DNA from: Candidatus Heimdallarchaeota archaeon
GTDB lineage: Archaea; Asgardarchaeota; Heimdallarchaeia; Heimdallarchaeales; Heimdallarchaeaceae
Direction: 5' to 3'
DNA length: 64,000 nucleotides
Assembly (NCBI GenBank): GCA_019057375.1
Contig: DXJF01000112.1
Span: 15,932 to 79,931 of the forward strand
Of the stretch, positions 1-64,000 are shown piece after piece. How positions within the stretch are numbered: the first letter of the stretch is position 1; the number at the start of each line of letters is the position of its first letter. The position numbers and the translations under genes were made by a program. Under the pieces are notes generated by a model. The model was not told the origin of the DNA. It searched no databases and saw nothing but the letters and a program-made list of their open reading frames with translations.

Positions 1-482
1 AATAGAATATCTACATGTTTAGAATTCGCTGGACTGTCATCAAATGATGTACAGAAACAGTTGGTATCTGGTTCATTACAACTTAGACCAATCAGAATGC
101 TTCTATTTCTTTTCTTTGTATAAAATGGATCAGTATAATCGCCTTCTTTCTTACCCATAAAAACTGGATCTATGATATCATATCCTCGTGCATCGCATGG
201 GCGAATTCCAAAAATTACTCTTACTGATTCATCAATTTTTGGAGTTTGAATCTTAGAATCTTTTCCTTTGGCATATGTAAAGAGAGTTTCAGTTTGTTGG
301 AATATCAAGGACTTAGGAGGCACTCTTGAAAGTAAAATATCTAGATTGACCTCTTTTGGATCATTTATTTTCCTGAAGGCTAAGAATCCATTTTCTTCCT
401 TTGGTCCAATCAGTTCAAATTTAGAACCAATCTCTCCAAGCAATTCAGGTAATTTTTCTTTTGGTAATGTTAGTTGTTCCAT
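1..482 (-). CDS. AsrA/HydB-like 4Fe-4S dicluster protein (FlxB-like), 3' end runs off the window
   Basis: Not in the ORF track; translated by hand from the ATG at 482: MEQLTLPKEKLPELLG...PPKSLIFQQTETLF...FGIRPCDARG...LSCNEPDTNCFCTSF, open to base 1. GAGGAG RBS upstream. Confidence 0.8.
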   Translation of the reverse strand, partial: MEQLTLPKEKLPELLGEIGSKFELIGPKEENGFLAFRKINDPKEVNLDILLSRVPPKSLIFQQTETLFTYAKGKDSKIQTPKIDESVRVIFGIRPCDARGYDIIDPVFMGKKEGDYTDPFYTKKRNRSILIGLSCNEPDTNCFCTSFDDSPANSKHVDIL

Positions 483-491
483 TTTAACTCC

Positions 492-1478
492 TCACGAAAT
501 GAAATCCTCCGGATCATCTGGTCGAAAACTTCCCAAGAATGGTTTTTCTTCAGTATCGAGTCCAGCAGTATAATCAAACATCTCTTTAACTTCTTTCTCA
601 ACAAACTTGTTCAATTCCATTAGAGGAATGTTAACAGGACAAGATCGTTCGCATTCCCCACAACTAATACACCTACCAGCAAGATGAAATGCACGCATTA
701 CGTTCCAAGCAGTATTTTCTGATAGATTTACAGATCGTCTGATCCATTGTGGTTCTAATAGATCAGCCATACATGTTTTACAATAGCAAAGTGGGCATGC
801 CTCTCTACATGCATAACAGCGGATGCAGTTCTGAAAATGCTTCTCCCAATATTCCCATCTTTTTTCTATTGTTTTTTCTTCTAATTCATCTACTCTGTTA
901 AAGTGTTCGGGTTGAAATTCTTCTTCAGCTTCACCTATAAGTATGTCATATAAAGGTGGATTTGGGTATTCGCAGCTTTTACATACATCTGAAAGCAATT
1001 CGTCTTTGGGTATTTTATGGCTTGTTCCACCTATTTCTAATATATATTCGTCGTTGTTATTTTCCTCAACATCAACAAACTTTGATTGTTTAGGAAATCT
1101 TTTTGCTATCTTTTTTGGGTCGATTACACCTTTGCAAGGGATGCCTATTAAAACAACATCTTCCTTTTCTAATCCCTTTTCTTGAATGATTTGGATTATG
1201 GCACGGGAGTCACAACCCTTTACAACAATTCCAATCTTCTTATGTTCTGCTTCCTCTCCTCTTCTTAATGGTAATTTTTCTTCAAGAAGTGGATAAGTAG
1301 CTAGATTCTTTGAACATAATGGAGAGTAAAAGAACTCCTTTGCGTCTTCAGCGCTATATGCAAAGGCAGGTTTTATCTGAAAACCATAAGTGCCTCTCTT
1401 ATAACCAATAACGTATTTCACGTCATCTCGAGAAACGGTTTCCTCAACTACCTTGATTAGTTCTTTATTCTCTACCAT
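492..1478 (-). CDS. FdhB/FrhB-like 4Fe-4S dicluster protein (FlxC-like)
   Basis: KGCDSRAI motif; CIRCYACREACPLCYC and CISCGECERSCP ferredoxin motifs; lies directly after mvhD. Confidence 0.8.
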   Translation of the reverse strand: MVENKELIKVVEETVSRDDVKYVIGYKRGTYGFQIKPAFAYSAEDAKEFFYSPLCSKNLATYPLLEEKLPLRRGEEAEHKKIGIVVKGCDSRAIIQIIQEKGLEKEDVVLIGIPCKGVIDPKKIAKRFPKQSKFVDVEENNNDEYILEIGGTSHKIPKDELLSDVCKSCEYPNPPLYDILIGEAEEEFQPEHFNRVDELEEKTIEKRWEYWEKHFQNCIRCYACREACPLCYCKTCMADLLEPQWIRRSVNLSENTAWNVMRAFHLAGRCISCGECERSCPVNIPLMELNKFVEKEVKEMFDYTAGLDTEEKPFLGSFRPDDPEDFIS

Positions 1479-1921
1479 TCTTTTTCCCTCCTAATTTTGG
1501 TCATAGGACCTAATTTTTTGATGTCCTCAGTAACTTCTCTGACGACGTCAGCATATTTTCTACCTTCAGCAGCTGAAACCCAAGTCATTCTTACTCTCTC
1601 AGGTTCAATACCAAGAAACTCCAATAGCTTTTTCATGGTAGCAACCCTTCTCCTCGCTAAGTAATTTCCATGAGTGTAGTGACAATCACCAGGATGACAT
1701 CCACTGACTAGAACTCCATCAGCACCCTGCTGAAATGCATTAATTATATACATCGGATTTACTCTTCCAGAACACATTACCTTGATGATTTTAACATTAG
1801 GAGGATATTGGATTCTGCTTGTTCCTGCGAGATCTGCTCCTGCATAGGAACACCAACTACATAAGAAACCAATTATGTTTGGTTCGAATTCTTCCAGTTC
1901 TGTATTCTTTTTTGTAGACAT
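1472..1921 (-). CDS. mvhD: Hydrogenase/Hdr-associated [2Fe-2S] subunit MvhD/FlxD
   Basis: CSWCSYAGADLAG, MCSGRV and GCHPGDCHY motifs. Start moved from 1945 to the ATG at 1921. Confidence 0.93.
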   Translation of the reverse strand: MSTKKNTELEEFEPNIIGFLCSWCSYAGADLAGTSRIQYPPNVKIIKVMCSGRVNPMYIINAFQQGADGVLVSGCHPGDCHYTHGNYLARRRVATMKKLLEFLGIEPERVRMTWVSAAEGRKYADVVREVTEDIKKLGPMTKIRREKEW

Positions 1922-1941
1922 TTCCAAACCTTCGTCTATTC

Positions 1942-2490
1942 TCAAGAGTCTGATTTATACTCCATACCTTTTTGGAAAGCAATTAGATTCTTTTCAACAA
2001 ATCTTGCTTTGATTTTTTCTTTCATTATTGTAAGCATAGCTTCTTCAGAGAAGATGTCTGTTGTGTTAGCACATACATAACCCAACATAGCTATGTTAGC
2101 ATAAAGTCTGCTTCCAAGAGTTTCAGCAATTTTAGTTGCTGGAATTTTGAATATCTTTTTAGCTTTCTTTGCATTTTCATCTAGTGTAACTAAATCCTCT
2201 TCAACAAAGAGTATTCCACCTTCTTTGAGTTTTGGAATATACTTCTGATAAGCTTCTTCTGATAAAACGACAAAGTAATCCAGTTCAGTTGCTTTAGGAT
2301 AATCGATTTCTCCTTCATCAATTACGACATCAGTGCTACTTGCTCCACCCCTACTTTCTGGACCATAACTTTGTGTCATTACAGAATTCTTTCCTTCTTC
2401 TAATAAGCTTACAGCTTCACCTACAAGCCTCCCCATAAGTCCTATCCCTTGACCACCAAAACCTGCAAAACGAATTTCTACTCTACTCAT
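1942..2490 (-). CDS. korC: 2-oxoacid:ferredoxin oxidoreductase gamma subunit
   Basis: IRFAGFGGQGI and QSYGPESRGGAS motifs. Confidence 0.92.
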   Translation of the reverse strand: MSRVEIRFAGFGGQGIGLMGRLVGEAVSLLEEGKNSVMTQSYGPESRGGASSTDVVIDEGEIDYPKATELDYFVVLSEEAYQKYIPKLKEGGILFVEEDLVTLDENAKKAKKIFKIPATKIAETLGSRLYANIAMLGYVCANTTDIFSEEAMLTIMKEKIKARFVEKNLIAFQKGMEYKSDS

Positions 2491-2494
2491 TTTA

Positions 2495-3355
2495 TCATCC
2501 CTTCTTAGCTTGACTAACTCTCTGAAGTGCTAGTAAATTATCTGTTAAAGTTGGTTTGTCTTCAATGTCAACAAATTTACCAACTATAATTGGACTGTTC
2601 TTATCAATTTGAACGTCTCTGGTGTCCGCATCGTGGTTCAAAACAGTTTTTTCAGCGAAAAATTCAAGAATCTTTTTTCCTTCAGCTAGTTGGTTTCGAC
2701 GACCGTAAGTTGTAGGACAGCTACCTAAAACTTCGACGAAAGAGAATCCATTTTTAGCTATGGCTTCAGAAAAAGCCTCTTTTACTCTTCTAACATCTAA
2801 AGCAGTATATCGTGCAACGTAGACTGCGCCACAACTTGCAGCAAGATTAGGAATGTTGAATGGCTCTTCTAGTGAGCCATAAGGAGCGGTAGTCTGAAAT
2901 TGACCCACGTAAGTTGTGGGACCTGCTTGTCCTCCTGTCATACCATAATTGAAGTTATTAACACAAACTACAGTAATATTCGCATTTCTTCTTGCTGCAT
3001 GGATAAAATGATTTCCACCTATTGCAAAAAGATCCCCATCTCCAGAAATTACTATCACTTTGCGTTCTGGATCTGTTACACTCAAACCTATTGCAAAAGG
3101 AATTGATCTTCCATGAGTTGTATGGAAACTATCGAAATTGAGATATCCTGCAATTCTACCAGTGCATCCTATTCCTGAGACCACTGCAACTTTTTTAGGG
3201 TCGATTCCAGATTCATTTATTGCTTCAATGAGAACATTTGTTATTGAACCCAAACTGCATCCTGGGCAGAATATGTGTGGTATTCGTCCTTCTCTTAAAA
3301 ATCCATCTAGAGGATGAGCCTCTGATTCCAGTAATTGATTTTGATCTTCTGTCAT
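2495..3355 (-). CDS. korB: 2-oxoacid:ferredoxin oxidoreductase beta subunit (TPP-binding)
   Basis: FCPGC, SGIGC, HTTHGR and GDGD...NN TPP motif; YGMTGGQ. Confidence 0.93.
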   Translation of the reverse strand: MTEDQNQLLESEAHPLDGFLREGRIPHIFCPGCSLGSITNVLIEAINESGIDPKKVAVVSGIGCTGRIAGYLNFDSFHTTHGRSIPFAIGLSVTDPERKVIVISGDGDLFAIGGNHFIHAARRNANITVVCVNNFNYGMTGGQAGPTTYVGQFQTTAPYGSLEEPFNIPNLAASCGAVYVARYTALDVRRVKEAFSEAIAKNGFSFVEVLGSCPTTYGRRNQLAEGKKILEFFAEKTVLNHDADTRDVQIDKNSPIIVGKFVDIEDKPTLTDNLLALQRVSQAKKG

Positions 3356-4518
3356 TATGCATCACCCTCAATTTCTTTTAGTATTTCTTGTGGATTATGA
3401 ATTGCTCCTCCAAGCTTGAATATACCTTTTACTTCAGTTTTACCATGAACACTTCTTTCTACTTCTCTTGTAATTTGTCCATAGTTGATTTCTGGAACAT
3501 AAATTTTCTTTACTTGTTCTGCTAAAGCTTCTATCCTCTCATTAGGGAAAGGCCATATGGTGATTAACCGCAATAAACCTACTTTGATTCCCTTCTTTCT
3601 GGCCCTATTCACAGCCCCTTTAGCTGTTCTTGCTACTGAACCAAATGAGATAATTGCAAATTCAGCATCATCTAACATGTATTCCTCTACCTTGATGATA
3701 TCTTTCTTATTTAGTCTAATTTTATCATTAATTCTTCTAACCAGTTTATCTTGTGTCTTTGTATTTAAGTCAGGATATCCTCTTTCATCATGAGTTAATC
3801 CAGTTACCATAACTCTGTAACCTTCTCCAGCAACAGCCATAGGGGGAATAAGATCATCATCTGGCTTATATGGTAAGTGTTCCTCTGGAGAATCTTTCGG
3901 TTTTTTCCTTTCTACTTTTCCAATTTTACTAGCATCAGGAATTATTAGTCTTTCACTCATGTGCCCCAGAGTTTCATCCAACAAAAGTGTAACTGGTAAT
4001 CTATATTTCTCTGCATAATTGAATGCTTCAATAGCTAGCTCAAAACATTCCTGAACTGAGTTTGGACATAAAACTATTGGTTCAAAATCTCCATGGGCCC
4101 CCCATTTGGTTTGCATAATATCTTGTTGTCCAACCAATGTAGGTAATCCAGTAGACGGTCCTCCTCTTTGAACGTTGATTATTACGCAAGGAGTTTCAGT
4201 CATCATTCCAAGACCTATGTTCTCAACCATCAAAGAATATCCTGGACCCGAAGTTGCTGTCATACTCTTGACACCACCCCAAGATGCTCCCAAAATGCCA
4301 ATAATTGAGGCAATTTCGTCTTCAAACTGAACAAAATTCCCACCTAGTTGTGGCAAACGTAAAGCCATATGTTCGGCTATTTCAGAACTAGGTGTAATTG
4401 GATATCCACCAAAGAACTTACATCCAACTGCGAGAGCTCCTTCAGCAGCAGCATGGTTACCTGTAGTAAAGTGCTCTCCAGTACTTACTTCTAAAAATTT
4501 TTGTTTTTGCTTACTCAT
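3355..4518 (-). CDS. korA: 2-oxoacid:ferredoxin oxidoreductase alpha subunit
   Basis: GYPITPSSEI, EDEIAS, ATSGPG and QRGGPSTGLPT motifs. Likely start is the ATG at 4518. Confidence 0.93.
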   Translation of the reverse strand: MSKQKQKFLEVSTGEHFTTGNHAAAEGALAVGCKFFGGYPITPSSEIAEHMALRLPQLGGNFVQFEDEIASIIGILGASWGGVKSMTATSGPGYSLMVENIGLGMMTETPCVIINVQRGGPSTGLPTLVGQQDIMQTKWGAHGDFEPIVLCPNSVQECFELAIEAFNYAEKYRLPVTLLLDETLGHMSERLIIPDASKIGKVERKKPKDSPEEHLPYKPDDDLIPPMAVAGEGYRVMVTGLTHDERGYPDLNTKTQDKLVRRINDKIRLNKKDIIKVEEYMLDDAEFAIISFGSVARTAKGAVNRARKKGIKVGLLRLITIWPFPNERIEALAEQVKKIYVPEINYGQITREVERSVHGKTEVKGIFKLGGAIHNPQEILKEIEGDA

Positions 4519-4828
4519 CTTCAGCATCACTCTCTTCGAGTACTTTAACATAAATTGCAAATTCAGGACAAATTAACTCACAGAAATGGCACTCAGCACA
4601 ATCGTCGAAAGTCTTTCCTTCTTTTAAAACAGGGGGACGATATCCTTTAGCATTAATTTCCTCTCCAGTTTCTAAAATCTCCTCTGGACAGTAAATAATA
4701 CACCACTCACATTCCTTGCATCTATCCTTTATTATATAAACTTGAGAGTCAGGACCTTTTAACTTTTCCAAGTCTACAAAAGCTGGCCATTCTGGCTTCT
4801 TTCGTCTTCTTTCTAGTGATTGACCCAT
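4511..4828 (-). CDS. korD: 2-oxoacid:ferredoxin oxidoreductase delta (ferredoxin) subunit
   Basis: CKECEWCIIYCP and CAECHFCELICPEFAI motifs; first gene of the kor operon. Confidence 0.88.
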   Translation of the reverse strand: MGQSLERRRKKPEWPAFVDLEKLKGPDSQVYIIKDRCKECEWCIIYCPEEILETGEEINAKGYRPPVLKEGKTFDDCAECHFCELICPEFAIYVKVLEESDAEDE

Positions 4829-5037
4829 TAAAATGAACCACAATTTATAGCGCTGTCGGGTGTGATTTATTTAGTTATTTAAAGTTTTATTTATGTATTG
4901 AATTGAAATAATAAATGAATACTAATAGTATTCCTTTAGGATTTAAGTAATTGTTTTCAATCCTTAGGATTTTTTAATAATGTGATTCATGTATCTCTTC
5001 CTATTCCCCTCTGAGGAAAAATTGAAATAGTTTAACG

Positions 5038-5700
5038 ATGATAAAATTAATGTCTAAAATGTTAACAAGAGATTTGAGTGTAACTGTTCTCGGGAACACA
5101 GGAGCAGGAAAAACTACCCTTGTGCACCGATTAAAGGGAGAAGAAGTTGAAGACATCAGTCCTACAACAAGTATAGAGGTTCATCAAAAGACAATTCGAT
5201 TAAAGAGTCAATCATTCAAACCTGCCTTAAGTTTAGAGAAGTATAGAAGTTATCGAGTGAGAGCAATCGACTGTCCTGGTGATATGAGTTTATGGCCATA
5301 TTGGAAAAAAGCATTAGCTGATTATAACACAAATGGAATTATATTTCTCATAGATCCTACACAAGATTCAAAGGTACAAATAGATGCACTAACTCAGGTT
5401 TCCAATTATTATCTTATGACTTTAGATGATGATGTAGTTAGAGCAGAAAGAAAAGCAAGAAAAGTTAAGGCTATTTTCTTCCTCGTTGTTAATAAGATAG
5501 ATCTTATTGGAAATAGCAAAGGTAAAGCTGATGAATTAATCAAAGAGAAATATCAAACAGCTTGGAATCATCTTAAAGAACGTTACCCAAGTAGTGGGCA
5601 TTATTGGGAAGCAATCTCAGCAATTGATGAAACTGAGCAAATGATTGACACTATCGATGGAATCTTTGAAACTATCAAGCGCGAAATCTATGGAGAGTAA
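5038..5700 (+). CDS. Divergent small GTPase (Arf-related Ras superfamily)
   Basis: G1 GNTGAGKTT, G2 PTT, G3 DCPG, G4 NKID, G5 ISA. Confidence 0.85.
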   Translation: MIKLMSKMLTRDLSVTVLGNTGAGKTTLVHRLKGEEVEDISPTTSIEVHQKTIRLKSQSFKPALSLEKYRSYRVRAIDCPGDMSLWPYWKKALADYNTNGIIFLIDPTQDSKVQIDALTQVSNYYLMTLDDDVVRAERKARKVKAIFFLVVNKIDLIGNSKGKADELIKEKYQTAWNHLKERYPSSGHYWEAISAIDETEQMIDTIDGIFETIKREIYGE

Positions 5701-5778
5701 TCTCGGGATTTTCTATTTTTTGATAACTATCGAAAAATCTTTAATCATTTTCGTTTTAGATTCAAATCACGTGATAAT

Positions 5779-6513
5779 ATGAGTGATTCAGAATCAGTAA
5801 AAGAATCAAAAAAATTTGTTCATAATTGTACTAAATGTGGATCTTGTTGTGAAAAGTGGTCTGAAATACCAATATATATTGAAGATTTACAGAAATGGAT
5901 TGCTGATGGAACAATTCATCCTGTTTTACCGTTTCTACAGATACAAGAAACTCCTCCAGCATATGTGCGATTAATTATGAAAAAACCTGCTACAAATGAA
6001 GAAGATCCAAACCCATCCGGATGCCCATTATATGATTATAAAAATAAAATTTGCAATATTTATTCTTCGATGCCGTTATATTGTGCGTCTTATCCTTTAG
6101 CATATAATGGTGAAAAATTCTATCTAGTTGATAGAGATTCTCCAGGACTTGGTAATGGAATTATGACAGCTGAAACATTAGAATCGGCAAGAGAAAGAGC
6201 AAGAAATCAATTTGAAGCTGTATCTAGTTCTATTGCAATCCTCCCCTTGCTTTATACAATGATTATCTCAAGTATTATGCAAAAAAGTCAAGAAGCGATG
6301 GCTTCCTTATCTGATGAGGATCAGCAGCAACTGGAAGAACTTTTATCAAAATCTAAAGATGATCAAGAAACAGAAGACGAAACTGATTCCAAGGAAGATA
6401 ATCAAGAAACAGAAGACGAAACTGATTCCCAAGATGAATGGGAAGATATTGATGATGAAGAAAATACTGAGAAAGAAAATACAGAGAAAGAAAATACAGA
6501 GAAAGAGGAATAA
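5779..6513 (+). CDS. YkgJ-family cysteine-cluster protein with acidic tail
   Basis: CTKCGSCC, CPLY...CNIY..MPLYCASYP pattern; D/E-rich C-terminus. Confidence 0.75.
   Translation: MSDSESVKESKKFVHNCTKCGSCCEKWSEIPIYIEDLQKWIADGTIHPVLPFLQIQETPPAYVRLIMKKPATNEEDPNPSGCPLYDYKNKICNIYSSMPLYCASYPLAYNGEKFYLVDRDSPGLGNGIMTAETLESARERARNQFEAVSSSIAILPLLYTMIISSIMQKSQEAMASLSDEDQQQLEELLSKSKDDQETEDETDSKEDNQETEDETDSQDEWEDIDDEENTEKENTEKENTEKEE
6362..6504 (+). repeat. In-frame tandem repeats in the acidic tail
   Basis: ATCAAGAAACAGAAGACGAAACTGATTCC at 6362 and 6401 (39-bp period); GAAAATAC(T/A)GAGAAA three times at 6460-6504 (ENTEK x3). Confidence 0.9.
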
Positions 6514-6519
6514 TCAACC

Positions 6520-7200
6520 TCAGTCTGTCTCATCTTGACAATAAAGTGATTCTGATCCCATTAAATGACCATCTTCACTTTTTGTAGATAGATATTTTAC
6601 ATTATAGACATTAGGTGTAATTGCAATAGGAATTCTATCAATGACTTCTATGTTACTTCCACATAGTTCTGCTACTTTTCTAGGATTATTAGTTAGAAGC
6701 TTAACACATTTAACGTGCAAAGATTGTAAGATATCAATAGCTACAAGATATGAACGTTCATCTGCCTTAAAACCTAAAGCTTCATTTGCTTCGTTTGTAT
6801 CATATCCAATCTCTTGAAGTGTATATGCCTTGAGTTTATTAAACAAACCAATCCCTCTTCCTTCTTGACGGAGATAGATTAGTATGCCATGTTTCTGCTG
6901 TGAAAGGTAATTTAATGCAAATTCCAGTTGCTCTCTACAATCACATCGCAATGATGTAAAAGCGTCACCTGTAAGACACTCTGAATGAATGCGTAGTGGA
7001 ACATCTTCCTTTCCGACTGGATTCCCTTTAACGATTACAGCATGTTCTTTCATATCTCTTAAACTTAAAAGTCCTATAATTTCAAATTCTCCAAATTGAG
7101 TAGGTAATTTAGCAATAGATCCAAAATGGATTAATTCTGTGTCTTTAAGATTTAACTCTGATATTTTTTCTCTGATTTGTTTCTCAATATCTTCAGGCAA
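6520..7200 (-). CDS. ribA: GTP cyclohydrolase II
   Basis: RIHSECLTGDAFTSLRCDCREQL, YLRQEGRGIGL and LLTNNPRK motifs. Confidence 0.93.
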   Translation of the reverse strand: MPEDIEKQIREKISELNLKDTELIHFGSIAKLPTQFGEFEIIGLLSLRDMKEHAVIVKGNPVGKEDVPLRIHSECLTGDAFTSLRCDCREQLEFALNYLSQQKHGILIYLRQEGRGIGLFNKLKAYTLQEIGYDTNEANEALGFKADERSYLVAIDILQSLHVKCVKLLTNNPRKVAELCGSNIEVIDRIPIAITPNVYNVKYLSTKSEDGHLMGSESLYCQDETD

Positions 7201-7255
7201 TCTAATTCCTCACAATTAAGTACTGTTTGAATTGCTTTTGAATGTTGATGTTTCA

Positions 7256-7537
7256 CTAATAAGTTACTTTAAAATAAGAAAGATCTCCTCTAGTTTTTTC
7301 CCATTTAACTTGTATGTCGTAAACTTTAGCTGAAGATGGACCCTGTTTAGCAAAACTAATTAGTCTATTCAATCTCTCTTCGGACCCTTCAGCAATTATT
7401 TCTACTGATCCATCCCTCATATTTCGTACTGTTCCTTTAAGGCCCAATTTCCTTGCTACATCTCTTGTTGTGGCTCTAAAAAAAACTCCTTGAACCATTC
7501 CAAATACTATAATTTCTATTCTTTTTTCTTCTACCAT
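7256..7537 (-). CDS. acyP: Acylphosphatase
   Basis: GMVQGVFFR and GTVRNMRDGSVE motifs. Confidence 0.93.
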   Translation of the reverse strand: MVEEKRIEIIVFGMVQGVFFRATTRDVARKLGLKGTVRNMRDGSVEIIAEGSEERLNRLISFAKQGPSSAKVYDIQVKWEKTRGDLSYFKVTY

Positions 7538-7546
7538 AGATACACA

Positions 7547-8302
7547 TCAGCCAATTTTGTTTAGTAAATTTTCAGTAAAATCCGGTAAGGTTTCTTCACA
7601 TGGTCCAAATATAGAATAATCACAATAACTCGAAATTGGGGTAGCTTCAATGTTGAATTCTATAATCATAGAGTTGTTTTGCTTTGCATAGAGTGGTAAA
7701 GTGGATACAGGAGTAACTATACCAGAAGTTCCAATTACAAGCATCACATTTGATTGCGTTGTCCACTCAGCTGCCTTTTGCCATCTCTTGGGGTCTAAAG
7801 GTTCTCCAAACCAAACAACATCAGGTCGAAGAAGATTGGTTTCACATTCTGGACAGTATGGTAATTCAATTCCTTTTTGTGCTTTTTTTTCATCATCCCA
7901 CCTTTCTATGTTAGTGCAACTAATGCATCTTGCATACCTGATTCTGCCATGTATCTCAACAATATTTCTGGAACCTGCTATTTCATGTAATCCATCGACA
8001 TTCTGAGTAATAATTCCAAGAGCAATTTTCTCTTTTTCCAATTCAGTGAGTGAATAATGAGCTGGATTTGGTTTAGCTTCTAATAGGATTCTCATCCTTG
8101 CTCTATACCATTCCCATACAAGTTTCGGGTCTCTTGAAAACGCATGGGGCGTTGCTAACTCATCAGCTCTGTAATTGTTCCACAACCCATCTTCTCCTCT
8201 AAAAGTAGGCATTCCTGAAGCTTTAGAGACCCCAGCACCAACTACAGAAACTATTGTTGGATTTAGCTCAGCAACTTCATCTGCCACTGAATTGATGTTC
8301 AT
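7547..8302 (-). CDS. cobB: NAD-dependent protein deacylase (sirtuin)
   Basis: GAGVSKASGMPTFRG, TQNVDGLH, HG, CxxC...CxxC, RPDVVWFGE, GTS motifs. Confidence 0.93.
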   Translation of the reverse strand: MNINSVADEVAELNPTIVSVVGAGVSKASGMPTFRGEDGLWNNYRADELATPHAFSRDPKLVWEWYRARMRILLEAKPNPAHYSLTELEKEKIALGIITQNVDGLHEIAGSRNIVEIHGRIRYARCISCTNIERWDDEKKAQKGIELPYCPECETNLLRPDVVWFGEPLDPKRWQKAAEWTTQSNVMLVIGTSGIVTPVSTLPLYAKQNNSMIIEFNIEATPISSYCDYSIFGPCEETLPDFTENLLNKIG

Positions 8303-8413
8303 TATTAAAATTAAGAATTACACAAATAAAAAAGTATAGGGAAAGTAATTGCTCTGTAATGCTTCAATGTACATTTCCTTAGTTTTGATCATCAATTTTA
8401 GTTTTTGTTAAGA

Positions 8414-9508
8414 TTATATGTTGAAACGTCTTTTCTTTCCAGTTACTTCTTGATATAGTTTATCAATGCTACTTGAATATTCAGGATAACGAGTGAAGGC
8501 AATTTTGAATGCCATATCAATATCTGCTTCTCCCATATTTGCAAATTGCTGCTTAGGATTTGTGGTTAATGCATAGTATTGGGATATTATACTAGTGCCT
8601 GAATATCTTATGATTTTTACAACCTCTCCTTCTAAACCTCGAATTGATGAATCAATAATATTTCTATGATCTTTACCTCCACCTTCAACATCTTGTTGTA
8701 ATTTCAGTAACAATTGTTTGCTGAATTCGCTCTCATCACCGCCTTTAACTTGTCCTGCTATGAGATCACAAATAACATTATCAGGATAATCAGAAACTAA
8801 GTCAGATGTTGCAAAGAGAACATCAAATTGATCTGGGGGGATATACTCCTTAGGAAACAGTGAAATCAATAATTCTCTTCTGGGTTGAAATGATTGCAAT
8901 GATGATAAAAGTGGTTTAACCATTTCTTGAGTACAAACAGCAACTACTGGTTTTCCTATTAGTATAGCTTCCACCACTTTATCTTGACCTTTGTTAATCA
9001 GTCTCATGAAGAAATAAGGTGAAGTTTCTGATCTGATAACTTCTACGGTTTGAGCTGTTGCAGTCTCTTGTTTAGTCATGATTGAGGAAAGTTTAGTGGC
9101 CCAACCTCTTATTCTCATTTGAAGAGCTTCATCTAACTCATAGCCAGGTTCATAGAGAATTAGACCAGAAAGTTGTTTTGCAATATTGGAACTATGATAG
9201 TTAAAAACTGGAACTTTTGTATAAAGCTGTGATTGCAATTCTTCTTGGATGACGTAAGTTAAACAAGCCATAGTAATGGGTGATCTCTTGCTTTTGCATG
9301 GTATACCAAAGAAGAAAGAATATGCAACTCCCCCTGTATCATGGAGTGGCATAACTGCACTTGCTTCTCTTAAAATATCTGTTGCTGCAGCCCCCGATAA
9401 CATACGAATAGATACTTTATGGGAATCTTCTTCTGTGAGGTTATCGCGTTGTAAGACTTTCACACCTACGGTATCATCAAATACACTAAAACAAATTTTT
9501 TGTTCCAT
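8414..9508 (-). CDS. Putative DENN-like protein (uDENN/longin plus cDENN-like)
   Basis: N-terminal strand-FDDTVG-strand longin-like start. The central VEAILIGKPVVAVC...LLSSLQSFQP resembles the cDENN 'LLxxxIvvxs...vxaLxxllxP' pattern. Pattern inference only. Confidence 0.5.
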   Translation of the reverse strand: MEQKICFSVFDDTVGVKVLQRDNLTEEDSHKVSIRMLSGAAATDILREASAVMPLHDTGGVAYSFFFGIPCKSKRSPITMACLTYVIQEELQSQLYTKVPVFNYHSSNIAKQLSGLILYEPGYELDEALQMRIRGWATKLSSIMTKQETATAQTVEVIRSETSPYFFMRLINKGQDKVVEAILIGKPVVAVCTQEMVKPLLSSLQSFQPRRELLISLFPKEYIPPDQFDVLFATSDLVSDYPDNVICDLIAGQVKGGDESEFSKQLLLKLQQDVEGGGKDHRNIIDSSIRGLEGEVVKIIRYSGTSIISQYYALTTNPKQQFANMGEADIDMAFKIAFTRYPEYSSSIDKLYQEVTGKKRRFNI

Positions 9509-9654
9509 CTAAAAACACAACTTTATACTTTCTCTTAAATGTTCTGTTGAGGGAAATAGAGCTGCTCTAAAGCTATCTAGGATTTTTGGTAAAGAGACAA
9601 GCATATAGTTTTTAAATTGTATATAATATCTAATCTACCTATCCGGTGATATGA

Positions 9655-9975
9655 GTGGTAGATAATGGAGATACATTAGAATCTCTAGTCGAAAGACTAG
9701 GTCGAACTAAACGCCTTATCCTCATAGAACTTACCAAAGAAGCGGTTGGATACAAGAAGTTATCAAAGAAGCTTCGAATTGGTCTGGATACAATCAGATC
9801 ACACATCAAGACTGGTAAGCATTCTAATTCACTTACTCAATTAGGATTGATTCAACAAGAGGAAAGGGGTTGGTCAATTACCGAATCAGGCGAAAAAGTA
9901 TTGGAGATTTTGAGAAAAGATCCAGAATATTCTCCATTTTTCTTTGTGAACTCCACAATAGAAAATGAGAAATAG
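9655..9975 (+). CDS. Winged helix-turn-helix protein
   Basis: GTG start; helix-turn-helix followed by the wing LTQLGLIQQEERGWSITESGEKVL. Confidence 0.65.
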   Translation: MVDNGDTLESLVERLGRTKRLILIELTKEAVGYKKLSKKLRIGLDTIRSHIKTGKHSNSLTQLGLIQQEERGWSITESGEKVLEILRKDPEYSPFFFVNSTIENEK

Positions 9976-10013
9976 GACCAAAAATCAAAATTCTCTTCTT
10001 TTTTCTTTTAAAA

Positions 10014-11648
10014 TTAAAAGCAATCTAGGGCTTCTTTCACTAGTCTTGAGACTTCAGCTTTTCCCAAAACATCTATGAGTGTTCCAGCTCTAGGTCCTGA
10101 TTTTTGTGCTAGCACTATTTGATATAGTGATCTAAAGAAATTGCTAGGTTTAATTTCTTTTTCCTTTGCTTTCTCATAAAGATGTTGAGTAATAGCATCT
10201 CCTTGATAGTTTTCAGGAAGGTACTGTAGAGCTATGTCTAGTTCTTTAAGGACCTGTAAATCCATTAATTTCACGATCTCACATTTTGGATTTTCAACTA
10301 CACTGAATTTGAAGTTTTCACTAGCATAATTTTCTATCCAAAATTTCGCTCTTTGGATTCTATTTCTTAACAGCTGCAAATCCCTATTACTGATATTGAA
10401 AGGAATTATCTCTTTGGCTTTAAGAGTTTCAATAACCTGTTCTTCATTAAACAAATAAACTTGTAAGAATGTAACAAGCTGTCCATAATCCACCCTGATT
10501 GGCTTTTCTTCAAAAGGATCTACCATAAGAGCAAGTTCGTAAGCTTTGACTGTTTTTTCCTTGGTTTTTCTGTGTTCAATGTCCCTCTCTTGATAGTACA
10601 GTTCTTCTGCAACATCATAGTCTGAAGCTACTCCGGGCACATCCATCTCAACTTTAAAATCTGTGTCTGTTCTCAGATTAGTTCTATATATTTTGTAAAG
10701 AAATACAGATGGATCTAATATACTCGGAAATTTTGATACAGGCAAACCACTGCCTGTGCTCCCACTTAATTTCTTACCACCAAAGGTTAGAAAACCATGA
10801 GTAATTAACATAGGTAATTTGCTTTTTCCAAATATTCTCTCGTGGATTACCAAAGATGAATCTATAGACCCCCCTGATACACCATGATCTTTACCTGAAG
10901 ATTCAACAGTAACTCCTAAGAAATCTTGTCTTGCAGCCCAGTCGAGTCGCCATTTAATTTTCCAGATTGTTTCTCCTAAAATTACGGAGGACTTCTGACC
11001 ACATCCTCGTTTTTCTTTCTGACAAAAGATTTCTACCTTGATTTTATCATCTATAAATTTATAATCAATGAGTTTTGGAGCAGATAGATTTTTACATTCA
11101 GGACATTGTATTAGAAAGAAATCTTCCATTTTTGAGCCCGTTATTTCCTCAGTTAACTCGTACATTTCTTCCTTTTTCTCAAGAAACAATTTAGCATATC
11201 TATCATATTTTCCTTCTTTATATAGTTTCGATGTAAGAATTGGATCAGGGTTGACATCAAAATCATTCATTATAGCTAAAGCATCAGCAATGAAATGCTC
11301 TGCGTATGAATCATGACAACCTAAAGGATCTGGTACTTCACAGATTGCATGTCCTAGGTAGGGTTTCAATAACTTACCATACTCTTTAAAGAATGCAGGT
11401 ATTTTTTCAAAAGGATCCACATCATCTATATTAAGTAAATAATATGAATTTGCTCCTAAGCTGATTAATTCTCTATGAATAGCTCTGCAAGTAACTGCTT
11501 CTTTGAAGTTTCCAATATGATAAAAACCAGATGGTGCCCATCCAGTAGCAACTATTTGTTTTTTTCCAAAAATCTTAATAGCCTCATTGCTAACTACAGT
11601 CGCCCAGTGTTCATATGATCTTTCTTCTGCTTCTTCTTGATGTGTCAT
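10014..11648 (-). CDS. lysS: Lysyl-tRNA synthetase, class I
   Basis: PSGFYHIGN (HIGH), KWRLDWAAR, GKDH, KKLSGS (KMSKS-like), KSGPRAG. Confidence 0.95.
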   Translation of the reverse strand: MTHQEEAEERSYEHWATVVSNEAIKIFGKKQIVATGWAPSGFYHIGNFKEAVTCRAIHRELISLGANSYYLLNIDDVDPFEKIPAFFKEYGKLLKPYLGHAICEVPDPLGCHDSYAEHFIADALAIMNDFDVNPDPILTSKLYKEGKYDRYAKLFLEKKEEMYELTEEITGSKMEDFFLIQCPECKNLSAPKLIDYKFIDDKIKVEIFCQKEKRGCGQKSSVILGETIWKIKWRLDWAARQDFLGVTVESSGKDHGVSGGSIDSSLVIHERIFGKSKLPMLITHGFLTFGGKKLSGSTGSGLPVSKFPSILDPSVFLYKIYRTNLRTDTDFKVEMDVPGVASDYDVAEELYYQERDIEHRKTKEKTVKAYELALMVDPFEEKPIRVDYGQLVTFLQVYLFNEEQVIETLKAKEIIPFNISNRDLQLLRNRIQRAKFWIENYASENFKFSVVENPKCEIVKLMDLQVLKELDIALQYLPENYQGDAITQHLYEKAKEKEIKPSNFFRSLYQIVLAQKSGPRAGTLIDVLGKAEVSRLVKEALDCF

Positions 11649-11703
11649 GGTTAAAACAACATCCTATTACTTAACTTAAAAATTATGGTTTCTGTTAGTA
11701 TAT

Positions 11704-13059
11704 TTAAGTAACTTGTGAGTAAAGATCAAGAATCTTCGATTTCCATGCTTCATAGCTTTCTGGCGTTGTGGGATAGATTTCGCAGTGTTTGGCGATTGCT
11801 TTGCTTGTGCTTATTGCTTTTCTCATCATCAACAAGAGTCCATATTTAGGAAAACATCTAACCACTCGACCTAAATAGTCCATAAATGATCTTTTTTTCA
11901 TAATACCTGCAGATGTTAAATCTGATTGTTTAACCACTTTTCTTTTAAGTAGAAATTCTAGTTTTTCTGGGCCTATTATTTCCAAGACTTTTGTTAGGAT
12001 TCTATTTCTAGCATGATCTGCCCCAAATTCTTTCACAATTAGAAGATTATATTCCCATAGGTCTTCCAATTCAAATGAGTTCTGTTCAAGAGCATTGCAT
12101 GCAACTTCTCCTGCAAAGCTTCCAGCCATTAATGCAGGACCATGACCTTCAGCTGTTAGTGGGTCAGCGTGAAAAGCTGCATCTCCTGCAACAATCAAAC
12201 CATTCCCAACTGCATTCCATAAAGGAGCCCTAATTGGTACTACATCTCCTCTCCCATCAAGTGTTTTGTAAGTTCCTTGTGGGAAATATTTCTCTAAAGC
12301 GTTAAAATATACTGACTTAACACTCTTGGTGGCGTGTTTTCCTTGTTTGATAAATCCTGTTCCACAATTCAAACGTTTTTTCCCTTCATCGAAGAACCAG
12401 ATATATCCTGGTTCCGGTATATCTATTTCATATTGTAGAACTATTTTACCTTCTAAATCATGATTGTGATTTAACTGTATTATTTCGCGATAACAAGGGG
12501 CAAAATCTGCTTTAGTAACCTTTTTGTTCAATTTTGGTTCATATTCTTGTGGTAAACCTGTTCTTACTACTGCCATAGTTCCACTGCAGTCAATTACCAT
12601 TTTAGACAAAATTTCTATGCTATTGTGTTCTGAATCTTTAATCAAAACTCCAGATACTTTGTTATCTATCACAATTGGTTCTTTTACTCTGCATTGATTT
12701 TTTAAAATTACTCCAGATTTTATCGCTTCTTGAAGTAACCTTTGTCCGAACTTATGGCGATCAATCATATAGCCTATTGCTGGAAAAGTAATATGGTTTT
12801 TAGGTAAAGCTGTTCTAAGAACTAAATCTTCAATTTGTGCTTTAATTTCTTCTTCCAGTGGGGGAGCAATAGAGAGTTTTTCCATAGCCTTAAGAACTGT
12901 TTTTTTTGAGATTGCTTCGCCACATACCTTGTCTCCAATCTTCTCCTTCTTTTTCTTATCAAGAAGTAAGACATTATATCCCCTCTTTCGACAAATTAAT
13001 GATGCAGCTACACCCGCAGGACCTGCTCCAACAACTATTACTTCATAAGAATCTTTCAT
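11704..13059 (-). CDS. Geranylgeranyl reductase family FAD oxidoreductase
   Basis: VVGAGPAG, KVCGEAIS, DCSG, GDAA...PLTAEGH motifs. Likely start is the ATG at 13059. Confidence 0.88.
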   Translation of the reverse strand: MKDSYEVIVVGAGPAGVAASLICRKRGYNVLLLDKKKKEKIGDKVCGEAISKKTVLKAMEKLSIAPPLEEEIKAQIEDLVLRTALPKNHITFPAIGYMIDRHKFGQRLLQEAIKSGVILKNQCRVKEPIVIDNKVSGVLIKDSEHNSIEILSKMVIDCSGTMAVVRTGLPQEYEPKLNKKVTKADFAPCYREIIQLNHNHDLEGKIVLQYEIDIPEPGYIWFFDEGKKRLNCGTGFIKQGKHATKSVKSVYFNALEKYFPQGTYKTLDGRGDVVPIRAPLWNAVGNGLIVAGDAAFHADPLTAEGHGPALMAGSFAGEVACNALEQNSFELEDLWEYNLLIVKEFGADHARNRILTKVLEIIGPEKLEFLLKRKVVKQSDLTSAGIMKKRSFMDYLGRVVRCFPKYGLLLMMRKAISTSKAIAKHCEIYPTTPESYEAWKSKILDLYSQVT

Positions 13060-13120
13060 TGATAGAACCCAATTCCCTAAGTTGTAAATAAACTCTATGT
13101 GATAAATTGAATGAATGAAC

Positions 13121-14692
13121 CTAGAGAGATTTGACAAGCTCTCTAGAGATCGATGATTCTTTGTCTATAACTTCTTTTTCAGTTTTATCTCCAATGAATA
13201 CTTCGAACATCTCAAAAGTTGGTGGAGTGTCTCCTGAAACTTTGATTGCGACAGATGCAAATTTTCCAATAGGTGGAGGTTCTGTTATCCATGTTATAAT
13301 CTTAACTCCTGAATCATCAATTTGTTCCATTATTTGTGAATTTTCTGGATCTTTTCCTACCACAGCATGGCTAACAGGGAATTTATCAGCTAGAGATATG
13401 ATTTCATCAGCATCTCCTTTAATATTTTTAATTTTGTAGTTAACAGTATACCCTACATCTTTTTCAGAGGATTTGATGAACTTAGCTATCTTGAAAATTG
13501 TTTTTCCTTCTTTATCTTGAATGAGTTTCTTTCCTCTGAATAGGAATGGAAAATAATCAAGTTTATAGGATTTATCTAAGGAATGATTAGCTGAAACATT
13601 CTTATGTTTCCATCTTACAATAGTCCCCTTCAGTTTAACTTTTTCAATTACTGCATTTGGAGGAAGTGCTTCAGGATTTGTTTTTAAGACGTCAAATTCT
13701 GGAGGGATCTCATCTATAATATGTAATTCCTGTAGCTGACGATTATGAATGTTAAGATATTTAATACTGGAAGAAAACTCTAAACCTGATAGAGAAATAT
13801 TTTCAAATGAATTTAGAACTGCAATTACTTCATTTTGAATTATCTCTAAAATTGTTCGATTTATTCTCTTAGATAATTTATATTTGATTTCAACTTCTTG
13901 ATCTGGCTGAATTTCTGGAATCTCCCAAGTGATTTCCAAAACCTGTTCTTCTTTCTCTTTAGATGGTTCGCTTTCTAGATTGGCAATTTCCATATTATCT
14001 ATTGCAAAACAATAGGGTATCTCATCTATGATTTTAATTTCTGTGATTGTTTTTTTGTGATTATTTTTCAGACTTGAAATCAGAGTTACATCCTTGAGAG
14101 TTTCTCCTGCCCCTAATGGGTTTTCTTTTTCAGTGGTTTCAATTTCACCGCTTGCTAATTTATACTGAATTCGACTTTTTACTATATTTGGTATTTGATA
14201 TTTATTATCTTCTATTAACTTTTGAAGAAGTTCATCTCTGAAGTAATCATCTTCTGGAAGTTTTTTAATTGTAATTTCATGCCCAATTATTTTACTGTCT
14301 TCTACAGTATCAAAAGCTTTTTCGAAATTTTCAGTACTCACTTCTTTAGTTTCTGTAATTAGGTCTTCTAAATCTTCAGAAAATAGTTCATCTGATCTTA
14401 AAAGCCGTAAAAGTAAATTATAATCACCAATAATGCCTGTTTCTGATAAATATTCTTCTATCCATCGAGCTACTCTTGTTTCATGAGGTGCTAAAATTGT
14501 TGACCAGAATTCATTTACGGTATTTACTATCTCTAGAAGATTCCTACATTCTTTTTCATTTATCAAACCATGAGTATCATAAAATGAGACTATTCCGCTC
14601 ATAGAGGTACCAAAAACATTTGTATAAGGATCAATTTTAATAAAGTATCTAGTTGATCCCCAGATTGGTTTTTGTTCAACCATTTTAATCAA
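13121..14692 (-). CDS. Hypothetical cytosolic protein with three tandem Ig-like beta-sandwich repeats
   Basis: Three N-x(8-10)-D(E/K)(I/F)P-...-W units in the C-terminal half; no signal peptide or TM segment. Confidence 0.55.
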   Translation of the reverse strand: MIKMVEQKPIWGSTRYFIKIDPYTNVFGTSMSGIVSFYDTHGLINEKECRNLLEIVNTVNEFWSTILAPHETRVARWIEEYLSETGIIGDYNLLLRLLRSDELFSEDLEDLITETKEVSTENFEKAFDTVEDSKIIGHEITIKKLPEDDYFRDELLQKLIEDNKYQIPNIVKSRIQYKLASGEIETTEKENPLGAGETLKDVTLISSLKNNHKKTITEIKIIDEIPYCFAIDNMEIANLESEPSKEKEEQVLEITWEIPEIQPDQEVEIKYKLSKRINRTILEIIQNEVIAVLNSFENISLSGLEFSSSIKYLNIHNRQLQELHIIDEIPPEFDVLKTNPEALPPNAVIEKVKLKGTIVRWKHKNVSANHSLDKSYKLDYFPFLFRGKKLIQDKEGKTIFKIAKFIKSSEKDVGYTVNYKIKNIKGDADEIISLADKFPVSHAVVGKDPENSQIMEQIDDSGVKIITWITEPPPIGKFASVAIKVSGDTPPTFEMFEVFIGDKTEKEVIDKESSISRELVKSL

Positions 14693-15311
14693 CCCTCACT
14701 GTTTCTTGAATGGAAATGACTTCATATTCAACAAGTTTTTCAGTAGAAATTTCGAGCTCCTCAGTTGTTCCACTCTTGTGATTTAATATTGTTACAGAGA
14801 AAGTTCCTTCAGGCAAAAAATTATGCACATATCTCCTTACAAGTGAAACATTTTCAAACATTGTACTAGGGCTAGCTGGTATTTGATCTAAGTCCCCAAA
14901 AATATCCATTTTGCGAATACTTATGATCTCTCTATTGCTTTTTGTTTCACTCCTTCTTTCAAATATTGTTCTAACAGTATCTAGATGGAAACCTGAAAGT
15001 TCCTTGCTTATTGATTCTTTAAAAACTTCTTCTGCTTTCTGAAGATCATCCAACAAAAGATATCTACTTATTAGCTTACTATATGCATAAGATTGATTAT
15101 CTTGATCGTCAAGATTTTCCATCACTTCTGCAACGAAGTGCCATAAGATAACAGATTCAATAAACTGGTCATTTTCTTCTAGCTTTTTAATCCCTTTTTC
15201 AATGAATTTTAGAAAATCATCGGGTGATTTGTTAGCTAGTAGGTCTTTTCCTTCTCTAATCATTTTTTGTACATCATCATCTGCACTCAATATAGACCAC
15301 TTTCCAGTCAA
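14685..15311 (-). CDS. Hypothetical protein with TPR-like helical N-terminus
   Basis: Amphipathic helix pairs (YSKLISRYLLLDDLQKAEEVFKE); 8-bp overlap with the downstream ORF. Confidence 0.5.
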   Translation of the reverse strand: MTGKWSILSADDDVQKMIREGKDLLANKSPDDFLKFIEKGIKKLEENDQFIESVILWHFVAEVMENLDDQDNQSYAYSKLISRYLLLDDLQKAEEVFKESISKELSGFHLDTVRTIFERRSETKSNREIISIRKMDIFGDLDQIPASPSTMFENVSLVRRYVHNFLPEGTFSVTILNHKSGTTEELEISTEKLVEYEVISIQETVRVD

Positions 15312-15483
15312 ACAATTTACAATTGTATATTTTGAGAACTTCTTATTTAAACTCTGTCCTAGTATTCATTTAAATTTCATACACAATTATATTGAAAAAA
15401 AGAATAAATTCTATCTCTCTAAAAGCACATAACAAAAAAGACTGTTTCGATAAAGTTAAAAGAATACTCTTTTTTTTGTAGTT

Positions 15484-16506
15484 ATGGCTAAAATTGTAAG
15501 CAAAGAATTTTGCGCATTCCATTTCCACAATGATTCTGATGGTGAGTGTTCTAATTGTGGATTAGCAATTTGCAATCTTGACCAACAATATGACTTACAA
15601 GCTAACAGACAATGTCAAATATGTTTCAATTTAACAAGAGCCAAGAAGATTGCAAGGTATATGCAATTTGGTTTGTGGGGTGTAATTATTTCGCTTGTTG
15701 TAATGTTATGGTTATTACTAAGAGCTAGCGGAAATACTTTTTATGCTTTCCTGCCAGTTATTTTACTATTAGTTGTTCCATATCTTCTTCGTCCTGTTCT
15801 GATGAAATTGTATTTCAGAGATTTAGCGCCCATTGAGTCTATATTGCCTATCCTTCGTTATTTTGAAGGTACTGGAAATATGGACCATTACAAACTTTTC
15901 TTGAGATTCTTAGGCAAATTAACTGAAGAAGATATTAAAGATATCCAAAAACCATTATATGATTATCTAATTCCTGCTCTAGCATTTAATTATTCTAAGT
16001 TACCTGAAGGTTGGGAAGAAAATTTGATTAAAAATCTTCAAATTTCTAAGGAAAGGTTTATCGAACTCATGGTGAAGGATTATCGCACTATCTTGATTCA
16101 GACTGCCGTTCATAGTGCACAGTCTAATATGGCTCTCTTCATTTTCTACTTAAGTGAAACAGCTTCTGATAAAGATCTCATCAAAGAATACATAATTGAA
16201 ATTACATCTCAAGAAGTTATGAAGCTAAATGAAGAAGAGGTAAATATCATTTATAAACATCTTTTAGAAGATTTGTATCTTTATGAAGATAGATTTCTTG
16301 AACTCTGTGATGAATTGGAACTTAAAAAACAAAAAGATTTAATTATTCAACTAATAGAACGATTTGATCCCCCCCCAGTACCAAAGAATCAAATTGAAGC
16401 TGTTATGACTCCAGATCAACTTAGGGAGAAAAGAAGAAAGGAAAAGGATTTAGCTGAAAATCCTCCTCCTCTAGAAATCGAGCAAAAAACTGAGGAAACT
16501 CAGTAA
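15484..16506 (+). CDS. Membrane protein with N-terminal B-box-like zinc finger
   Basis: CAFH...CSNCGLAIC...CQIC, then two hydrophobic TM segments and a helical domain. Confidence 0.6.
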   Translation: MAKIVSKEFCAFHFHNDSDGECSNCGLAICNLDQQYDLQANRQCQICFNLTRAKKIARYMQFGLWGVIISLVVMLWLLLRASGNTFYAFLPVILLLVVPYLLRPVLMKLYFRDLAPIESILPILRYFEGTGNMDHYKLFLRFLGKLTEEDIKDIQKPLYDYLIPALAFNYSKLPEGWEENLIKNLQISKERFIELMVKDYRTILIQTAVHSAQSNMALFIFYLSETASDKDLIKEYIIEITSQEVMKLNEEEVNIIYKHLLEDLYLYEDRFLELCDELELKKQKDLIIQLIERFDPPPVPKNQIEAVMTPDQLREKRRKEKDLAENPPPLEIEQKTEETQ

Positions 16507-16570
16507 AATCTCCTCTTTTTATTTTGTAACTGTTCGCAACTCATATATTTACTAGTTTTGAATCTCTAAT

Positions 16571-16649
16571 TGAGAATAGCGAATATGATGAGGAATTACA
16601 ACCGATGATTCCATGACTTTCCTAGCTCACTCTGATGACGTTATTCTCA
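16571..16649 (+). ncRNA. Putative box C/D sRNA
   Basis: Box C ATGATGA at 16585; D'-like ATGA at 16605; C'-like ATGACTT at 16613; 12-nt guide; box D CTGA at 16632; 10-bp terminal stem TGAGAATAGC/GTTATTCTCA. Confidence 0.5.
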
Positions 16650-16734
16650 TTATCTTTTTTAGGTAAAAGTTCTCTAAAAGAGAAAAAGCTTTAGTACTTT
16701 CAGTCAGTATCTATTTCAAAAAGAGAACCTCATG

Positions 16735-16815
16735 TTGAGAATAATGGAAATGATGAAAATGCACGAACAAATGATTCTATGATTAACCTTGAACACCCAG
16801 TTTCGCTACTCTCAA
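16735..16815 (+). ncRNA. Degenerate paralog of the C/D-like element
   Basis: TTGAGA...TCTCAA terminal stem; ATGATGA at 16750; ATGAttctATGATTA core; no canonical CTGA box D. Confidence 0.3.
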
Positions 16816-16898
16816 TAATTTGATTCCTTCAATATTGATGACAAAGTCTTAATATGATAGTATCTATCTTCGTTATTATCAATTATAAAGGAACACAG

Positions 16899-18533
16899 AT
16901 GACAGTAACTAAACGAAACAGGAAATCTATTACGTTTGCATGGCAATTTGCAGGTTTTTTTCTTTATCTTTTTACAGTTGCTGTTGCTTTAGTAGGTTTG
17001 GTATATTTGGTCTGGTCTTTTGTTTTAATGATTCAAAGATTCTATGTGGTACCGTTCCAGAATATAATGATATTAGAGTTTATTTTGAATCTAACAACCT
17101 TACTAATAGAATTTTTAGGAGTATTCTATACTGCTATACTATTGAACCACATGGCTTCTACCTGTATGAATCCTCCTATTCTAACAGAAGAGAAGGCCAT
17201 CATAGAAAATTATCCAACAGTTAGTATACTCATTCCTATTAGGCATCCTGAGTATGAAATTCTTAGAGAAACTTTAGTTTCCATTTCAGAGGTTGACTAT
17301 CCTAAAGAAAAACTTACTGTGTTCCTAGGAGATGATACCGAAAAAGAGCATGAAAGTTATCTGAAAACCGTTGAACTAGCTCACCATTATAACGTTCAAC
17401 ACATACATGATCCATCAAATATTCATTTCAAAGCTGGAATGTTAAACGTTGTCTTAAAACATGTAACATCAGAATTTTTTATACTATTAGATTATGATCA
17501 TAAGATAGAACCAAAGATTATCACCAAATCTGTCAAATTACTAATGAATAATTCACAACTAGCTTTCGTACAACCCAAAGTAAATTTTAGACTTGTTAAA
17601 TCAAAACTACAAGTATGGGAATCCGTTATGTATGCCCAATTTTATGAAGTATTTCAACGATCAAAAACAAAGCATTCTACAGTTTTGACTAATGGTTCTA
17701 CAGCTTGTTATCGCAAGTCATATGTTGATGAAATTGGTGGAATACCATTTGATACATTCACAGAAGATGTTGATATTTCAGTTAAGCTTCTTGCAAAAGG
17801 ATACCAAACAGAATTAGTTGATGAATACGGTAGTTTTGGTTTGATTCCAGCAAATTTCTCACTTCTCTTATCACAAATATTAAGATGGGCAAAAGGGAGC
17901 ATGCAAGTCCTTAGACTAAGATGGAAGAAAATAATGTCAGCTAAAATGCCTTTCATTCATAGGATAGATTTACTGTTCAGCGCGTCGCTGTTTTTTATTG
18001 CCTCTTCAGTATACTTAAATCTAGTTTTCTATGTTATTATGTATTTCACAAACAGTTCTGTAGTTCGATTACCAATGAGTGTTTTTCCACCATTATTAAT
18101 CATGCCAATAGCATTTGCAGTTTCTTACCAACTTTCTGGAATAATAGCCGTTATTTTCGCTAGAAGAAGTGGAATTACAAATCTAAAATTGTTTGACCTT
18201 GTTTATTTCTTAATTCTCGCTCTCGTACTTAACCCATTTACTGTTTACGCTGTTTTCAAGTCCATATTCAAGCGAAAAATCCCATCAAGAGATAGGGATG
18301 AATGGAATGAAAAAGTTCCTTATTTTATACTTTCTTTTATCATTTCCATCTTGGGTGGTGGTCTCGTTACTATCTCAGTTTTTGATATTTTAAACAATGG
18401 GTTTACTGGTTCCTTTTGGCTAATTTTAGGTCTCTTGGGTTTGACCATGCTAGCAACTTTTCCAGTGTGTATTTTCTTCCATTTCTCAACAAAACACAAC
18501 AAACCTTATTTTGTTAAAGAGTTTAACACATAA
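16899..18533 (+). CDS. Processive GT2 glycosyltransferase (cellulose-synthase-like)
   Basis: GDD, FKAG, DYD, TED and QILRW motifs; N- and C-terminal TM helices. The track start is 16854; 16899 has an RBS-like AAGGA. Confidence 0.88.
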   Translation: MTVTKRNRKSITFAWQFAGFFLYLFTVAVALVGLVYLVWSFVLMIQRFYVVPFQNIMILEFILNLTTLLIEFLGVFYTAILLNHMASTCMNPPILTEEKAIIENYPTVSILIPIRHPEYEILRETLVSISEVDYPKEKLTVFLGDDTEKEHESYLKTVELAHHYNVQHIHDPSNIHFKAGMLNVVLKHVTSEFFILLDYDHKIEPKIITKSVKLLMNNSQLAFVQPKVNFRLVKSKLQVWESVMYAQFYEVFQRSKTKHSTVLTNGSTACYRKSYVDEIGGIPFDTFTEDVDISVKLLAKGYQTELVDEYGSFGLIPANFSLLLSQILRWAKGSMQVLRLRWKKIMSAKMPFIHRIDLLFSASLFFIASSVYLNLVFYVIMYFTNSSVVRLPMSVFPPLLIMPIAFAVSYQLSGIIAVIFARRSGITNLKLFDLVYFLILALVLNPFTVYAVFKSIFKRKIPSRDRDEWNEKVPYFILSFIISILGGGLVTISVFDILNNGFTGSFWLILGLLGLTMLATFPVCIFFHFSTKHNKPYFVKEFNT

Positions 18534-18550
18534 TATTAAGAGGAAACAGA

Positions 18551-20206
18551 ATGCAGTGGAAAAAAATTCTATGGTATGTTTTAGCCTGTTCTCTTTTTGC
18601 TTTTCTTATATTCTATATTATTTACAGTACTATCGAAATTATTCAAGTTTATAGGACTATGCTACCAAGTGGGTCAGCTATAGTTGGTTTAATTCTAAAT
18701 TTTCTCATTCTATTATTAGAATTATTTTCAGCATTTTTCTCAGTTTTCATTTATTATTATATTGGTTCATCATCAAATTACACTTTACTAAAGGATGAGA
18801 ATAACAAATTTCTAAAGAGCAATTCTCTTCCTAAGGTAGCCATACTTCTTCCTCTTTATAGAGAGCCATTTGCAGTTGTTTCTCAGACATTAGAGGGAGC
18901 AATGAATCTAGATTATCCTAAAGAGAAATTTGAGATAGTTGTTTGCGATGATAGTCCTGCTGAGCATTCATCTGAGATCGAATCTTTTTGCAAAGTTAAT
19001 AGTATTAAATTCATACGTAGGAAAAATCGTTCAGGATTTAAAGCTGGAGCAATAAATAATGCTTTGAAACAAATTGAATGTGATTTTATAGGGCTCTTGG
19101 ATGCAGATCATATCCCTACTCCTAATTTCATCAGAACATGTCTCTCTGGATTTACTGAAGACGATATTGTTCTTGTTCAAGGAAAACCAATGTTTGTTAA
19201 TCAGGATGATTACCTGATGAGAAGTAGTGCCTTTATCCAATCTCAATTTTACCACATTTATCAAAAAAGTAGAGGAACTAGAAATGGTGTTATATTTGCT
19301 GGAACTACAGGATTATTAAGAGTTGATTTACTAAGAAAGTTCGGAGGTTTCTTGGAAGATACATTAGCCGAAGATACAGATACTTCCTTTATGTTAATGT
19401 CCAATGGGTACAAGACCCGATATCTTCATGAAATCTGTTCCAAAGGTTTAGTTCCTTGGAATCCAATCAGTATGGTGAATCAAGTGTGGAGATGGACAAA
19501 TGGGATTACTTCGATTTTTCGTAAGAGATTTTGGAAGATAGTAAAAGGACAAAATAAGACTATAAACAAAATAGATATTCTTTCAACAGTCACAACCCCA
19601 ATAATTGGGACAGTTATGATTTTTGTTTATGTTTTACTGTTTGTTATGTATATGGTCAAAGAATACACTGGGCTAGTTGAATTTGCATTCATAAGGCCAG
19701 ACTTAGGCGTTTTTCCTCTTCTATTAGTTGCTCCTCTTTTAATTTCTTTTGCTAGTTTGATTATGGCTTTAGTTACATGGCGAAGAGAAGAAAAAGAAGA
19801 TAAAATGATTCGTCTAAGAGGTTTCTTTGGTATGGTATGGACCATTACTGCTTTTTACCTTTTAATGATGACTGCACAATATTTTCTAGTTTGGGCAGTT
19901 ATGAGTGCACTTTTGGGAGTTAAGAAAGAATTTGATAGGACGATAAAGGTGAAAACTAAAACCATAGGAAAAATGAGTCAGAAAGTAAAATATACTCTCT
20001 GGTCAATTGGATTACTTCTAATTGCAGGAGTATTTTACTTTGCTAGCTATAGAACCTTTATAGCTCATGATGCTCTTTTTGGTTGGTTTATTATCGCTGC
20101 TGTTACTGCAACCATTCCAATTATAATAACAATCGGTCACTTCAGTAAATTGGATTTTACCAAAGATAAAACAGCAGCAGATGTCGAGAAAGAGTACGGA
20201 GATTAA
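18551..20206 (+). CDS. Processive GT2 glycosyltransferase (cellulose-synthase-like), second paralog
   Basis: CDDS, FKAG, DAD, AED and QVWRW motifs; TM helices. Confidence 0.88.
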   Translation: MQWKKILWYVLACSLFAFLIFYIIYSTIEIIQVYRTMLPSGSAIVGLILNFLILLLELFSAFFSVFIYYYIGSSSNYTLLKDENNKFLKSNSLPKVAILLPLYREPFAVVSQTLEGAMNLDYPKEKFEIVVCDDSPAEHSSEIESFCKVNSIKFIRRKNRSGFKAGAINNALKQIECDFIGLLDADHIPTPNFIRTCLSGFTEDDIVLVQGKPMFVNQDDYLMRSSAFIQSQFYHIYQKSRGTRNGVIFAGTTGLLRVDLLRKFGGFLEDTLAEDTDTSFMLMSNGYKTRYLHEICSKGLVPWNPISMVNQVWRWTNGITSIFRKRFWKIVKGQNKTINKIDILSTVTTPIIGTVMIFVYVLLFVMYMVKEYTGLVEFAFIRPDLGVFPLLLVAPLLISFASLIMALVTWRREEKEDKMIRLRGFFGMVWTITAFYLLMMTAQYFLVWAVMSALLGVKKEFDRTIKVKTKTIGKMSQKVKYTLWSIGLLLIAGVFYFASYRTFIAHDALFGWFIIAAVTATIPIIITIGHFSKLDFTKDKTAADVEKEYGD

Positions 20207-20210
20207 AATC

Positions 20211-22988
20211 ATGATTCAGCTAGATATTAGAATTCTTGTTCCACTCATCTCAATTCTTTCATCTGGATCACTTATCGTAGAAATAGTTAAGAAAAGAATA
20301 TTAAAGCTGAAAACATCTGATTCTTTTATTGAAAATCTTGCAGAATCTTTAGTTGTAGGAACTATGGCTTTAGCTGTTCCAATGTTGATAATTGCCTGGG
20401 GTGCCAATAAAATAAATAACACTTTTCTTCTAGAGAGGTTTGTTTATGTTTATCTAGCTATTGGATTACTCTACTTGATTTACAAAATATACGTCTGGGT
20501 TAGAAAGAAATTACCACTACTAGTATTATCTGAAAGAAAAAAACTATCTCAATCAATAGATCTTCTTCTAAAAATCGTCATAACCTTAATGATACTCTTC
20601 TATGCATTTCAAGTACTAGTGTACCCCTTTAAAGGGTGGGATTTTCTGCATTTCTATTTGCCAAATTCTTTCAGAATCTTCCTTACTGGTCAATTAAGTA
20701 CAATTAATGAATTAACCTTTCTCCCCCAATTTAAACCCCCTATGAATATATTGCTTTTTGCGTATACATTTTTTGTAACACAATCTGAAATGATTCAATT
20801 TATACCAATTTTATATCTAGCAGGTACTACATATTTTTGTTATAAAATATCCAAGATAATGGGATTATCCAACAAAACTTCTCTTTTTGCCTCAATTGCT
20901 TTTCTAGCTACCCCCCTTACTTATTTTCTGGTGTATGAATATACATACTATCAAGAGATGTTTATACTCTTCTTTACTACTGGAGCCTTTTATTACTACA
21001 AACGTTTCCTAGGTACTGACAAAAGTAAAGAACAGTTGTATTTTGCAATTTTAACTTCATTGAGTTTTGGTGGTTGTAGTTTAAGTAAACTGAGCGGTTT
21101 TATTATCCCTGTTGTTATATTTGTTGCAATGCCTTCTGATAAAATTGGTAAGGTTTTACGGGTTGTAATTATCGTAGGTTTAGCAAGCCAACTGATAAGA
21201 AAATCCATTTTTGAGATTTACTTAGGAACGGGGATTCTTATTGGATTACTTGCGATATATTGCATTTATCTTGTTTTTAGTAGTAAAAGTTTAATTTTTT
21301 CTGTCAAGCGATGGATATATACTGCAGGTATTTTTGCATTCCCTTTAGCTATCATAGTGTTATGGATATTTTATATGCTAACAATTCCTGGTGTAGATAA
21401 TCTTCTCGTTAATTTATATTTGAATCTAAGGGTATCCAAATTAAGTTTATCTTGGCCTGGAATTGCAATACCGGATACTTTAACTTATCTAGAAAATGCT
21501 CAAGCAGCATCCTTCCTATCTTCTTCGTTTTCAATTTTAATCGCTGCAATGTTTGCTGGTACATGGATGATTTTTAAGCTTGTAGGTTTTGTTAGTTCAA
21601 ATAAGAAAAACAATGATCTTCTGCTTTGGTTAATTTTCTTCTTTATTATCTGGCAAGGGTTCTTTTCTATGGGCTCAGTTAGATACCTTACACCCATTAT
21701 AGTTCCTTTAGCAATTATTTTTGCAGTAGGATTTGAATCTGTCGTTGAGTATTTCAACAAGAGAGACGGAAAAGATCGGGATGGATTGTTAGCTTACTTA
21801 TTCATCACAGCGAGTGCTTATCTCTTCCTCTATCCTATTTTACCAATTGAGACCGTCTTTGAAAACTTTCATCTACGTTGGTATTACGCTCACACAAGAC
21901 TGTTGTCTTTATTTGGATATATTTTATTATTCAATTTAATAACTCTTCTTCTAATCTGGAAAGAGAAAAATCTTAAATTCAGCTTTTCACAAATTTATAA
22001 TAAGAAATTTAATGGTAGAAAGATTCTTTCAGGAACTTTAATTTTCATTATCGTTTTTGTTCCTTTTGTGGGTCAAGCAGTTCTTATTGCTTCTGTTGGT
22101 TTTAATATGAAAGATTTTGAAAGCACATATTGTTATGATTATAGAGAATCATTTCAAGAACTAATAGATGCCATTAATAGACTTGGTTACACAGATGATC
22201 AAATTATTCTCTCAGTAAATACGCCAGGTTTAGAATACTATTCATCTCAACCGATAATTGATCTCTATATGTTAGGTTTTCTAAGTGAAACGGGTTTATC
22301 TGACGCATCTATTCCTCTTTGGAAATCAAATGTTACGAGAAATCTAGAATTTTATGAGAAATATGATATAACAATTTTCGTAGCTTTAAATAGCTCTAAT
22401 GATTGGTTTCCAGCATATTTGGAAGGATTTTACTGGAAATATTTTATCTTTAGATTTCTACATAATAATAACTATTTCACACATCGATTTGCAAATGAAG
22501 AATTCTTATTATTTACTATTAACAAATTCGAAGACTTTATTGGACCAGTTGATATAGAATTGAAAGGAAATTCTTCTAAATCCAGTCTTCTTGCATATGC
22601 ACCATTATCGGTAGATATCACCGACGAAACCGCTTCAATTGAAGCAATACTTGATTTAACTGGCATTCAAACCAATCAACCAATTTCGATTGATATTTCT
22701 ACACGGTATACTCTTTCATCCAACAGTACGATAATAGTAGTTAATCGTAATGATATTCCATTTAACAAACCCATCAATGAAATATTTACTTCTTTATCTC
22801 TAATGACCTTACCTCATCAATCAATAAACATTCATGATATTAGCATAACAATTAATTATGATGATCTATGGGGCCTCCCACAGACTGTTATTCACAATTT
22901 AGTTCCTATGTTCGGGAATTCTGTAAACATTACTTGGACGAGTGACTCGTGGCTTTATGAAGGATATTATGGGTTTAAGTTCGTATAA
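20211..22988 (+). CDS. Polytopic GT-C-fold-like (PMT/ArnT-like) membrane protein
   Basis: Many TM helices; loop motif GWDFLHFYLP after the early TMs; RYLTP motif; soluble C-terminal domain. Confidence 0.6.
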   Translation: MIQLDIRILVPLISILSSGSLIVEIVKKRILKLKTSDSFIENLAESLVVGTMALAVPMLIIAWGANKINNTFLLERFVYVYLAIGLLYLIYKIYVWVRKKLPLLVLSERKKLSQSIDLLLKIVITLMILFYAFQVLVYPFKGWDFLHFYLPNSFRIFLTGQLSTINELTFLPQFKPPMNILLFAYTFFVTQSEMIQFIPILYLAGTTYFCYKISKIMGLSNKTSLFASIAFLATPLTYFLVYEYTYYQEMFILFFTTGAFYYYKRFLGTDKSKEQLYFAILTSLSFGGCSLSKLSGFIIPVVIFVAMPSDKIGKVLRVVIIVGLASQLIRKSIFEIYLGTGILIGLLAIYCIYLVFSSKSLIFSVKRWIYTAGIFAFPLAIIVLWIFYMLTIPGVDNLLVNLYLNLRVSKLSLSWPGIAIPDTLTYLENAQAASFLSSSFSILIAAMFAGTWMIFKLVGFVSSNKKNNDLLLWLIFFFIIWQGFFSMGSVRYLTPIIVPLAIIFAVGFESVVEYFNKRDGKDRDGLLAYLFITASAYLFLYPILPIETVFENFHLRWYYAHTRLLSLFGYILLFNLITLLLIWKEKNLKFSFSQIYNKKFNGRKILSGTLIFIIVFVPFVGQAVLIASVGFNMKDFESTYCYDYRESFQELIDAINRLGYTDDQIILSVNTPGLEYYSSQPIIDLYMLGFLSETGLSDASIPLWKSNVTRNLEFYEKYDITIFVALNSSNDWFPAYLEGFYWKYFIFRFLHNNNYFTHRFANEEFLLFTINKFEDFIGPVDIELKGNSSKSSLLAYAPLSVDITDETASIEAILDLTGIQTNQPISIDISTRYTLSSNSTIIVVNRNDIPFNKPINEIFTSLSLMTLPHQSINIHDISITINYDDLWGLPQTVIHNLVPMFGNSVNITWTSDSWLYEGYYGFKFV

Positions 22989-22996
22989 TTGTTCTC

Positions 22997-25900
22997 TTAT
23001 CTTCTTACTGAAGATACCTTTCTTTCTTTACCTGCTTTTCTAGCAATCAGAATAATTGTTAAAATTGCAACAAGAAGAGTGAATGCTACATTGAGGAGAA
23101 AAATGTTCCAACTTCCTTTTGGCAAGAATGTGTGCCCAAAGAAAATAGTTTGATTTAAGCTTGATAATATTTTCAGGATAAGAACACCAATTCCATACCC
23201 AATAATCGATGATATAAGCGCAATAAGTCCTAATCGTGAAAAAATTGAAACAATCGTATGTAAGTTCGTCCCTCCTATCATCTTAATAATCGTTGATTCC
23301 CTCTTGCTTTCTCTATACATATTCTGAAGAATTGAGTACATATTGACAATTACTACGACAAGGATAAGTGCAATCTCCGCATAAACGAGTGTATACGTAA
23401 ATAGCAATGATCCTCTAAGATAATAGTTCAGATATTCTGTTGAAAAAGCTATTAAGAAAGAAAATCCAGCTACTGGCTTAAAGGGTATTTTTGACAATTG
23501 GTCATCTGAATCGCTTGGTAAAACTATAGTGATCAATTCTTTCCCAGGTTCAAAGATTCGACGTAAATACACAGTACTTCCATCTTCAGGAAAAATAGTC
23601 AAATTCACATAACCATAGGATATATAAATTTTAAACTTTGAATGTAATGAAGTCGTAGTTAGTATTTGTCCTTGTATTTCTGTTTCAACAATTACTGGAA
23701 GATTGAAGATTTTTGACCCATTGTCATATCTGAATTCAAAATCAACTCTTTTTTTCATAGAGGGGATTTCAAACAGAATGATATTGTTTGATCCGTATAC
23801 CTCAAAAGGAACAGCAATAGTCGCATCATCTGTTCTAGTGAAATAACAGATGTAATCTCCTGAAGGTAAAGAAGATGTTAAAAATTGTCCTTGATTATTT
23901 GTTATTTGAGACATGATTCTTCTTCCAAACAAGTCCCTAATGATGCAATATTGATTATTGATAGAAGAGTTTGCAAAATAATCTCTTACTTCAACTGTAG
24001 TATATCCATAACCAATTAGGATATTCTGATTGATTCCTGTTCTAGTATCTAACTGGAAATCATAATATTTATCTGCATAATTGAATTTTACTTGAAACTC
24101 TCCTTCAAAAATATTGAAAAAAACGCTTCCATTAATATCTGAAGTAAAAAAGCTGGTTGGAGAATTGTAGAAATCATTAATAGCAACAGTTAGGTTGAAG
24201 ATTGGATGAATATCATCACCAATTTTTATTTCTATAGTTAAATTAACAGGAGCATATTCTTGTCCCATATAAAAAGTATACGTTTCTGTTTTTGTGTTAT
24301 TAAAAGAATCAGTGAGATAGAAAATTATTGTGTGCTCCCCTCCTACCAGAAACGGGGGAATATAGATACTATCATATTCGTAAATTGGGTTATTATCTAT
24401 TTTAAATAATATTAGTACTGCATCACTTTCCAATATTAAATCAGCATTTAATCCCTCTTCTCCTTTATGAGGTGACAATACTGTAACATATGGGTCATTT
24501 GTGTCCACAATGAAATTATAGTTAAAAGTATCAGTAGAGATGTCAACTAATTGGTAAAGAAGAGAGTAGTATCCATCGCTAACAAAGAGTGTATTTAATG
24601 AATTAATTGTATAATTAACGTCAAGATATAGAAGATTAATAAAAATATCTCCAGAGTATGTTTCGCTAAAATTATCATTCGTTATGGTTGAAGTTTTTTG
24701 ACCATCTAGAATGTTAAAAGTCCAAGTGCGTTCTCTTTTGTCTAAAAAACTCCCCCAATAGATTATTTTTAGATTGTAATTACCTGGATAAAGGAAAATT
24801 CTAGTAGTATTTGTAATGTTACCTGCTTTAAAAACTGTCCCACTTATCTGATATTCAACTCTATATGCTTCTGTTTCAGAAATAACATTCAAATCAATAT
24901 GAACTTGATTCAATGTACCTGAATATTCATTCAGCATGTAAAAATCTATTGGCGTTGATCCAGTGAAATTAACTATGACAAACTCATAGTACAGTTCCAT
25001 GGAATTTCCAGCAAGATCAGAAGTTCTTAATCTTAAAGTATGGTTACCGTTGCTTTGAGGAACAAGTATTTTTGTATCATAAGCAGTTGAATAAGAAAGA
25101 CCATCCCATGAGAATTCAAGAGAAGAAAGAGTTTCATTTGTTGAAACTGTTAGTAAGGATTCATAGTTGATTTCACTTCCATTAATCTGCGATAGTGATA
25201 TATCTGGTGCTGAATTATCTATCCTAAAAGTGTATGATCGATTTGACCAGATATAGGTGTCATAAAATGCTAAATACAAGGTGTGATTACCTTCAGTCAA
25301 TCCATCTGGTTTGATTACACTGTTTTGACTTATCAGTGAATCTGCATAACTGTCCCACTGATAGTATGCTTCGTATTGCGGATTAAACCATGTTTGAATT
25401 TCAGATTCTGCACTGACTTTCATGTGCTCTTTCAAGCCAATAATACCTATTCCTTCAGGATTGTCTGTTACTGCAAAAACAAAATTCCATTCTTTGCTTG
25501 CGTTTTCTAATTCCGCTTTCAATGTTAAAGAATGAATTCCATTAACATAAGGAACGGATATTATATCTGAAAAAACCTCCAACCAAGGATTAGAATTCCA
25601 TTTATAGAGGAAATTGCCACTAAATTTGTGAGTTGAATTCAAAATTAGTACACTTGAAGGATTCAAATGAGAACCATTCATTGCATTTATGAAATAATAT
25701 TCTTCGGGAAAAGCTTCAATCACATCAAAGTAAACTTTGGTTTCTGCGTAATTAAGACTCTTATCATATCCGCTTGATATATAATCTTGATTAAATGTTT
25801 CGATTGTTAGAGAATGTGAGCCCTCCTCAAAAGGAGTTGAAATGCTTTCTGGTGCCTCCTCACTAGGAGATGCTAAATAGAATTCTTCCATTGTTGTTAG

Positions 25901-27190
25901 ATTATCATCCCAGTAGAAATAAATAGAATAACCAGGAGAAGAGGACAATCTAATGTCAACATTATATCCAATAATTACAGAATTATTAATTGGGTTTTCT
26001 ACTATTATTTGTGGATGTCTGCTGATTAATATGATTTCGAAATCATTTGAAATAGATGTTGTGAAAGTTAAATCTTTTCTATAAACTCCATACAAAATAA
26101 TGCATGAATAACTACCATCACTTACTGATATGTTTGATTCTCCATTACTGTCGGTGGTACTTACATAGTTTTGATCTTCTGTTCTGAATCCATTCTGTCT
26201 GTAGAGAGTAATCTTCGCGCCTTGAATCGGATCATTTTCATCCGTTATTAATCTAAAATATACGTTTCTCTCAATATATGAAATATATATCTCTGCTTGT
26301 AAATCTTTATCCAATAGAATCCTTATCGACTCTGAAATAACATCTGTAACTTCACACTGTATTTCGTATTCTCCAAAAGGTAATATAAACGAAGCTTGAT
26401 TGTCATTAAAAATGATGGTTTGATTGATTAATACACCTCTTTTATTATAGACACAAACCGATGCATTAAGTTCTTGCAGATACCCAGGAGTTATGATATT
26501 CACAACAAGTTCATATTCACTACTCACTAATTCCCGTAGCATTTCTTTGTTTTCAATGACATCTAGATCTATCTCTACTCTCAAGTGAGTTATGTAATTA
26601 AAATCCTCAAATGCAAAAAACTGACCAATCCATAAGGAAGCTATTATCTCGTCATCTAATAGGGTATCAGATCTAAAAATTGATTTAATTTTTAATTCAA
26701 TTGCAGATTCTGATCTGGTAGAAAATAGTGTAAAATAGTCTCCTAATCCTAGATTATTTCTTTCCGCAAAATTAATTCCCACACTAACCTCAAACGTATC
26801 ATTTACTGTTAGAAGTTTACCTTCCAAATGCTCTATGCTGGTGAAATGCCAAAAGGAAGAAACATCTACACCCCTGAAGTAAACAGCTTTATTCTTAAAT
26901 ACTGCAGCTGTCATAACTTCCGGACTAACTTCTTTTACTCCCTCAATTGAACTAATAGTATCTGCTAAATCTAATGGTATCACACTTGTGTAAGGAGTCG
27001 AAGCCTTTGGATTCGAGATTACCAAAATATTTTCACTCTCTCCTAGATATGATGCAGTACTATTTACAATGCTGGACATAAGGATTCCAGCACCTGAAAT
27101 TATAGTGGAGCTAATAAGAAATCCAATGAAAGCTAAGAGTATTCTCTTTTTTGGTAGGACATTGTAAAGAAAGATTTTTCTAAGATTCAT
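22997..27190 (-). CDS. MacB/FtsX-like ABC permease with giant Ig-repeat ectodomain
   Basis: N-terminal TM, MacB-like domain (FRGVD), about 1000 aa of beta-rich repeats (WD..G.H.L...D..GN), C-terminal FtsX domain (RESTIIKMIGG). Confidence 0.75.
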   Translation of the reverse strand: MNLRKIFLYNVLPKKRILLAFIGFLISSTIISGAGILMSSIVNSTASYLGESENILVISNPKASTPYTSVIPLDLADTISSIEGVKEVSPEVMTAAVFKNKAVYFRGVDVSSFWHFTSIEHLEGKLLTVNDTFEVSVGINFAERNNLGLGDYFTLFSTRSESAIELKIKSIFRSDTLLDDEIIASLWIGQFFAFEDFNYITHLRVEIDLDVIENKEMLRELVSSEYELVVNIITPGYLQELNASVCVYNKRGVLINQTIIFNDNQASFILPFGEYEIQCEVTDVISESIRILLDKDLQAEIYISYIERNVYFRLITDENDPIQGAKITLYRQNGFRTEDQNYVSTTDSNGESNISVSDGSYSCIILYGVYRKDLTFTTSISNDFEIILISRHPQIIVENPINNSVIIGYNVDIRLSSSPGYSIYFYWDDNLTTMEEFYLASPSEEAPESISTPFEEGSHSLTIETFNQDYISSGYDKSLNYAETKVYFDVIEAFPEEYYFINAMNGSHLNPSSVLILNSTHKFSGNFLYKWNSNPWLEVFSDIISVPYVNGIHSLTLKAELENASKEWNFVFAVTDNPEGIGIIGLKEHMKVSAESEIQTWFNPQYEAYYQWDSYADSLISQNSVIKPDGLTEGNHTLYLAFYDTYIWSNRSYTFRIDNSAPDISLSQINGSEINYESLLTVSTNETLSSLEFSWDGLSYSTAYDTKILVPQSNGNHTLRLRTSDLAGNSMELYYEFVIVNFTGSTPIDFYMLNEYSGTLNQVHIDLNVISETEAYRVEYQISGTVFKAGNITNTTRIFLYPGNYNLKIIYWGSFLDKRERTWTFNILDGQKTSTITNDNFSETYSGDIFINLLYLDVNYTINSLNTLFVSDGYYSLLYQLVDISTDTFNYNFIVDTNDPYVTVLSPHKGEEGLNADLILESDAVLILFKIDNNPIYEYDSIYIPPFLVGGEHTIIFYLTDSFNNTKTETYTFYMGQEYAPVNLTIEIKIGDDIHPIFNLTVAINDFYNSPTSFFTSDINGSVFFNIFEGEFQVKFNYADKYYDFQLDTRTGINQNILIGYGYTTVEVRDYFANSSINNQYCIIRDLFGRRIMSQITNNQGQFLTSSLPSGDYICYFTRTDDATIAVPFEVYGSNNIILFEIPSMKKRVDFEFRYDNGSKIFNLPVIVETEIQGQILTTTSLHSKFKIYISYGYVNLTIFPEDGSTVYLRRIFEPGKELITIVLPSDSDDQLSKIPFKPVAGFSFLIAFSTEYLNYYLRGSLLFTYTLVYAEIALILVVVIVNMYSILQNMYRESKRESTIIKMIGGTNLHTIVSIFSRLGLIALISSIIGYGIGVLILKILSSLNQTIFFGHTFLPKGSWNIFLLNVAFTLLVAILTIILIARKAGKERKVSSVRR

Positions 27191-28362
27191 CTAGTGTCCC
27201 CCCTTATAACTTTGATTTTTGAAGCTTCAAGAGAAGGTAAAATTCCAGATACTAAGGATAATGATAATGAAAATAGAAATATTATTCCAACCAAAAATCC
27301 TTCCATTTTCAATGCTATATATGGTAATCCCATAGATGCTGTTACTAAACCAACTATACCACTAACAGCTAAATATCCAATTACTAGAGAAAGCAAAGCT
27401 GATATTATTCCAATATAAAAGGATTGAAGCATGAATAGCATAACTATTTGCCTTTTAGTAGCTCCAATAGATCTTAATGTGAAAATCTCTTTTTCACTCT
27501 CTCTAACTAAAGTATAAATGCTATATGAAATAGAAATAAGCATTAAAACAAAAAATAGAATCTCTAAAATAGTTAGCGTTCTTATTACATCATTTGTAGC
27601 ATAAATTATGAAATTCTGAGTCTGTTTCTGATCAAGCACTTCTAAGAAATTGAATTCATTTATAATATCAGTTCTAATTGTTTCAATTCCCCTAATATCT
27701 AGAACTCTTAATTCTATAAAAGAGAAATAATCCAAAGATGCGTTTAGATCAAAACTGAAAAGTGACCCCATTAACTCTATATCATACTCGTGACCTGATT
27801 TAATAATGTTTGATACAGAATAGCTTTCATTATGTGAAAGTACAAATGACTCATTTACTTGATAATCACTAAATTCAATTTTTACTAAGGATCCAACTCC
27901 TGCAGCTGTTAGATAAGCAAGTTGTTGTCCTATAATTATCTCATCATTTTCTAGTTCTGTTGGGGGATATTCATAGTGGTGTGGTTGAAATCGCTCAAAA
28001 TTACTGATGTTAAGCAATCGTAAATGCGTCGTTAACCTTGTTCCTGTTTCTCCTTCAACCACTACTGGAATATATAATTCTGGTAAAATCACCTCTAAGT
28101 TTGGTGTTGTACTAGCGTATTCCTCCAAAAATTCTAACACTTCAATATTTATTCTACTTTCGGATAAACTCTTTCCTTCTTCTATAACAAGAAGAAGATC
28201 TGAAGGTTGAATAATCTCTGCCATTCCACTTATATTAGAAGCATATCCTCTGACTAAAAGGGTTGTAGAAATATATATGACGAGAGCTAAAGTTAATGTC
28301 ATTATAGCTTGATAAGTCCTCTTTTTATTATGAAAGAAAAACCGAACACTAAACTTTAGCAT
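27187..28362 (-). CDS. MacB/FtsX/LolE-like ABC permease
   Basis: One TM, an ectodomain, then three TMs; EKEIFTLRSIGATKRQI motif; 4-bp overlap with the downstream permease. Confidence 0.85.
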   Translation of the reverse strand: MLKFSVRFFFHNKKRTYQAIMTLTLALVIYISTTLLVRGYASNISGMAEIIQPSDLLLVIEEGKSLSESRINIEVLEFLEEYASTTPNLEVILPELYIPVVVEGETGTRLTTHLRLLNISNFERFQPHHYEYPPTELENDEIIIGQQLAYLTAAGVGSLVKIEFSDYQVNESFVLSHNESYSVSNIIKSGHEYDIELMGSLFSFDLNASLDYFSFIELRVLDIRGIETIRTDIINEFNFLEVLDQKQTQNFIIYATNDVIRTLTILEILFFVLMLISISYSIYTLVRESEKEIFTLRSIGATKRQIVMLFMLQSFYIGIISALLSLVIGYLAVSGIVGLVTASMGLPYIALKMEGFLVGIIFLFSLSLSLVSGILPSLEASKIKVIRGDTR

Positions 28363-28444
28363 TTAACATCTCACTTTAAAGACATGGAATTATACTGATA
28401 TAAAATTTTCTAGCTAGAATAAAGAAGAGAATTCTTCTTCTCTT

Positions 28445-29767
28445 TCATATTACAATTGGGTAGAGACCGAAGAACACTAATCTTTGAATAATTAAAGTAA
28501 CGTATATTGCAACACCAACAGCAAGAATAGATGGTATTCGAGTTTTTGAAGGAGTTACTCTGTTTACACCTATACCTAAGAATAGTAAAAATCCATACAA
28601 GAATATGTTAAGAGGGATTCTGGCAAGCAATTGAAATTTTATTTCACGCTGTTCGACTCCAAAACTAGAACTAGTTGGGTTAAATCCAATTGCTTCTAAA
28701 TATTTTAAACCGCCGAAAATATAGCATATCATATATATGAAAACAGCAATAGATGCAATAAAAACTGCATTACGGTAGATTTTCAACCACTTCTTTTCTC
28801 CCAATAGCAGTGAATAAATGAGTGGAAAAACAAAAACCCATGTAAACCAGGCAAGAATCCCAATAAACATCTGATCTCCAATATCACTTGTTGCAAAGTT
28901 TGTAAAATCAAATTCTTCAGTTAAACCACCTACCAATCCTCCTGGAAAGAGAGGATAGACCGTTAGTTCTGAGAAGAAACCTCCCGCAAAAAGCATAAAA
29001 CTTACGTATACGAGAAAAGATGTTAGAATATTGATTAGGAAGTAATTAGGTAACAGTTCAGAGTAACTTGCTCTTGTTGGTCTAGTCAAATAATCTTTTG
29101 CAAATCTGAAAGTATCCTTTACATAAGTAAATTTGAAAAGCAAATAGACAGCTATTGCAGGAATAGCTATAACAGCTATAAGAAATAGGATATTAAGCGT
29201 CAATGCTGCAGGATTCGACAAAGAACCAAGTAAATCATCCCAGATGAAAGTTCTTATGTTGAAATCTGTCATCCCCTTAAACGGTGGGGATCCGAAAATT
29301 AGTAGAGAATACCAACACAAAGTTAATGCTACAAAAAATGTTGCTAAATAGTCTCTTATTCTGAATTTCCTTTTTTGAGTGTCCAAATACCATAGTTTTT
29401 TGTAAATTATTTCCGTAGCATCAGCTTCAAAATCAGTTAATACTAACCCATCTATTCTTACTTCACCATATTTTTCATAGAATCTTTTAGCAATCATATC
29501 TAGTAATTCTTTGGTGTCTTTTGTATCCATTCTTTTATCCACTGATATAACAAACAGTAAATCATTCTCCTCTTCTTGAAAAAGAATTCTTGAAGTTACC
29601 ATTTCAAATTCGGAAATCTTTTCTTTTTGTGTTTCTGTTGCCATTGAATAAATTGCGCTCATTAACCCGCCTGTTAGTGCAACATCAACAGCTTCATCTG
29701 TTTTTTCAAATTCTTGACTATAGAAAATTTGACCATAAGTTGTTAGAATAAGTAGATGTTTAATCAA
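28445..29767 (-). CDS. Longin-domain protein fused to about 7 TM helices
   Basis: TTG start; longin pattern LLILTTYGQIFYS...LTGGLMSAIYSM...LFVISVD...LLDMIAKRF; seven hydrophobic segments follow. Confidence 0.7.
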   Translation of the reverse strand: MIKHLLILTTYGQIFYSQEFEKTDEAVDVALTGGLMSAIYSMATETQKEKISEFEMVTSRILFQEEENDLLFVISVDKRMDTKDTKELLDMIAKRFYEKYGEVRIDGLVLTDFEADATEIIYKKLWYLDTQKRKFRIRDYLATFFVALTLCWYSLLIFGSPPFKGMTDFNIRTFIWDDLLGSLSNPAALTLNILFLIAVIAIPAIAVYLLFKFTYVKDTFRFAKDYLTRPTRASYSELLPNYFLINILTSFLVYVSFMLFAGGFFSELTVYPLFPGGLVGGLTEEFDFTNFATSDIGDQMFIGILAWFTWVFVFPLIYSLLLGEKKWLKIYRNAVFIASIAVFIYMICYIFGGLKYLEAIGFNPTSSSFGVEQREIKFQLLARIPLNIFLYGFLLFLGIGVNRVTPSKTRIPSILAVGVAIYVTLIIQRLVFFGLYPIVI

Positions 29768-29869
29768 GGTGGTATTCCCCTTTTCTTATAACTCATAATA
29801 GGACCCCCTCTCCTAAAAATATTACGGAAGTTTTCGGAAAAATAGAAAAAGGGAGGGTGATATATAGAA

Positions 29870-31123
29870 TTAGGTGCCCTCAAAGTAGGCATCCTTATAG
29901 GCTTCCTGTTCAGGAGTCAATTTATCTATTTTATATCCCATGAGTGACAGTTTTAGACCGGCTATTTCTCTATCTTGTTCATCTGGAATATCATATACTT
30001 TATTTTCGAGATTTTTACCTTCTTCTGCTAGATGAATTAAGCTTAATAATTGGTTAGCAAAAGACATGTCCATAACTTCAGAAGGATGACCTTCAGCAGC
30101 AGATAAGTTTACCAATCTTCCTTTTGCAAGAAGATACACTTTTCTTCCGTCTGACATTAGATATTCTTCATTATTTTTTCTTATTTCTCTTTTTGATGTG
30201 CTTAAATCTTCTAAATCTTGGATGTTTATTTCAGCATCATAATGTCCAGTATTGCATACAATTGCTCCTTCTTTCATGCTTTCAAAGTGTTTTTTTATAA
30301 TAACATCCTTCATCCCAGTTGCAGTAATAAATAAATCACCCAAACCTGCAGCTTCATCCATCTTCATGACTCTGAACCCATCCATTGCAGCCTTAAGAGC
30401 TTGTACTGGATCAACTTCAGTCACTACTACATCAGCTCCTAATCCAGATGCATTCTTAGCCAAACCTTTTCCACAGTGTCCATAACCAGCTATAACAACA
30501 ATTTTACCAGCAATTATGATGTTAGTTGATCTCAACACTCCATCTAATGTGGATTGACCAGTTCCATACACATTATCAAAATCACTTTTTGTTTCTGCAT
30601 CATTTACCGCAATTATTGGATATAAGAGTTTTTCAGCTCTGTCCATTGCTCTCAATCTATGAACACCAGTTGTTGTTTCTTCGGTTCCACCTATGATAGT
30701 TTCAGCTAGATCTGAAAATTCAGAATGTACTCGAAATATTAGATCAGCTCCATCATCTAAAGTTAAAGTAGGTTTGAATTCCAAAACCTTGTCTATTGCC
30801 CAATAGAATTCTTCATTGGACATTCCATACCAAGCAAATATGGAAATATCTTTAGCTGCTAAAGCAGCAGCAATATCGTCTTTTGTAGATAATGGATTAC
30901 ACCCACTCCAAGAAACCTCCGCTCCTACTGCAATCAATGTTTCAACTAAAACTGCTGTTTCTTTTGTTACGTGAAGACATCCAGCTATTTTCATACCTTC
31001 TAATGGTTTTGTTTCTGCAAACTTCCTTCTTAATTCCATAAGAACAGGCATCCTAGACTCTGCCCAGTCAATATTCTTTCGACCCTCTTCAGCTAGATTT
31101 ATGTCATTAATTTTGTATTCCAT
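29870..31123 (-). CDS. ahcY: Adenosylhomocysteinase
   Basis: GCLHVTKET, GCNPLST, EETTTG, KSDFDNVYGTG, GHPSEVMDMSF motifs. Confidence 0.97.
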   Translation of the reverse strand: MEYKINDINLAEEGRKNIDWAESRMPVLMELRRKFAETKPLEGMKIAGCLHVTKETAVLVETLIAVGAEVSWSGCNPLSTKDDIAAALAAKDISIFAWYGMSNEEFYWAIDKVLEFKPTLTLDDGADLIFRVHSEFSDLAETIIGGTEETTTGVHRLRAMDRAEKLLYPIIAVNDAETKSDFDNVYGTGQSTLDGVLRSTNIIIAGKIVVIAGYGHCGKGLAKNASGLGADVVVTEVDPVQALKAAMDGFRVMKMDEAAGLGDLFITATGMKDVIIKKHFESMKEGAIVCNTGHYDAEINIQDLEDLSTSKREIRKNNEEYLMSDGRKVYLLAKGRLVNLSAAEGHPSEVMDMSFANQLLSLIHLAEEGKNLENKVYDIPDEQDREIAGLKLSLMGYKIDKLTPEQEAYKDAYFEGT

Positions 31124-31215
31124 GTATCTCCCATCTTCTTCAATTTTAAAAATATGTCGAGATAAGATTTTTTGAAAAACACAAGATTAATCAATCTTGA
31201 AAAAAAACTGATAAT

Positions 31216-31935
31216 ATGGTGGAATTTACTACACCCTTGATTATTGCTCATAGAGGTGCTTCTATAGAAGAACATGAGAATTCCATTAAAGCTTTTGAAT
31301 TAGCTGTTAAACAAAAAGCCGATATGATAGAGTTGGATGCTCATTTGACTAGGGATGGTTATTTTGTTGTTTTTCATAATGACACAATTCCCTATAAAGA
31401 TCAAAATATAGTAATAGCTGAATCAAATCTTGAAACTATTCAAAAATTCAAACTTCCAAATGGTGATCCTGTTCCTCTATTAGAAGATGTTCTTAAGCAA
31501 TTTCTCTCGAAAATTAAATTTAATATAGAATTAAAATGTGATGTGACGAAGGAGCAATTCGATTCTCTTTTAAATGAAGTAGGTGGAGACAATTCCCAAA
31601 TTCTTGTAAGTTCATTTCTTCATGAACCAATTGTAAATCTAAGAGAAAAAACTCTAGGTTATGAACTGGCTTATCTCTATATCTTCCCTATGTATCAGAA
31701 CAAAAGTGTAGCTCTCAATGATTTTATTGATGCTATGAATCCTTTCTACAGATTTCTGACTAAGAAAACTGTGAATTTTTTTCATAAGCAAGGTAAGAAA
31801 GTTTATCCTTGGACAATTAATGATGAGAAAAAAATTAGAAAATTAATTAGAAGAAATGTGGATGGAATAATTACTGATCTCCCCAAACAAACAAGAGAAA
31901 TAATATCTTTAGAGCTTGAGAAACTAAATGGTTAA
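31216..31935 (+). CDS. Glycerophosphodiester phosphodiesterase
   Basis: IIAHRGAS, IELDAHLTRDG, NIELK, WTIN, DGIITD motifs. Confidence 0.9.
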   Translation: MVEFTTPLIIAHRGASIEEHENSIKAFELAVKQKADMIELDAHLTRDGYFVVFHNDTIPYKDQNIVIAESNLETIQKFKLPNGDPVPLLEDVLKQFLSKIKFNIELKCDVTKEQFDSLLNEVGGDNSQILVSSFLHEPIVNLREKTLGYELAYLYIFPMYQNKSVALNDFIDAMNPFYRFLTKKTVNFFHKQGKKVYPWTINDEKKIRKLIRRNVDGIITDLPKQTREIISLELEKLNG

Positions 31936-32666
31936 TAGTATTTTACTAAAGAGAATGAATATTCTTGCCATTCTGCTATTTGATTAACCTTTTCAAGAAG
32001 TTCCTCTTCTTTGTTTTTCTCTACGCTAAAGATCATACTTACAATCTCAGGTGAATAACCTGATTCAAGTATTTTCTTGTAATCTGTAGGTTCTTCGATT
32101 ATTTCCAATTTATAGGCTCCTTCCTTAGAAATCATTAACTCTATGATATCAGGTTTAATCCCTTCTTGGATTTTATTATAAATTTTAACAAATTCAGTTC
32201 TTTTCTCTAATTCTTTGCTTACTCTGAGAATAGCAACATTGAACAATCCTTCATTGACTAGAACAGGAATTAACCAGAAAGATTGGCTTGGAATAGTTAA
32301 TTCTGCAATAGAACAGTCATTTTTCTTTATTTCCTCATCTAAATCTTGTACCAATTCTTTAGCTCGTTCCTCAGTTTGTTCCTCAGGAAGTAAAACAATT
32401 TCATCGATTGCAAAGATGTTTATCTCAGTTTTTTTTCCACTAACTTCTTCTTCATCTTCTTCCTCAACTTCTTTTTCTTTTAACCAGATTAGATAACCAG
32501 TAAACTTCTCCCCCGATTTTATTAGACTGATTTTAGCATTTTTATCTTCTAGAGTAGAATCAACAAACATTTCTGTTGTGATTTCATTACCGTAGAGCGA
32601 TTTTACTAGTTTTTCTAGCTCCTGGGAGGTTTTGGGATTTTTAACTTCTGTAAACATCTCTGACAC
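31932..32666 (-). CDS. Hypothetical protein, possibly a degenerate GNAT-like fold
   Basis: 244-aa acidic ORF; strand/helix order is GNAT-like but the acetyl-CoA motif is absent. Confidence 0.4.
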   Translation of the reverse strand: MSEMFTEVKNPKTSQELEKLVKSLYGNEITTEMFVDSTLEDKNAKISLIKSGEKFTGYLIWLKEKEVEEEDEEEVSGKKTEINIFAIDEIVLLPEEQTEERAKELVQDLDEEIKKNDCSIAELTIPSQSFWLIPVLVNEGLFNVAILRVSKELEKRTEFVKIYNKIQEGIKPDIIELMISKEGAYKLEIIEEPTDYKKILESGYSPEIVSMIFSVEKNKEEELLEKVNQIAEWQEYSFSLVKYY

Positions 32667-32755
32667 GGTATGAGCTATATCTAAATAAAACTATTCTTTT
32701 TAACGATGTTACTAATAACTGAAAAATACAAGAAAAATAAAAAGAAGGAAAAAAT

Positions 32756-33163
32756 TTATGCTGTGTGCGAAAATGTTTTTGATACTTCAGCAAACTCTAA
32801 TGTAATATCATAACTGGTTCCAACGTTAAATGCTCCAACTATGTAAACCATATCGGTACCTTCTGCGGCTATCACTACGTAAATCATACTACTTCCTGTT
32901 GGCGTGTCAAGAAGTTGTACTCCTGTTAAACCAGTGACAGTTACACTCGTGATATTAAGTGATCCACCTACGGCATCCACTTTAACTTCTATAGCTCTGT
33001 CTCCACCACCAACATCACTTGACCCTGGTGTGATAATGAGCGTTGCTTCGCTTTTAGGTTGTAACATCGGAATTACTACTAGAAACACTATAGCTGCTGC
33101 TGCTGTAACCAATGCAATCAGCAAAACTGTTGCGATTACTGGAGATACTCCTCGTTTCTTCAT
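32756..33163 (-). CDS. Archaeal type IV pilin-like protein
   Basis: Class III signal MKKRG|VSPVIATVLLIAL followed by a beta-rich domain. Confidence 0.85.
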   Translation of the reverse strand: MKKRGVSPVIATVLLIALVTAAAAIVFLVVIPMLQPKSEATLIITPGSSDVGGGDRAIEVKVDAVGGSLNITSVTVTGLTGVQLLDTPTGSSMIYVVIAAEGTDMVYIVGAFNVGTSYDITLEFAEVSKTFSHTA

Positions 33164-33320
33164 TTTTTAATTCACCCTTGATTATTATTAATCAAATCAA
33201 AATACCCAAATATTACTTAAAAAAGTAGCGATAGTCTTAACGCACTAGAATTATTTTTTAGTAGTATTACTCAATTTTGCAGATTAACAATTATTTATAT
33301 TGGAGTATGTCCTTTGTTAA

Positions 33321-34025
33321 ATGGAACAAATGGATACTATCACTAATATCATATTCAGGTCATTGACCACAATATATGAAGGAACGATTAGTGGTAGCGA
33401 TTTGCATCCAAACATATATTTTCTCGAAAATAACAAACAGAATACATACTATGGTTTCAATCTTCAAGATGTTATTCCAACAAGATTAATTACGCGTATT
33501 TATGAAGAAGGAAAACACATCATTACAGATTTACTCTGGTTGGTAGATGACTCAAAAATAACTGGAAAAGGGCATATATCTTTTACAGAAAAATCTAACA
33601 AAATTTCTGTAGAAGGAGAACCAAAAGAATATATTAAACTATTTGAGAAAGATGCAACCGTAACTGCATGTTATGGAGATCTCCTCACACTACCTAATTA
33701 TCTAGACCTGGTTCTAACTGGATCTAGAGACTGGTCTCCAGCTAAAATACAATCTACAACTAAATTAAACATACCAAACATTCCCACAAACTTGTACAGT
33801 TTCTCAAGAACCATCTTAGAAGCAAAAAAAGTTAAAGATGAAGATTATCAAGAACTTGTACTAGATAGCTACTTAGCTCTAATTGATTTGGTACACAGGT
33901 CACTTGAATTACTTTCTAAATATACTCAGAAGGAGAACGGAGAGATCATTTTTTGTGTTAGATGTGGTCAAGAGCTTCCTTCAAACTCATTCTACTGTCC
34001 AATATGTGGAAGTAAACAAAATTAG
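33321..34025 (+). CDS. Hypothetical protein with C-terminal zinc ribbon
   Basis: CVRCG-x7-FYCPICG at the C-terminus. Confidence 0.55.
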   Translation: MEQMDTITNIIFRSLTTIYEGTISGSDLHPNIYFLENNKQNTYYGFNLQDVIPTRLITRIYEEGKHIITDLLWLVDDSKITGKGHISFTEKSNKISVEGEPKEYIKLFEKDATVTACYGDLLTLPNYLDLVLTGSRDWSPAKIQSTTKLNIPNIPTNLYSFSRTILEAKKVKDEDYQELVLDSYLALIDLVHRSLELLSKYTQKENGEIIFCVRCGQELPSNSFYCPICGSKQN

Positions 34026-34037
34026 TTTCAATAAAAA

Positions 34038-34391
34038 TTAAGTGTGATAAAGTATTTCTGCTCGTTCGATTAGTTCTAAGGTATCGGTTTGATTTGCTAA
34101 ATCTCTTGCATTTGGGGAGAAATTATTAGCTATTATGAACCCACCACTCAGATTCGATCTTTGAACTAAACGTTCAATATGAATAATTTTATCTGTTCCG
34201 ACACTTCTTTTCCAGTCTAAAACCCAAACACCTACTAGTAATTCTTTTATTATTATCAGAAAATCTATTGCATGTTTGGATGGTCCTGTAACAACTGATA
34301 AATCGTGAGAAAGTGTTCCGAAACTTTTTAGATATTCAAGTGACAGTTCAATCAGCGGTTTACTTCGGTCGTAATTCATTGACCACAGCAT
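34038..34391 (-). CDS. Small Mrr-like PD-(D/E)xK fold protein, degenerate
   Basis: IDFL...SVG...GGFIIANNFSPNARDLA resembles the Mrr_cat tail; canonical ExK is replaced by LDW. Confidence 0.5.
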   Translation of the reverse strand: MLWSMNYDRSKPLIELSLEYLKSFGTLSHDLSVVTGPSKHAIDFLIIIKELLVGVWVLDWKRSVGTDKIIHIERLVQRSNLSGGFIIANNFSPNARDLANQTDTLELIERAEILYHT

Positions 34392-34434
34392 TCTAATGTC
34401 TATTAAAATATTTGTATGAAAATCCTCTTCTTAA

Positions 34435-34743
34435 TTAGATTTCAATTTCGAGATTTTTGTCGTTACATTGGATAATCCATTTGCCTTTTGTTTTAAGGGT
34501 TAAAGAAATACTTTTTCTGAAATTCTTAACAACTTGTGCTGCCATAAGATTAGGGTATCTTTTTCCATAAATTTTGATTGACACTACTTGTTTTGTTTCA
34601 TCTATTGAAACTTGTTCTCTAAACATTTCCCATGCTGGATCTGGTAGATACCCCTCAATTTCTATATAAAATTTAATACCTACTTCTGGTGGAGTATGGA
34701 TCAACATCCTTGTGATTGGAACAAGTCTCTGACTCTGCTTCAT
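34435..34743 (-). CDS. Hypothetical beta-rich protein
   Basis: 102-aa ORF filling an intergenic slot; GYLPDPAW and AAQVV motifs. Confidence 0.5.
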   Translation of the reverse strand: MKQSQRLVPITRMLIHTPPEVGIKFYIEIEGYLPDPAWEMFREQVSIDETKQVVSIKIYGKRYPNLMAAQVVKNFRKSISLTLKTKGKWIIQCNDKNLEIEI

Positions 34744-34837
34744 CAGTTCTTACCTTGTAAACTAATTAATAAACCTTGAGAACAGATAAAGAATTCAAAA
34801 GCAAATTTTTATAATATCCTTTGAATCAATAAACATA

Positions 34838-36028
34838 ATGTCTTCCTCTGATGATAAAACCCTAAAGGAAAAGATAAGTACATTTGTTAAAAAGTTTATC
34901 AGTGATATTGATGCCAAAGAAGTAGCTATTCTCATCATATTTGGTTTGATAATTTTCATGGTTTTCAAAATGATGTTGGGAGGAATTTTTGGCTTATCTT
35001 TAGTTGTTATAGAAAATCCTTCCCCAACAAGCATGTGGCCTACTTACGATCAAGGTGATATGTTTCTTATTTACAAGTGCTCTCCAGAGAAAATTGAGCT
35101 TGGTGACGTAATTGTTTATGTTTCAGATACCTCAAGGAATAGAGGAATTCTGATTATTCATCGTGTGGTTAATATAACTAAAGAAGACAAAGGGAATGGA
35201 TTAGAGTACTTTTTCAGGGTTAGCGGGGATAATCCTAACTCAAATACTTATGTTGATAGTTACGACGGAACAACAACACTTATTCCTTATGAAGCAGTTG
35301 TAGGAAAAACAGTGCTTCTAATAAGAAAAATTGGTTATCTTAGATTGTGGCTAGCTGATAACGCTGTTGTTAGGTATATTCTTCTAGCAGCTGTCATTCT
35401 AATAGGTGCCTATCTGATTTTATCTCCTGATAAGAAAAAGGAAGAAAAAGAGGTTGCTTCAGAGAAATTTGATGAAATGCAAAAGAAAGAGAAGAAAGAA
35501 TTCAAAGTTAGAATCAAGGAATATTTCGTTACTAAATGGAAGAACACAAAGAAATGGTTTATAGAGTTATTTATAGTTAAAAAACAAAGAATAAAACTAA
35601 TTATCTTCTGTTCAATTATCTTATCATTGGTGATCTTTATACCCGTTATTGACAATTCAATCAGAACTCAGGGAATAACAACTGGAATTGATGATATTAC
35701 CATCCTTTCCCCTGATTACTATCCTTTGGAAGATATGGTTTATGTTCCATTTACAATCTATTTCAAACATGATGGCTCATGGAATCAAGTACTCAAATGT
35801 TTTACAACTGAGGGTATTCAAAATGGAACTGTTTTAGCTACATCAGCTTGGTGGTCACATTACCAAGTTGAAGGAGATAGAACGTTAGGTGGTTCCTTAG
35901 TGTTTGTGGAAAGTGAATTCAACGGTAGTCTTGCTTTGACAATAAAGATAACCTATACAATAAAACATAGGTTTGGATCTGATCTTGTCGATTTAGAATA
36001 TGAAGAAACCTTTCCTCCTCCAATCTAA
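34838..36028 (+). CDS. Signal peptidase I (Sec11/S26 type) with C-terminal extension
   Basis: PTSMWPT..QGD (Ser), GDVIVY, IIHRV (His), GDN, VVGK motifs; two further TMs and a soluble tail. Confidence 0.85.
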   Translation: MSSSDDKTLKEKISTFVKKFISDIDAKEVAILIIFGLIIFMVFKMMLGGIFGLSLVVIENPSPTSMWPTYDQGDMFLIYKCSPEKIELGDVIVYVSDTSRNRGILIIHRVVNITKEDKGNGLEYFFRVSGDNPNSNTYVDSYDGTTTLIPYEAVVGKTVLLIRKIGYLRLWLADNAVVRYILLAAVILIGAYLILSPDKKKEEKEVASEKFDEMQKKEKKEFKVRIKEYFVTKWKNTKKWFIELFIVKKQRIKLIIFCSIILSLVIFIPVIDNSIRTQGITTGIDDITILSPDYYPLEDMVYVPFTIYFKHDGSWNQVLKCFTTEGIQNGTVLATSAWWSHYQVEGDRTLGGSLVFVESEFNGSLALTIKITYTIKHRFGSDLVDLEYEETFPPPI

Positions 36029-36053
36029 TGAAAAAAATAGAAGTAAATGAGAA

Positions 36054-36920
36054 TCATAGATTCTCTTTTATTCGTATTGGTATTTCACTTGAAGTTCTTA
36101 CTGTAGTAATTCCAGCTTCGCTTAAGATACGCATTTTTTCTTTAGCTGTTCCTGATTTTCCATGAACTATAGCACCAGCATGCCCCATCTGTTTACCTGG
36201 GGGAGCAGTCTGCCCAGCTATAAATGCATATACAGGTTTGGTTATCTCCTTTTTGACTAAATCTGCTGCTTGTTGTTCTCCTGTTCCTCCTATTTCCCCA
36301 ACAAGTATGATCTGATTGGTTTGAGGATCGTTTTCAAACAATGTCAAACATTCATTAAAACCAATACCTTTTATTGGATCTCCACCTAAACCTACACAAG
36401 TTGATTGACCAAAACCATTAACGGTTAAATTTTGTATAATCTCGTATGTGAGAGTACCACTCCTGCTCACAATACCAACATTTCCTTTAGTGCAGATTTT
36501 TCCAGGGATGATACCAATTTTGCTTGCTTCTGGGGTAATTAATCCTGGGCAATTTGGTCCTACCATTACTACATCATTATCTAGCGCCTTTTGCCTTATT
36601 CTTGCTGAATCTTGAACGGGAACTCCTTCAGTTATAACTGTAAGTAGATTTATTCCAGCATCTATTGCTTCCATTGCAGCAGAATAAGTAAATCTTGCAG
36701 GAATGAAAATTACAGAAGCAGTTGCCTGTGTTGCTTCAACAGCTTCTTTCATACTGTCAAAAACTGGCACACCTAAATGCTCTTGCCCTCCTTTACCTGG
36801 AGTAACACCTGCTACAACTTTGGTACCATAACCAATCATGGATTTTGCATGGAATGTTCCTTGTTTTCCAGTAATCCCTTGCACAATAACCTTAGTATTT
36901 TCATCTAACAGAATTGCCAT
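36054..36920 (-). CDS. sucD: Succinyl-CoA synthetase alpha subunit
   Basis: QGITGKQG, GVTPGKGG, GPNCPG, SRSGTLTYE, MGHAGA motifs. Confidence 0.96.
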   Translation of the reverse strand: MAILLDENTKVIVQGITGKQGTFHAKSMIGYGTKVVAGVTPGKGGQEHLGVPVFDSMKEAVEATQATASVIFIPARFTYSAAMEAIDAGINLLTVITEGVPVQDSARIRQKALDNDVVMVGPNCPGLITPEASKIGIIPGKICTKGNVGIVSRSGTLTYEIIQNLTVNGFGQSTCVGLGGDPIKGIGFNECLTLFENDPQTNQIILVGEIGGTGEQQAADLVKKEITKPVYAFIAGQTAPPGKQMGHAGAIVHGKSGTAKEKMRILSEAGITTVRTSSEIPIRIKENL

Positions 36921-36921
36921 T

Positions 36922-38064
36922 TTAATTTCCTCCTTTAACAAGCTCTATAATTTTTCTTGCAGCGGGTTCCATCTCACCATATGCTTTTATTCCATTTTCC
37001 TCCAAAATACTAATACCTTCTTTATCATTGGTTCCAACTAATCTAATTACTATTGGAACTTCTATCTCAAATTTCTTTGAAGCATTAATGATTCCTTGAG
37101 CTACATCATCACATCTAGTGATTCCTGCAAAGAAGTTTACGAAAATCCCCTTGATATTTTGCCTTGAAAGAATTTCTAAAGATTTCTCAATTTTTGTTTC
37201 ATCAGCTCCTCCTCCTACATCTAGGAAATTAGCAGGAGAACTACCAAAGAATTCTAGCAAATCACAGGTTGCCATTGAAAGACCTGCACCTCCAGCGATA
37301 ATCCCAATCTCTCCATCAAGTTGAACATAGCTTATACCTGCTTGATCTGCTTCAAACTCTAACTCTGTGTGTCTATCTCTTTGAGATTTTAAAGATGCAA
37401 TATTTGCTTGTCTAAAATCTGAATTGCCATCTATTACCACTTTAGAATCTGCTGCAATTATTTTCCTATCAGGTGTCAATATTAATGGGTTGATCTCAAC
37501 CAGAGTAAGGTCTCTTTGCTTAGCCATGTTGACCATGTTTGTCATTATGTTGGTAAAAGAAGTTAGTGTTTTTGCTTCAAAACCAAGGTTCTTACCTAGA
37601 TCTATGAACATATATGAAAAAGGATCATCCCAAATCGAAAGATATTCCTTGAAAATATCATCTGGATAGTGTTCGGCAACTTCTTCAATATCTACTCCTC
37701 CACGAGAACTAGCGATAATTAGATACTTTCCAGATTCGTTGTCCAACATAACAGCAAGATAATATTCTTTTTCGATTTCCAAAGGCTCCTCCAACATAAC
37801 TATTTCAACAGGTTTACCTCTGTGGTCTCTGCCTAAGATACTCTGAATGTATTCCTCAGCTTCAGCACTAGAGACTTTTTTTATCAATCCCGCTTTGCCT
37901 CTTCCCCCTGAAAGAGCTTGTGCTTTAGCCATCATTACATCACTACCAATTTCCTCAACAAACTGACTAATACTGCTGGAATCAGTATATGCTCTGAATC
38001 GAGGAACTGGTATTTTGTTTTCTTTAAAAAGTTGTTTTCCTTCAATTTCATAAAGCATTGGCAT
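36922..38064 (-). CDS. sucC: Succinyl-CoA synthetase beta subunit
   Basis: LYEIEGK, KAQALSGGRGKAG, EINPL, GAGLSMAT, PANFLDVGG, GITRCD motifs. Confidence 0.96.
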   Translation of the reverse strand: MPMLYEIEGKQLFKENKIPVPRFRAYTDSSSISQFVEEIGSDVMMAKAQALSGGRGKAGLIKKVSSAEAEEYIQSILGRDHRGKPVEIVMLEEPLEIEKEYYLAVMLDNESGKYLIIASSRGGVDIEEVAEHYPDDIFKEYLSIWDDPFSYMFIDLGKNLGFEAKTLTSFTNIMTNMVNMAKQRDLTLVEINPLILTPDRKIIAADSKVVIDGNSDFRQANIASLKSQRDRHTELEFEADQAGISYVQLDGEIGIIAGGAGLSMATCDLLEFFGSSPANFLDVGGGADETKIEKSLEILSRQNIKGIFVNFFAGITRCDDVAQGIINASKKFEIEVPIVIRLVGTNDKEGISILEENGIKAYGEMEPAARKIIELVKGGN

Positions 38065-38174
38065 ATTGTTGAAAACTGGCATCAATGTCTTTTTAAGGTC
38101 TTTGAAGTGAGCTCAAAAGCTACTAGAATAAACGAGATAAGAATTTTAAATGAGATTTAAAAGAAGAGTTTAGA

Positions 38175-38486
38175 TTATTTTACCATCTCTACTCTTTTGG
38201 TTCGGGGATATGAAAGTACCCATTTCTTCCCACAATCTGGACAGCTTAATCGCAAATCAACTTTCTTTGAAGTTTTAGAAGCCATTTTTGTTTGAGTGAC
38301 AGGTCTCTTGCTGTATTTACCGAGATTACCATATCCTCTCCTTCTAATCTTTTCTTTCCTTGCAGTCGCTGACATGCCTGATTTTCTTCTGGCAGTTTTT
38401 TCTTGTTTAACTTTCATAGTCTTGTGTGTGCCGCATTTTGGGCAATATTTGAACATTGTTTCAGGTATCTTAACCATATCAGTCAC
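38175..38486 (-). CDS. rpl44e: 50S ribosomal protein L44e (eL42)
   Basis: YCPKCGTH...KTSKKVDLRLSCPDCGK. Confidence 0.93.
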   Translation of the reverse strand: MTDMVKIPETMFKYCPKCGTHKTMKVKQEKTARRKSGMSATARKEKIRRRGYGNLGKYSKRPVTQTKMASKTSKKVDLRLSCPDCGKKWVLSYPRTKRVEMVK

Positions 38487-38548
38487 TCACCTTATTGCTT
38501 AGACATATCTTTTTATTTGTTTCCTTTTTTGAGAAGCATTGGTTTTTG

Positions 38549-38860
38549 TTATATCTCTCTCAATGCTTGAATATCTCGTAGTTTTTGCAGAGGAATGATT
38601 TGAAAGGTTTGGTTTGGATGCATCCTTCGTATGCTTAGGGGTAAAACTTTAGCCCTTAGCTCAAATTCTGCTATAACAAGAGGCGATTTATTTTCTAATT
38701 CTTGAAGTTGGAGTAATACAGGAGCCCCCATACTTAATTGTAAAGCCCGTGCTCCTACTATGCGAGCTCTTTCGAAGCGAGTTAGTCTATCGGGACCAAC
38801 CTTAACTTGTTTAGAAACGATTTCTTTATCCTCGGTGTTCCCATCTATACTCATAGCCAT
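38549..38860 (-). CDS. rpoK: RNA polymerase subunit K (Rpo6)
   Basis: LTRFERARIVGARALQLSMGAP...AEFEL...LPLSIRR. Confidence 0.95.
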   Translation of the reverse strand: MAMSIDGNTEDKEIVSKQVKVGPDRLTRFERARIVGARALQLSMGAPVLLQLQELENKSPLVIAEFELRAKVLPLSIRRMHPNQTFQIIPLQKLRDIQALREI

Positions 38861-39194
38861 AACAAACCACCAAAATATATTTTAAAGGTTACATCATTCA
38901 ACCTTGGTCTTATTTTAAAAATTTTTAGATATTGGGGTATTCTGAAGTACAGTAAAATTATCTTTCGCGTGCAAAATATCTTTGAGAGCTATCGAAATTT
39001 TTTAATACCGACATTGAAGCAAAAAGACAGACAAGATTTGACTAGAAACTGTAAGTCTGGGATATTCTCGCTTGCATATCTGGAAAAACTTTAATAAGAA
39101 AATAACAGCAAATAAACCAGATAGAGTCAAGATTAAGATAAGACTTATAAAATAGATACAAAATGTAAATTAACTTATACGGAATGACAGCTGC

Positions 39195-39761
39195 ATGAGT
39201 ATGTTCGGGTCGTTTTCCTCATGGTTGAGAACTAAGCTTAAGAAAGAGCAGAAGGCTAAGATATTGATATTAGGTTTAGATGCAGCAGGAAAAACAACTT
39301 TGACTCGTTTTATGAGATTTGGTAAATTCGCCGAAAACTTGACACCAACAATTGGGCAGAACATTGAATCTTTTGAATTTGAAGGATGGACTATAACTGC
39401 AATAGATGTTGCTGGACAATCACATTTCAGATTTTTATGGGAAGCACATTATCCAGGATGTAGCTCAGTAATATTTGTTATTGATGCCGCTGACATCGAA
39501 CGATTACCTGAAGCAAGAGATGTTCTCAAAACACATGTTTTCAATAATCCATATATGGAAAATGTTCCCACATTAATAATGGCCAACAAGCAGGATCTTC
39601 CTGGGGCGGTAGAGGCTCCTCTATTGATCCAAATGCTTGGATTGCATCTTGATCTTAAAGATCGAACCTTTGCTGTTTTTGATACAAGTATTCTCCACGG
39701 GAAGGGAATTAAGGAAGCTTTTATCTGGTTAGTAAATGAATTGGATACTCATTTACAATAA
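39195..39761 (+). CDS. Arf-family small GTPase
   Basis: ILILGLDAAGKTT, PTIGQN, DVAGQ, LW..HY, IFVIDAAD..R..EAR, ANKQDLPGA, G.GIKEAF.WL; amphipathic N-terminus. Confidence 0.92.
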   Translation: MSMFGSFSSWLRTKLKKEQKAKILILGLDAAGKTTLTRFMRFGKFAENLTPTIGQNIESFEFEGWTITAIDVAGQSHFRFLWEAHYPGCSSVIFVIDAADIERLPEARDVLKTHVFNNPYMENVPTLIMANKQDLPGAVEAPLLIQMLGLHLDLKDRTFAVFDTSILHGKGIKEAFIWLVNELDTHLQ

Positions 39762-39843
39762 AAAGTTGACTAAGTTTCTTTCTGTTTAAATTTGTATTTA
39801 GTAATGAATTTGTCCAGAAACATTGGTATTCAAGGATAATTCT

Positions 39844-41064
39844 TTAGAAAATTTCTTCCAACATCTCATCAATTGTTTTCTTATACTCCTTCAAAAATTC
39901 CGGCAATTCCTTCTTAAATTTCTCTATATCTTGTTTAGTAGCAGGAGGGATCTTATCTCTATTTTCTAAATGAAACAAGAAGTTGTAATAATCGCTTCTG
40001 TGTATGCTTAATAGAGCATCGTATATTTCTACAAATATTGTAATAACTTCTTCATAAAGATCATTTTCTTTATATTTTGCAAGAAGATTCTCTCCTGTAG
40101 GTGTTTCATAATCTTGAAAGAAATTTTCCAATTCTTTTTTTACCTCTTTAATTCTCTCTGGATCAATCATTACGTCTTTAAGTGTCTTATACCAATTTTT
40201 TTCAGAATTTGAGTCTGTGAGTGTATCGGAGTGAAGTTTTTCTTTAGCTTCTTTTTCTGCTACCTCTGCTTTTCTCTTCTCTTCTTCCTTCTTTTTTAAT
40301 TCAGCCTTCTTTTGATAGAATTTTCTTCTTTTCTCAATGTATTTTTCTAAAGGAAATTCTTTATTGGTTTGATAAGTTGGGTCTTTCTTCACATATTCAT
40401 AAGTCGAAATAGCACTATAATGAAGCTCTTTGTTTTCATCAGTACTTTTAATCACTTTAACAAGGAAATCAGCAATAGAATTATCAAGGATTTTTTCACC
40501 TACAACTTCAATTGGATATAGAATATAATTTTTGAAATGATTACTAGATGTAGAGAAGAAGCTTTCATAAAAATGCTCTTTAGTATCTTGCCAAATTAAC
40601 AAAAATTTATCAAAATTTTCTGTTTCATGGATAGTATCAGCATAAATCCTGCCTTTGTCAAATAACTGATCAGGCTCCCATTTTAGAAATTCTGCAAGTT
40701 TCTCAAATTCTCTAGCAAGATAATAGTTTACCATGTCATGAATGCCAACTCCTTCAAAAAGATACTTATTAACAACTTTAAGTACAATTTTTTGTATCTC
40801 TTTAGTTCTATTTTCGTTCAAAAATTCTGGGTGATTACTGATTATATTTGAAATACCAATTATACAATATGTGAAGAGAAATTCTCTTACATCTTCCTTG
40901 TCTATTCCTCCCTCTTCATAATCCATTTTCTGAGATATTTCGATAAATAAATCAAGATCCACATAATCTTGTGAGGAAGTAAGATAATAGGCTGCAGTAA
41001 TTTTTTCAAATATGTCTCCAGATTTCAGTTTATCTCTGATGAATATTATAGCATCAGAAGACAT
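39844..41064 (-). CDS. Hypothetical alpha-helical protein
   Basis: 406-aa ORF; HEAT-like start and a K/E-rich coiled coil. Confidence 0.55.
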   Translation of the reverse strand: MSSDAIIFIRDKLKSGDIFEKITAAYYLTSSQDYVDLDLFIEISQKMDYEEGGIDKEDVREFLFTYCIIGISNIISNHPEFLNENRTKEIQKIVLKVVNKYLFEGVGIHDMVNYYLAREFEKLAEFLKWEPDQLFDKGRIYADTIHETENFDKFLLIWQDTKEHFYESFFSTSSNHFKNYILYPIEVVGEKILDNSIADFLVKVIKSTDENKELHYSAISTYEYVKKDPTYQTNKEFPLEKYIEKRRKFYQKKAELKKKEEEKRKAEVAEKEAKEKLHSDTLTDSNSEKNWYKTLKDVMIDPERIKEVKKELENFFQDYETPTGENLLAKYKENDLYEEVITIFVEIYDALLSIHRSDYYNFLFHLENRDKIPPATKQDIEKFKKELPEFLKEYKKTIDEMLEEIF

Positions 41065-41066
41065 TT

Positions 41067-41459
41067 TTAAAATTGTTTTACTTTCTTTATCGCTGAATCA
41101 AAAATCCAGCTAGTGTCATCGTGTAGATAAAAGAACTTAGTTGATTCAAGCATCAAATAAAAATAGAAGCTATAGTTGTTAGTTTCTAAAAATTGGTCAT
41201 AATACTTTTTCGTCCCATAAACTTCGGTACTATATAGATATTTAGCAAAATATTTTGCAGCAGGTTCACCAAATTCAATCAAGCTCTCTAATAAAAGTAT
41301 AAAGTCTTTATAATAAAAATCAAGACCCCATTGGCGACCCCATTGGAAAATTTGTTCAATGAACTTTTTAATATAGAGAATATGTTCAGGATTATTTTGA
41401 TCTATTTTTTTGAGCCAATCTTTTGCATCAGTATTTTCATCAAAGGAGAAAGAATCCAT
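41067..41459 (-). CDS. Hypothetical protein
   Basis: 130-aa ORF, aromatic-rich, 2 bp upstream of the next gene. Confidence 0.5.
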   Translation of the reverse strand: MDSFSFDENTDAKDWLKKIDQNNPEHILYIKKFIEQIFQWGRQWGLDFYYKDFILLLESLIEFGEPAAKYFAKYLYSTEVYGTKKYYDQFLETNNYSFYFYLMLESTKFFYLHDDTSWIFDSAIKKVKQF

Positions 41460-41586
41460 TATAATTCATTGTAATTAGATAATATAATTTTTTCTGAAGT
41501 GCGATTTCTCTTTAACTCTTATTTAAAATAAAAGTGAACTAATAATCCACACTTACTTAATCGATTATCAGCAATTTCCTTAATTT

Positions 41587-42858
41587 CTATTCTTTTGGCT
41601 TTAAGCTGAATTTAGCAATAAATCCTCCAGTATTGTTTGTTGTTAAAGGATCAAGATAAACTGTTGATTTATCCAATTCTTTCTCGATTTCCTTATAGTT
41701 TTCTGGAGGAGTTCGTGATTCTATTGTTTTAGATTTCTTCAGTTTCCTTATTGTTTCTGGTAACTCTTGATTGTCTAAATATGCTTTACTTAGTGTGTTC
41801 TGGAATACCTCTTCATTTTCTAAATAGTCAATTGAATGAGTAATGTAAGTAATAGATGCTTTACCATGAGAGCATCTATATAGTTCTCCGATAAGCTTTT
41901 GCTGATTTTCAGAAAACTGTTGCAATCTATCTATACCTAGATTTGATGAGAATACTGGAATTACAGCTGTTCTTGAGTTTTGAGGTTCGATGAAAAACGA
42001 TGTATATTTTATCTCAGGTATTTCCCTTACAAATGTAAGAAATGGTCTATGCAAAATTCTAATAGCTTTGTTCTTTGTTCTATCAACATTCTTCCTAAGA
42101 GCTTTGACTTGCATCTCATTCGCTGCTAGAACAGTTATTGGTATTTTGTAATTAGTAATTTCTGAAATGTAATTAGCTACATCCCCTTTATCAGTAGACA
42201 TAACCAGAATATTTTCTTTAGAGTCAAATTCCATAGATTTAACTCCAACTGCTTGAGTAGGAGACATTATACTGAAAAATCCTCTTCTATATTCCCTTAG
42301 TTCTGTTATAGGAGGAGCATAAGCCAAAGAACTTGACACCTTTACTACAGCCTTTTGAGTAAGTCTTGTTATTTCACTACTTTTTACTTGAGTCTTTCCA
42401 ACTGCTAGAATATTGTTTACATAATCTGCTATACAAACTGTTTCTCCAGAATCAAATTCATCATGATTCATAATATTAGCAGTCTGAACATCTCTCCCTA
42501 AAGCAATGTTTGTAGTAGATTCATGATCTACCCTTATAATAGGTAAATCTCTAGAATATCCAGACAACTCTTTTTTCTGCACTTCAACTTCTATAAAATC
42601 ATCAAAAAAAGGATGCTTACGAGCAATGTACCCCTTTTCTTCAAAGATGTCAAAGAGAGAGTAATAATCTATTTTTCTTATATTTACTTGAACCCACATT
42701 GAATTGTAAGGTGATCTAAGCCCATCTAACAATTCTAGCGTTTTGCTTAAATCAAAAACCTCAAGCCAATGATTCAGCAGACTAGCTGAGTATTGAAATT
42801 TCTTCATTAAATCAGCTGAAAGAAGATTATTTTCGTCTTGGCTCTCTGTGGGTTTCAT
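41587..42858 (-). CDS. RsmB/NOP2 (NSUN)-PUA homolog, probably catalytically inactive
   Basis: VQVNIRKI N-domain, PUA domain, EENEEV-like ENEEV; DAPCS is replaced by EPQNS and STCS by ITHS. Confidence 0.7.
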   Translation of the reverse strand: MKPTESQDENNLLSADLMKKFQYSASLLNHWLEVFDLSKTLELLDGLRSPYNSMWVQVNIRKIDYYSLFDIFEEKGYIARKHPFFDDFIEVEVQKKELSGYSRDLPIIRVDHESTTNIALGRDVQTANIMNHDEFDSGETVCIADYVNNILAVGKTQVKSSEITRLTQKAVVKVSSSLAYAPPITELREYRRGFFSIMSPTQAVGVKSMEFDSKENILVMSTDKGDVANYISEITNYKIPITVLAANEMQVKALRKNVDRTKNKAIRILHRPFLTFVREIPEIKYTSFFIEPQNSRTAVIPVFSSNLGIDRLQQFSENQQKLIGELYRCSHGKASITYITHSIDYLENEEVFQNTLSKAYLDNQELPETIRKLKKSKTIESRTPPENYKEIEKELDKSTVYLDPLTTNNTGGFIAKFSLKPKE

Positions 42859-42975
42859 TCTGATAAGAGATTTCCTAATTTAAGCTTTAAGAATATTATC
42901 AAAATAGTGTTACTTTTCATCTCCAAAACACAAAATTGAAAAAAGAGCTAGTAAAGTCAAGTTAGAGGTTAATAG

Positions 42976-43485
42976 ATGGAGCAATCTGTTACTGTACGGT
43001 TAGCTGAATTAAGTGATATTAATGACATCATTAAGATTAACAGGCTCTGTCTTCCAGAAAACTATTCCTTTGATTTCTTTTATCGTATTCTTAAAGAATA
43101 TGGCTTTGCATGTGTTATTGGAGAAGTAGAAGGAAAAGTTATAGGTTATGCGCTTTCCAGACTGGAAAGACCTTTTTCTACCTTCATAGGTTTAAGCGCA
43201 TCTAAAGGTCATGTGATTTCAATTGCAGTTATTCCTAATCATAGAAAGAAAGGTCATGGGACTAAGATTATGAAATATGGAATACAAAAACTAATCGAAC
43301 ATGGTGTGGATACAATCTACTTGGAAGTTCGAGTATCGAATGTAGCAGCAGTTGAGATGTATAAGAAATTGGGTTTCTATATTAAAAGGGAGTTCAAACA
43401 TTATTATAGAGATGGCGAATCTGCTTTTGTAATGGAATGGGGAAGAAAACAAGAAGCTGAAGAAGCTGAAAATGCTGAAAATTAA
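42976..43485 (+). CDS. N-terminal acetyltransferase (Ard1/Naa10/RimI-like)
   Basis: CLPENY, GHVISIAV...HRKKGHG, LEVRVSN..A..MYKKLGF, HYYRDGESA motifs. Confidence 0.9.
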   Translation: MEQSVTVRLAELSDINDIIKINRLCLPENYSFDFFYRILKEYGFACVIGEVEGKVIGYALSRLERPFSTFIGLSASKGHVISIAVIPNHRKKGHGTKIMKYGIQKLIEHGVDTIYLEVRVSNVAAVEMYKKLGFYIKREFKHYYRDGESAFVMEWGRKQEAEEAENAEN

Positions 43486-43568
43486 TTCTTTTTTTACTGT
43501 TTCGACAAAGTTGATTCTATGTAATAATGAAATATATATAGTGAAATAATATTGTAGAAACAATCAAA

Positions 43569-46500
43569 ATGACTCTCCATTACTTAGATGAACCTTCAAC
43601 CTCAGCAGATATTTATTCCTTCTTAGCTGATGAAATCAAAGATTGGTTTACATCTAAGTTTCCAGGAGGGTTCACTCTTCCTCAACTTTATGCTATACCT
43701 TCTATTCATGATAGAAGAAACACACTAGTATTCAGTTCTACAGGATCTGGCAAAACCTTTGCCGCTTTCCTTTCAGCAATAAATGAGCTATTTATAGAAG
43801 CAAAGGACGGCAATCTAAAGGATGAGATTTATGTTTTATATATCTCCCCACTTAAAGCTCTTGGTAATGATATCAGAAAAAATCTTGAAGAGCCACTACA
43901 AGGAATTCAGGAGTTAGCAGCTGCAAATAAACTAGTAACACCTAAGATAAGAGTAGGTGTAAGAACAGGAGATACGACTCAAGCAGAAAGAACCAAAATG
44001 CTCAAAACCCCACCTCATATTTTGATAACTACCCCTGAAAGCTTAGGACTTATATTAACATCTCCAAAGTTTTCGTTGCACTTAAAGAGTGTTCGTTGGT
44101 TGGTTCTGGATGAGATTCATGAAGTTAGCTCGAATAAAAGAGGAGTAATGCTTTCACTCTTTCTTTCGTACCTACAGCAAGAAGTTGCAGAAAGAGAAAT
44201 CACTAGAATTGGCTTGTCTGCAACTCAAGCTCCCATAGAGGAGATTGCTAGATTTCTGGTGGGAAGCAATGATAATTTTCAGGAAAAAGATTGTTATATA
44301 GCTAATCTCCCACCACAGAGGAAACTTGACTTGGAAGTAAAGAGTCCAGTTAATGATATACTCCATACTCCCTACGTTATTATTCAAGAAGGAATATATG
44401 CTATCTTAGCTGATTTAATATTAGATCATGAAACATCCATAGTTTTCACAAACACACGAAGAGGGTCCGAGAATGTAGCATTCCGACTAAAGGAATATCT
44501 TGGAGATGAATACGCTTCTGCAATTGCTGTTCATCACTCTAGCCTTTCTAGAGAAATCCGCTTAGATGTTGAAGATAGATTGAAGAATAATGAATTACTT
44601 GCGGCAATAACATCAACTTCTCTTGAATTAGGTATAGACATAGGAAGTGTAGAACTTGTATCTCAAATAGGGTCACCAAAGACTGTTGCAAAGTATTTGC
44701 AGAGGGTTGGACGAAGTGGTCATTCACTAGATAGAATAGCAAAGGGGAGACTGATTACAACTGATAGAGATGACGCTATTGAATGTGCAGTTCTAACCAA
44801 AAGTGCTTATAGCAGAGAGATAGATAAAGTTCAGATTCCTATCAACTGTTTGGATGTTCTTGCTCAATTTATTGTGGGTATATCTCTTATGAAGAGATGG
44901 GGTGTTGAAGAAGCATTTGATATGATAAGAAAATCATACAACTACAAAGCTCTTGATTTTGATGATTATATTAACGTATTAGAATATCTAGGAGGGTACA
45001 ATCTCGATGTAGAAGAGAGAAAAATCTATAGAAAGATATGGTATGATGACAAAGAAAAAGCATTTGGAAAGAAGAGAGGTTCTAGATTGGTTTTTTACAC
45101 TAATATAGGGACCATTCCAGAAAATGCTGATTATCGAGTTGAATTAGAAACTTATAGAACAAGAATAGGTGTTCTTTCTGAAAGTTTCGTTGAACGATTG
45201 ACACCAGGGGATATTTTCGTATTAGGTAGTCATACTTACCAGTTTAGAAGGACAGTGGGTTCCAGAGTTGTTGTTGCAGAAGCTTTTGGAAGAAGACCTA
45301 CTATACCTAATTGGGTTGGTGAGGAACTCCCTAGGTCTTTTGAATTATCGCAACAGATTGGGCGATTCATTGATGCCGTTTCAAAGAAAATACAAAAAGA
45401 AGATGAAAGCCAAGTAAGAGATTGGATTGAAAGATCATTTCAAGTCGACGATATTATATCGAAATCAATTGTTGAATATGTTAAAGAACAAATGATGCTT
45501 CTCAATGTTACTCCAAGTGACAAAAAACTATTGATAGAATCTTATATTGATCCACAAGGTAGAATGGTTTTAGTTTTTCATGCTTATTATGGTAGGAGGG
45601 TAAATGATGCATTATCAAGGGCTTATGCATATACTATAGGAAAAGCTATTGATTCTGACATTGGATCAGCTGTTAATGATAACGGTTTCTTGTTAATGCT
45701 TCCCATAGACAAAATAATCGACACTTCCATTGTTCCTGAACTATTGTCTTCTGTTAATTTGGAGGAGATTCTTAAACAAGCAATAATTAACACAGAACTA
45801 TTTGTTAACAGATTTCGTCATGTTGCAAATAGAGCATTTATGGTTCTAAGAAGAAGTGGTGAAAAACATATTTCTGTATCTAGACAAAGCATGTATGCTA
45901 GAAGAATATTCTCAACACTTCGGGACCAAGACAGTTTTTGTGTAATAAAAGAAACTTATCGGGAGATATTAAAAGATTACATGGATTTGGCAAATTGTTT
46001 AGTAGTTTTAGCAAAATTGCAAAAGGGTGAATTTGAATATCATATCACTCCCTTGTCAGATATCCCTAGTCCATTTGCTCATGGAATTGTTCTATTGGGT
46101 ATTTCAGACATAGTCCAGATTTCAGATAGAAGTGCTTTATTAAGAGAGCTACATCAACAGGTTCTAGCGAAAGTTTTTGGAAAGGAAGGATCTAAAGAAA
46201 TATTATTTAACACAGAATTAGTTGAGAGGATTTTCAACAATCGAAGCTATAAGAACACTGATCTCCCCATTTCTTCTCTCAAGCAATTAAAGAACGCTGT
46301 AAAAGCTTTAGCACCAATTAAAACAACAGATAGTGTGAATCCAAGCATCTATCATCACAGTATTACTGATGCAAAACAGATAAGAGCGTGGTCTTTGGCT
46401 TTACACAATAATCGAGAACTAATAGAAGTTAATATTGCTAGAGGAGATAGAAGATCCATACCAATTACAGATTTTCAGTTATTTTGGAATCTTTATCTTA

Positions 46501-49295
46501 AATCAATTGAGAAAACTGAATTTGATGAGAAAATTCTGAAACTAATTAATGATGTTCATCCTATTTCTCTAAATAAAATAGCTGAAGAACTTAAGGAAGA
46601 GACAAGAACTGTTCAGATACATCTAGAAAAATTAGAAAAAGCTATGTTGATAGCTCGTGTTGAATATGAGCTATATGGTGGGGGAATTCGATCAAAATAT
46701 GCACCAATAAGTAAAGTCGTTCCTGAACCTCTACTTCAAGAAGCAAAGAAGCTTGATCCTGAAGAATGTTTAAAGAAGATTATCCTTCGTTTCTTAAAAG
46801 TACATGGACCATCTAGTATGCTTCAAATAGCTGAATATTTGAGAATCGAAGAGGAGAAACTTGTACGAGCTTTGACTGAACTTGAACAGAAAAATCGAAT
46901 ACTAAAAGGAAGAATTACTGAATCTTCTGTTGACCTACAATACATTCGTTTAGAAGATAGAGAATTACTTCGGAATCTCAGTAATCGAAAACCAGATTCG
47001 ATAATATTAACATCTGAAGATTTGAACTATATGCATTATAATTTCGCAGTTGAGAGCATATTTGGTGAGAATTTACAGGGAAAAGAGAGCGTTCTTAATC
47101 TCCTGAATCGCTTTGGTTCGATTGAGGATTTAAGTTCATTATCTGTTAGAATAAATGACTTTGATCTTGATTGGATAAGAGATTTAATTGAAAAAAATGA
47201 ACTTATCAAGGGAAGATTCAGTCACAAAAGATTATCTTTTGTAAGCAGAGAAATGTTCCCATACTATTATGTTGCTTATAGAGAACCATTTAATCTCTCT
47301 AGATCTGAAGAAAAAATACTTTCAACAATAAGAAAGTACGGACCACTAACAAAAAGAGAAATTATAGAATTTACAGAAATGGATGGAGATATAATTCAAG
47401 AAAACTTGACGATCCTTGATAGAACGCTGTATTTAGTTCGAAAATCAGTATCTCAAGAGTCTTTTATTCCCAAACAATTTGTTCCTAATGTTTATGAAAT
47501 ATCTGAACGATATTTTGCTGTAGATAAACTTCCTTCATTTGAAAAGAGTCAAGAGTTCATTCTTTTGCAAGCTATTGAATCTCTAGGTCCTGTCTCTCTG
47601 GTAGAGTTAACCCATCTAATTGGTTTCAGATATAGCAATATCGAGAAATTGATTAAGAATCTGTTAAGCAAAAAGAAAATTATTGAGAGAAAACTAACTG
47701 AAAGAGAAACTAATTACTATATGACACCTGAAAGATTCAAAGACATTGGTCAAATAAAAAATAATCTGATAAACATGGCGTTGAAGGAGGATGAAAGAAT
47801 AGTAATACTTCCTAAGAATGATCCCTTCACTAGATTAGGGATGCGCTTACATTTACGTGATATTTATGGGGAAGGACAAATTGATCCCATTTTACTAGAT
47901 GGTGAGATGGTGGGATCAGTTGAATATAAACTTCATAAAGGACAATATTTACAGATTTATGACTTGAAGCTAAAAGATGAAGTAGCTTTTCATTCAGTCA
48001 CCCTTCAGAAAATTGCATCTGAATTAGTTTCATATACCAGAAAGATTCATAGAGTCTTGAGTCTTCAGATAGAAGATATTAACGGGAAATCAGTTCTCTC
48101 TAAAAGCAACAATTTCATAAAAACAACTTTAGTAAAAACAGGTTTCAAACTAATCAAAGATACTTTAGTAGGTGGAGACACGGTAACTAAAGTATTTCCA
48201 GAAAGAGTCATAAATAAATACATTATGGAGTCTTTATGGTTGAAGAAAAAAACACCTTCCTTAACTGTAGAAACACTCCTACAGATGATCAATCATTTCA
48301 GTTTTATCAGCTTAAGAGAGATTCTTTCAAGATTTCCTGAAAATATGTCCTCAATTATAGTCTATCTTCTGAATAATCTTCTTGAAGACAAAGAAGTTAT
48401 TTGTCAAGGAAATGTATTCCTATCACTAGATTTTGCTCTATATAAGAAGAGTGGTTTAAGAAGAAGAAAAAGAATGAATGCAGAAATTGAGGAAACCTAT
48501 AGGAATATTCAGAAAGGAAATACTAATCAGGTAGAGTTATCCAAAAAATGGAAAGGAGCTACTGCATCATTAAAATCTGCTTTAAATACTCTCGAAGAAA
48601 ATATGAAAATTGGAGTAAGATCATTAAACAATCTGTTTGAACCTCAGGAATACTGGGATATAGGACCCTTCTTAGTTGAAATAAATAAAGATATTGCAGA
48701 AATAAGGAAAAAATATATTTTTGATATTCTATGTGGTTTAGGTGTTGCTACAGAAGACCATATTGAAGAAAGAGGAGTTATTCCAGGGGTTTTAACTAAG
48801 ATAAGAATCAAGGAAGTTCTAGCAGCTCTAATTGATGAAGATAAAATCTACGGTGGTAGATTTGTTGAAAATGATTTACAATTCTATTATATATCAACAA
48901 AAGATTATGACAAACTTCTCCAACTAGAAAAGAAAGAAGAATCTAAAGTTGATTATTCTCCCAAAGAAGTTAGAGAGAGATATTACTTGTTATACCCAAA
49001 AGATTTAGCTATTAATATTCTCAAAAATCAATTACCTGAGCATTTTGATGTTTCAACAAATAATTACATAGTTGTTTTAAACCAGAAAGTAGCTGCACAA
49101 TGCTATACTGAACCATTAAATAAGAGAACACTTGCAATCAAGAATCTTCTGCTTGCTCCCTGGATACATTCAGAGAGTTCATTGAACTATGTAGTAAATG
49201 CTATTGAAGACATTCCCACTTTCGATAATCTTGAAATCAATAACTTAGTTGTTGAGAAGATAAATGGGATTCCAACAAACACATTGGTGAAATAA
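43569..49295 (+). CDS. lhr: Lhr-family SF2 helicase with about 1000-aa C-terminal tandem winged-helix (AlkZ-like) extension
   Basis: TGSGKT, YISPLKAL, TTPES, DEIH, SAT, HHSSL, SLELGID, QRVGRSGH; Lhr IPNWVGE motif; repeated wHTH units after about residue 870. Confidence 0.9.
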   Translation: MTLHYLDEPSTSADIYSFLADEIKDWFTSKFPGGFTLPQLYAIPSIHDRRNTLVFSSTGSGKTFAAFLSAINELFIEAKDGNLKDEIYVLYISPLKALGNDIRKNLEEPLQGIQELAAANKLVTPKIRVGVRTGDTTQAERTKMLKTPPHILITTPESLGLILTSPKFSLHLKSVRWLVLDEIHEVSSNKRGVMLSLFLSYLQQEVAEREITRIGLSATQAPIEEIARFLVGSNDNFQEKDCYIANLPPQRKLDLEVKSPVNDILHTPYVIIQEGIYAILADLILDHETSIVFTNTRRGSENVAFRLKEYLGDEYASAIAVHHSSLSREIRLDVEDRLKNNELLAAITSTSLELGIDIGSVELVSQIGSPKTVAKYLQRVGRSGHSLDRIAKGRLITTDRDDAIECAVLTKSAYSREIDKVQIPINCLDVLAQFIVGISLMKRWGVEEAFDMIRKSYNYKALDFDDYINVLEYLGGYNLDVEERKIYRKIWYDDKEKAFGKKRGSRLVFYTNIGTIPENADYRVELETYRTRIGVLSESFVERLTPGDIFVLGSHTYQFRRTVGSRVVVAEAFGRRPTIPNWVGEELPRSFELSQQIGRFIDAVSKKIQKEDESQVRDWIERSFQVDDIISKSIVEYVKEQMMLLNVTPSDKKLLIESYIDPQGRMVLVFHAYYGRRVNDALSRAYAYTIGKAIDSDIGSAVNDNGFLLMLPIDKIIDTSIVPELLSSVNLEEILKQAIINTELFVNRFRHVANRAFMVLRRSGEKHISVSRQSMYARRIFSTLRDQDSFCVIKETYREILKDYMDLANCLVVLAKLQKGEFEYHITPLSDIPSPFAHGIVLLGISDIVQISDRSALLRELHQQVLAKVFGKEGSKEILFNTELVERIFNNRSYKNTDLPISSLKQLKNAVKALAPIKTTDSVNPSIYHHSITDAKQIRAWSLALHNNRELIEVNIARGDRRSIPITDFQLFWNLYLKSIEKTEFDEKILKLINDVHPISLNKIAEELKEETRTVQIHLEKLEKAMLIARVEYELYGGGIRSKYAPISKVVPEPLLQEAKKLDPEECLKKIILRFLKVHGPSSMLQIAEYLRIEEEKLVRALTELEQKNRILKGRITESSVDLQYIRLEDRELLRNLSNRKPDSIILTSEDLNYMHYNFAVESIFGENLQGKESVLNLLNRFGSIEDLSSLSVRINDFDLDWIRDLIEKNELIKGRFSHKRLSFVSREMFPYYYVAYREPFNLSRSEEKILSTIRKYGPLTKREIIEFTEMDGDIIQENLTILDRTLYLVRKSVSQESFIPKQFVPNVYEISERYFAVDKLPSFEKSQEFILLQAIESLGPVSLVELTHLIGFRYSNIEKLIKNLLSKKKIIERKLTERETNYYMTPERFKDIGQIKNNLINMALKEDERIVILPKNDPFTRLGMRLHLRDIYGEGQIDPILLDGEMVGSVEYKLHKGQYLQIYDLKLKDEVAFHSVTLQKIASELVSYTRKIHRVLSLQIEDINGKSVLSKSNNFIKTTLVKTGFKLIKDTLVGGDTVTKVFPERVINKYIMESLWLKKKTPSLTVETLLQMINHFSFISLREILSRFPENMSSIIVYLLNNLLEDKEVICQGNVFLSLDFALYKKSGLRRRKRMNAEIEETYRNIQKGNTNQVELSKKWKGATASLKSALNTLEENMKIGVRSLNNLFEPQEYWDIGPFLVEINKDIAEIRKKYIFDILCGLGVATEDHIEERGVIPGVLTKIRIKEVLAALIDEDKIYGGRFVENDLQFYYISTKDYDKLLQLEKKEESKVDYSPKEVRERYYLLYPKDLAINILKNQLPEHFDVSTNNYIVVLNQKVAAQCYTEPLNKRTLAIKNLLLAPWIHSESSLNYVVNAIEDIPTFDNLEINNLVVEKINGIPTNTLVK

Positions 49296-51641
49296 ATGAC
49301 AATTAATGAAGTATCCCTATCCCTTGAACAACTAGCTCAGTATCTTGCTGAGAAACAAAATCTCGATAAGGAATTCAAAGGTGTCAACTATAGCCATGCA
49401 ATATCTATAATAAACAACATAGTTATTTTTCAAGATTCTGAATCACTTTTTGTAAGGATGAGAACCTACTCTTCTAATCTTCTTCAATCGCTTGTAAAGA
49501 ACAAGCATTTGGTTCATGCTCCTTTCAAAGAAAACAAGCTATCATATGTTGGTAGAGACAATCTATCAGCCTTTCATAAAATCTCAATAAAAGAAAATAT
49601 TGAGTACAAGAAACCACAAGCCAAAGCTGTTCTTGACCATATTAGGGGAGAGGATTCTTCTACTCGCTTTAAAATAATGGAACACTTTGAATTAACTAAG
49701 GATGCTGTGATGGAAATCCTTTCTGAGCTTAGAAATAATTTTCAAATCTTCATGTTTTATAATGGAACTAACTGGTCTATTTTCAGTACAAAACTATTGT
49801 TGGAGGATCATTCAACAAGCAAAACATCTGCGATTTCAGATTTAATTTATAATGTTATCAAAAGCTTTGGACCTATAACAGTTCCTCAAATTATACGAAT
49901 TCTTAACATGACTGGTGGAAGGATAAGTACAAGTATAATTGAACTTTTTGAAAATAAGAAAATTGTAAGAGGAAATTTCATAGAGAACTCAAGTTATGAA
50001 GCTTTTTTAACTAGTGATGAATTGGATTATTTGAGAAAATATCTAGAAGCATACACCCCCCCAGTAACTCGTCAGATTGTGATACTTCCAAAAAACGATC
50101 CTCTTTCAGAATATTGGGCCTCTGCTGATTTCTTGAACATAGATGAAATAAAAAGTGAAATTGTATATGTTGATGGTAAACCCGTATGTTCCTTTGACTA
50201 CAAAATTGTGGGAGATAAATTGCATGTTTCTAATTTTATACGGTCAGTGGAATATACTGTTCTGGAAAAGGAAATCAGAGATAAGATTCAAGAGTTTACT
50301 GAAAATAAAGGAAAAATTCTTGTCTTTCCAGAATTACAATCAGAAGTTATCGAAAATCAATCAAAAATTTTTGCCAATATTCTTTCTCAGCGAGGGTATA
50401 GGTCTCGCTCTTCTGGATTGGTCTATTCAATGACAGGAAAGAAAGTACTAGTTGGTGATAAAAATCTATTTCCAACAGAAGATATTTTTCCTCTTTTGCT
50501 GAGTAAGCAATATCTTAGTGGCAAAACTCAATTCACAACCAAGACTGAAATTTTGAAGGGATTGGGATCGTTGGGAATTCCACTCCCTATGACTTCTGTT
50601 CTGATTAGAACAAGTTCTGGAAAAGAACAATATTTTGATGAATTGGTGAAAGATAAGCAACTTGCTCTTGGTAAATTTGGGTCATTTACTCGCGGTTCTG
50701 TTGTATCAAAAGATTATCCTGTCTTTGCAAAACTTAGTCCATCTAGATATCACGGAGTATTAGAAGAAAGAATTCTCAATCTAATTAAGCAGAAAGAGAG
50801 AATTAACTTTTCTCAGTTAAAGGCCTCTCTAAATCTATCCAATCGAGTCCTCCTATCATCTATTCAGAAATTAGAAAATTCTCATGAAATAGTCCAATTA
50901 AAGTCTGTTTCAGATCAGATTATCTGGATGTCAGTGTCTAAATTTCTCAGTGGTATTCAAACCAAAAAATATGAAACTCAAAGAGAATCATGGTTAGATG
51001 TTATTTATAGAATTTTATCATCAAATTTACCGTTGACAATTGATCAATTAGCTAATCTAACAGGTTTATCTAATACTCAGATTGAAGTTAATATCAAGGA
51101 ACTAATAGCTTCGAAAGGTGTTAGATCTGGAAGATTTATGGAAGATGAGGAAAATGTCCAATTCACAACAAAAGAAGTTGAAAGCTTTATATCTGGATAT
51201 ATCTACCAGAAGGACGATAATTTAATACAAGCAGACAGTGTAGAGCTAATTTACCTTCCTCGAAATGATCCTATGTTAGTAGTTTATAGAAATTACCTTC
51301 TGAAACGATTTAAGCTTCGTTCGCTATTCTCTCGATCTGTTCCTTCTGATTATGGTGAAATAATTCTCAAAAACGGTGAACCTATTGCTCTTCTACATAT
51401 TAAAAAGGTAGAAAAATTAGATTTTATTAACAACATCGAGATTTTACCTGAATTCAATGATACTCATACATTAATGTTCATTTTCGGTGCAATTCAGGAA
51501 TTCTTCCATAAAACAAAAGAAGAAGGGAAAAGAACAATTCGAATCAAACAAATCAATAGTATCCCGCTTTCTTCGAAAGAGGGAAAAGATTATGCTAAGC
51601 TGTTGGATGATATGCAGATAAATTACCAAATTCTGTCTTAA
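49296..51641 (+). CDS. Partner protein made of two modules paralogous to the Lhr C-terminal repeats
   Basis: FGPITV, G.F...E, LPKNDPL and LPRNDPM...K.EPIA repeat the Lhr LGPVSL...LPKNDPF...DGEMVG pattern; GGTGA RBS at 49287. Confidence 0.75.
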   Translation: MTINEVSLSLEQLAQYLAEKQNLDKEFKGVNYSHAISIINNIVIFQDSESLFVRMRTYSSNLLQSLVKNKHLVHAPFKENKLSYVGRDNLSAFHKISIKENIEYKKPQAKAVLDHIRGEDSSTRFKIMEHFELTKDAVMEILSELRNNFQIFMFYNGTNWSIFSTKLLLEDHSTSKTSAISDLIYNVIKSFGPITVPQIIRILNMTGGRISTSIIELFENKKIVRGNFIENSSYEAFLTSDELDYLRKYLEAYTPPVTRQIVILPKNDPLSEYWASADFLNIDEIKSEIVYVDGKPVCSFDYKIVGDKLHVSNFIRSVEYTVLEKEIRDKIQEFTENKGKILVFPELQSEVIENQSKIFANILSQRGYRSRSSGLVYSMTGKKVLVGDKNLFPTEDIFPLLLSKQYLSGKTQFTTKTEILKGLGSLGIPLPMTSVLIRTSSGKEQYFDELVKDKQLALGKFGSFTRGSVVSKDYPVFAKLSPSRYHGVLEERILNLIKQKERINFSQLKASLNLSNRVLLSSIQKLENSHEIVQLKSVSDQIIWMSVSKFLSGIQTKKYETQRESWLDVIYRILSSNLPLTIDQLANLTGLSNTQIEVNIKELIASKGVRSGRFMEDEENVQFTTKEVESFISGYIYQKDDNLIQADSVELIYLPRNDPMLVVYRNYLLKRFKLRSLFSRSVPSDYGEIILKNGEPIALLHIKKVEKLDFINNIEILPEFNDTHTLMFIFGAIQEFFHKTKEEGKRTIRIKQINSIPLSSKEGKDYAKLLDDMQINYQILS

Positions 51642-51681
51642 AATGGGGATAGATTTTTTTATTTCAAAATACTATCTAAGT

Positions 51682-52545
51682 ATGATGATACGTAAAGCAA
51701 TTTATGCGGGTTCATTTTATAAAAGTAATTCGGATTCATTAATTAAATCAATAGAAGCCTGTTTTATGGATTCCTTGGGACCAAGAAAACTCCCAAAAAG
51801 GATAACTGAAACAGAAGAAACACCACCCTTCTTTCTTGTTCCACATGCTGGTCATATGTATAGTGGTTCGGTCGCAGCTTCAAGCTTTCTGGAGTTGAGC
51901 AAATATAGAAAACCTGATACCATTGTAATCTTAGGGCCTAATCATACGGGTATGGGTTCTGAAATTGCTGTTCCAGAAGTGGAAGGATGGGAATCCCCAC
52001 TAGGAACAATGAAAATCGATCAAGAATTTGTTGATAAGCTAATTGACAAATGCAATTTAGTCACAAAAAATGATTCATCCCACAGTAGAGAACATTCAAT
52101 TGAAGTTCAATTACCCTTCATTCAGTTTCTATATGATGATCCTCCAGCTCTTGTTCCAATTGCAATGTTGAACCAAGGTTATGACTCAAGTATATTACTT
52201 GGTGAAACTATTGGAAAGATGATTGATGAAGAAAATATAATTGTATTAGCTAGTAGTGATTTCACTCATTTTGAAAGTCATGATTCAGCTAAGGAGAAAG
52301 ACACACGAGTGCTTAAAGCAATTGAAAACATGGACTCTAAAACTATGTATGAAATAAAGTATCAAGATAATGTGTCAATGTGTGGCTATGGACCAATAGC
52401 AGCTACTATCGAAGCAGCCAAACAAACTGGTAGGGAAAAGTGCAGAATACTTAATTATGCTACATCAGGGGACGTTTCTGGAGATAGAAGTCAAGTAGTG
52501 GGATATGGATCAGCTATTTTCTATAAAAATGAATTAATTATCTAG
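51682..52545 (+). CDS. MEMO1/AmmeMemoRadiSam protein B
   Basis: AGSFY, PHAGHMYSG, GPNHTG, EHSIEVQLPF, SSDFTH, MCGYGP motifs. Confidence 0.9.
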   Translation: MMIRKAIYAGSFYKSNSDSLIKSIEACFMDSLGPRKLPKRITETEETPPFFLVPHAGHMYSGSVAASSFLELSKYRKPDTIVILGPNHTGMGSEIAVPEVEGWESPLGTMKIDQEFVDKLIDKCNLVTKNDSSHSREHSIEVQLPFIQFLYDDPPALVPIAMLNQGYDSSILLGETIGKMIDEENIIVLASSDFTHFESHDSAKEKDTRVLKAIENMDSKTMYEIKYQDNVSMCGYGPIAATIEAAKQTGREKCRILNYATSGDVSGDRSQVVGYGSAIFYKNELII

Positions 52546-52601
52546 ATGTCTCCATAGAAACAATTATCAGCAACAATAGACTCTTGGGAGTAGTGAGCTA
52601 A

Positions 52602-53129
52602 GTGTCAAAGAAAACATATCTTACTAACAAAATAGTTCTTATTGGCGATGCAAGAGTGGGGAAAACCTCCTTGGTTCGAAGATTCGTATCCAATATGTTT
52701 GATCCATCTTACAAGATTACTTTAGGTACAACAATAATGAAAAAAGAAGTTGATTACCTTTCTTACAATGTGACACTCGCTATATGGGATATTGGAGGTC
52801 AAGAAGTTTTCAGACAAATAAGAAGCAAATATTTCTTTGGAAGTAAAGGCGCTTTAGCTATTTGTGATGCCTCTAATTATGAATCTTTTAAGAATCTCCC
52901 CTCTTGGGTTGAATCTTTTAAAAAGGAAGTGGGAGACAAACCTATCATTTTTATAGCAAATAAATGTGATTTAAAAGATCAAAAAGTCACTGAAGATGAC
53001 ATGAATCAATTGATTAAGGATTTCAGCAACACTGAATATTTGTATTCCTCTGCAAAAGATGGAACAAACGCTGAAAAAGCTTTTATCAACTTAACCAGAC
53101 TTATGGTTGCTGCCGAAGACATAGTGTAG
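52602..53129 (+). CDS. Rab-like small GTPase
   Basis: GDARVGKTS, ITLG, WDIGGQE, NKCD, SSAK; GTG start. Confidence 0.9.
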   Translation: MSKKTYLTNKIVLIGDARVGKTSLVRRFVSNMFDPSYKITLGTTIMKKEVDYLSYNVTLAIWDIGGQEVFRQIRSKYFFGSKGALAICDASNYESFKNLPSWVESFKKEVGDKPIIFIANKCDLKDQKVTEDDMNQLIKDFSNTEYLYSSAKDGTNAEKAFINLTRLMVAAEDIV

Positions 53130-53146
53130 TTATTTGAATAACACTC

Positions 53147-53623
53147 TTAATCAGTTTGAAGTTCATTTCTTAAAAGATACAATGCGAGTGTTATTTCTCC
53201 TAAGCAACCCAGTTCATTCCCTTTATCAAAGTAAACTGAAATACCTTTATCTAGCTCTTGTTTAGTTAAACCTGGTTCAGATCCACCAAATATTAGCAGA
53301 ATATTTTTTCCTTCTTTGTAAGAAATTGCTATGTTTTCTGGATTAAAGATTTCTTTTGAAAAGGGTTGTTTGATAAAGAGATAAACCTCGTCAGGTTGGC
53401 ACAATTCAATAGAATCATCAATATCTTGCAAATATAAAAGGTTAGCTTTTTTTGAATGAACTAGCTTTTGTGCAACTGGTACTCCACTTGTTGCAGCGGT
53501 TCCTGATGCCTTTGAAAGTACTATATCTCTTGCCCCCAATCCCAATGCTATTTTGACGAATTCTCTACAGTAATTTACACTACTGAAATTGTGTAATTGA
53601 ACAATAATTTTCCCAGAACTCAT
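53147..53623 (-). CDS. Small SPOUT-family protein (COG4080-like)
   Basis: LHNFSSV...SKASGTAATSGVP...FGGSEPGL SPOUT-knot-like pattern. Confidence 0.65.
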   Translation of the reverse strand: MSSGKIIVQLHNFSSVNYCREFVKIALGLGARDIVLSKASGTAATSGVPVAQKLVHSKKANLLYLQDIDDSIELCQPDEVYLFIKQPFSKEIFNPENIAISYKEGKNILLIFGGSEPGLTKQELDKGISVYFDKGNELGCLGEITLALYLLRNELQTD

Positions 53624-53722
53624 TGTTTAGAGAAAATCGTGCCACTAAAAAAGGATAGCTATTCGTTCTTTTAGTAATCTACGACAATTTTTAAAAACAA
53701 ACATGTAGAATAAACATTAATT

Positions 53723-53797
53723 GCCCCGATAGTATAGCGGCTAGTATTGTGGATTGTGGCTCCATAGAGGCAGGTTCGAATCTTGCTCGGGGCACCA
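53723..53797 (+). tRNA. tRNA-His (GUG)
   Basis: Acceptor stem GCCCCGA/TCGGGGC, D arm, anticodon arm GTGGA-TTGTGGC-TCCAT, T arm GCAGG-TTCGAAT-CTTGC, A73 plus encoded CCA. Confidence 0.95.
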
Positions 53798-53812
53798 GCT
53801 TTTTTTTTATTA
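53798..53812 (+). terminator. Oligo-T terminator after tRNA-His
   Basis: GC followed by a long T run immediately 3' of CCA. Confidence 0.55.
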
Positions 53813-53876
53813 ACTTTGTAGTAAGTGAGGAAGATTTAAAGAAGAGTTATCATTGATACAATATCAAGGTGAATAT

Positions 53877-54347
53877 ATGCCATGGGTTGATGAAGTCATC
53901 TTGGGAGGAACTTTTGACCATCTTCATCAAGGACACAAGGCACTTTTGGAAGCCGCTTTAAGTTTTGGTAAATTAATCCGTATTGGTTTAACTAATGATA
54001 ATTTTGCTAAGAGTCTTAGGAGATCTGATCGAAATTTGGACTTAATGCAAACATTTGATATAAGAAAAAGAGAATTACAGAAATATCTGGAAAGAAGAGG
54101 TTGTACAGATTTTGAAATAATTGAAATTGATCATAGATATGGTTTCGCATTGAATGCAAAAAATGCTGAAGGAATAGTAGTAACAGAAGAAACCTATCCA
54201 ACAGCTGTTGATATCAATAAACTTAGACCATTAAGTGGTATGGATCAATTACTAATTTTGGTAATTCCTTTTGTTTATGATGAACAAGGAATAATCATAA
54301 GCTCAAGAAGAATAAGACAACAATTAGCTGAAGTAAAAGAGAATTAA
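53877..54347 (+). CDS. coaD: Phosphopantetheine adenylyltransferase (archaeal/eukaryotic type)
   Basis: GGTFDHLHQGH, GLTND, IVVTEET, ISSRRIR motifs. Confidence 0.88.
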   Translation: MPWVDEVILGGTFDHLHQGHKALLEAALSFGKLIRIGLTNDNFAKSLRRSDRNLDLMQTFDIRKRELQKYLERRGCTDFEIIEIDHRYGFALNAKNAEGIVVTEETYPTAVDINKLRPLSGMDQLLILVIPFVYDEQGIIISSRRIRQQLAEVKEN

Positions 54348-54368
54348 AAAGAGTTTGTTCTGGAATTT

Positions 54369-54899
54369 TTAATCTCTAACTTCAATTCCCTGAAGAATTT
54401 CCTCTCCCATTACAATAAATGCATCTTCAACATTGATTCCATTTTTAGCAGAAGTTTCAATAAAGCCGATACATCCAGAATCTTTAGCGTACTTCTTACC
54501 TTCTTCTGTAGAAACATCTCGTAAATCTTCAAGATCATTTTTGTTACCTACAAGCATGAGCATAATTCGAGGACTCTCTGTTCTGGCTTCTCGAATCCAA
54601 GTATCCAGATTTTCAAAGGATTGGCGACGAGTAATATCGTAAGTTACTAATGCTCCTAAACTGCCTTTAAAGAAAATTTGACGCATGGATGCGAACCTAT
54701 CTTGTCCAGCAATATCCCAAAGTTGCAAACAAACTCGAGTATCTTTAATAGTCTCAAATCGGCTGTAGGGTTCCATACCTATCGTCATGAGGTATCCTGC
54801 CTGAAATTTGTTGTGAATGAATCTCTGGACTAAACTTGTCTTACCTACTGCACCGTCTCCTAGTAAAAGAATCTTGAAAGTATACTTGTAGCTTGCCAT
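54369..54899 (-). CDS. Rab-like small GTPase
   Basis: GDGAVGKTS, TIG, WDIAGQDRF, YDITRRQSF, GNKND, ETSAK motifs. Confidence 0.92.
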   Translation of the reverse strand: MASYKYTFKILLLGDGAVGKTSLVQRFIHNKFQAGYLMTIGMEPYSRFETIKDTRVCLQLWDIAGQDRFASMRQIFFKGSLGALVTYDITRRQSFENLDTWIREARTESPRIMLMLVGNKNDLEDLRDVSTEEGKKYAKDSGCIGFIETSAKNGINVEDAFIVMGEEILQGIEVRD

Positions 54900-55107
54900 T
54901 TACTATTCAAAGACTTGATATCCTTATTGTTTATAATTATTTTGATGTTTCCCGTCTTGTTCTGAAAAATAAAAAACTAATAATTTCATTCATTGCAGCA
55001 CTAAATAAATGGAGCACGCATTTCTCAACATTGATTAGCTAGTTGATGGTTAATGTCACATTGAAGAAACTTTTTAACGTTTTGAATTTTTTTAAATTTA
55101 GTCCAAA

Positions 55108-57045
55108 ATGATCGATCAAAACAATCTAGATTTTAAAAAATTAGGCTTTCATGCTGGTTTGGAAGTTCACCACCATATAAAATCTAAACGCAAACTTTTC
55201 TGTAATTGTCCCACTATTCTTGAGGAAGATCCAGAGAATATGGAATATAGTTTTTATAGATATTTTCGACCTGTACTTGGCGAGATGGGAGACTTCGACC
55301 CAGGTATGCTTGTAGAATTCGAAAAAGGATACAAAGTAATTTACCTAGCTAATGAAAGAAATACTTGCACTTATGAAATGGATGAAACCCCTCCGTTTTT
55401 CCCTGATATGGAAACCATTGAGAAGGGCTATATTCTCTCCGAATACTTCCATTGTACTTCATTTGCTGAAGAAATTGTAGTAAATAGAAAACAGTATTTG
55501 GATGGTTCTATTACTACTGGATTTCAGAGAACTTTTATTTCTGCAAGAGATGGTTGGGTGCCTGTAAATGGTAAGAAAGTTCGAATAACTAATTTGCATA
55601 TTGAAGAAGATGCGGCACGTAGAGTTAATTGGGATGATACTTCTAGTCGAACAGTGTATTTTAACCTAGATAGATTGGGTTTTCCTCTAACTGAAATAAT
55701 TACAGAGTATACAGATATTGAAACCCCTGGGGAATTGATAGAAACAGCAAAACAGATTGGACGAGTTTTAAGAATAAGCAAAATTGGACGAAGAGGTTTG
55801 GGTACAGCTCGACAAGATGTAAACATTAGTATTACTGGTGGAAACCGTGTTGAGATTAAGGGAGTTCAAGATTTGGATTTGTTTGATTTGATGTGTCGTA
55901 ATGAAGTGGTTAGACAGCATACTTTGATAGAAATAAAAGAGGAAATGCTTAAACGAGGAATTACTGAAGAAGATTTTGAACATACATACGTTGATGTTTC
56001 TCATCTATTCGAATCTGAAGTCAAACACTTTGCAGTTATTTGTCCAAAAATGAAAGGACTATTTGGATTAGAAGTTCAGCCAAACAAAGATTTTGGTTTG
56101 GGAATTTTTGAAAAAAGCATGTTAATAACTGGGATTCCTAGAGAGGATCAATACCATAGTGATGAATTTGAGGATGGATCCATTAGAAGAAATTCAGATT
56201 ATCCTAGTAAATTGAAAATTGACAAGCAACTCTATGATAAACTATGTTCAATTCTAAATCCTAAAGAAACTGATGCTTTTGTTGTTGTGAGAGGCTCTGA
56301 AAAACAATCTATGCACGCTTTAAAGAAGATTATAGAAAGAATAAAGATGGCACTGGATGGAGTTCCACAAGAAACTAGAAGATTTATTCGAAATGGTAAC
56401 TCTGAATTTCTAAGAGTCATTCATGGGAAGGATAGAATCTACCCGGACACTGATACTCCTCCTGTTGTAATCTCTTTAGATAAAATTGAAGAGATAATTA
56501 GAAATATAGGAAAACGACCTTGGGAGGTTTCTGAAGAGCTCAAATCAAAATATGGTTTCAGCCAAAATAAAGTTGACCTTCTCATTCGAGATGAACAACT
56601 GGACAGTTTCTACAAATTTACTGAAGAGCTTAACTTGAACGCTCATTTAGCTTTCAAGCTTCTGATTGATATTCCTAGAGAAAATAGAAGAAAGGAAAAT
56701 ATTCTCAATGAAGAGACAATAGAAAGAATTGCCAGTTTATTAGCCTCAGAGACTACTATACCAGAACAACTAAATCAGGTTATTTCGCTTCTTTCTAGAA
56801 ACAAACATCTAACAGATGAAGAACTAATAGTTCAACTAAATATCAAAGAAATATCAAGTGAAGAATTGGCAACAATTGTTAAACAAAAAATAGATTTTAT
56901 TGGAAAAGACAAATTACAAACATCAGAAGACGAACAAAGATATCTCCCAAAGATTGTTGCTCTAGTTTTAAAGGAATGTAACTATTCAATCAAAGGACAA
57001 ACTGTAGTGAGTCTTGTTAATTCATTCATAAAGGAGGTAATCTAG
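55108..57045 (+). CDS. gatE: Glu-tRNA(Gln) amidotransferase subunit E
   Basis: GLEVHH..KLFC, RKQYLDGS...GFQRT, EEDAAR, LDRLGFPL.EI, RRGLGT.RQDVN, RIYPDTD motifs. Confidence 0.93.
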   Translation: MIDQNNLDFKKLGFHAGLEVHHHIKSKRKLFCNCPTILEEDPENMEYSFYRYFRPVLGEMGDFDPGMLVEFEKGYKVIYLANERNTCTYEMDETPPFFPDMETIEKGYILSEYFHCTSFAEEIVVNRKQYLDGSITTGFQRTFISARDGWVPVNGKKVRITNLHIEEDAARRVNWDDTSSRTVYFNLDRLGFPLTEIITEYTDIETPGELIETAKQIGRVLRISKIGRRGLGTARQDVNISITGGNRVEIKGVQDLDLFDLMCRNEVVRQHTLIEIKEEMLKRGITEEDFEHTYVDVSHLFESEVKHFAVICPKMKGLFGLEVQPNKDFGLGIFEKSMLITGIPREDQYHSDEFEDGSIRRNSDYPSKLKIDKQLYDKLCSILNPKETDAFVVVRGSEKQSMHALKKIIERIKMALDGVPQETRRFIRNGNSEFLRVIHGKDRIYPDTDTPPVVISLDKIEEIIRNIGKRPWEVSEELKSKYGFSQNKVDLLIRDEQLDSFYKFTEELNLNAHLAFKLLIDIPRENRRKENILNEETIERIASLLASETTIPEQLNQVISLLSRNKHLTDEELIVQLNIKEISSEELATIVKQKIDFIGKDKLQTSEDEQRYLPKIVALVLKECNYSIKGQTVVSLVNSFIKEVI

Positions 57046-58437
57046 ATGGTAGAAGAAAATGTTATTTTTGATCCAGAGGGATATAGAGGGTCGTTAAGAG
57101 AACGTTTGATTAAGGATAAAATCAGAACTTGGAGTAAAGTTTCTGTGAAAAAAGGTGAAGCACATTATGAGGGACTGTTACTTCCTCGAAGTCAGCATAC
57201 TGATGATGATTACGTTACACTAAAAGTAGATACTGGGTACAATCTAGGTATATTAGTTGATGAGGAAACAGATATCCAAGAAATTGGTTATCAGAAAGGT
57301 CATTATAAGCTTCCACACGTTGATGTAGAATTCAAGAAAGAACTTCCAAACGTTACTCTTCTAGGAACAGGTGGAACAGTAGCTTCAAGATTAGATTACC
57401 GCACTGGAGCAGTACTACCAGCTTTTACTCCCGAAGAGTTATTTTCAGCGGTTCCAGAATTAACCTCTACCGTCAATCTGACTCCAAAAACTCTTTATCA
57501 GATTCTAAGTGAAAATTTCAGACCCGAATATTGGGTTAAAACAGCGGAATCGATAGCTAAGGAAATAGAATCAGGAGCTAATGGTATAATCGTCGGTCAT
57601 GGAACTGATACAATGTGCGTTACTGGTTGTGCATTGGCTTATTTCTTAAGAAATCTGCCGGTACCTGTTGTTCTTGTAGGTAGTCAAAGAAGTTCAGATC
57701 GACCATCATCCGATGGACCTCGAAATATTCTCTATGCTGCACAACTTGCTGGTTATGAGAATTTTGCTGAAGTTGTCATATCCATGCATGGTACTCCTAG
57801 TGACAGTTATAATCTGGTTCATAGAGCCACTCGATGCAGAAAAATGCATTCGGCACGGCGTGATACTTTTAGAAGTTTGAGTGACATACCTTTAGGTAAG
57901 ATAGATTATAGTGGTACTACCTGGTTCAAGGATGATATTAAACCTCGTTCAAATCCAGAGGATTTCTATCTTGATGCTAAGATTGATAGTCGAGTTGGAA
58001 TGCTCTATTTCTATCCAGGTATGAATCCCGATCTTCTAGAATCAATGGTTGACTTAGGATATCATGGGGTTATAGTAATAGGTACTGGATTAGCACATGT
58101 AGGAACAGATGTTTATCCTGCCTTAGAGAGATGTCAAGAAGAGGAAATACCTGTAGTAATGGTAGTAGAACCATTGTATGGTTTTGCACAGTTACGTGTC
58201 TATGAGACAGGAAGAGATATGCTAGCACGAGGAGTCATCGAAGGAGAAAATATGCTTCCATCAGCTGCATATACCAAATTAATCTGGGCACTTGGACATA
58301 CTAGAAATCTTGACGAAGTAAGAGATATCATGCTTACTCCTATAGCAGGAGAAATAACCAATAGAGAAAGTCCTAGAGGTTTTATGATAATGCAAGGAAT
58401 TGAACCAGGGATAGACCAGATATTGAAGAATCTTTAA
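57046..58437 (+). CDS. gatD: Glu-tRNA(Gln) amidotransferase subunit D
   Basis: N-terminal EGLLLPR..KVDTGYNLG; GTGGTVASR, HGTDT, GSQRSSDRPSSD motifs; AGGAGG RBS. Confidence 0.95.
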   Translation: MVEENVIFDPEGYRGSLRERLIKDKIRTWSKVSVKKGEAHYEGLLLPRSQHTDDDYVTLKVDTGYNLGILVDEETDIQEIGYQKGHYKLPHVDVEFKKELPNVTLLGTGGTVASRLDYRTGAVLPAFTPEELFSAVPELTSTVNLTPKTLYQILSENFRPEYWVKTAESIAKEIESGANGIIVGHGTDTMCVTGCALAYFLRNLPVPVVLVGSQRSSDRPSSDGPRNILYAAQLAGYENFAEVVISMHGTPSDSYNLVHRATRCRKMHSARRDTFRSLSDIPLGKIDYSGTTWFKDDIKPRSNPEDFYLDAKIDSRVGMLYFYPGMNPDLLESMVDLGYHGVIVIGTGLAHVGTDVYPALERCQEEEIPVVMVVEPLYGFAQLRVYETGRDMLARGVIEGENMLPSAAYTKLIWALGHTRNLDEVRDIMLTPIAGEITNRESPRGFMIMQGIEPGIDQILKNL

Positions 58438-58497
58438 TATCTCTTCCTTTTGTTATGTTCCAAAACTTTTTAGATTTCAACTAAATCGGTCTTAACA

Positions 58498-59850
58498 ATG
58501 CTCATTAGCAACTACGATATACGATTATTTTACAGATGCCCAATGTTATTTTATCTAAGTAAGTTTGGTCCTGAGCAGGAAAAAGATGTACATCCCATTT
58601 TGGGAAGAAGTAGAGATAGATCTAAATATCATATAACCTCAGAAGAAGAAATAAGAGAAAAAGCTGAGCAAACAAAAGCAAGAATGATCCAAGGAAAATC
58701 TCAAATCAATCAGGGTTGGATTCTAGCAGAAAATTTAACCTCCAGAATTGATCGATTGAAAAAGATAGACCTGGAAGGTTCTTTTGGTTCTTATTCATAT
58801 ATCCCAATTTTATTAAGGAATGTCAAATATTTAAGGAAACCAATAATTATGGAAGGAGTTTATGCTGCTTATGTCTGTTCACTCTTTCAAGAAGCTAATA
58901 TCAATTATTTTCAGATTTATAGAAATAATGAATATGAAACTCATTCAACAGAGAATTTGATAGATGATTTAAAAGAAGATTTAGTTAAAATCAACAAAAT
59001 ACTTGACGGTGAGTTAAAGATATCTCCAAATTATACAAGAAGTTGTAGAGTTTGTGAATGGAGAAAATATTGCAAAAAGCTTGTTGCTGACAGTTTGGAT
59101 GTCACATTAATTAGTGGAGTTGGAAAACGTATTAAAAAGCAGTTACTTGATTATGGAATTACTGATGTTCCAGGTTTAGCTCGAGCTGATTTAACTAATT
59201 TGAAAATGGAAAATGTAAGTAGGACAGAACTAGAATATCTTGTACTTCAAGCTCAATCGCTAGTAGATAAAAAAGAAAAAATAAGAGAAAAAATTGTTTT
59301 TCCTTCTTCTTCTTACGAACTTTATGTAGATATAGAGGGGTCTTCTCATCATGACTTTGTTTGGATTATAGGGTGTCTGCTAAGGAAGGGAACTGAACAT
59401 AGATACCTTCATTTCTTAGCTGAATCACCACAAAAAGAGGAACAAATGTTTAGATCATTTTTGAAGTTTCTAGAAGAACTAGATGATGATTTCACACTCT
59501 ACCATTGGTCATTAGCTGAACCACAATACTTTCAGAATTTAGCATCTAAATACTCAATTAAATCAAAAAGGATAGCAGCACTGATACACAACTCCTTTGA
59601 CTTATTTCCAGTTTTCAAGAATAAAATAATACTTCCTGTATATACCTACACTTTGAAAGATGTTGCAAACTGGCTAGGTTTTGAATGGTTTGATCCACTA
59701 GTCGATGGGGCTACTAGTATCATACTTTTCGACAAATGGTATTTACATAATGACAGAGAAGCATTGGATAAAGCTATTTCTTACAACTCTGATGACTGTA
59801 AGGCTTTACTTATTATCAGAGATTATCTGACTAAAAAAATCTCTCAGTAA
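58498..59850 (+). CDS. TM0106-family RecB-like nuclease with C-terminal RNase H-like domain
   Basis: N-terminal CP and CxxCxWxxxC; HhH ISGVG; YVDIEG, HW, DLF, YTLKDVA..LGFEW, YNSDDC motifs. Confidence 0.8.
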   Translation: MLISNYDIRLFYRCPMLFYLSKFGPEQEKDVHPILGRSRDRSKYHITSEEEIREKAEQTKARMIQGKSQINQGWILAENLTSRIDRLKKIDLEGSFGSYSYIPILLRNVKYLRKPIIMEGVYAAYVCSLFQEANINYFQIYRNNEYETHSTENLIDDLKEDLVKINKILDGELKISPNYTRSCRVCEWRKYCKKLVADSLDVTLISGVGKRIKKQLLDYGITDVPGLARADLTNLKMENVSRTELEYLVLQAQSLVDKKEKIREKIVFPSSSYELYVDIEGSSHHDFVWIIGCLLRKGTEHRYLHFLAESPQKEEQMFRSFLKFLEELDDDFTLYHWSLAEPQYFQNLASKYSIKSKRIAALIHNSFDLFPVFKNKIILPVYTYTLKDVANWLGFEWFDPLVDGATSIILFDKWYLHNDREALDKAISYNSDDCKALLIIRDYLTKKISQ

Positions 59851-59862
59851 AAGGTTTCTTCT

Positions 59863-60669
59863 ATGACAACAGGAAACATCAAAAATTCTACTAAAGAACA
59901 GTTCCATCAGAAAATATTTTCTTGGTGGGATGAAAATAGAAGAGCGTTTCCATGGAGGAAAACAACTGATCCATATCTTATTATGGTTTCAGAAGTTATG
60001 CTCCAACAGACTCAAGCTTCTCGAGTTTCCTCCAAGTATTCGGAATTTATAACCAAATTTCCTACTGCGAAAAAACTTGCTATTGCATCCAAAGCAGATA
60101 TCTTAACAGTATGGTCTGGGCTAGGATATAACAAAAGAGTTTTGTGGTTACAGGAAGCTGCGCGGACTATTGTTGAACTCGGAGACTTTCCTCAAACCCC
60201 TGAAGAATTGATAAAACTAAAAGGTATAGGTGCATATGCTGCTAGGTCAATTCTTATTTTTGCTTTTAACCTTAATATTGCAACAGTGGACACAAATATC
60301 CGTAGAATTCTTATAGCAGAAAATTTTGCTGATGAACAAACCTCAGAAAAGCAACTATTCGAAATAGCTACTGAACTCTTACCTCTAGGTAAGTCCAGAG
60401 ATTGGCATAATGCATTAATGGACTATGGTGCGACTTTTTTAACATCTCGGAAAACAGGTATCAGTCCCACATCGAAACATGTCCGTTTCAAGGGTTCAGA
60501 TAGAGAAAAAAGAGGCCAAATACTCAAGTTTGTACTTGAAAACAAAGAGGCATCATTTACAGATTTAAGAAAACTTCTAAGTACGAATAAAACTAATCTG
60601 GACGCAATTTTAGAGAAAATGATTAAAGAGGGACTTCTAACCAAAACTAAAGGTAATTACTCTGTCTAA
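59863..60669 (+). CDS. mutY: HhH-GPD A/G-specific adenine glycosylase (short MutY-like)
   Basis: RAFPWR, VSEVMLQQTQ, WSGLGYN, LKGIGAY, VDTNIRR, ALMDYGA motifs. Confidence 0.85.
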   Translation: MTTGNIKNSTKEQFHQKIFSWWDENRRAFPWRKTTDPYLIMVSEVMLQQTQASRVSSKYSEFITKFPTAKKLAIASKADILTVWSGLGYNKRVLWLQEAARTIVELGDFPQTPEELIKLKGIGAYAARSILIFAFNLNIATVDTNIRRILIAENFADEQTSEKQLFEIATELLPLGKSRDWHNALMDYGATFLTSRKTGISPTSKHVRFKGSDREKRGQILKFVLENKEASFTDLRKLLSTNKTNLDAILEKMIKEGLLTKTKGNYSV

Positions 60670-60728
60670 TAGGTAATTATTTCCTTTAGCAAAAACATAT
60701 ATTAGCTGGTAGATTAGAGTGATATGAA

Positions 60729-61253
60729 ATGAGAGCTTTATACTTGGGACGTTTTAATCCTCCTCACAAGGGGCACATCTATGCATTAGAGTATATACTA
60801 AATCAGCAAGTAGACGAAATAATCATCCTTATTGGAAGTGGAGAAAAAGCTTATTCACTAAAGAATCCTTTCACCGGTGGGGAGAGATATGAAATGGTTG
60901 TGACAATGGTCAAGGAACATTTCAACTATGATCAATTCTTTATTTCTGCAATTCCAGATATTAATCGAAACACAATCTGGCCAGCGAATGTTATAGACCT
61001 AATTCCAAGTTTTGATGTAATCTTCACAAATAATTCTCTTGTTCAAGAGCTGTTTACAGACTTAAGTAACAAAAAAGTAAGAGAAATTCCTCTCAACAAA
61101 AGAGAAGAATTAAGTGGAAAAGTTATAAGAGAAAAAATGATTAAGGGAGAGAACTGGCAGCAAGCCATTCCTGATGAACTTCTTCCACTTATTGAGAAAT
61201 ATAAAGGGATTAAGAGAATTCAATCTTTGGCAACTAATGATGAAATTAAATAA
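60729..61253 (+). CDS. nadM: Nicotinamide-nucleotide adenylyltransferase
   Basis: GRFNPPHKGH, NPFTGGER, SGKVIR motifs. Confidence 0.9.
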   Translation: MRALYLGRFNPPHKGHIYALEYILNQQVDEIIILIGSGEKAYSLKNPFTGGERYEMVVTMVKEHFNYDQFFISAIPDINRNTIWPANVIDLIPSFDVIFTNNSLVQELFTDLSNKKVREIPLNKREELSGKVIREKMIKGENWQQAIPDELLPLIEKYKGIKRIQSLATNDEIK

Positions 61254-61292
61254 TCACACAACTTTTTTATTCATTTTATCTTTTGTTTATCT

Positions 61293-61907
61293 ATGAATAT
61301 AGATGATGTTATTCGTAATAGAAGATCTATAAGAAAATACAAGGAAAAACCTCTTACAAAAGAACAAATCGTAGAAATCCTTGATGCAGGAAATAGAGCT
61401 CCCTCTGCAAAAAATCGTGTTCAGTGGAGATTTCATGTTTTTCAAGGTGAGGCCAAAGCTAAATTGATACAAGTTTGTAGAGCAGGAATTGAAAAGCTTC
61501 CAGAGATACCCCTCATGGCTTCCACAGCTAATTCTTATAATATTATGGAACAAGCTCCAGTAGTGATTCTTGTATTACAAACGTGCGAATGGGGAGGAAT
61601 TAGTGCAGAAATTCAGTCTGTATCAGCTGCAATACAGAATATGTTATTGAAAGCGTATAGTATGGGTTTGGGAACAGTCTGGATAAATGATGTTCTTTTT
61701 GTTGAGAATGCAATTCTCGCTTCTCTTGATTTTGAAAAAGAGGAATCAGAGTTTAAGGAAATGCTTTTAGATTTTGGTCAAAAAGCTGGTTTTGAAATAG
61801 GTTATTCAGGTCCACTAATTGCAGCTATAGCCTTAGGGTATCCTGATGAAAATCCAAAACGAGATCCTAGAAAATCTGTAGAGGAAGTTACTATTTGGCA
61901 TGAATAG
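61293..61907 (+). CDS. Nitroreductase family protein
   Basis: RRSIRKY, APSAKNRVQW, AIQNMLLKAYSMGLGTVW, LGYP motifs. Confidence 0.9.
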   Translation: MNIDDVIRNRRSIRKYKEKPLTKEQIVEILDAGNRAPSAKNRVQWRFHVFQGEAKAKLIQVCRAGIEKLPEIPLMASTANSYNIMEQAPVVILVLQTCEWGGISAEIQSVSAAIQNMLLKAYSMGLGTVWINDVLFVENAILASLDFEKEESEFKEMLLDFGQKAGFEIGYSGPLIAAIALGYPDENPKRDPRKSVEEVTIWHE

Positions 61908-61947
61908 AAAAATTCAAGGTGATTATCGAATCACACTTGAATGTTTT

Positions 61948-63429
61948 CTACCAATTTCGTAATACATCAATAATTAATCTAACAGCTGGACCTTTGCTAC
62001 CTTTAGGATTGTAGTTTTTATCACTACTTTGTTCCATTGCACCAGCTATATCTAAATGAGCCCATGGAACGTCCATAGTGAATTTACTTAGAAACCTTGC
62101 TGCTGTTATTGAGCCACCAGGTCTTCCACCTGTGTGTTTAAAGTCTGCTAGATCGCTTTTTAGCTGCTCATCGTAATCTTCCCACAAGGGCATTCTCCAA
62201 ATTTTATCACCACTAGATTTGGAAGCTTCTTCTAGCTTATCAACTACGAAATCATGATTGGAAAAGTATCCTACAGCATGCTCACCTAAAGCTATCATCA
62301 TCGCTCCAGTTAATGTTGCAAAATCGAACATAGCTTTTGGTTCAAAATGTTTAGCCGCATAGGTTAGTGCATCATTCAGAATCATTCGTCCCTCAGCATC
62401 AGTATTGATGACTTCAATTGTTTGACCACTATAACTTGTTATTATATCGCCAGGATGATAAGCTGTTCCAGAAGGCATATTGTCAGTTGCAGGTACAATC
62501 CCTACTACATGCAGGTTAATGTTTAATTTGGCTATTGCTTCCATAGCTGCAATAACTACTGCTCCACCTGTCATATCAGCTTTCATTTTTTCCATGTTTT
62601 GACCAGGTTTGAGACTTATACCACCACTATCAAAGGTGATTGCTTTACCAATTAATGCAACTGTTTCGACTCCTTGTTTGTTAGCACCATGCTCCATGAT
62701 GATGAATTTAGGTGGTTCTTTTGTTCCTCTTGCAACAGCAAGAAAACTTGTTAGCCCAATTTCCTCAACTTTTTCTCTGTCAAAAATAGTTGTTTTAATA
62801 CCTGTTTCCTTCTCTAAACGCAGAGCTTCATTTGCAAGAAAGTTTGGCGTAATGTAATTAGCAGGTCCCCATGCTAAAGTTCGGCATTGATTAACTGCTT
62901 CTGCGATTATTTTTCCACTTACAGTTCCTTTTTTCATTATGTCTTCTTCAACCGTTTCACTGAAAACCTGTAGTTCGTCGATTTTCTTATATTTTTCAAG
63001 TTTTTCTGTTCTGTAAGTAATATTTTGGAAACTCCCCATAACTATGCCTTGAACGATAGCTTCTGTTATTTCAACAATATCAAGTTTTTCTCTTGAAAAG
63101 AAATCAAGATTGACACCTACTTTTTTAACATCTAGATCTCTAGCTTTTCTTGAAGAATTCCCTAATGCTTTTCGAATTGTTTCTGTAGTTAGCTTTTCTT
63201 CCTTCCCTAAACCTACTAGGAGAAGTCTTTTGGTAGGAATAGATCCCTGTGTATATACCAAGGATATTTGTCCTGGTTTTCCTTTGAAATCACCAAGTTC
63301 TAAAATTTCTCCTACGATTTCATTTATTTCTTTAAGCATAATATCTTCTTTGGCTTCTTCTAAAACACCTAAAATGACTAGAGGAAGGTCATTTTCTTTC
63401 AGATTAATCTTTTTCACATCAACTTTCAT
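61948..63429 (-). CDS. pepA: Leucyl aminopeptidase (M17)
   Basis: GKAITFDSGGISLK, MKADMTGG, NTDAEGRM, DFATLTGA, HLDIAG motifs. Confidence 0.95.
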   Translation of the reverse strand: MKVDVKKINLKENDLPLVILGVLEEAKEDIMLKEINEIVGEILELGDFKGKPGQISLVYTQGSIPTKRLLLVGLGKEEKLTTETIRKALGNSSRKARDLDVKKVGVNLDFFSREKLDIVEITEAIVQGIVMGSFQNITYRTEKLEKYKKIDELQVFSETVEEDIMKKGTVSGKIIAEAVNQCRTLAWGPANYITPNFLANEALRLEKETGIKTTIFDREKVEEIGLTSFLAVARGTKEPPKFIIMEHGANKQGVETVALIGKAITFDSGGISLKPGQNMEKMKADMTGGAVVIAAMEAIAKLNINLHVVGIVPATDNMPSGTAYHPGDIITSYSGQTIEVINTDAEGRMILNDALTYAAKHFEPKAMFDFATLTGAMMIALGEHAVGYFSNHDFVVDKLEEASKSSGDKIWRMPLWEDYDEQLKSDLADFKHTGGRPGGSITAARFLSKFTMDVPWAHLDIAGAMEQSSDKNYNPKGSKGPAVRLIIDVLRNW

Positions 63430-63591
63430 GATTACCACTTTCGAGTAAAGTAGAAAAAGGGGATTAAAAACAGTTTTTGTTCAACAATAGTCATCTGTTC
63501 AAATTCTTGTACATGATTTAATAATGGCTGTACAAAACATTTTATTATAAGAGTCTTTGAGTATGAGCTTCTTGAAGTAATTACACTTCGG

Positions 63592-64000
63592 ATGATGAAA
63601 ATGAGTGATGAAAAAATACTGAGTAAAGCAATCTCAAGAAATCTAAAAAGTATTTCTATTAAATGGCTAGCAATCAGTTTCAGTATAGCAGTTGTTACTG
63701 GAGGGATTGTAGGAATCGGTATATATTTCGGTTTACCAGAGAAAGCTCCACATGGTATTGATGATGATACAGGGTTCTCAACAATGTTAGCTGAATCAGT
63801 TTCCAGTTCAATTCCTAATGTAGTTCATATGGAAATAATCGGAAATGGAACAGCTCAAATAAATAGTAGATTAATTTGGGCATATTTTGATAGAATTGGT
63901 GATAGTATCGCATATGAATGGAACGTTTCAGCAGATGCAATAAATCCATTCGAAGAAGTTAACTTTATTCTTTCAAAATCACAAGTAGATGAAGTAGCTG
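63592..64000 (+). CDS. Hypothetical single-pass membrane protein, runs off the window
   Basis: Translated by hand: MMKMSDEK...WLAISFSIAVVTGGIVGIGIYFGLP..., no stop before 64000. Confidence 0.6.
   Translation, partial: MMKMSDEKILSKAISRNLKSISIKWLAISFSIAVVTGGIVGIGIYFGLPEKAPHGIDDDTGFSTMLAESVSSSIPNVVHMEIIGNGTAQINSRLIWAYFDRIGDSIAYEWNVSADAINPFEEVNFILSKSQVDEVA

Follow-up and report, generated by a model that had tools for sequence, protein, structure and literature searches.

Organization of the locus

Two adjoining open reading frames of the window (the whole 64,000-nucleotide stretch of Heimdallarchaeota DNA analyzed) encode an Lhr helicase and a protein here called the partner. ORF 43569..49295 (+) spans the 1908-aa Lhr, made up by an aLhr2-type core (aa 1-870) and a 1038-aa tail, ORF 49296..51641 (+) the 781-aa partner, whose ATG starts on the base right after the Lhr TAA. 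Both were confirmed where a preliminary description of this DNA had placed them. Features are listed in Table 1.

Table 1. Positions of core, modules and junction in the window
Feature	Positions	Strand	Evidence
Lhr core (aa 1-870): RecA1, RecA2, WH_Lhr, Domain 4 (DEAD_assoc)	43569..46178	+	Pfam, NCBIfam, profile match, motifs
U1 (aa 871-1143): truncated AlkZ-like unit, winged helices only	46179..46997	+	HHalign, VIA, Pfam
U2 (aa 1144-1540): complete AlkZ/YcaQ-fold module, 3 winged helices + beta-barrel	46998..48188	+	VIA, HHalign, tree
U3 (aa 1541-1908 + TAA): extra, more diverged module, putatively AlkZ-like	48189..49295	+	HHalign, AF2 secondary-structure order
Putative coupling junction GGTGAAATAAATG	49286..49298	+	sequence reading
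Partner U4 (aa 1-385): complete AlkZ/YcaQ-fold module	49296..50450	+	VIA, HHalign
Partner U5 (aa 386-781 + stop): complete AlkZ-fold module	50451..51641	+	VIA, HHalign, pI

At the junction a Shine-Dalgarno-like GGTGA lies within the final Lhr codons, followed by the TAA and, on the next base, by the partner ATG. The arrangement (T)GGTGA(A/T)(A/T)TAA-ATG is common to most of 24 related loci. The partner directly abuts Lhr and is in frame with it in the window and in most of the genus. Relatives have the two ORFs in different frames, with a 1-nt gap at two loci (L022, L028) and an 8-nt overlap at another (L023); in families f4 and f2 they overlap by 4 nt or 1 nt, again out of frame.

The Lhr core features the Pfam domains DEAD (38-222), Helicase_C (279-384), WH_Lhr (415-576) and DEAD_assoc (649-837), the Lhr-specific winged helix (PF19306, E 1e-30) and Domain 4 (PF08494, E 4e-49) both following the RecA domains. 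NCBIfam PRK13767 matches aa 7-873 with 1045.5 bits (cut-off 849), and the profile match to M. smegmatis Lhr (5v9x/7lhl) has an E value of ~1e-137. SF2 motifs I (GSGKT), II (DEIH), III (SAT) and VI (QRVGRSGH) are invariant in 14 orthologues. Domains, score and motifs agree with the intact motor of about 870 aa claimed earlier; as judged from these matches, the motor is an intact 3'-5' SF2 enzyme of the aLhr2 type, and ATP-dependent translocation and unwinding are predicted. Membership of the aLhr2 group follows from published data, the supplement of PMC8301817 assigning the one Lhr of the AB_125 genome to aLHR2; in this genome the orthologue is 1908 aa long, and genomes of the family have a single PF08494 match each.

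Modules of the Lhr tail and of the partner

The tail is made up by one partial (U1) and two complete (U2, U3) AlkZ/YcaQ-fold modules. The three repeats recognized in the preliminary description are real, far beyond chance, but they are unequal, U1 being truncated and U2 and U3 full. U1 lacks the beta-barrel, and is the counterpart of the N-terminal WH subdomain in the bacterial Lhr C-terminal domain. It matches the canonical AlkZ/YcaQ set (HHalign 99.2%) over YcaQ 71-271 only, and hosts the partial match of Lhr to Pfam PF06224 (aa 979-1110, 34.4 bits, model positions 82-213 of 329). U1 and U2 together (tail 11-659) superpose on 7lhl_B 894-1500 with VIA Z 24.1, 526/569 residues being aligned at an rmsd of 6.8. 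U2 (tail 274-633) superposes on YcaQ/AlkX 9zd6_A (VIA Z 28.1, 332 residues aligned) and on 5uuj (VIA Z 23.4), matches the canonical set at 99.6% (HHalign), carries the LPKNDP motif at aa 1414-1419, and groups in the module tree with the second modules of other long Asgard Lhr proteins (SH-aLRT 98). U2 is the AlkZ-like module that the Lhr C-terminal domain had ancestrally. U1+U2 is the already known bacterial-type C-terminal domain; only U3 and the partner are new. U3 matches U5, U4 and the canonical set in HHalign at 96.9%, 93% and 94.6%, respectively, and the order of its secondary-structure elements in the AF2 model is that of U2, U4 and U5; the match to the canonical set and this order suggest an AlkZ-like fold.

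The partner consists of two further complete modules, as had been anticipated. U4 (partner 3-346) superposes on 9zd6_A 13-402 (VIA Z 28.1, rmsd 3.7, 329 residues aligned), matches U2 at 99.0% in HHalign and carries LPKNDP at aa 264-269. U5 (partner 390-754) superposes on AlkZ 5uuj 1-371 (VIA Z 23.9, 331 residues aligned), matches the canonical set at 99.3% (HHalign), carries LPRNDP at aa 654-659, and is consistently basic (mean pI 9.4). Structure comparison hence supports the AlkZ/YcaQ fold for U2, U4 and U5, with VIA Z of 23-28 over ~330 of 371-390 residues. Foldseek matches of the partner to 9zd6, 7lhl and 5uuj have E values of ~1e-11; many winged-helix (MarR/HTH_24-like) sub-matches occur along the partner, which stays below the Pfam PF06224 threshold. 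The AF2 models have pTM values of 0.48-0.52, and the inter-module geometry is uncertain.

The partner and the Lhr tail are paralogous. Tail 306-1035 and partner 36-760 align collinearly over 682 columns (HHalign Prob 99.6%, E 1e-23), and blastp between the two gives an E value of 2e-24, results which bear out the homology originally suspected. Within the partner, residues 9-322 match residues 393-722 (profile-profile 97.5%). Unit-versus-unit HHalign probabilities are 77-99% in 9/10 pairs, and the profile-profile probability against canonical AlkZ/YcaQ is 94.6-99.6% for all units. The score of the U2-U3 pair is an artefact of overlapping range cuts, these two modules being linked only via the other units. 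Of the five-module array proposed at first, four full modules stand, but the fifth, U1, is only partial. The module tree gives no support to a simple duplication of a U2-U3 di-module into U4-U5; U3, U4 and U5 cluster weakly (SH-aLRT 89), and the order of duplications is therefore not fixed by the tree. The positional groups of U2, U4 and U5 each hold both f1 and f2/f4 members (SH-aLRT 96, 92 and 90, respectively).

Distribution of the gene pair

The partner was found in 30/30 genomes of the family Heimdallarchaeaceae (f1), which span 5 genera. It abuts the Lhr gene in every f1 locus having upstream DNA, and resides only beside a long Lhr wherever the context is available. A search of ~360 other Asgard genomes detected no partner, its only matches being Lhr tails and two short fragments. 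Two sister families, f2 and f4, have pairs of greater divergence; there Lhr varies from 1662 to 1851 aa and the next gene is overlapping or close. This gene encodes 713-759 aa and two modules at four loci, one (f2) cut at the contig end, and 529 aa with no module match in one case. No other neighbour genes are shared by the f2/f4 and the f1 loci: the two genes lie side by side in three families of the order, and all other neighbours change. The survey thus shows tight and wide co-conservation of the two genes. In f1 the locus is single-copy and family-wide, in a syntenic housekeeping neighbourhood (GatD/E, Memo, small GTPases).

Long multi-module Lhr tails are found in several Asgard families and are not unique to this genome. 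Family f9 has a fused Lhr of 2345 aa, a single chain bearing three full modules, and no partner gene. This form is not a clean fusion of the two genes, as it adds one module, not two. The f8 Lhr has 1895 aa, and the contig ends at the gene. The architecture had been called undescribed: the literature searched contains no account of the two-gene form of Lhr and partner, but U1+U2 and an archaeal HTH_42 extension were already known.

Sequence motifs and the catalytic position

The motifs picked out in the preliminary description are genuine family motifs, LP.NDP corresponding to YcaQ L288-S-P-F-D292-P, DGE.VG to the HRGQLVGR hairpin of YcaQ. All 19/19 U2, 19/19 U3 and 22/22 U4 sequences retain the Asp of LPxNDP, as do 21/22 U5 sequences. 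The catalytic motif tested for AlkZ/YcaQ was (Q/H)-phi-(Q/D), which in YcaQ is Q45-I46-D47. It is absent from every module, and the AZL2 variant is likewise unmatched, by both HHalign and MAFFT placement, in line with the lack of QxQ/QxD noticed at first reading. By the same two methods the catalytic-loop position reads SIED in U2, FISLRE in U3, IFQD(P/S)E in U4 and IPLP in U5, and the loop is skipped in the HHalign alignments of U2, U4 and U5. U2 residues E1186-D1187, at the loop carrying Q-phi-D in YcaQ, are found in 17/19 and 16/19 sequences; U4 residues Q46-D47-x-E49, at the same position, in 19/22, 19/22 and 21/22. Since these conserved polar clusters fall on the catalytic-loop position, the modules might be enzymes, not scaffolds. 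The tail profile matches the E. coli Lhr C-terminal domain with an HHalign probability of only 11%, too low for this alignment to map D1536 of the E. coli protein onto the modules.

Discussion

The closest known architecture is that of the bacterial bLhr-HTH proteins (M. smegmatis, 1507 aa, PDB 5V9X for the core and 7LHL for the C-terminal domain; E. coli, 1538 aa). They have the same core, directly followed by a WH subdomain and by an AlkZ-like unit of 3 WH and a beta-barrel, and the AlkZ catalytic motif is missing from both bacterial and Asgard proteins; yet no sequence-level similarity was detectable between the Asgard tail and the bacterial C-terminal domain. The Asgard Lhr adds U3 past the C-terminal domain, and a separate two-module paralogue, putatively coupled to it in translation. 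Its host is archaeal, and the homo-tetramer is a feature described for the bacterial enzymes. In bacteria the C-terminal domain assembles into homo-tetramers and has no QxQ (PMC8053096); E. coli Lhr, whose C-terminal domain also lacks QxQ, is an Asp-dependent uracil glycosylase (PMC10953399). Among archaea, Methanomassiliicoccales have an aLhr2 extended at its C-terminus by HTH_42 (Hajj et al. 2021, PMC8301817), likewise an aLhr2-group protein with an AlkZ-like (PF06224) region. A single HTH_42 is reported there, and neither multiplied modules nor a partner gene are mentioned, whereas in the Asgard system two full modules and a partial one lie in cis and the partner supplies two more. The other Asgard long Lhr proteins (1895, 2345-2352 and 1662-1851 aa; database sequences) have cores 43-54% identical and the same U1-U2-U3 order, and are not described in the literature searched. 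U2, U4 and U5 superpose over nearly the entire AlkZ/YcaQ (AlkX) glycosylases (HTH_42, PF06224; 5UUJ, 9ZD6), and share with them the LSPFDP-type motif and the beta-hairpin. In contrast to these interstrand-crosslink glycosylases, the modules lack the catalytic motif, are in tandem, and are either attached to a helicase or paired with one. Stand-alone AlkZ-like proteins are common, and two canonical stand-alone AlkZ-like genes reside also in this genome.

The pair is probably a two-gene form of the family's single Lhr repair helicase, with coupled paralogous subunits assembling as a multi-module machine. Lhr and partner would be made together through translational coupling, and may assemble via their paralogous modules into a hetero-oligomer, replacing or extending the homo-tetramer nucleated by the bacterial C-terminal domain. 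The outcome would be a helicase motor set on a multi-module platform binding damaged or branched DNA, the basic U5 being the best candidate for nucleic-acid contact. Any base excision would need a non-canonical site, as in the E. coli enzyme.

Three other readings have little in their favour. The partner could be a free-standing DNA-binding or regulatory winged-helix protein which shares the operon and does not bind Lhr, as its MarR/HTH_24-like sub-matches, the strongly basic U5 and the frequency of stand-alone AlkZ-like proteins might suggest; this is improbable, given the adjacency of the pair in three families with differing other neighbours, the stop/start junction with its conserved SD-like motif, and the occurrence of the partner in 30/30 f1 genomes and, where context is available, only beside a long Lhr. 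A single 2690-aa five-unit Lhr, made by read-through of the TAA or interrupted only by an artefact of assembly or mutation, would fit the abutting, in-frame arrangement in the window and most of the genus and the fused 2345-aa Lhr found elsewhere. It is very hard to reconcile, however, with the stop, ATG and SD-like motif retained across dozens of independent assemblies, and with the out-of-frame ORFs at L022, L028, L023 and in f4 and f2. Just as remote is a role in defence against phages, with a DpdJ- or BrxH-type helicase and an accessory protein: PADLOC models for DpdJ (PDLC02897, 516 bits) and BrxHI (206 bits) do match, but these matches are confined to the Lhr-like core, the NCBIfam model of DpdJ reaches 37 bits where 800 are required, PADLOC recognizes no family in the partner, and the gene is single-copy and family-wide amid syntenic housekeeping genes.

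A multi-glycosylase array, in which the helicase delivers lesion-specific excision modules and the partner adds specificities, is compatible with complex formation. At least one module, most plausibly U2 or U4, would be active with a non-canonical acidic site; the activity of E. coli Lhr without QxQ, the U2 and U4 clusters at the YcaQ catalytic loop and the LPxNDP Asp retained in U2-U5 speak for it. It looks rather unlikely, as no module fits the canonical motif or its AZL2 variant, HHalign leaves the loop of U2, U4 and U5 unaligned (I-P-L-P in U5), D1536 could not be placed on the modules, and the genome already has its two stand-alone AlkZ-like genes.

The two-gene repair helicase remains the favoured interpretation. 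A stronger version may be advanced tentatively, and is on balance doubtful: an obligate, pseudo-symmetric hetero-oligomer with four full and one partial modules per Lhr:partner, at least one new acidic active site (E1186-D1187, Q46-D47-x-E49 or the LPxNDP Asp), and excision of lesions with multiple specificities. If true, the pair would be the two-subunit counterpart of the bacterial Lhr homo-tetramer, and a helicase-driven machine for lesion excision, restricted to the archaeal order closest to eukaryotes.

Lhr gene and abutting partner gene

The window is AT-rich (~33% G+C) and carries two abutting ORFs, encoding a long Lhr and a shorter protein here called the partner. The partner ATG directly follows the Lhr TAA, as reported in the preliminary description. 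The junction reads TTGGTGAAATAAATG, and a Shine-Dalgarno-like GGTGA is found 5 nt upstream of the ATG, within the final Lhr codons. A junction of identical type was found in most of 24 related loci, and the partner, in frame with Lhr in the window, is out of frame in several relatives. Read-through, leading to a fused protein, was rejected because the two frames differ among relatives; this variation and the recurrence of the junction favour termination-reinitiation, and the partner bears what appears, at the sequence level, to be the signature of translational coupling to Lhr. About 28-38 nt before the start codon of Lhr, an A/T-rich TATA-like stretch (aaatatatatag) would fit an archaeal promoter with a very short leader. 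Both ORFs have homologues in Heimdallarchaeota/Heimdallarchaeaceae metagenome-assembled genomes only, the nearest named source being AB_125 (82-87% identity), and orthologues are nearly constant in length (Lhr 1905-1916 aa, partner 771-789 aa).

Residues 1-870 of Lhr form a complete core, made up by the Pfam domains DEAD, Helicase_C, WH_Lhr and DEAD_assoc. The protein scores 1045 bits against NCBIfam PRK13767 (cut-off 849), a profile of 14 orthologues matches M. smegmatis Lhr (5V9X, 7LHL; E ~1e-137), and motifs I, II (DEIH), III and VI are invariant in the orthologues. The motor is an intact aLhr2; Hajj et al. 2021 (PMC8301817), in their supplement, list the Lhr of the AB_125 genome as aLHR2. 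The gene is the only one containing DEAD_assoc in its genome, one such match being found per Heimdallarchaeaceae genome. A defence-system (DpdJ/BrxH-type) reading was rejected on the basis of the NCBIfam DpdJ score, of PADLOC matches confined to the core, and of the neighbouring genes.

Features of the window and related loci elsewhere (G, C and L numbers denote genomes, contigs and loci; G000 is the genome of the window)
Feature	Location	Strand	Size	Remarks
423-aa protein	41587-42858	-	423 aa	PUA the sole domain at Pfam significance
TATA-like stretch	43530-43541	+		
Lhr ORF	43569-49295	+	1908 aa	
Partner ORF	49296-51641	+	781 aa	abuts Lhr ORF
Memo-like gene	51643-52545	+		PF01875 (E 1e-79); separated from partner stop by one base
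Ras/Roc-family small GTPase	52602-53129	+		PF00071, E 1e-38
RecB-family nuclease	53147-53623	-	158 aa	DUF2122, PF09895, E 8e-23
Ras/Roc-family small GTPase	54369-54899	-		PF00071, E 2e-52
Stand-alone AlkZ-like protein	G000:C124:9442-10416	-	391 aa	
Stand-alone AlkZ-like protein	G000:C147:28667-29632	-	~412 aa	
Single-chain Lhr, family f9 (L073)	G004:C1 ~1069746-1076783		2345-2352 aa (both loci)	
Single-chain Lhr, family f9 (L074)	G002:C1 ~1027395-1034453			

Repeat units and predicted folds

The Lhr tail, numbered from aa 871, is made up by units U1, U2 and U3 (starting at aa 871, 1144 and 1541 of Lhr), the partner by modules U4 and U5 (aa 1-385 and 386-781). In profile-profile comparisons tail residues 306-1035 are collinear with partner residues 36-760 (probability 99.6%, E 1e-23, 682 columns), and partner residues 9-322 match residues 393-722 of the same protein (97.5%), bearing out the earlier view that the partner consists of two tail-like units. 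Nine of the ten pairs of units are related at 77-99% (U2-U4 99.0, U4-U5 98.1, U3-U5 and U1-U2 96.9%); the U2-U3 score, arising from overlapping cut ranges, was excluded as evidence. Compared with a canonical AlkZ/YcaQ set (E. coli YcaQ, the 391-aa AlkZ-like gene of the same genome and four database relatives), U1, U2, U3, U4 and U5 scored 99.2, 99.6, 94.6, 99.1 and 99.3%, respectively. The match of U1 spans YcaQ residues 71-271 only, so that the winged helices are present and the C-terminal barrel is absent; the repeats proposed for the tail are confirmed as related, but U1 is not a full unit. The motifs LP.NDP and DGE.VG, singled out in the preliminary description, are those of the family and correspond to L288-S-P-F-D292-P and to the hairpin HRGQLVGR of YcaQ. 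The Asp of the former is retained in U2 (19/19 sequences), U3 (19/19), U4 (22/22) and U5 (21/22). U5 is consistently basic (mean pI 9.4), the remaining units about neutral.

PDB sequence searches gave weak Z-alpha/wHTH matches only with the partner profile, and with the Lhr profile a match to 7LHL through the core alone. The kinship of the tail with AlkZ and with the Lhr C-terminal domain (CTD) required fold comparisons and bridging profiles. AF2 modelling, with natural orthologue alignments as input, reached a mean pLDDT of 84.8 for the partner and 77.0 for the tail; the arrangement of the modules is uncertain at the pTM reached (0.48-0.52). The best Foldseek matches of the partner were YcaQ/AlkX 9ZD6, Lhr-CTD 7LHL and AlkZ 5UUJ, each with E ~1e-11. 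In VIA-align, partner residues 3-346 aligned to 9zd6_A 13-402 (Z 28.1, 329 residues), partner residues 390-754 to 5uuj 1-371 (Z 23.9, 331 residues), and tail residues 274-633 to 9zd6_A (Z 28.1, 332 residues), in agreement with the AlkZ-like fold suggested for the modules. Tail residues 11-659 superpose on 7lhl_B 894-1500 (Z 24.1, 526/569 residues aligned), and U1 and U2 together therefore correspond to the already known bacterial-type Lhr CTD, in which a WH subdomain precedes the AlkZ-like part (PMC8053096). As modeled, the Lhr tail is a bacterial-type CTD plus one extra AlkZ-fold module, U3, and what is new relative to that CTD is U3 and the partner. The U3 model lacks the final helix and strand present in U2, U4 and U5.

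Catalytic residues

The active site of YcaQ is Q45-I46-D47, the family motif (Q/H)-phi-(Q/D) (PMC9040887). The catalytic-loop position is deleted in U2, U4 and U5 and is S-[F/L]-[E/N/K/R] in U3 according to HHalign, while MAFFT places there SIED (U2), FISLRE (U3), IFQD(P/S)E (U4) and IPLP (U5). No unit fits the motif in either alignment, as had been noted for QxQ/QxD, and the canonical glycosylase motif is lost in the modules; the bacterial Lhr CTD likewise lacks it. Conserved polar pairs are kept in U2 (E1186-D1187) and U4 (Q46-D47-x-E49), and the modules may perform non-canonical glycosylase chemistry. Lhr of E. coli, although devoid of QxQ, has a uracil glycosylase activity that depends on an Asp (PMC10953399); the HHalign probability relating its D1536 to the modules (11%) is too weak to map the residue. 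Two stand-alone AlkZ-like proteins are also encoded in the genome of the window. The 391-aa protein scores 160 bits with PF06224, and features G-L-H-A-T-S at the catalytic-motif position.

Distribution, linkage and history

A scan of species-representative genomes gave 30 partner loci, all from Heimdallarchaeota and among them those of Ca. Heimdallarchaeum aukensis and Ca. H. endolithica, whose genomes are complete; a ~1908-aa Lhr gene abuts the partner at every locus with upstream DNA. Among 400 Asgard genomes searched, the partner resides in 30/30 genomes of the Heimdallarchaeaceae (five genera); outside this family the search returned Lhr tails and two short fragments only. Lhr is present in 219/400 genomes, mostly as a core-only protein of 850-970 aa. 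Long forms measure ~1908 aa in Heimdallarchaeaceae, 1851 aa and 1662-1789 aa in the sister families f2 and f4, and 1895, 2345-2352, 1408 and up to ~2500 aa in the Asgard families f8, f9, f10 and f11, respectively. In f4 and f2 a further gene follows Lhr, either overlapping it by 1-4 nt or located from a few to 55 nt downstream. Its product is a two-module protein of 713-759 aa in four loci; of the remaining genes, one is cut at the contig end, one encodes 529 aa with no module match. Relatives of the f2/f4 partners were significant in a profile search of 1.8 billion proteins (E 1e-8 to 1e-16). The survey thus found the pair throughout its own family, and diverged two-gene loci in f2 and f4.

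In f9, three full modules reside on a single Lhr chain (last module 180-186 bits vs the canonical set), and no partner follows the gene. An open frame of ~2513 aa for a single-chain Lhr was observed near 378406 of G007:C9, in another Asgard family. The database protein P0074 (1938 aa) has a ~516-aa insertion in RecA2, possibly an intein. The tail-only database proteins P0065 (1046 aa) and P0066 (929 aa) were not counted as split forms, as they are possibly partial gene calls.

In a rapid maximum-likelihood phylogeny computed for 39 modules, U2, U4 and U5 each group by position across Heimdallarchaeaceae, f2 and f4 (SH-aLRT 96, 92 and 90), and U2 groups with module 2 of f8 and f9 (SH-aLRT 98). 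The positional groups indicate that the two-gene, five-unit layout is older than the split of the three families. The collinear alignment suggests a duplication of the U2-U3 di-module to give U4-U5, which the module tree does not confirm.

The Memo-like gene follows the pair in 27/30 Heimdallarchaeaceae loci, and is absent beside it in f2 and f4, the adjacency being probably a matter of general synteny. As a third component it was rejected, being adjacent only within the family in which the whole neighbourhood is syntenic. The DUF2122 nuclease gene, encoded on the other strand 1.5 kb beyond the 3' end of the pair, was found in 21 loci of the family, and is absent beside the pair in other families. 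In the f2/f4 loci the pair occurs without GNAT, Memo, small GTPase, DUF2122 or GatE neighbours, and the Lhr-partner adjacency is hence the only linkage beyond family-level synteny. The two small GTPase genes bound a small cluster, and are syntenic across Heimdallarchaeaceae; their products are typical Asgard 'eukaryote-like' GTPases.

Discussion

The role of the large AlkZ-like CTD of Lhr is still debated: scaffolding of oligomers, sensing of crosslinks and uracil glycosylase activity have each been proposed. The bacterial domain has been described (PMC8053096, PMC10953399, PMC9841417). Archaeal Lhr is usually portrayed as core-only (PMC7437997); an aLhr2 with one HTH_42 domain is known in Methanomassiliicoccales, and 'longer' aLhr2 are mentioned without detail (PMC8301817). 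No description of multiplied modules or of the partner gene was found in the literature searched.

The partner is a co-conserved two-module paralogue of the Lhr tail. The paralogous modules would mediate hetero-oligomerisation of Lhr and partner, replacing or adding to the homo-tetramerisation of bacterial type, and would act as a platform binding lesions or branched DNA. Of the undescribed heteromeric machine envisaged in the preliminary description, the folds and the paralogy hold and the pair is co-conserved, but U1 and U2 are a known bacterial-type CTD.

This lineage has multiplied the CTD module and put two copies on a separate, probably coupled protein, a natural dissection of the CTD. 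The modules are separable for expression, for tests of mutual and lesion binding, and for mutation at a few conserved polar sites, and the practical value of the pair is that of a testable system for CTD function rather than of new machinery. The 'core-only' view of archaeal Lhr does not hold true for Asgard archaea, and Heimdallarchaeaceae rely on an extended Lhr, the giant form being their sole Lhr.
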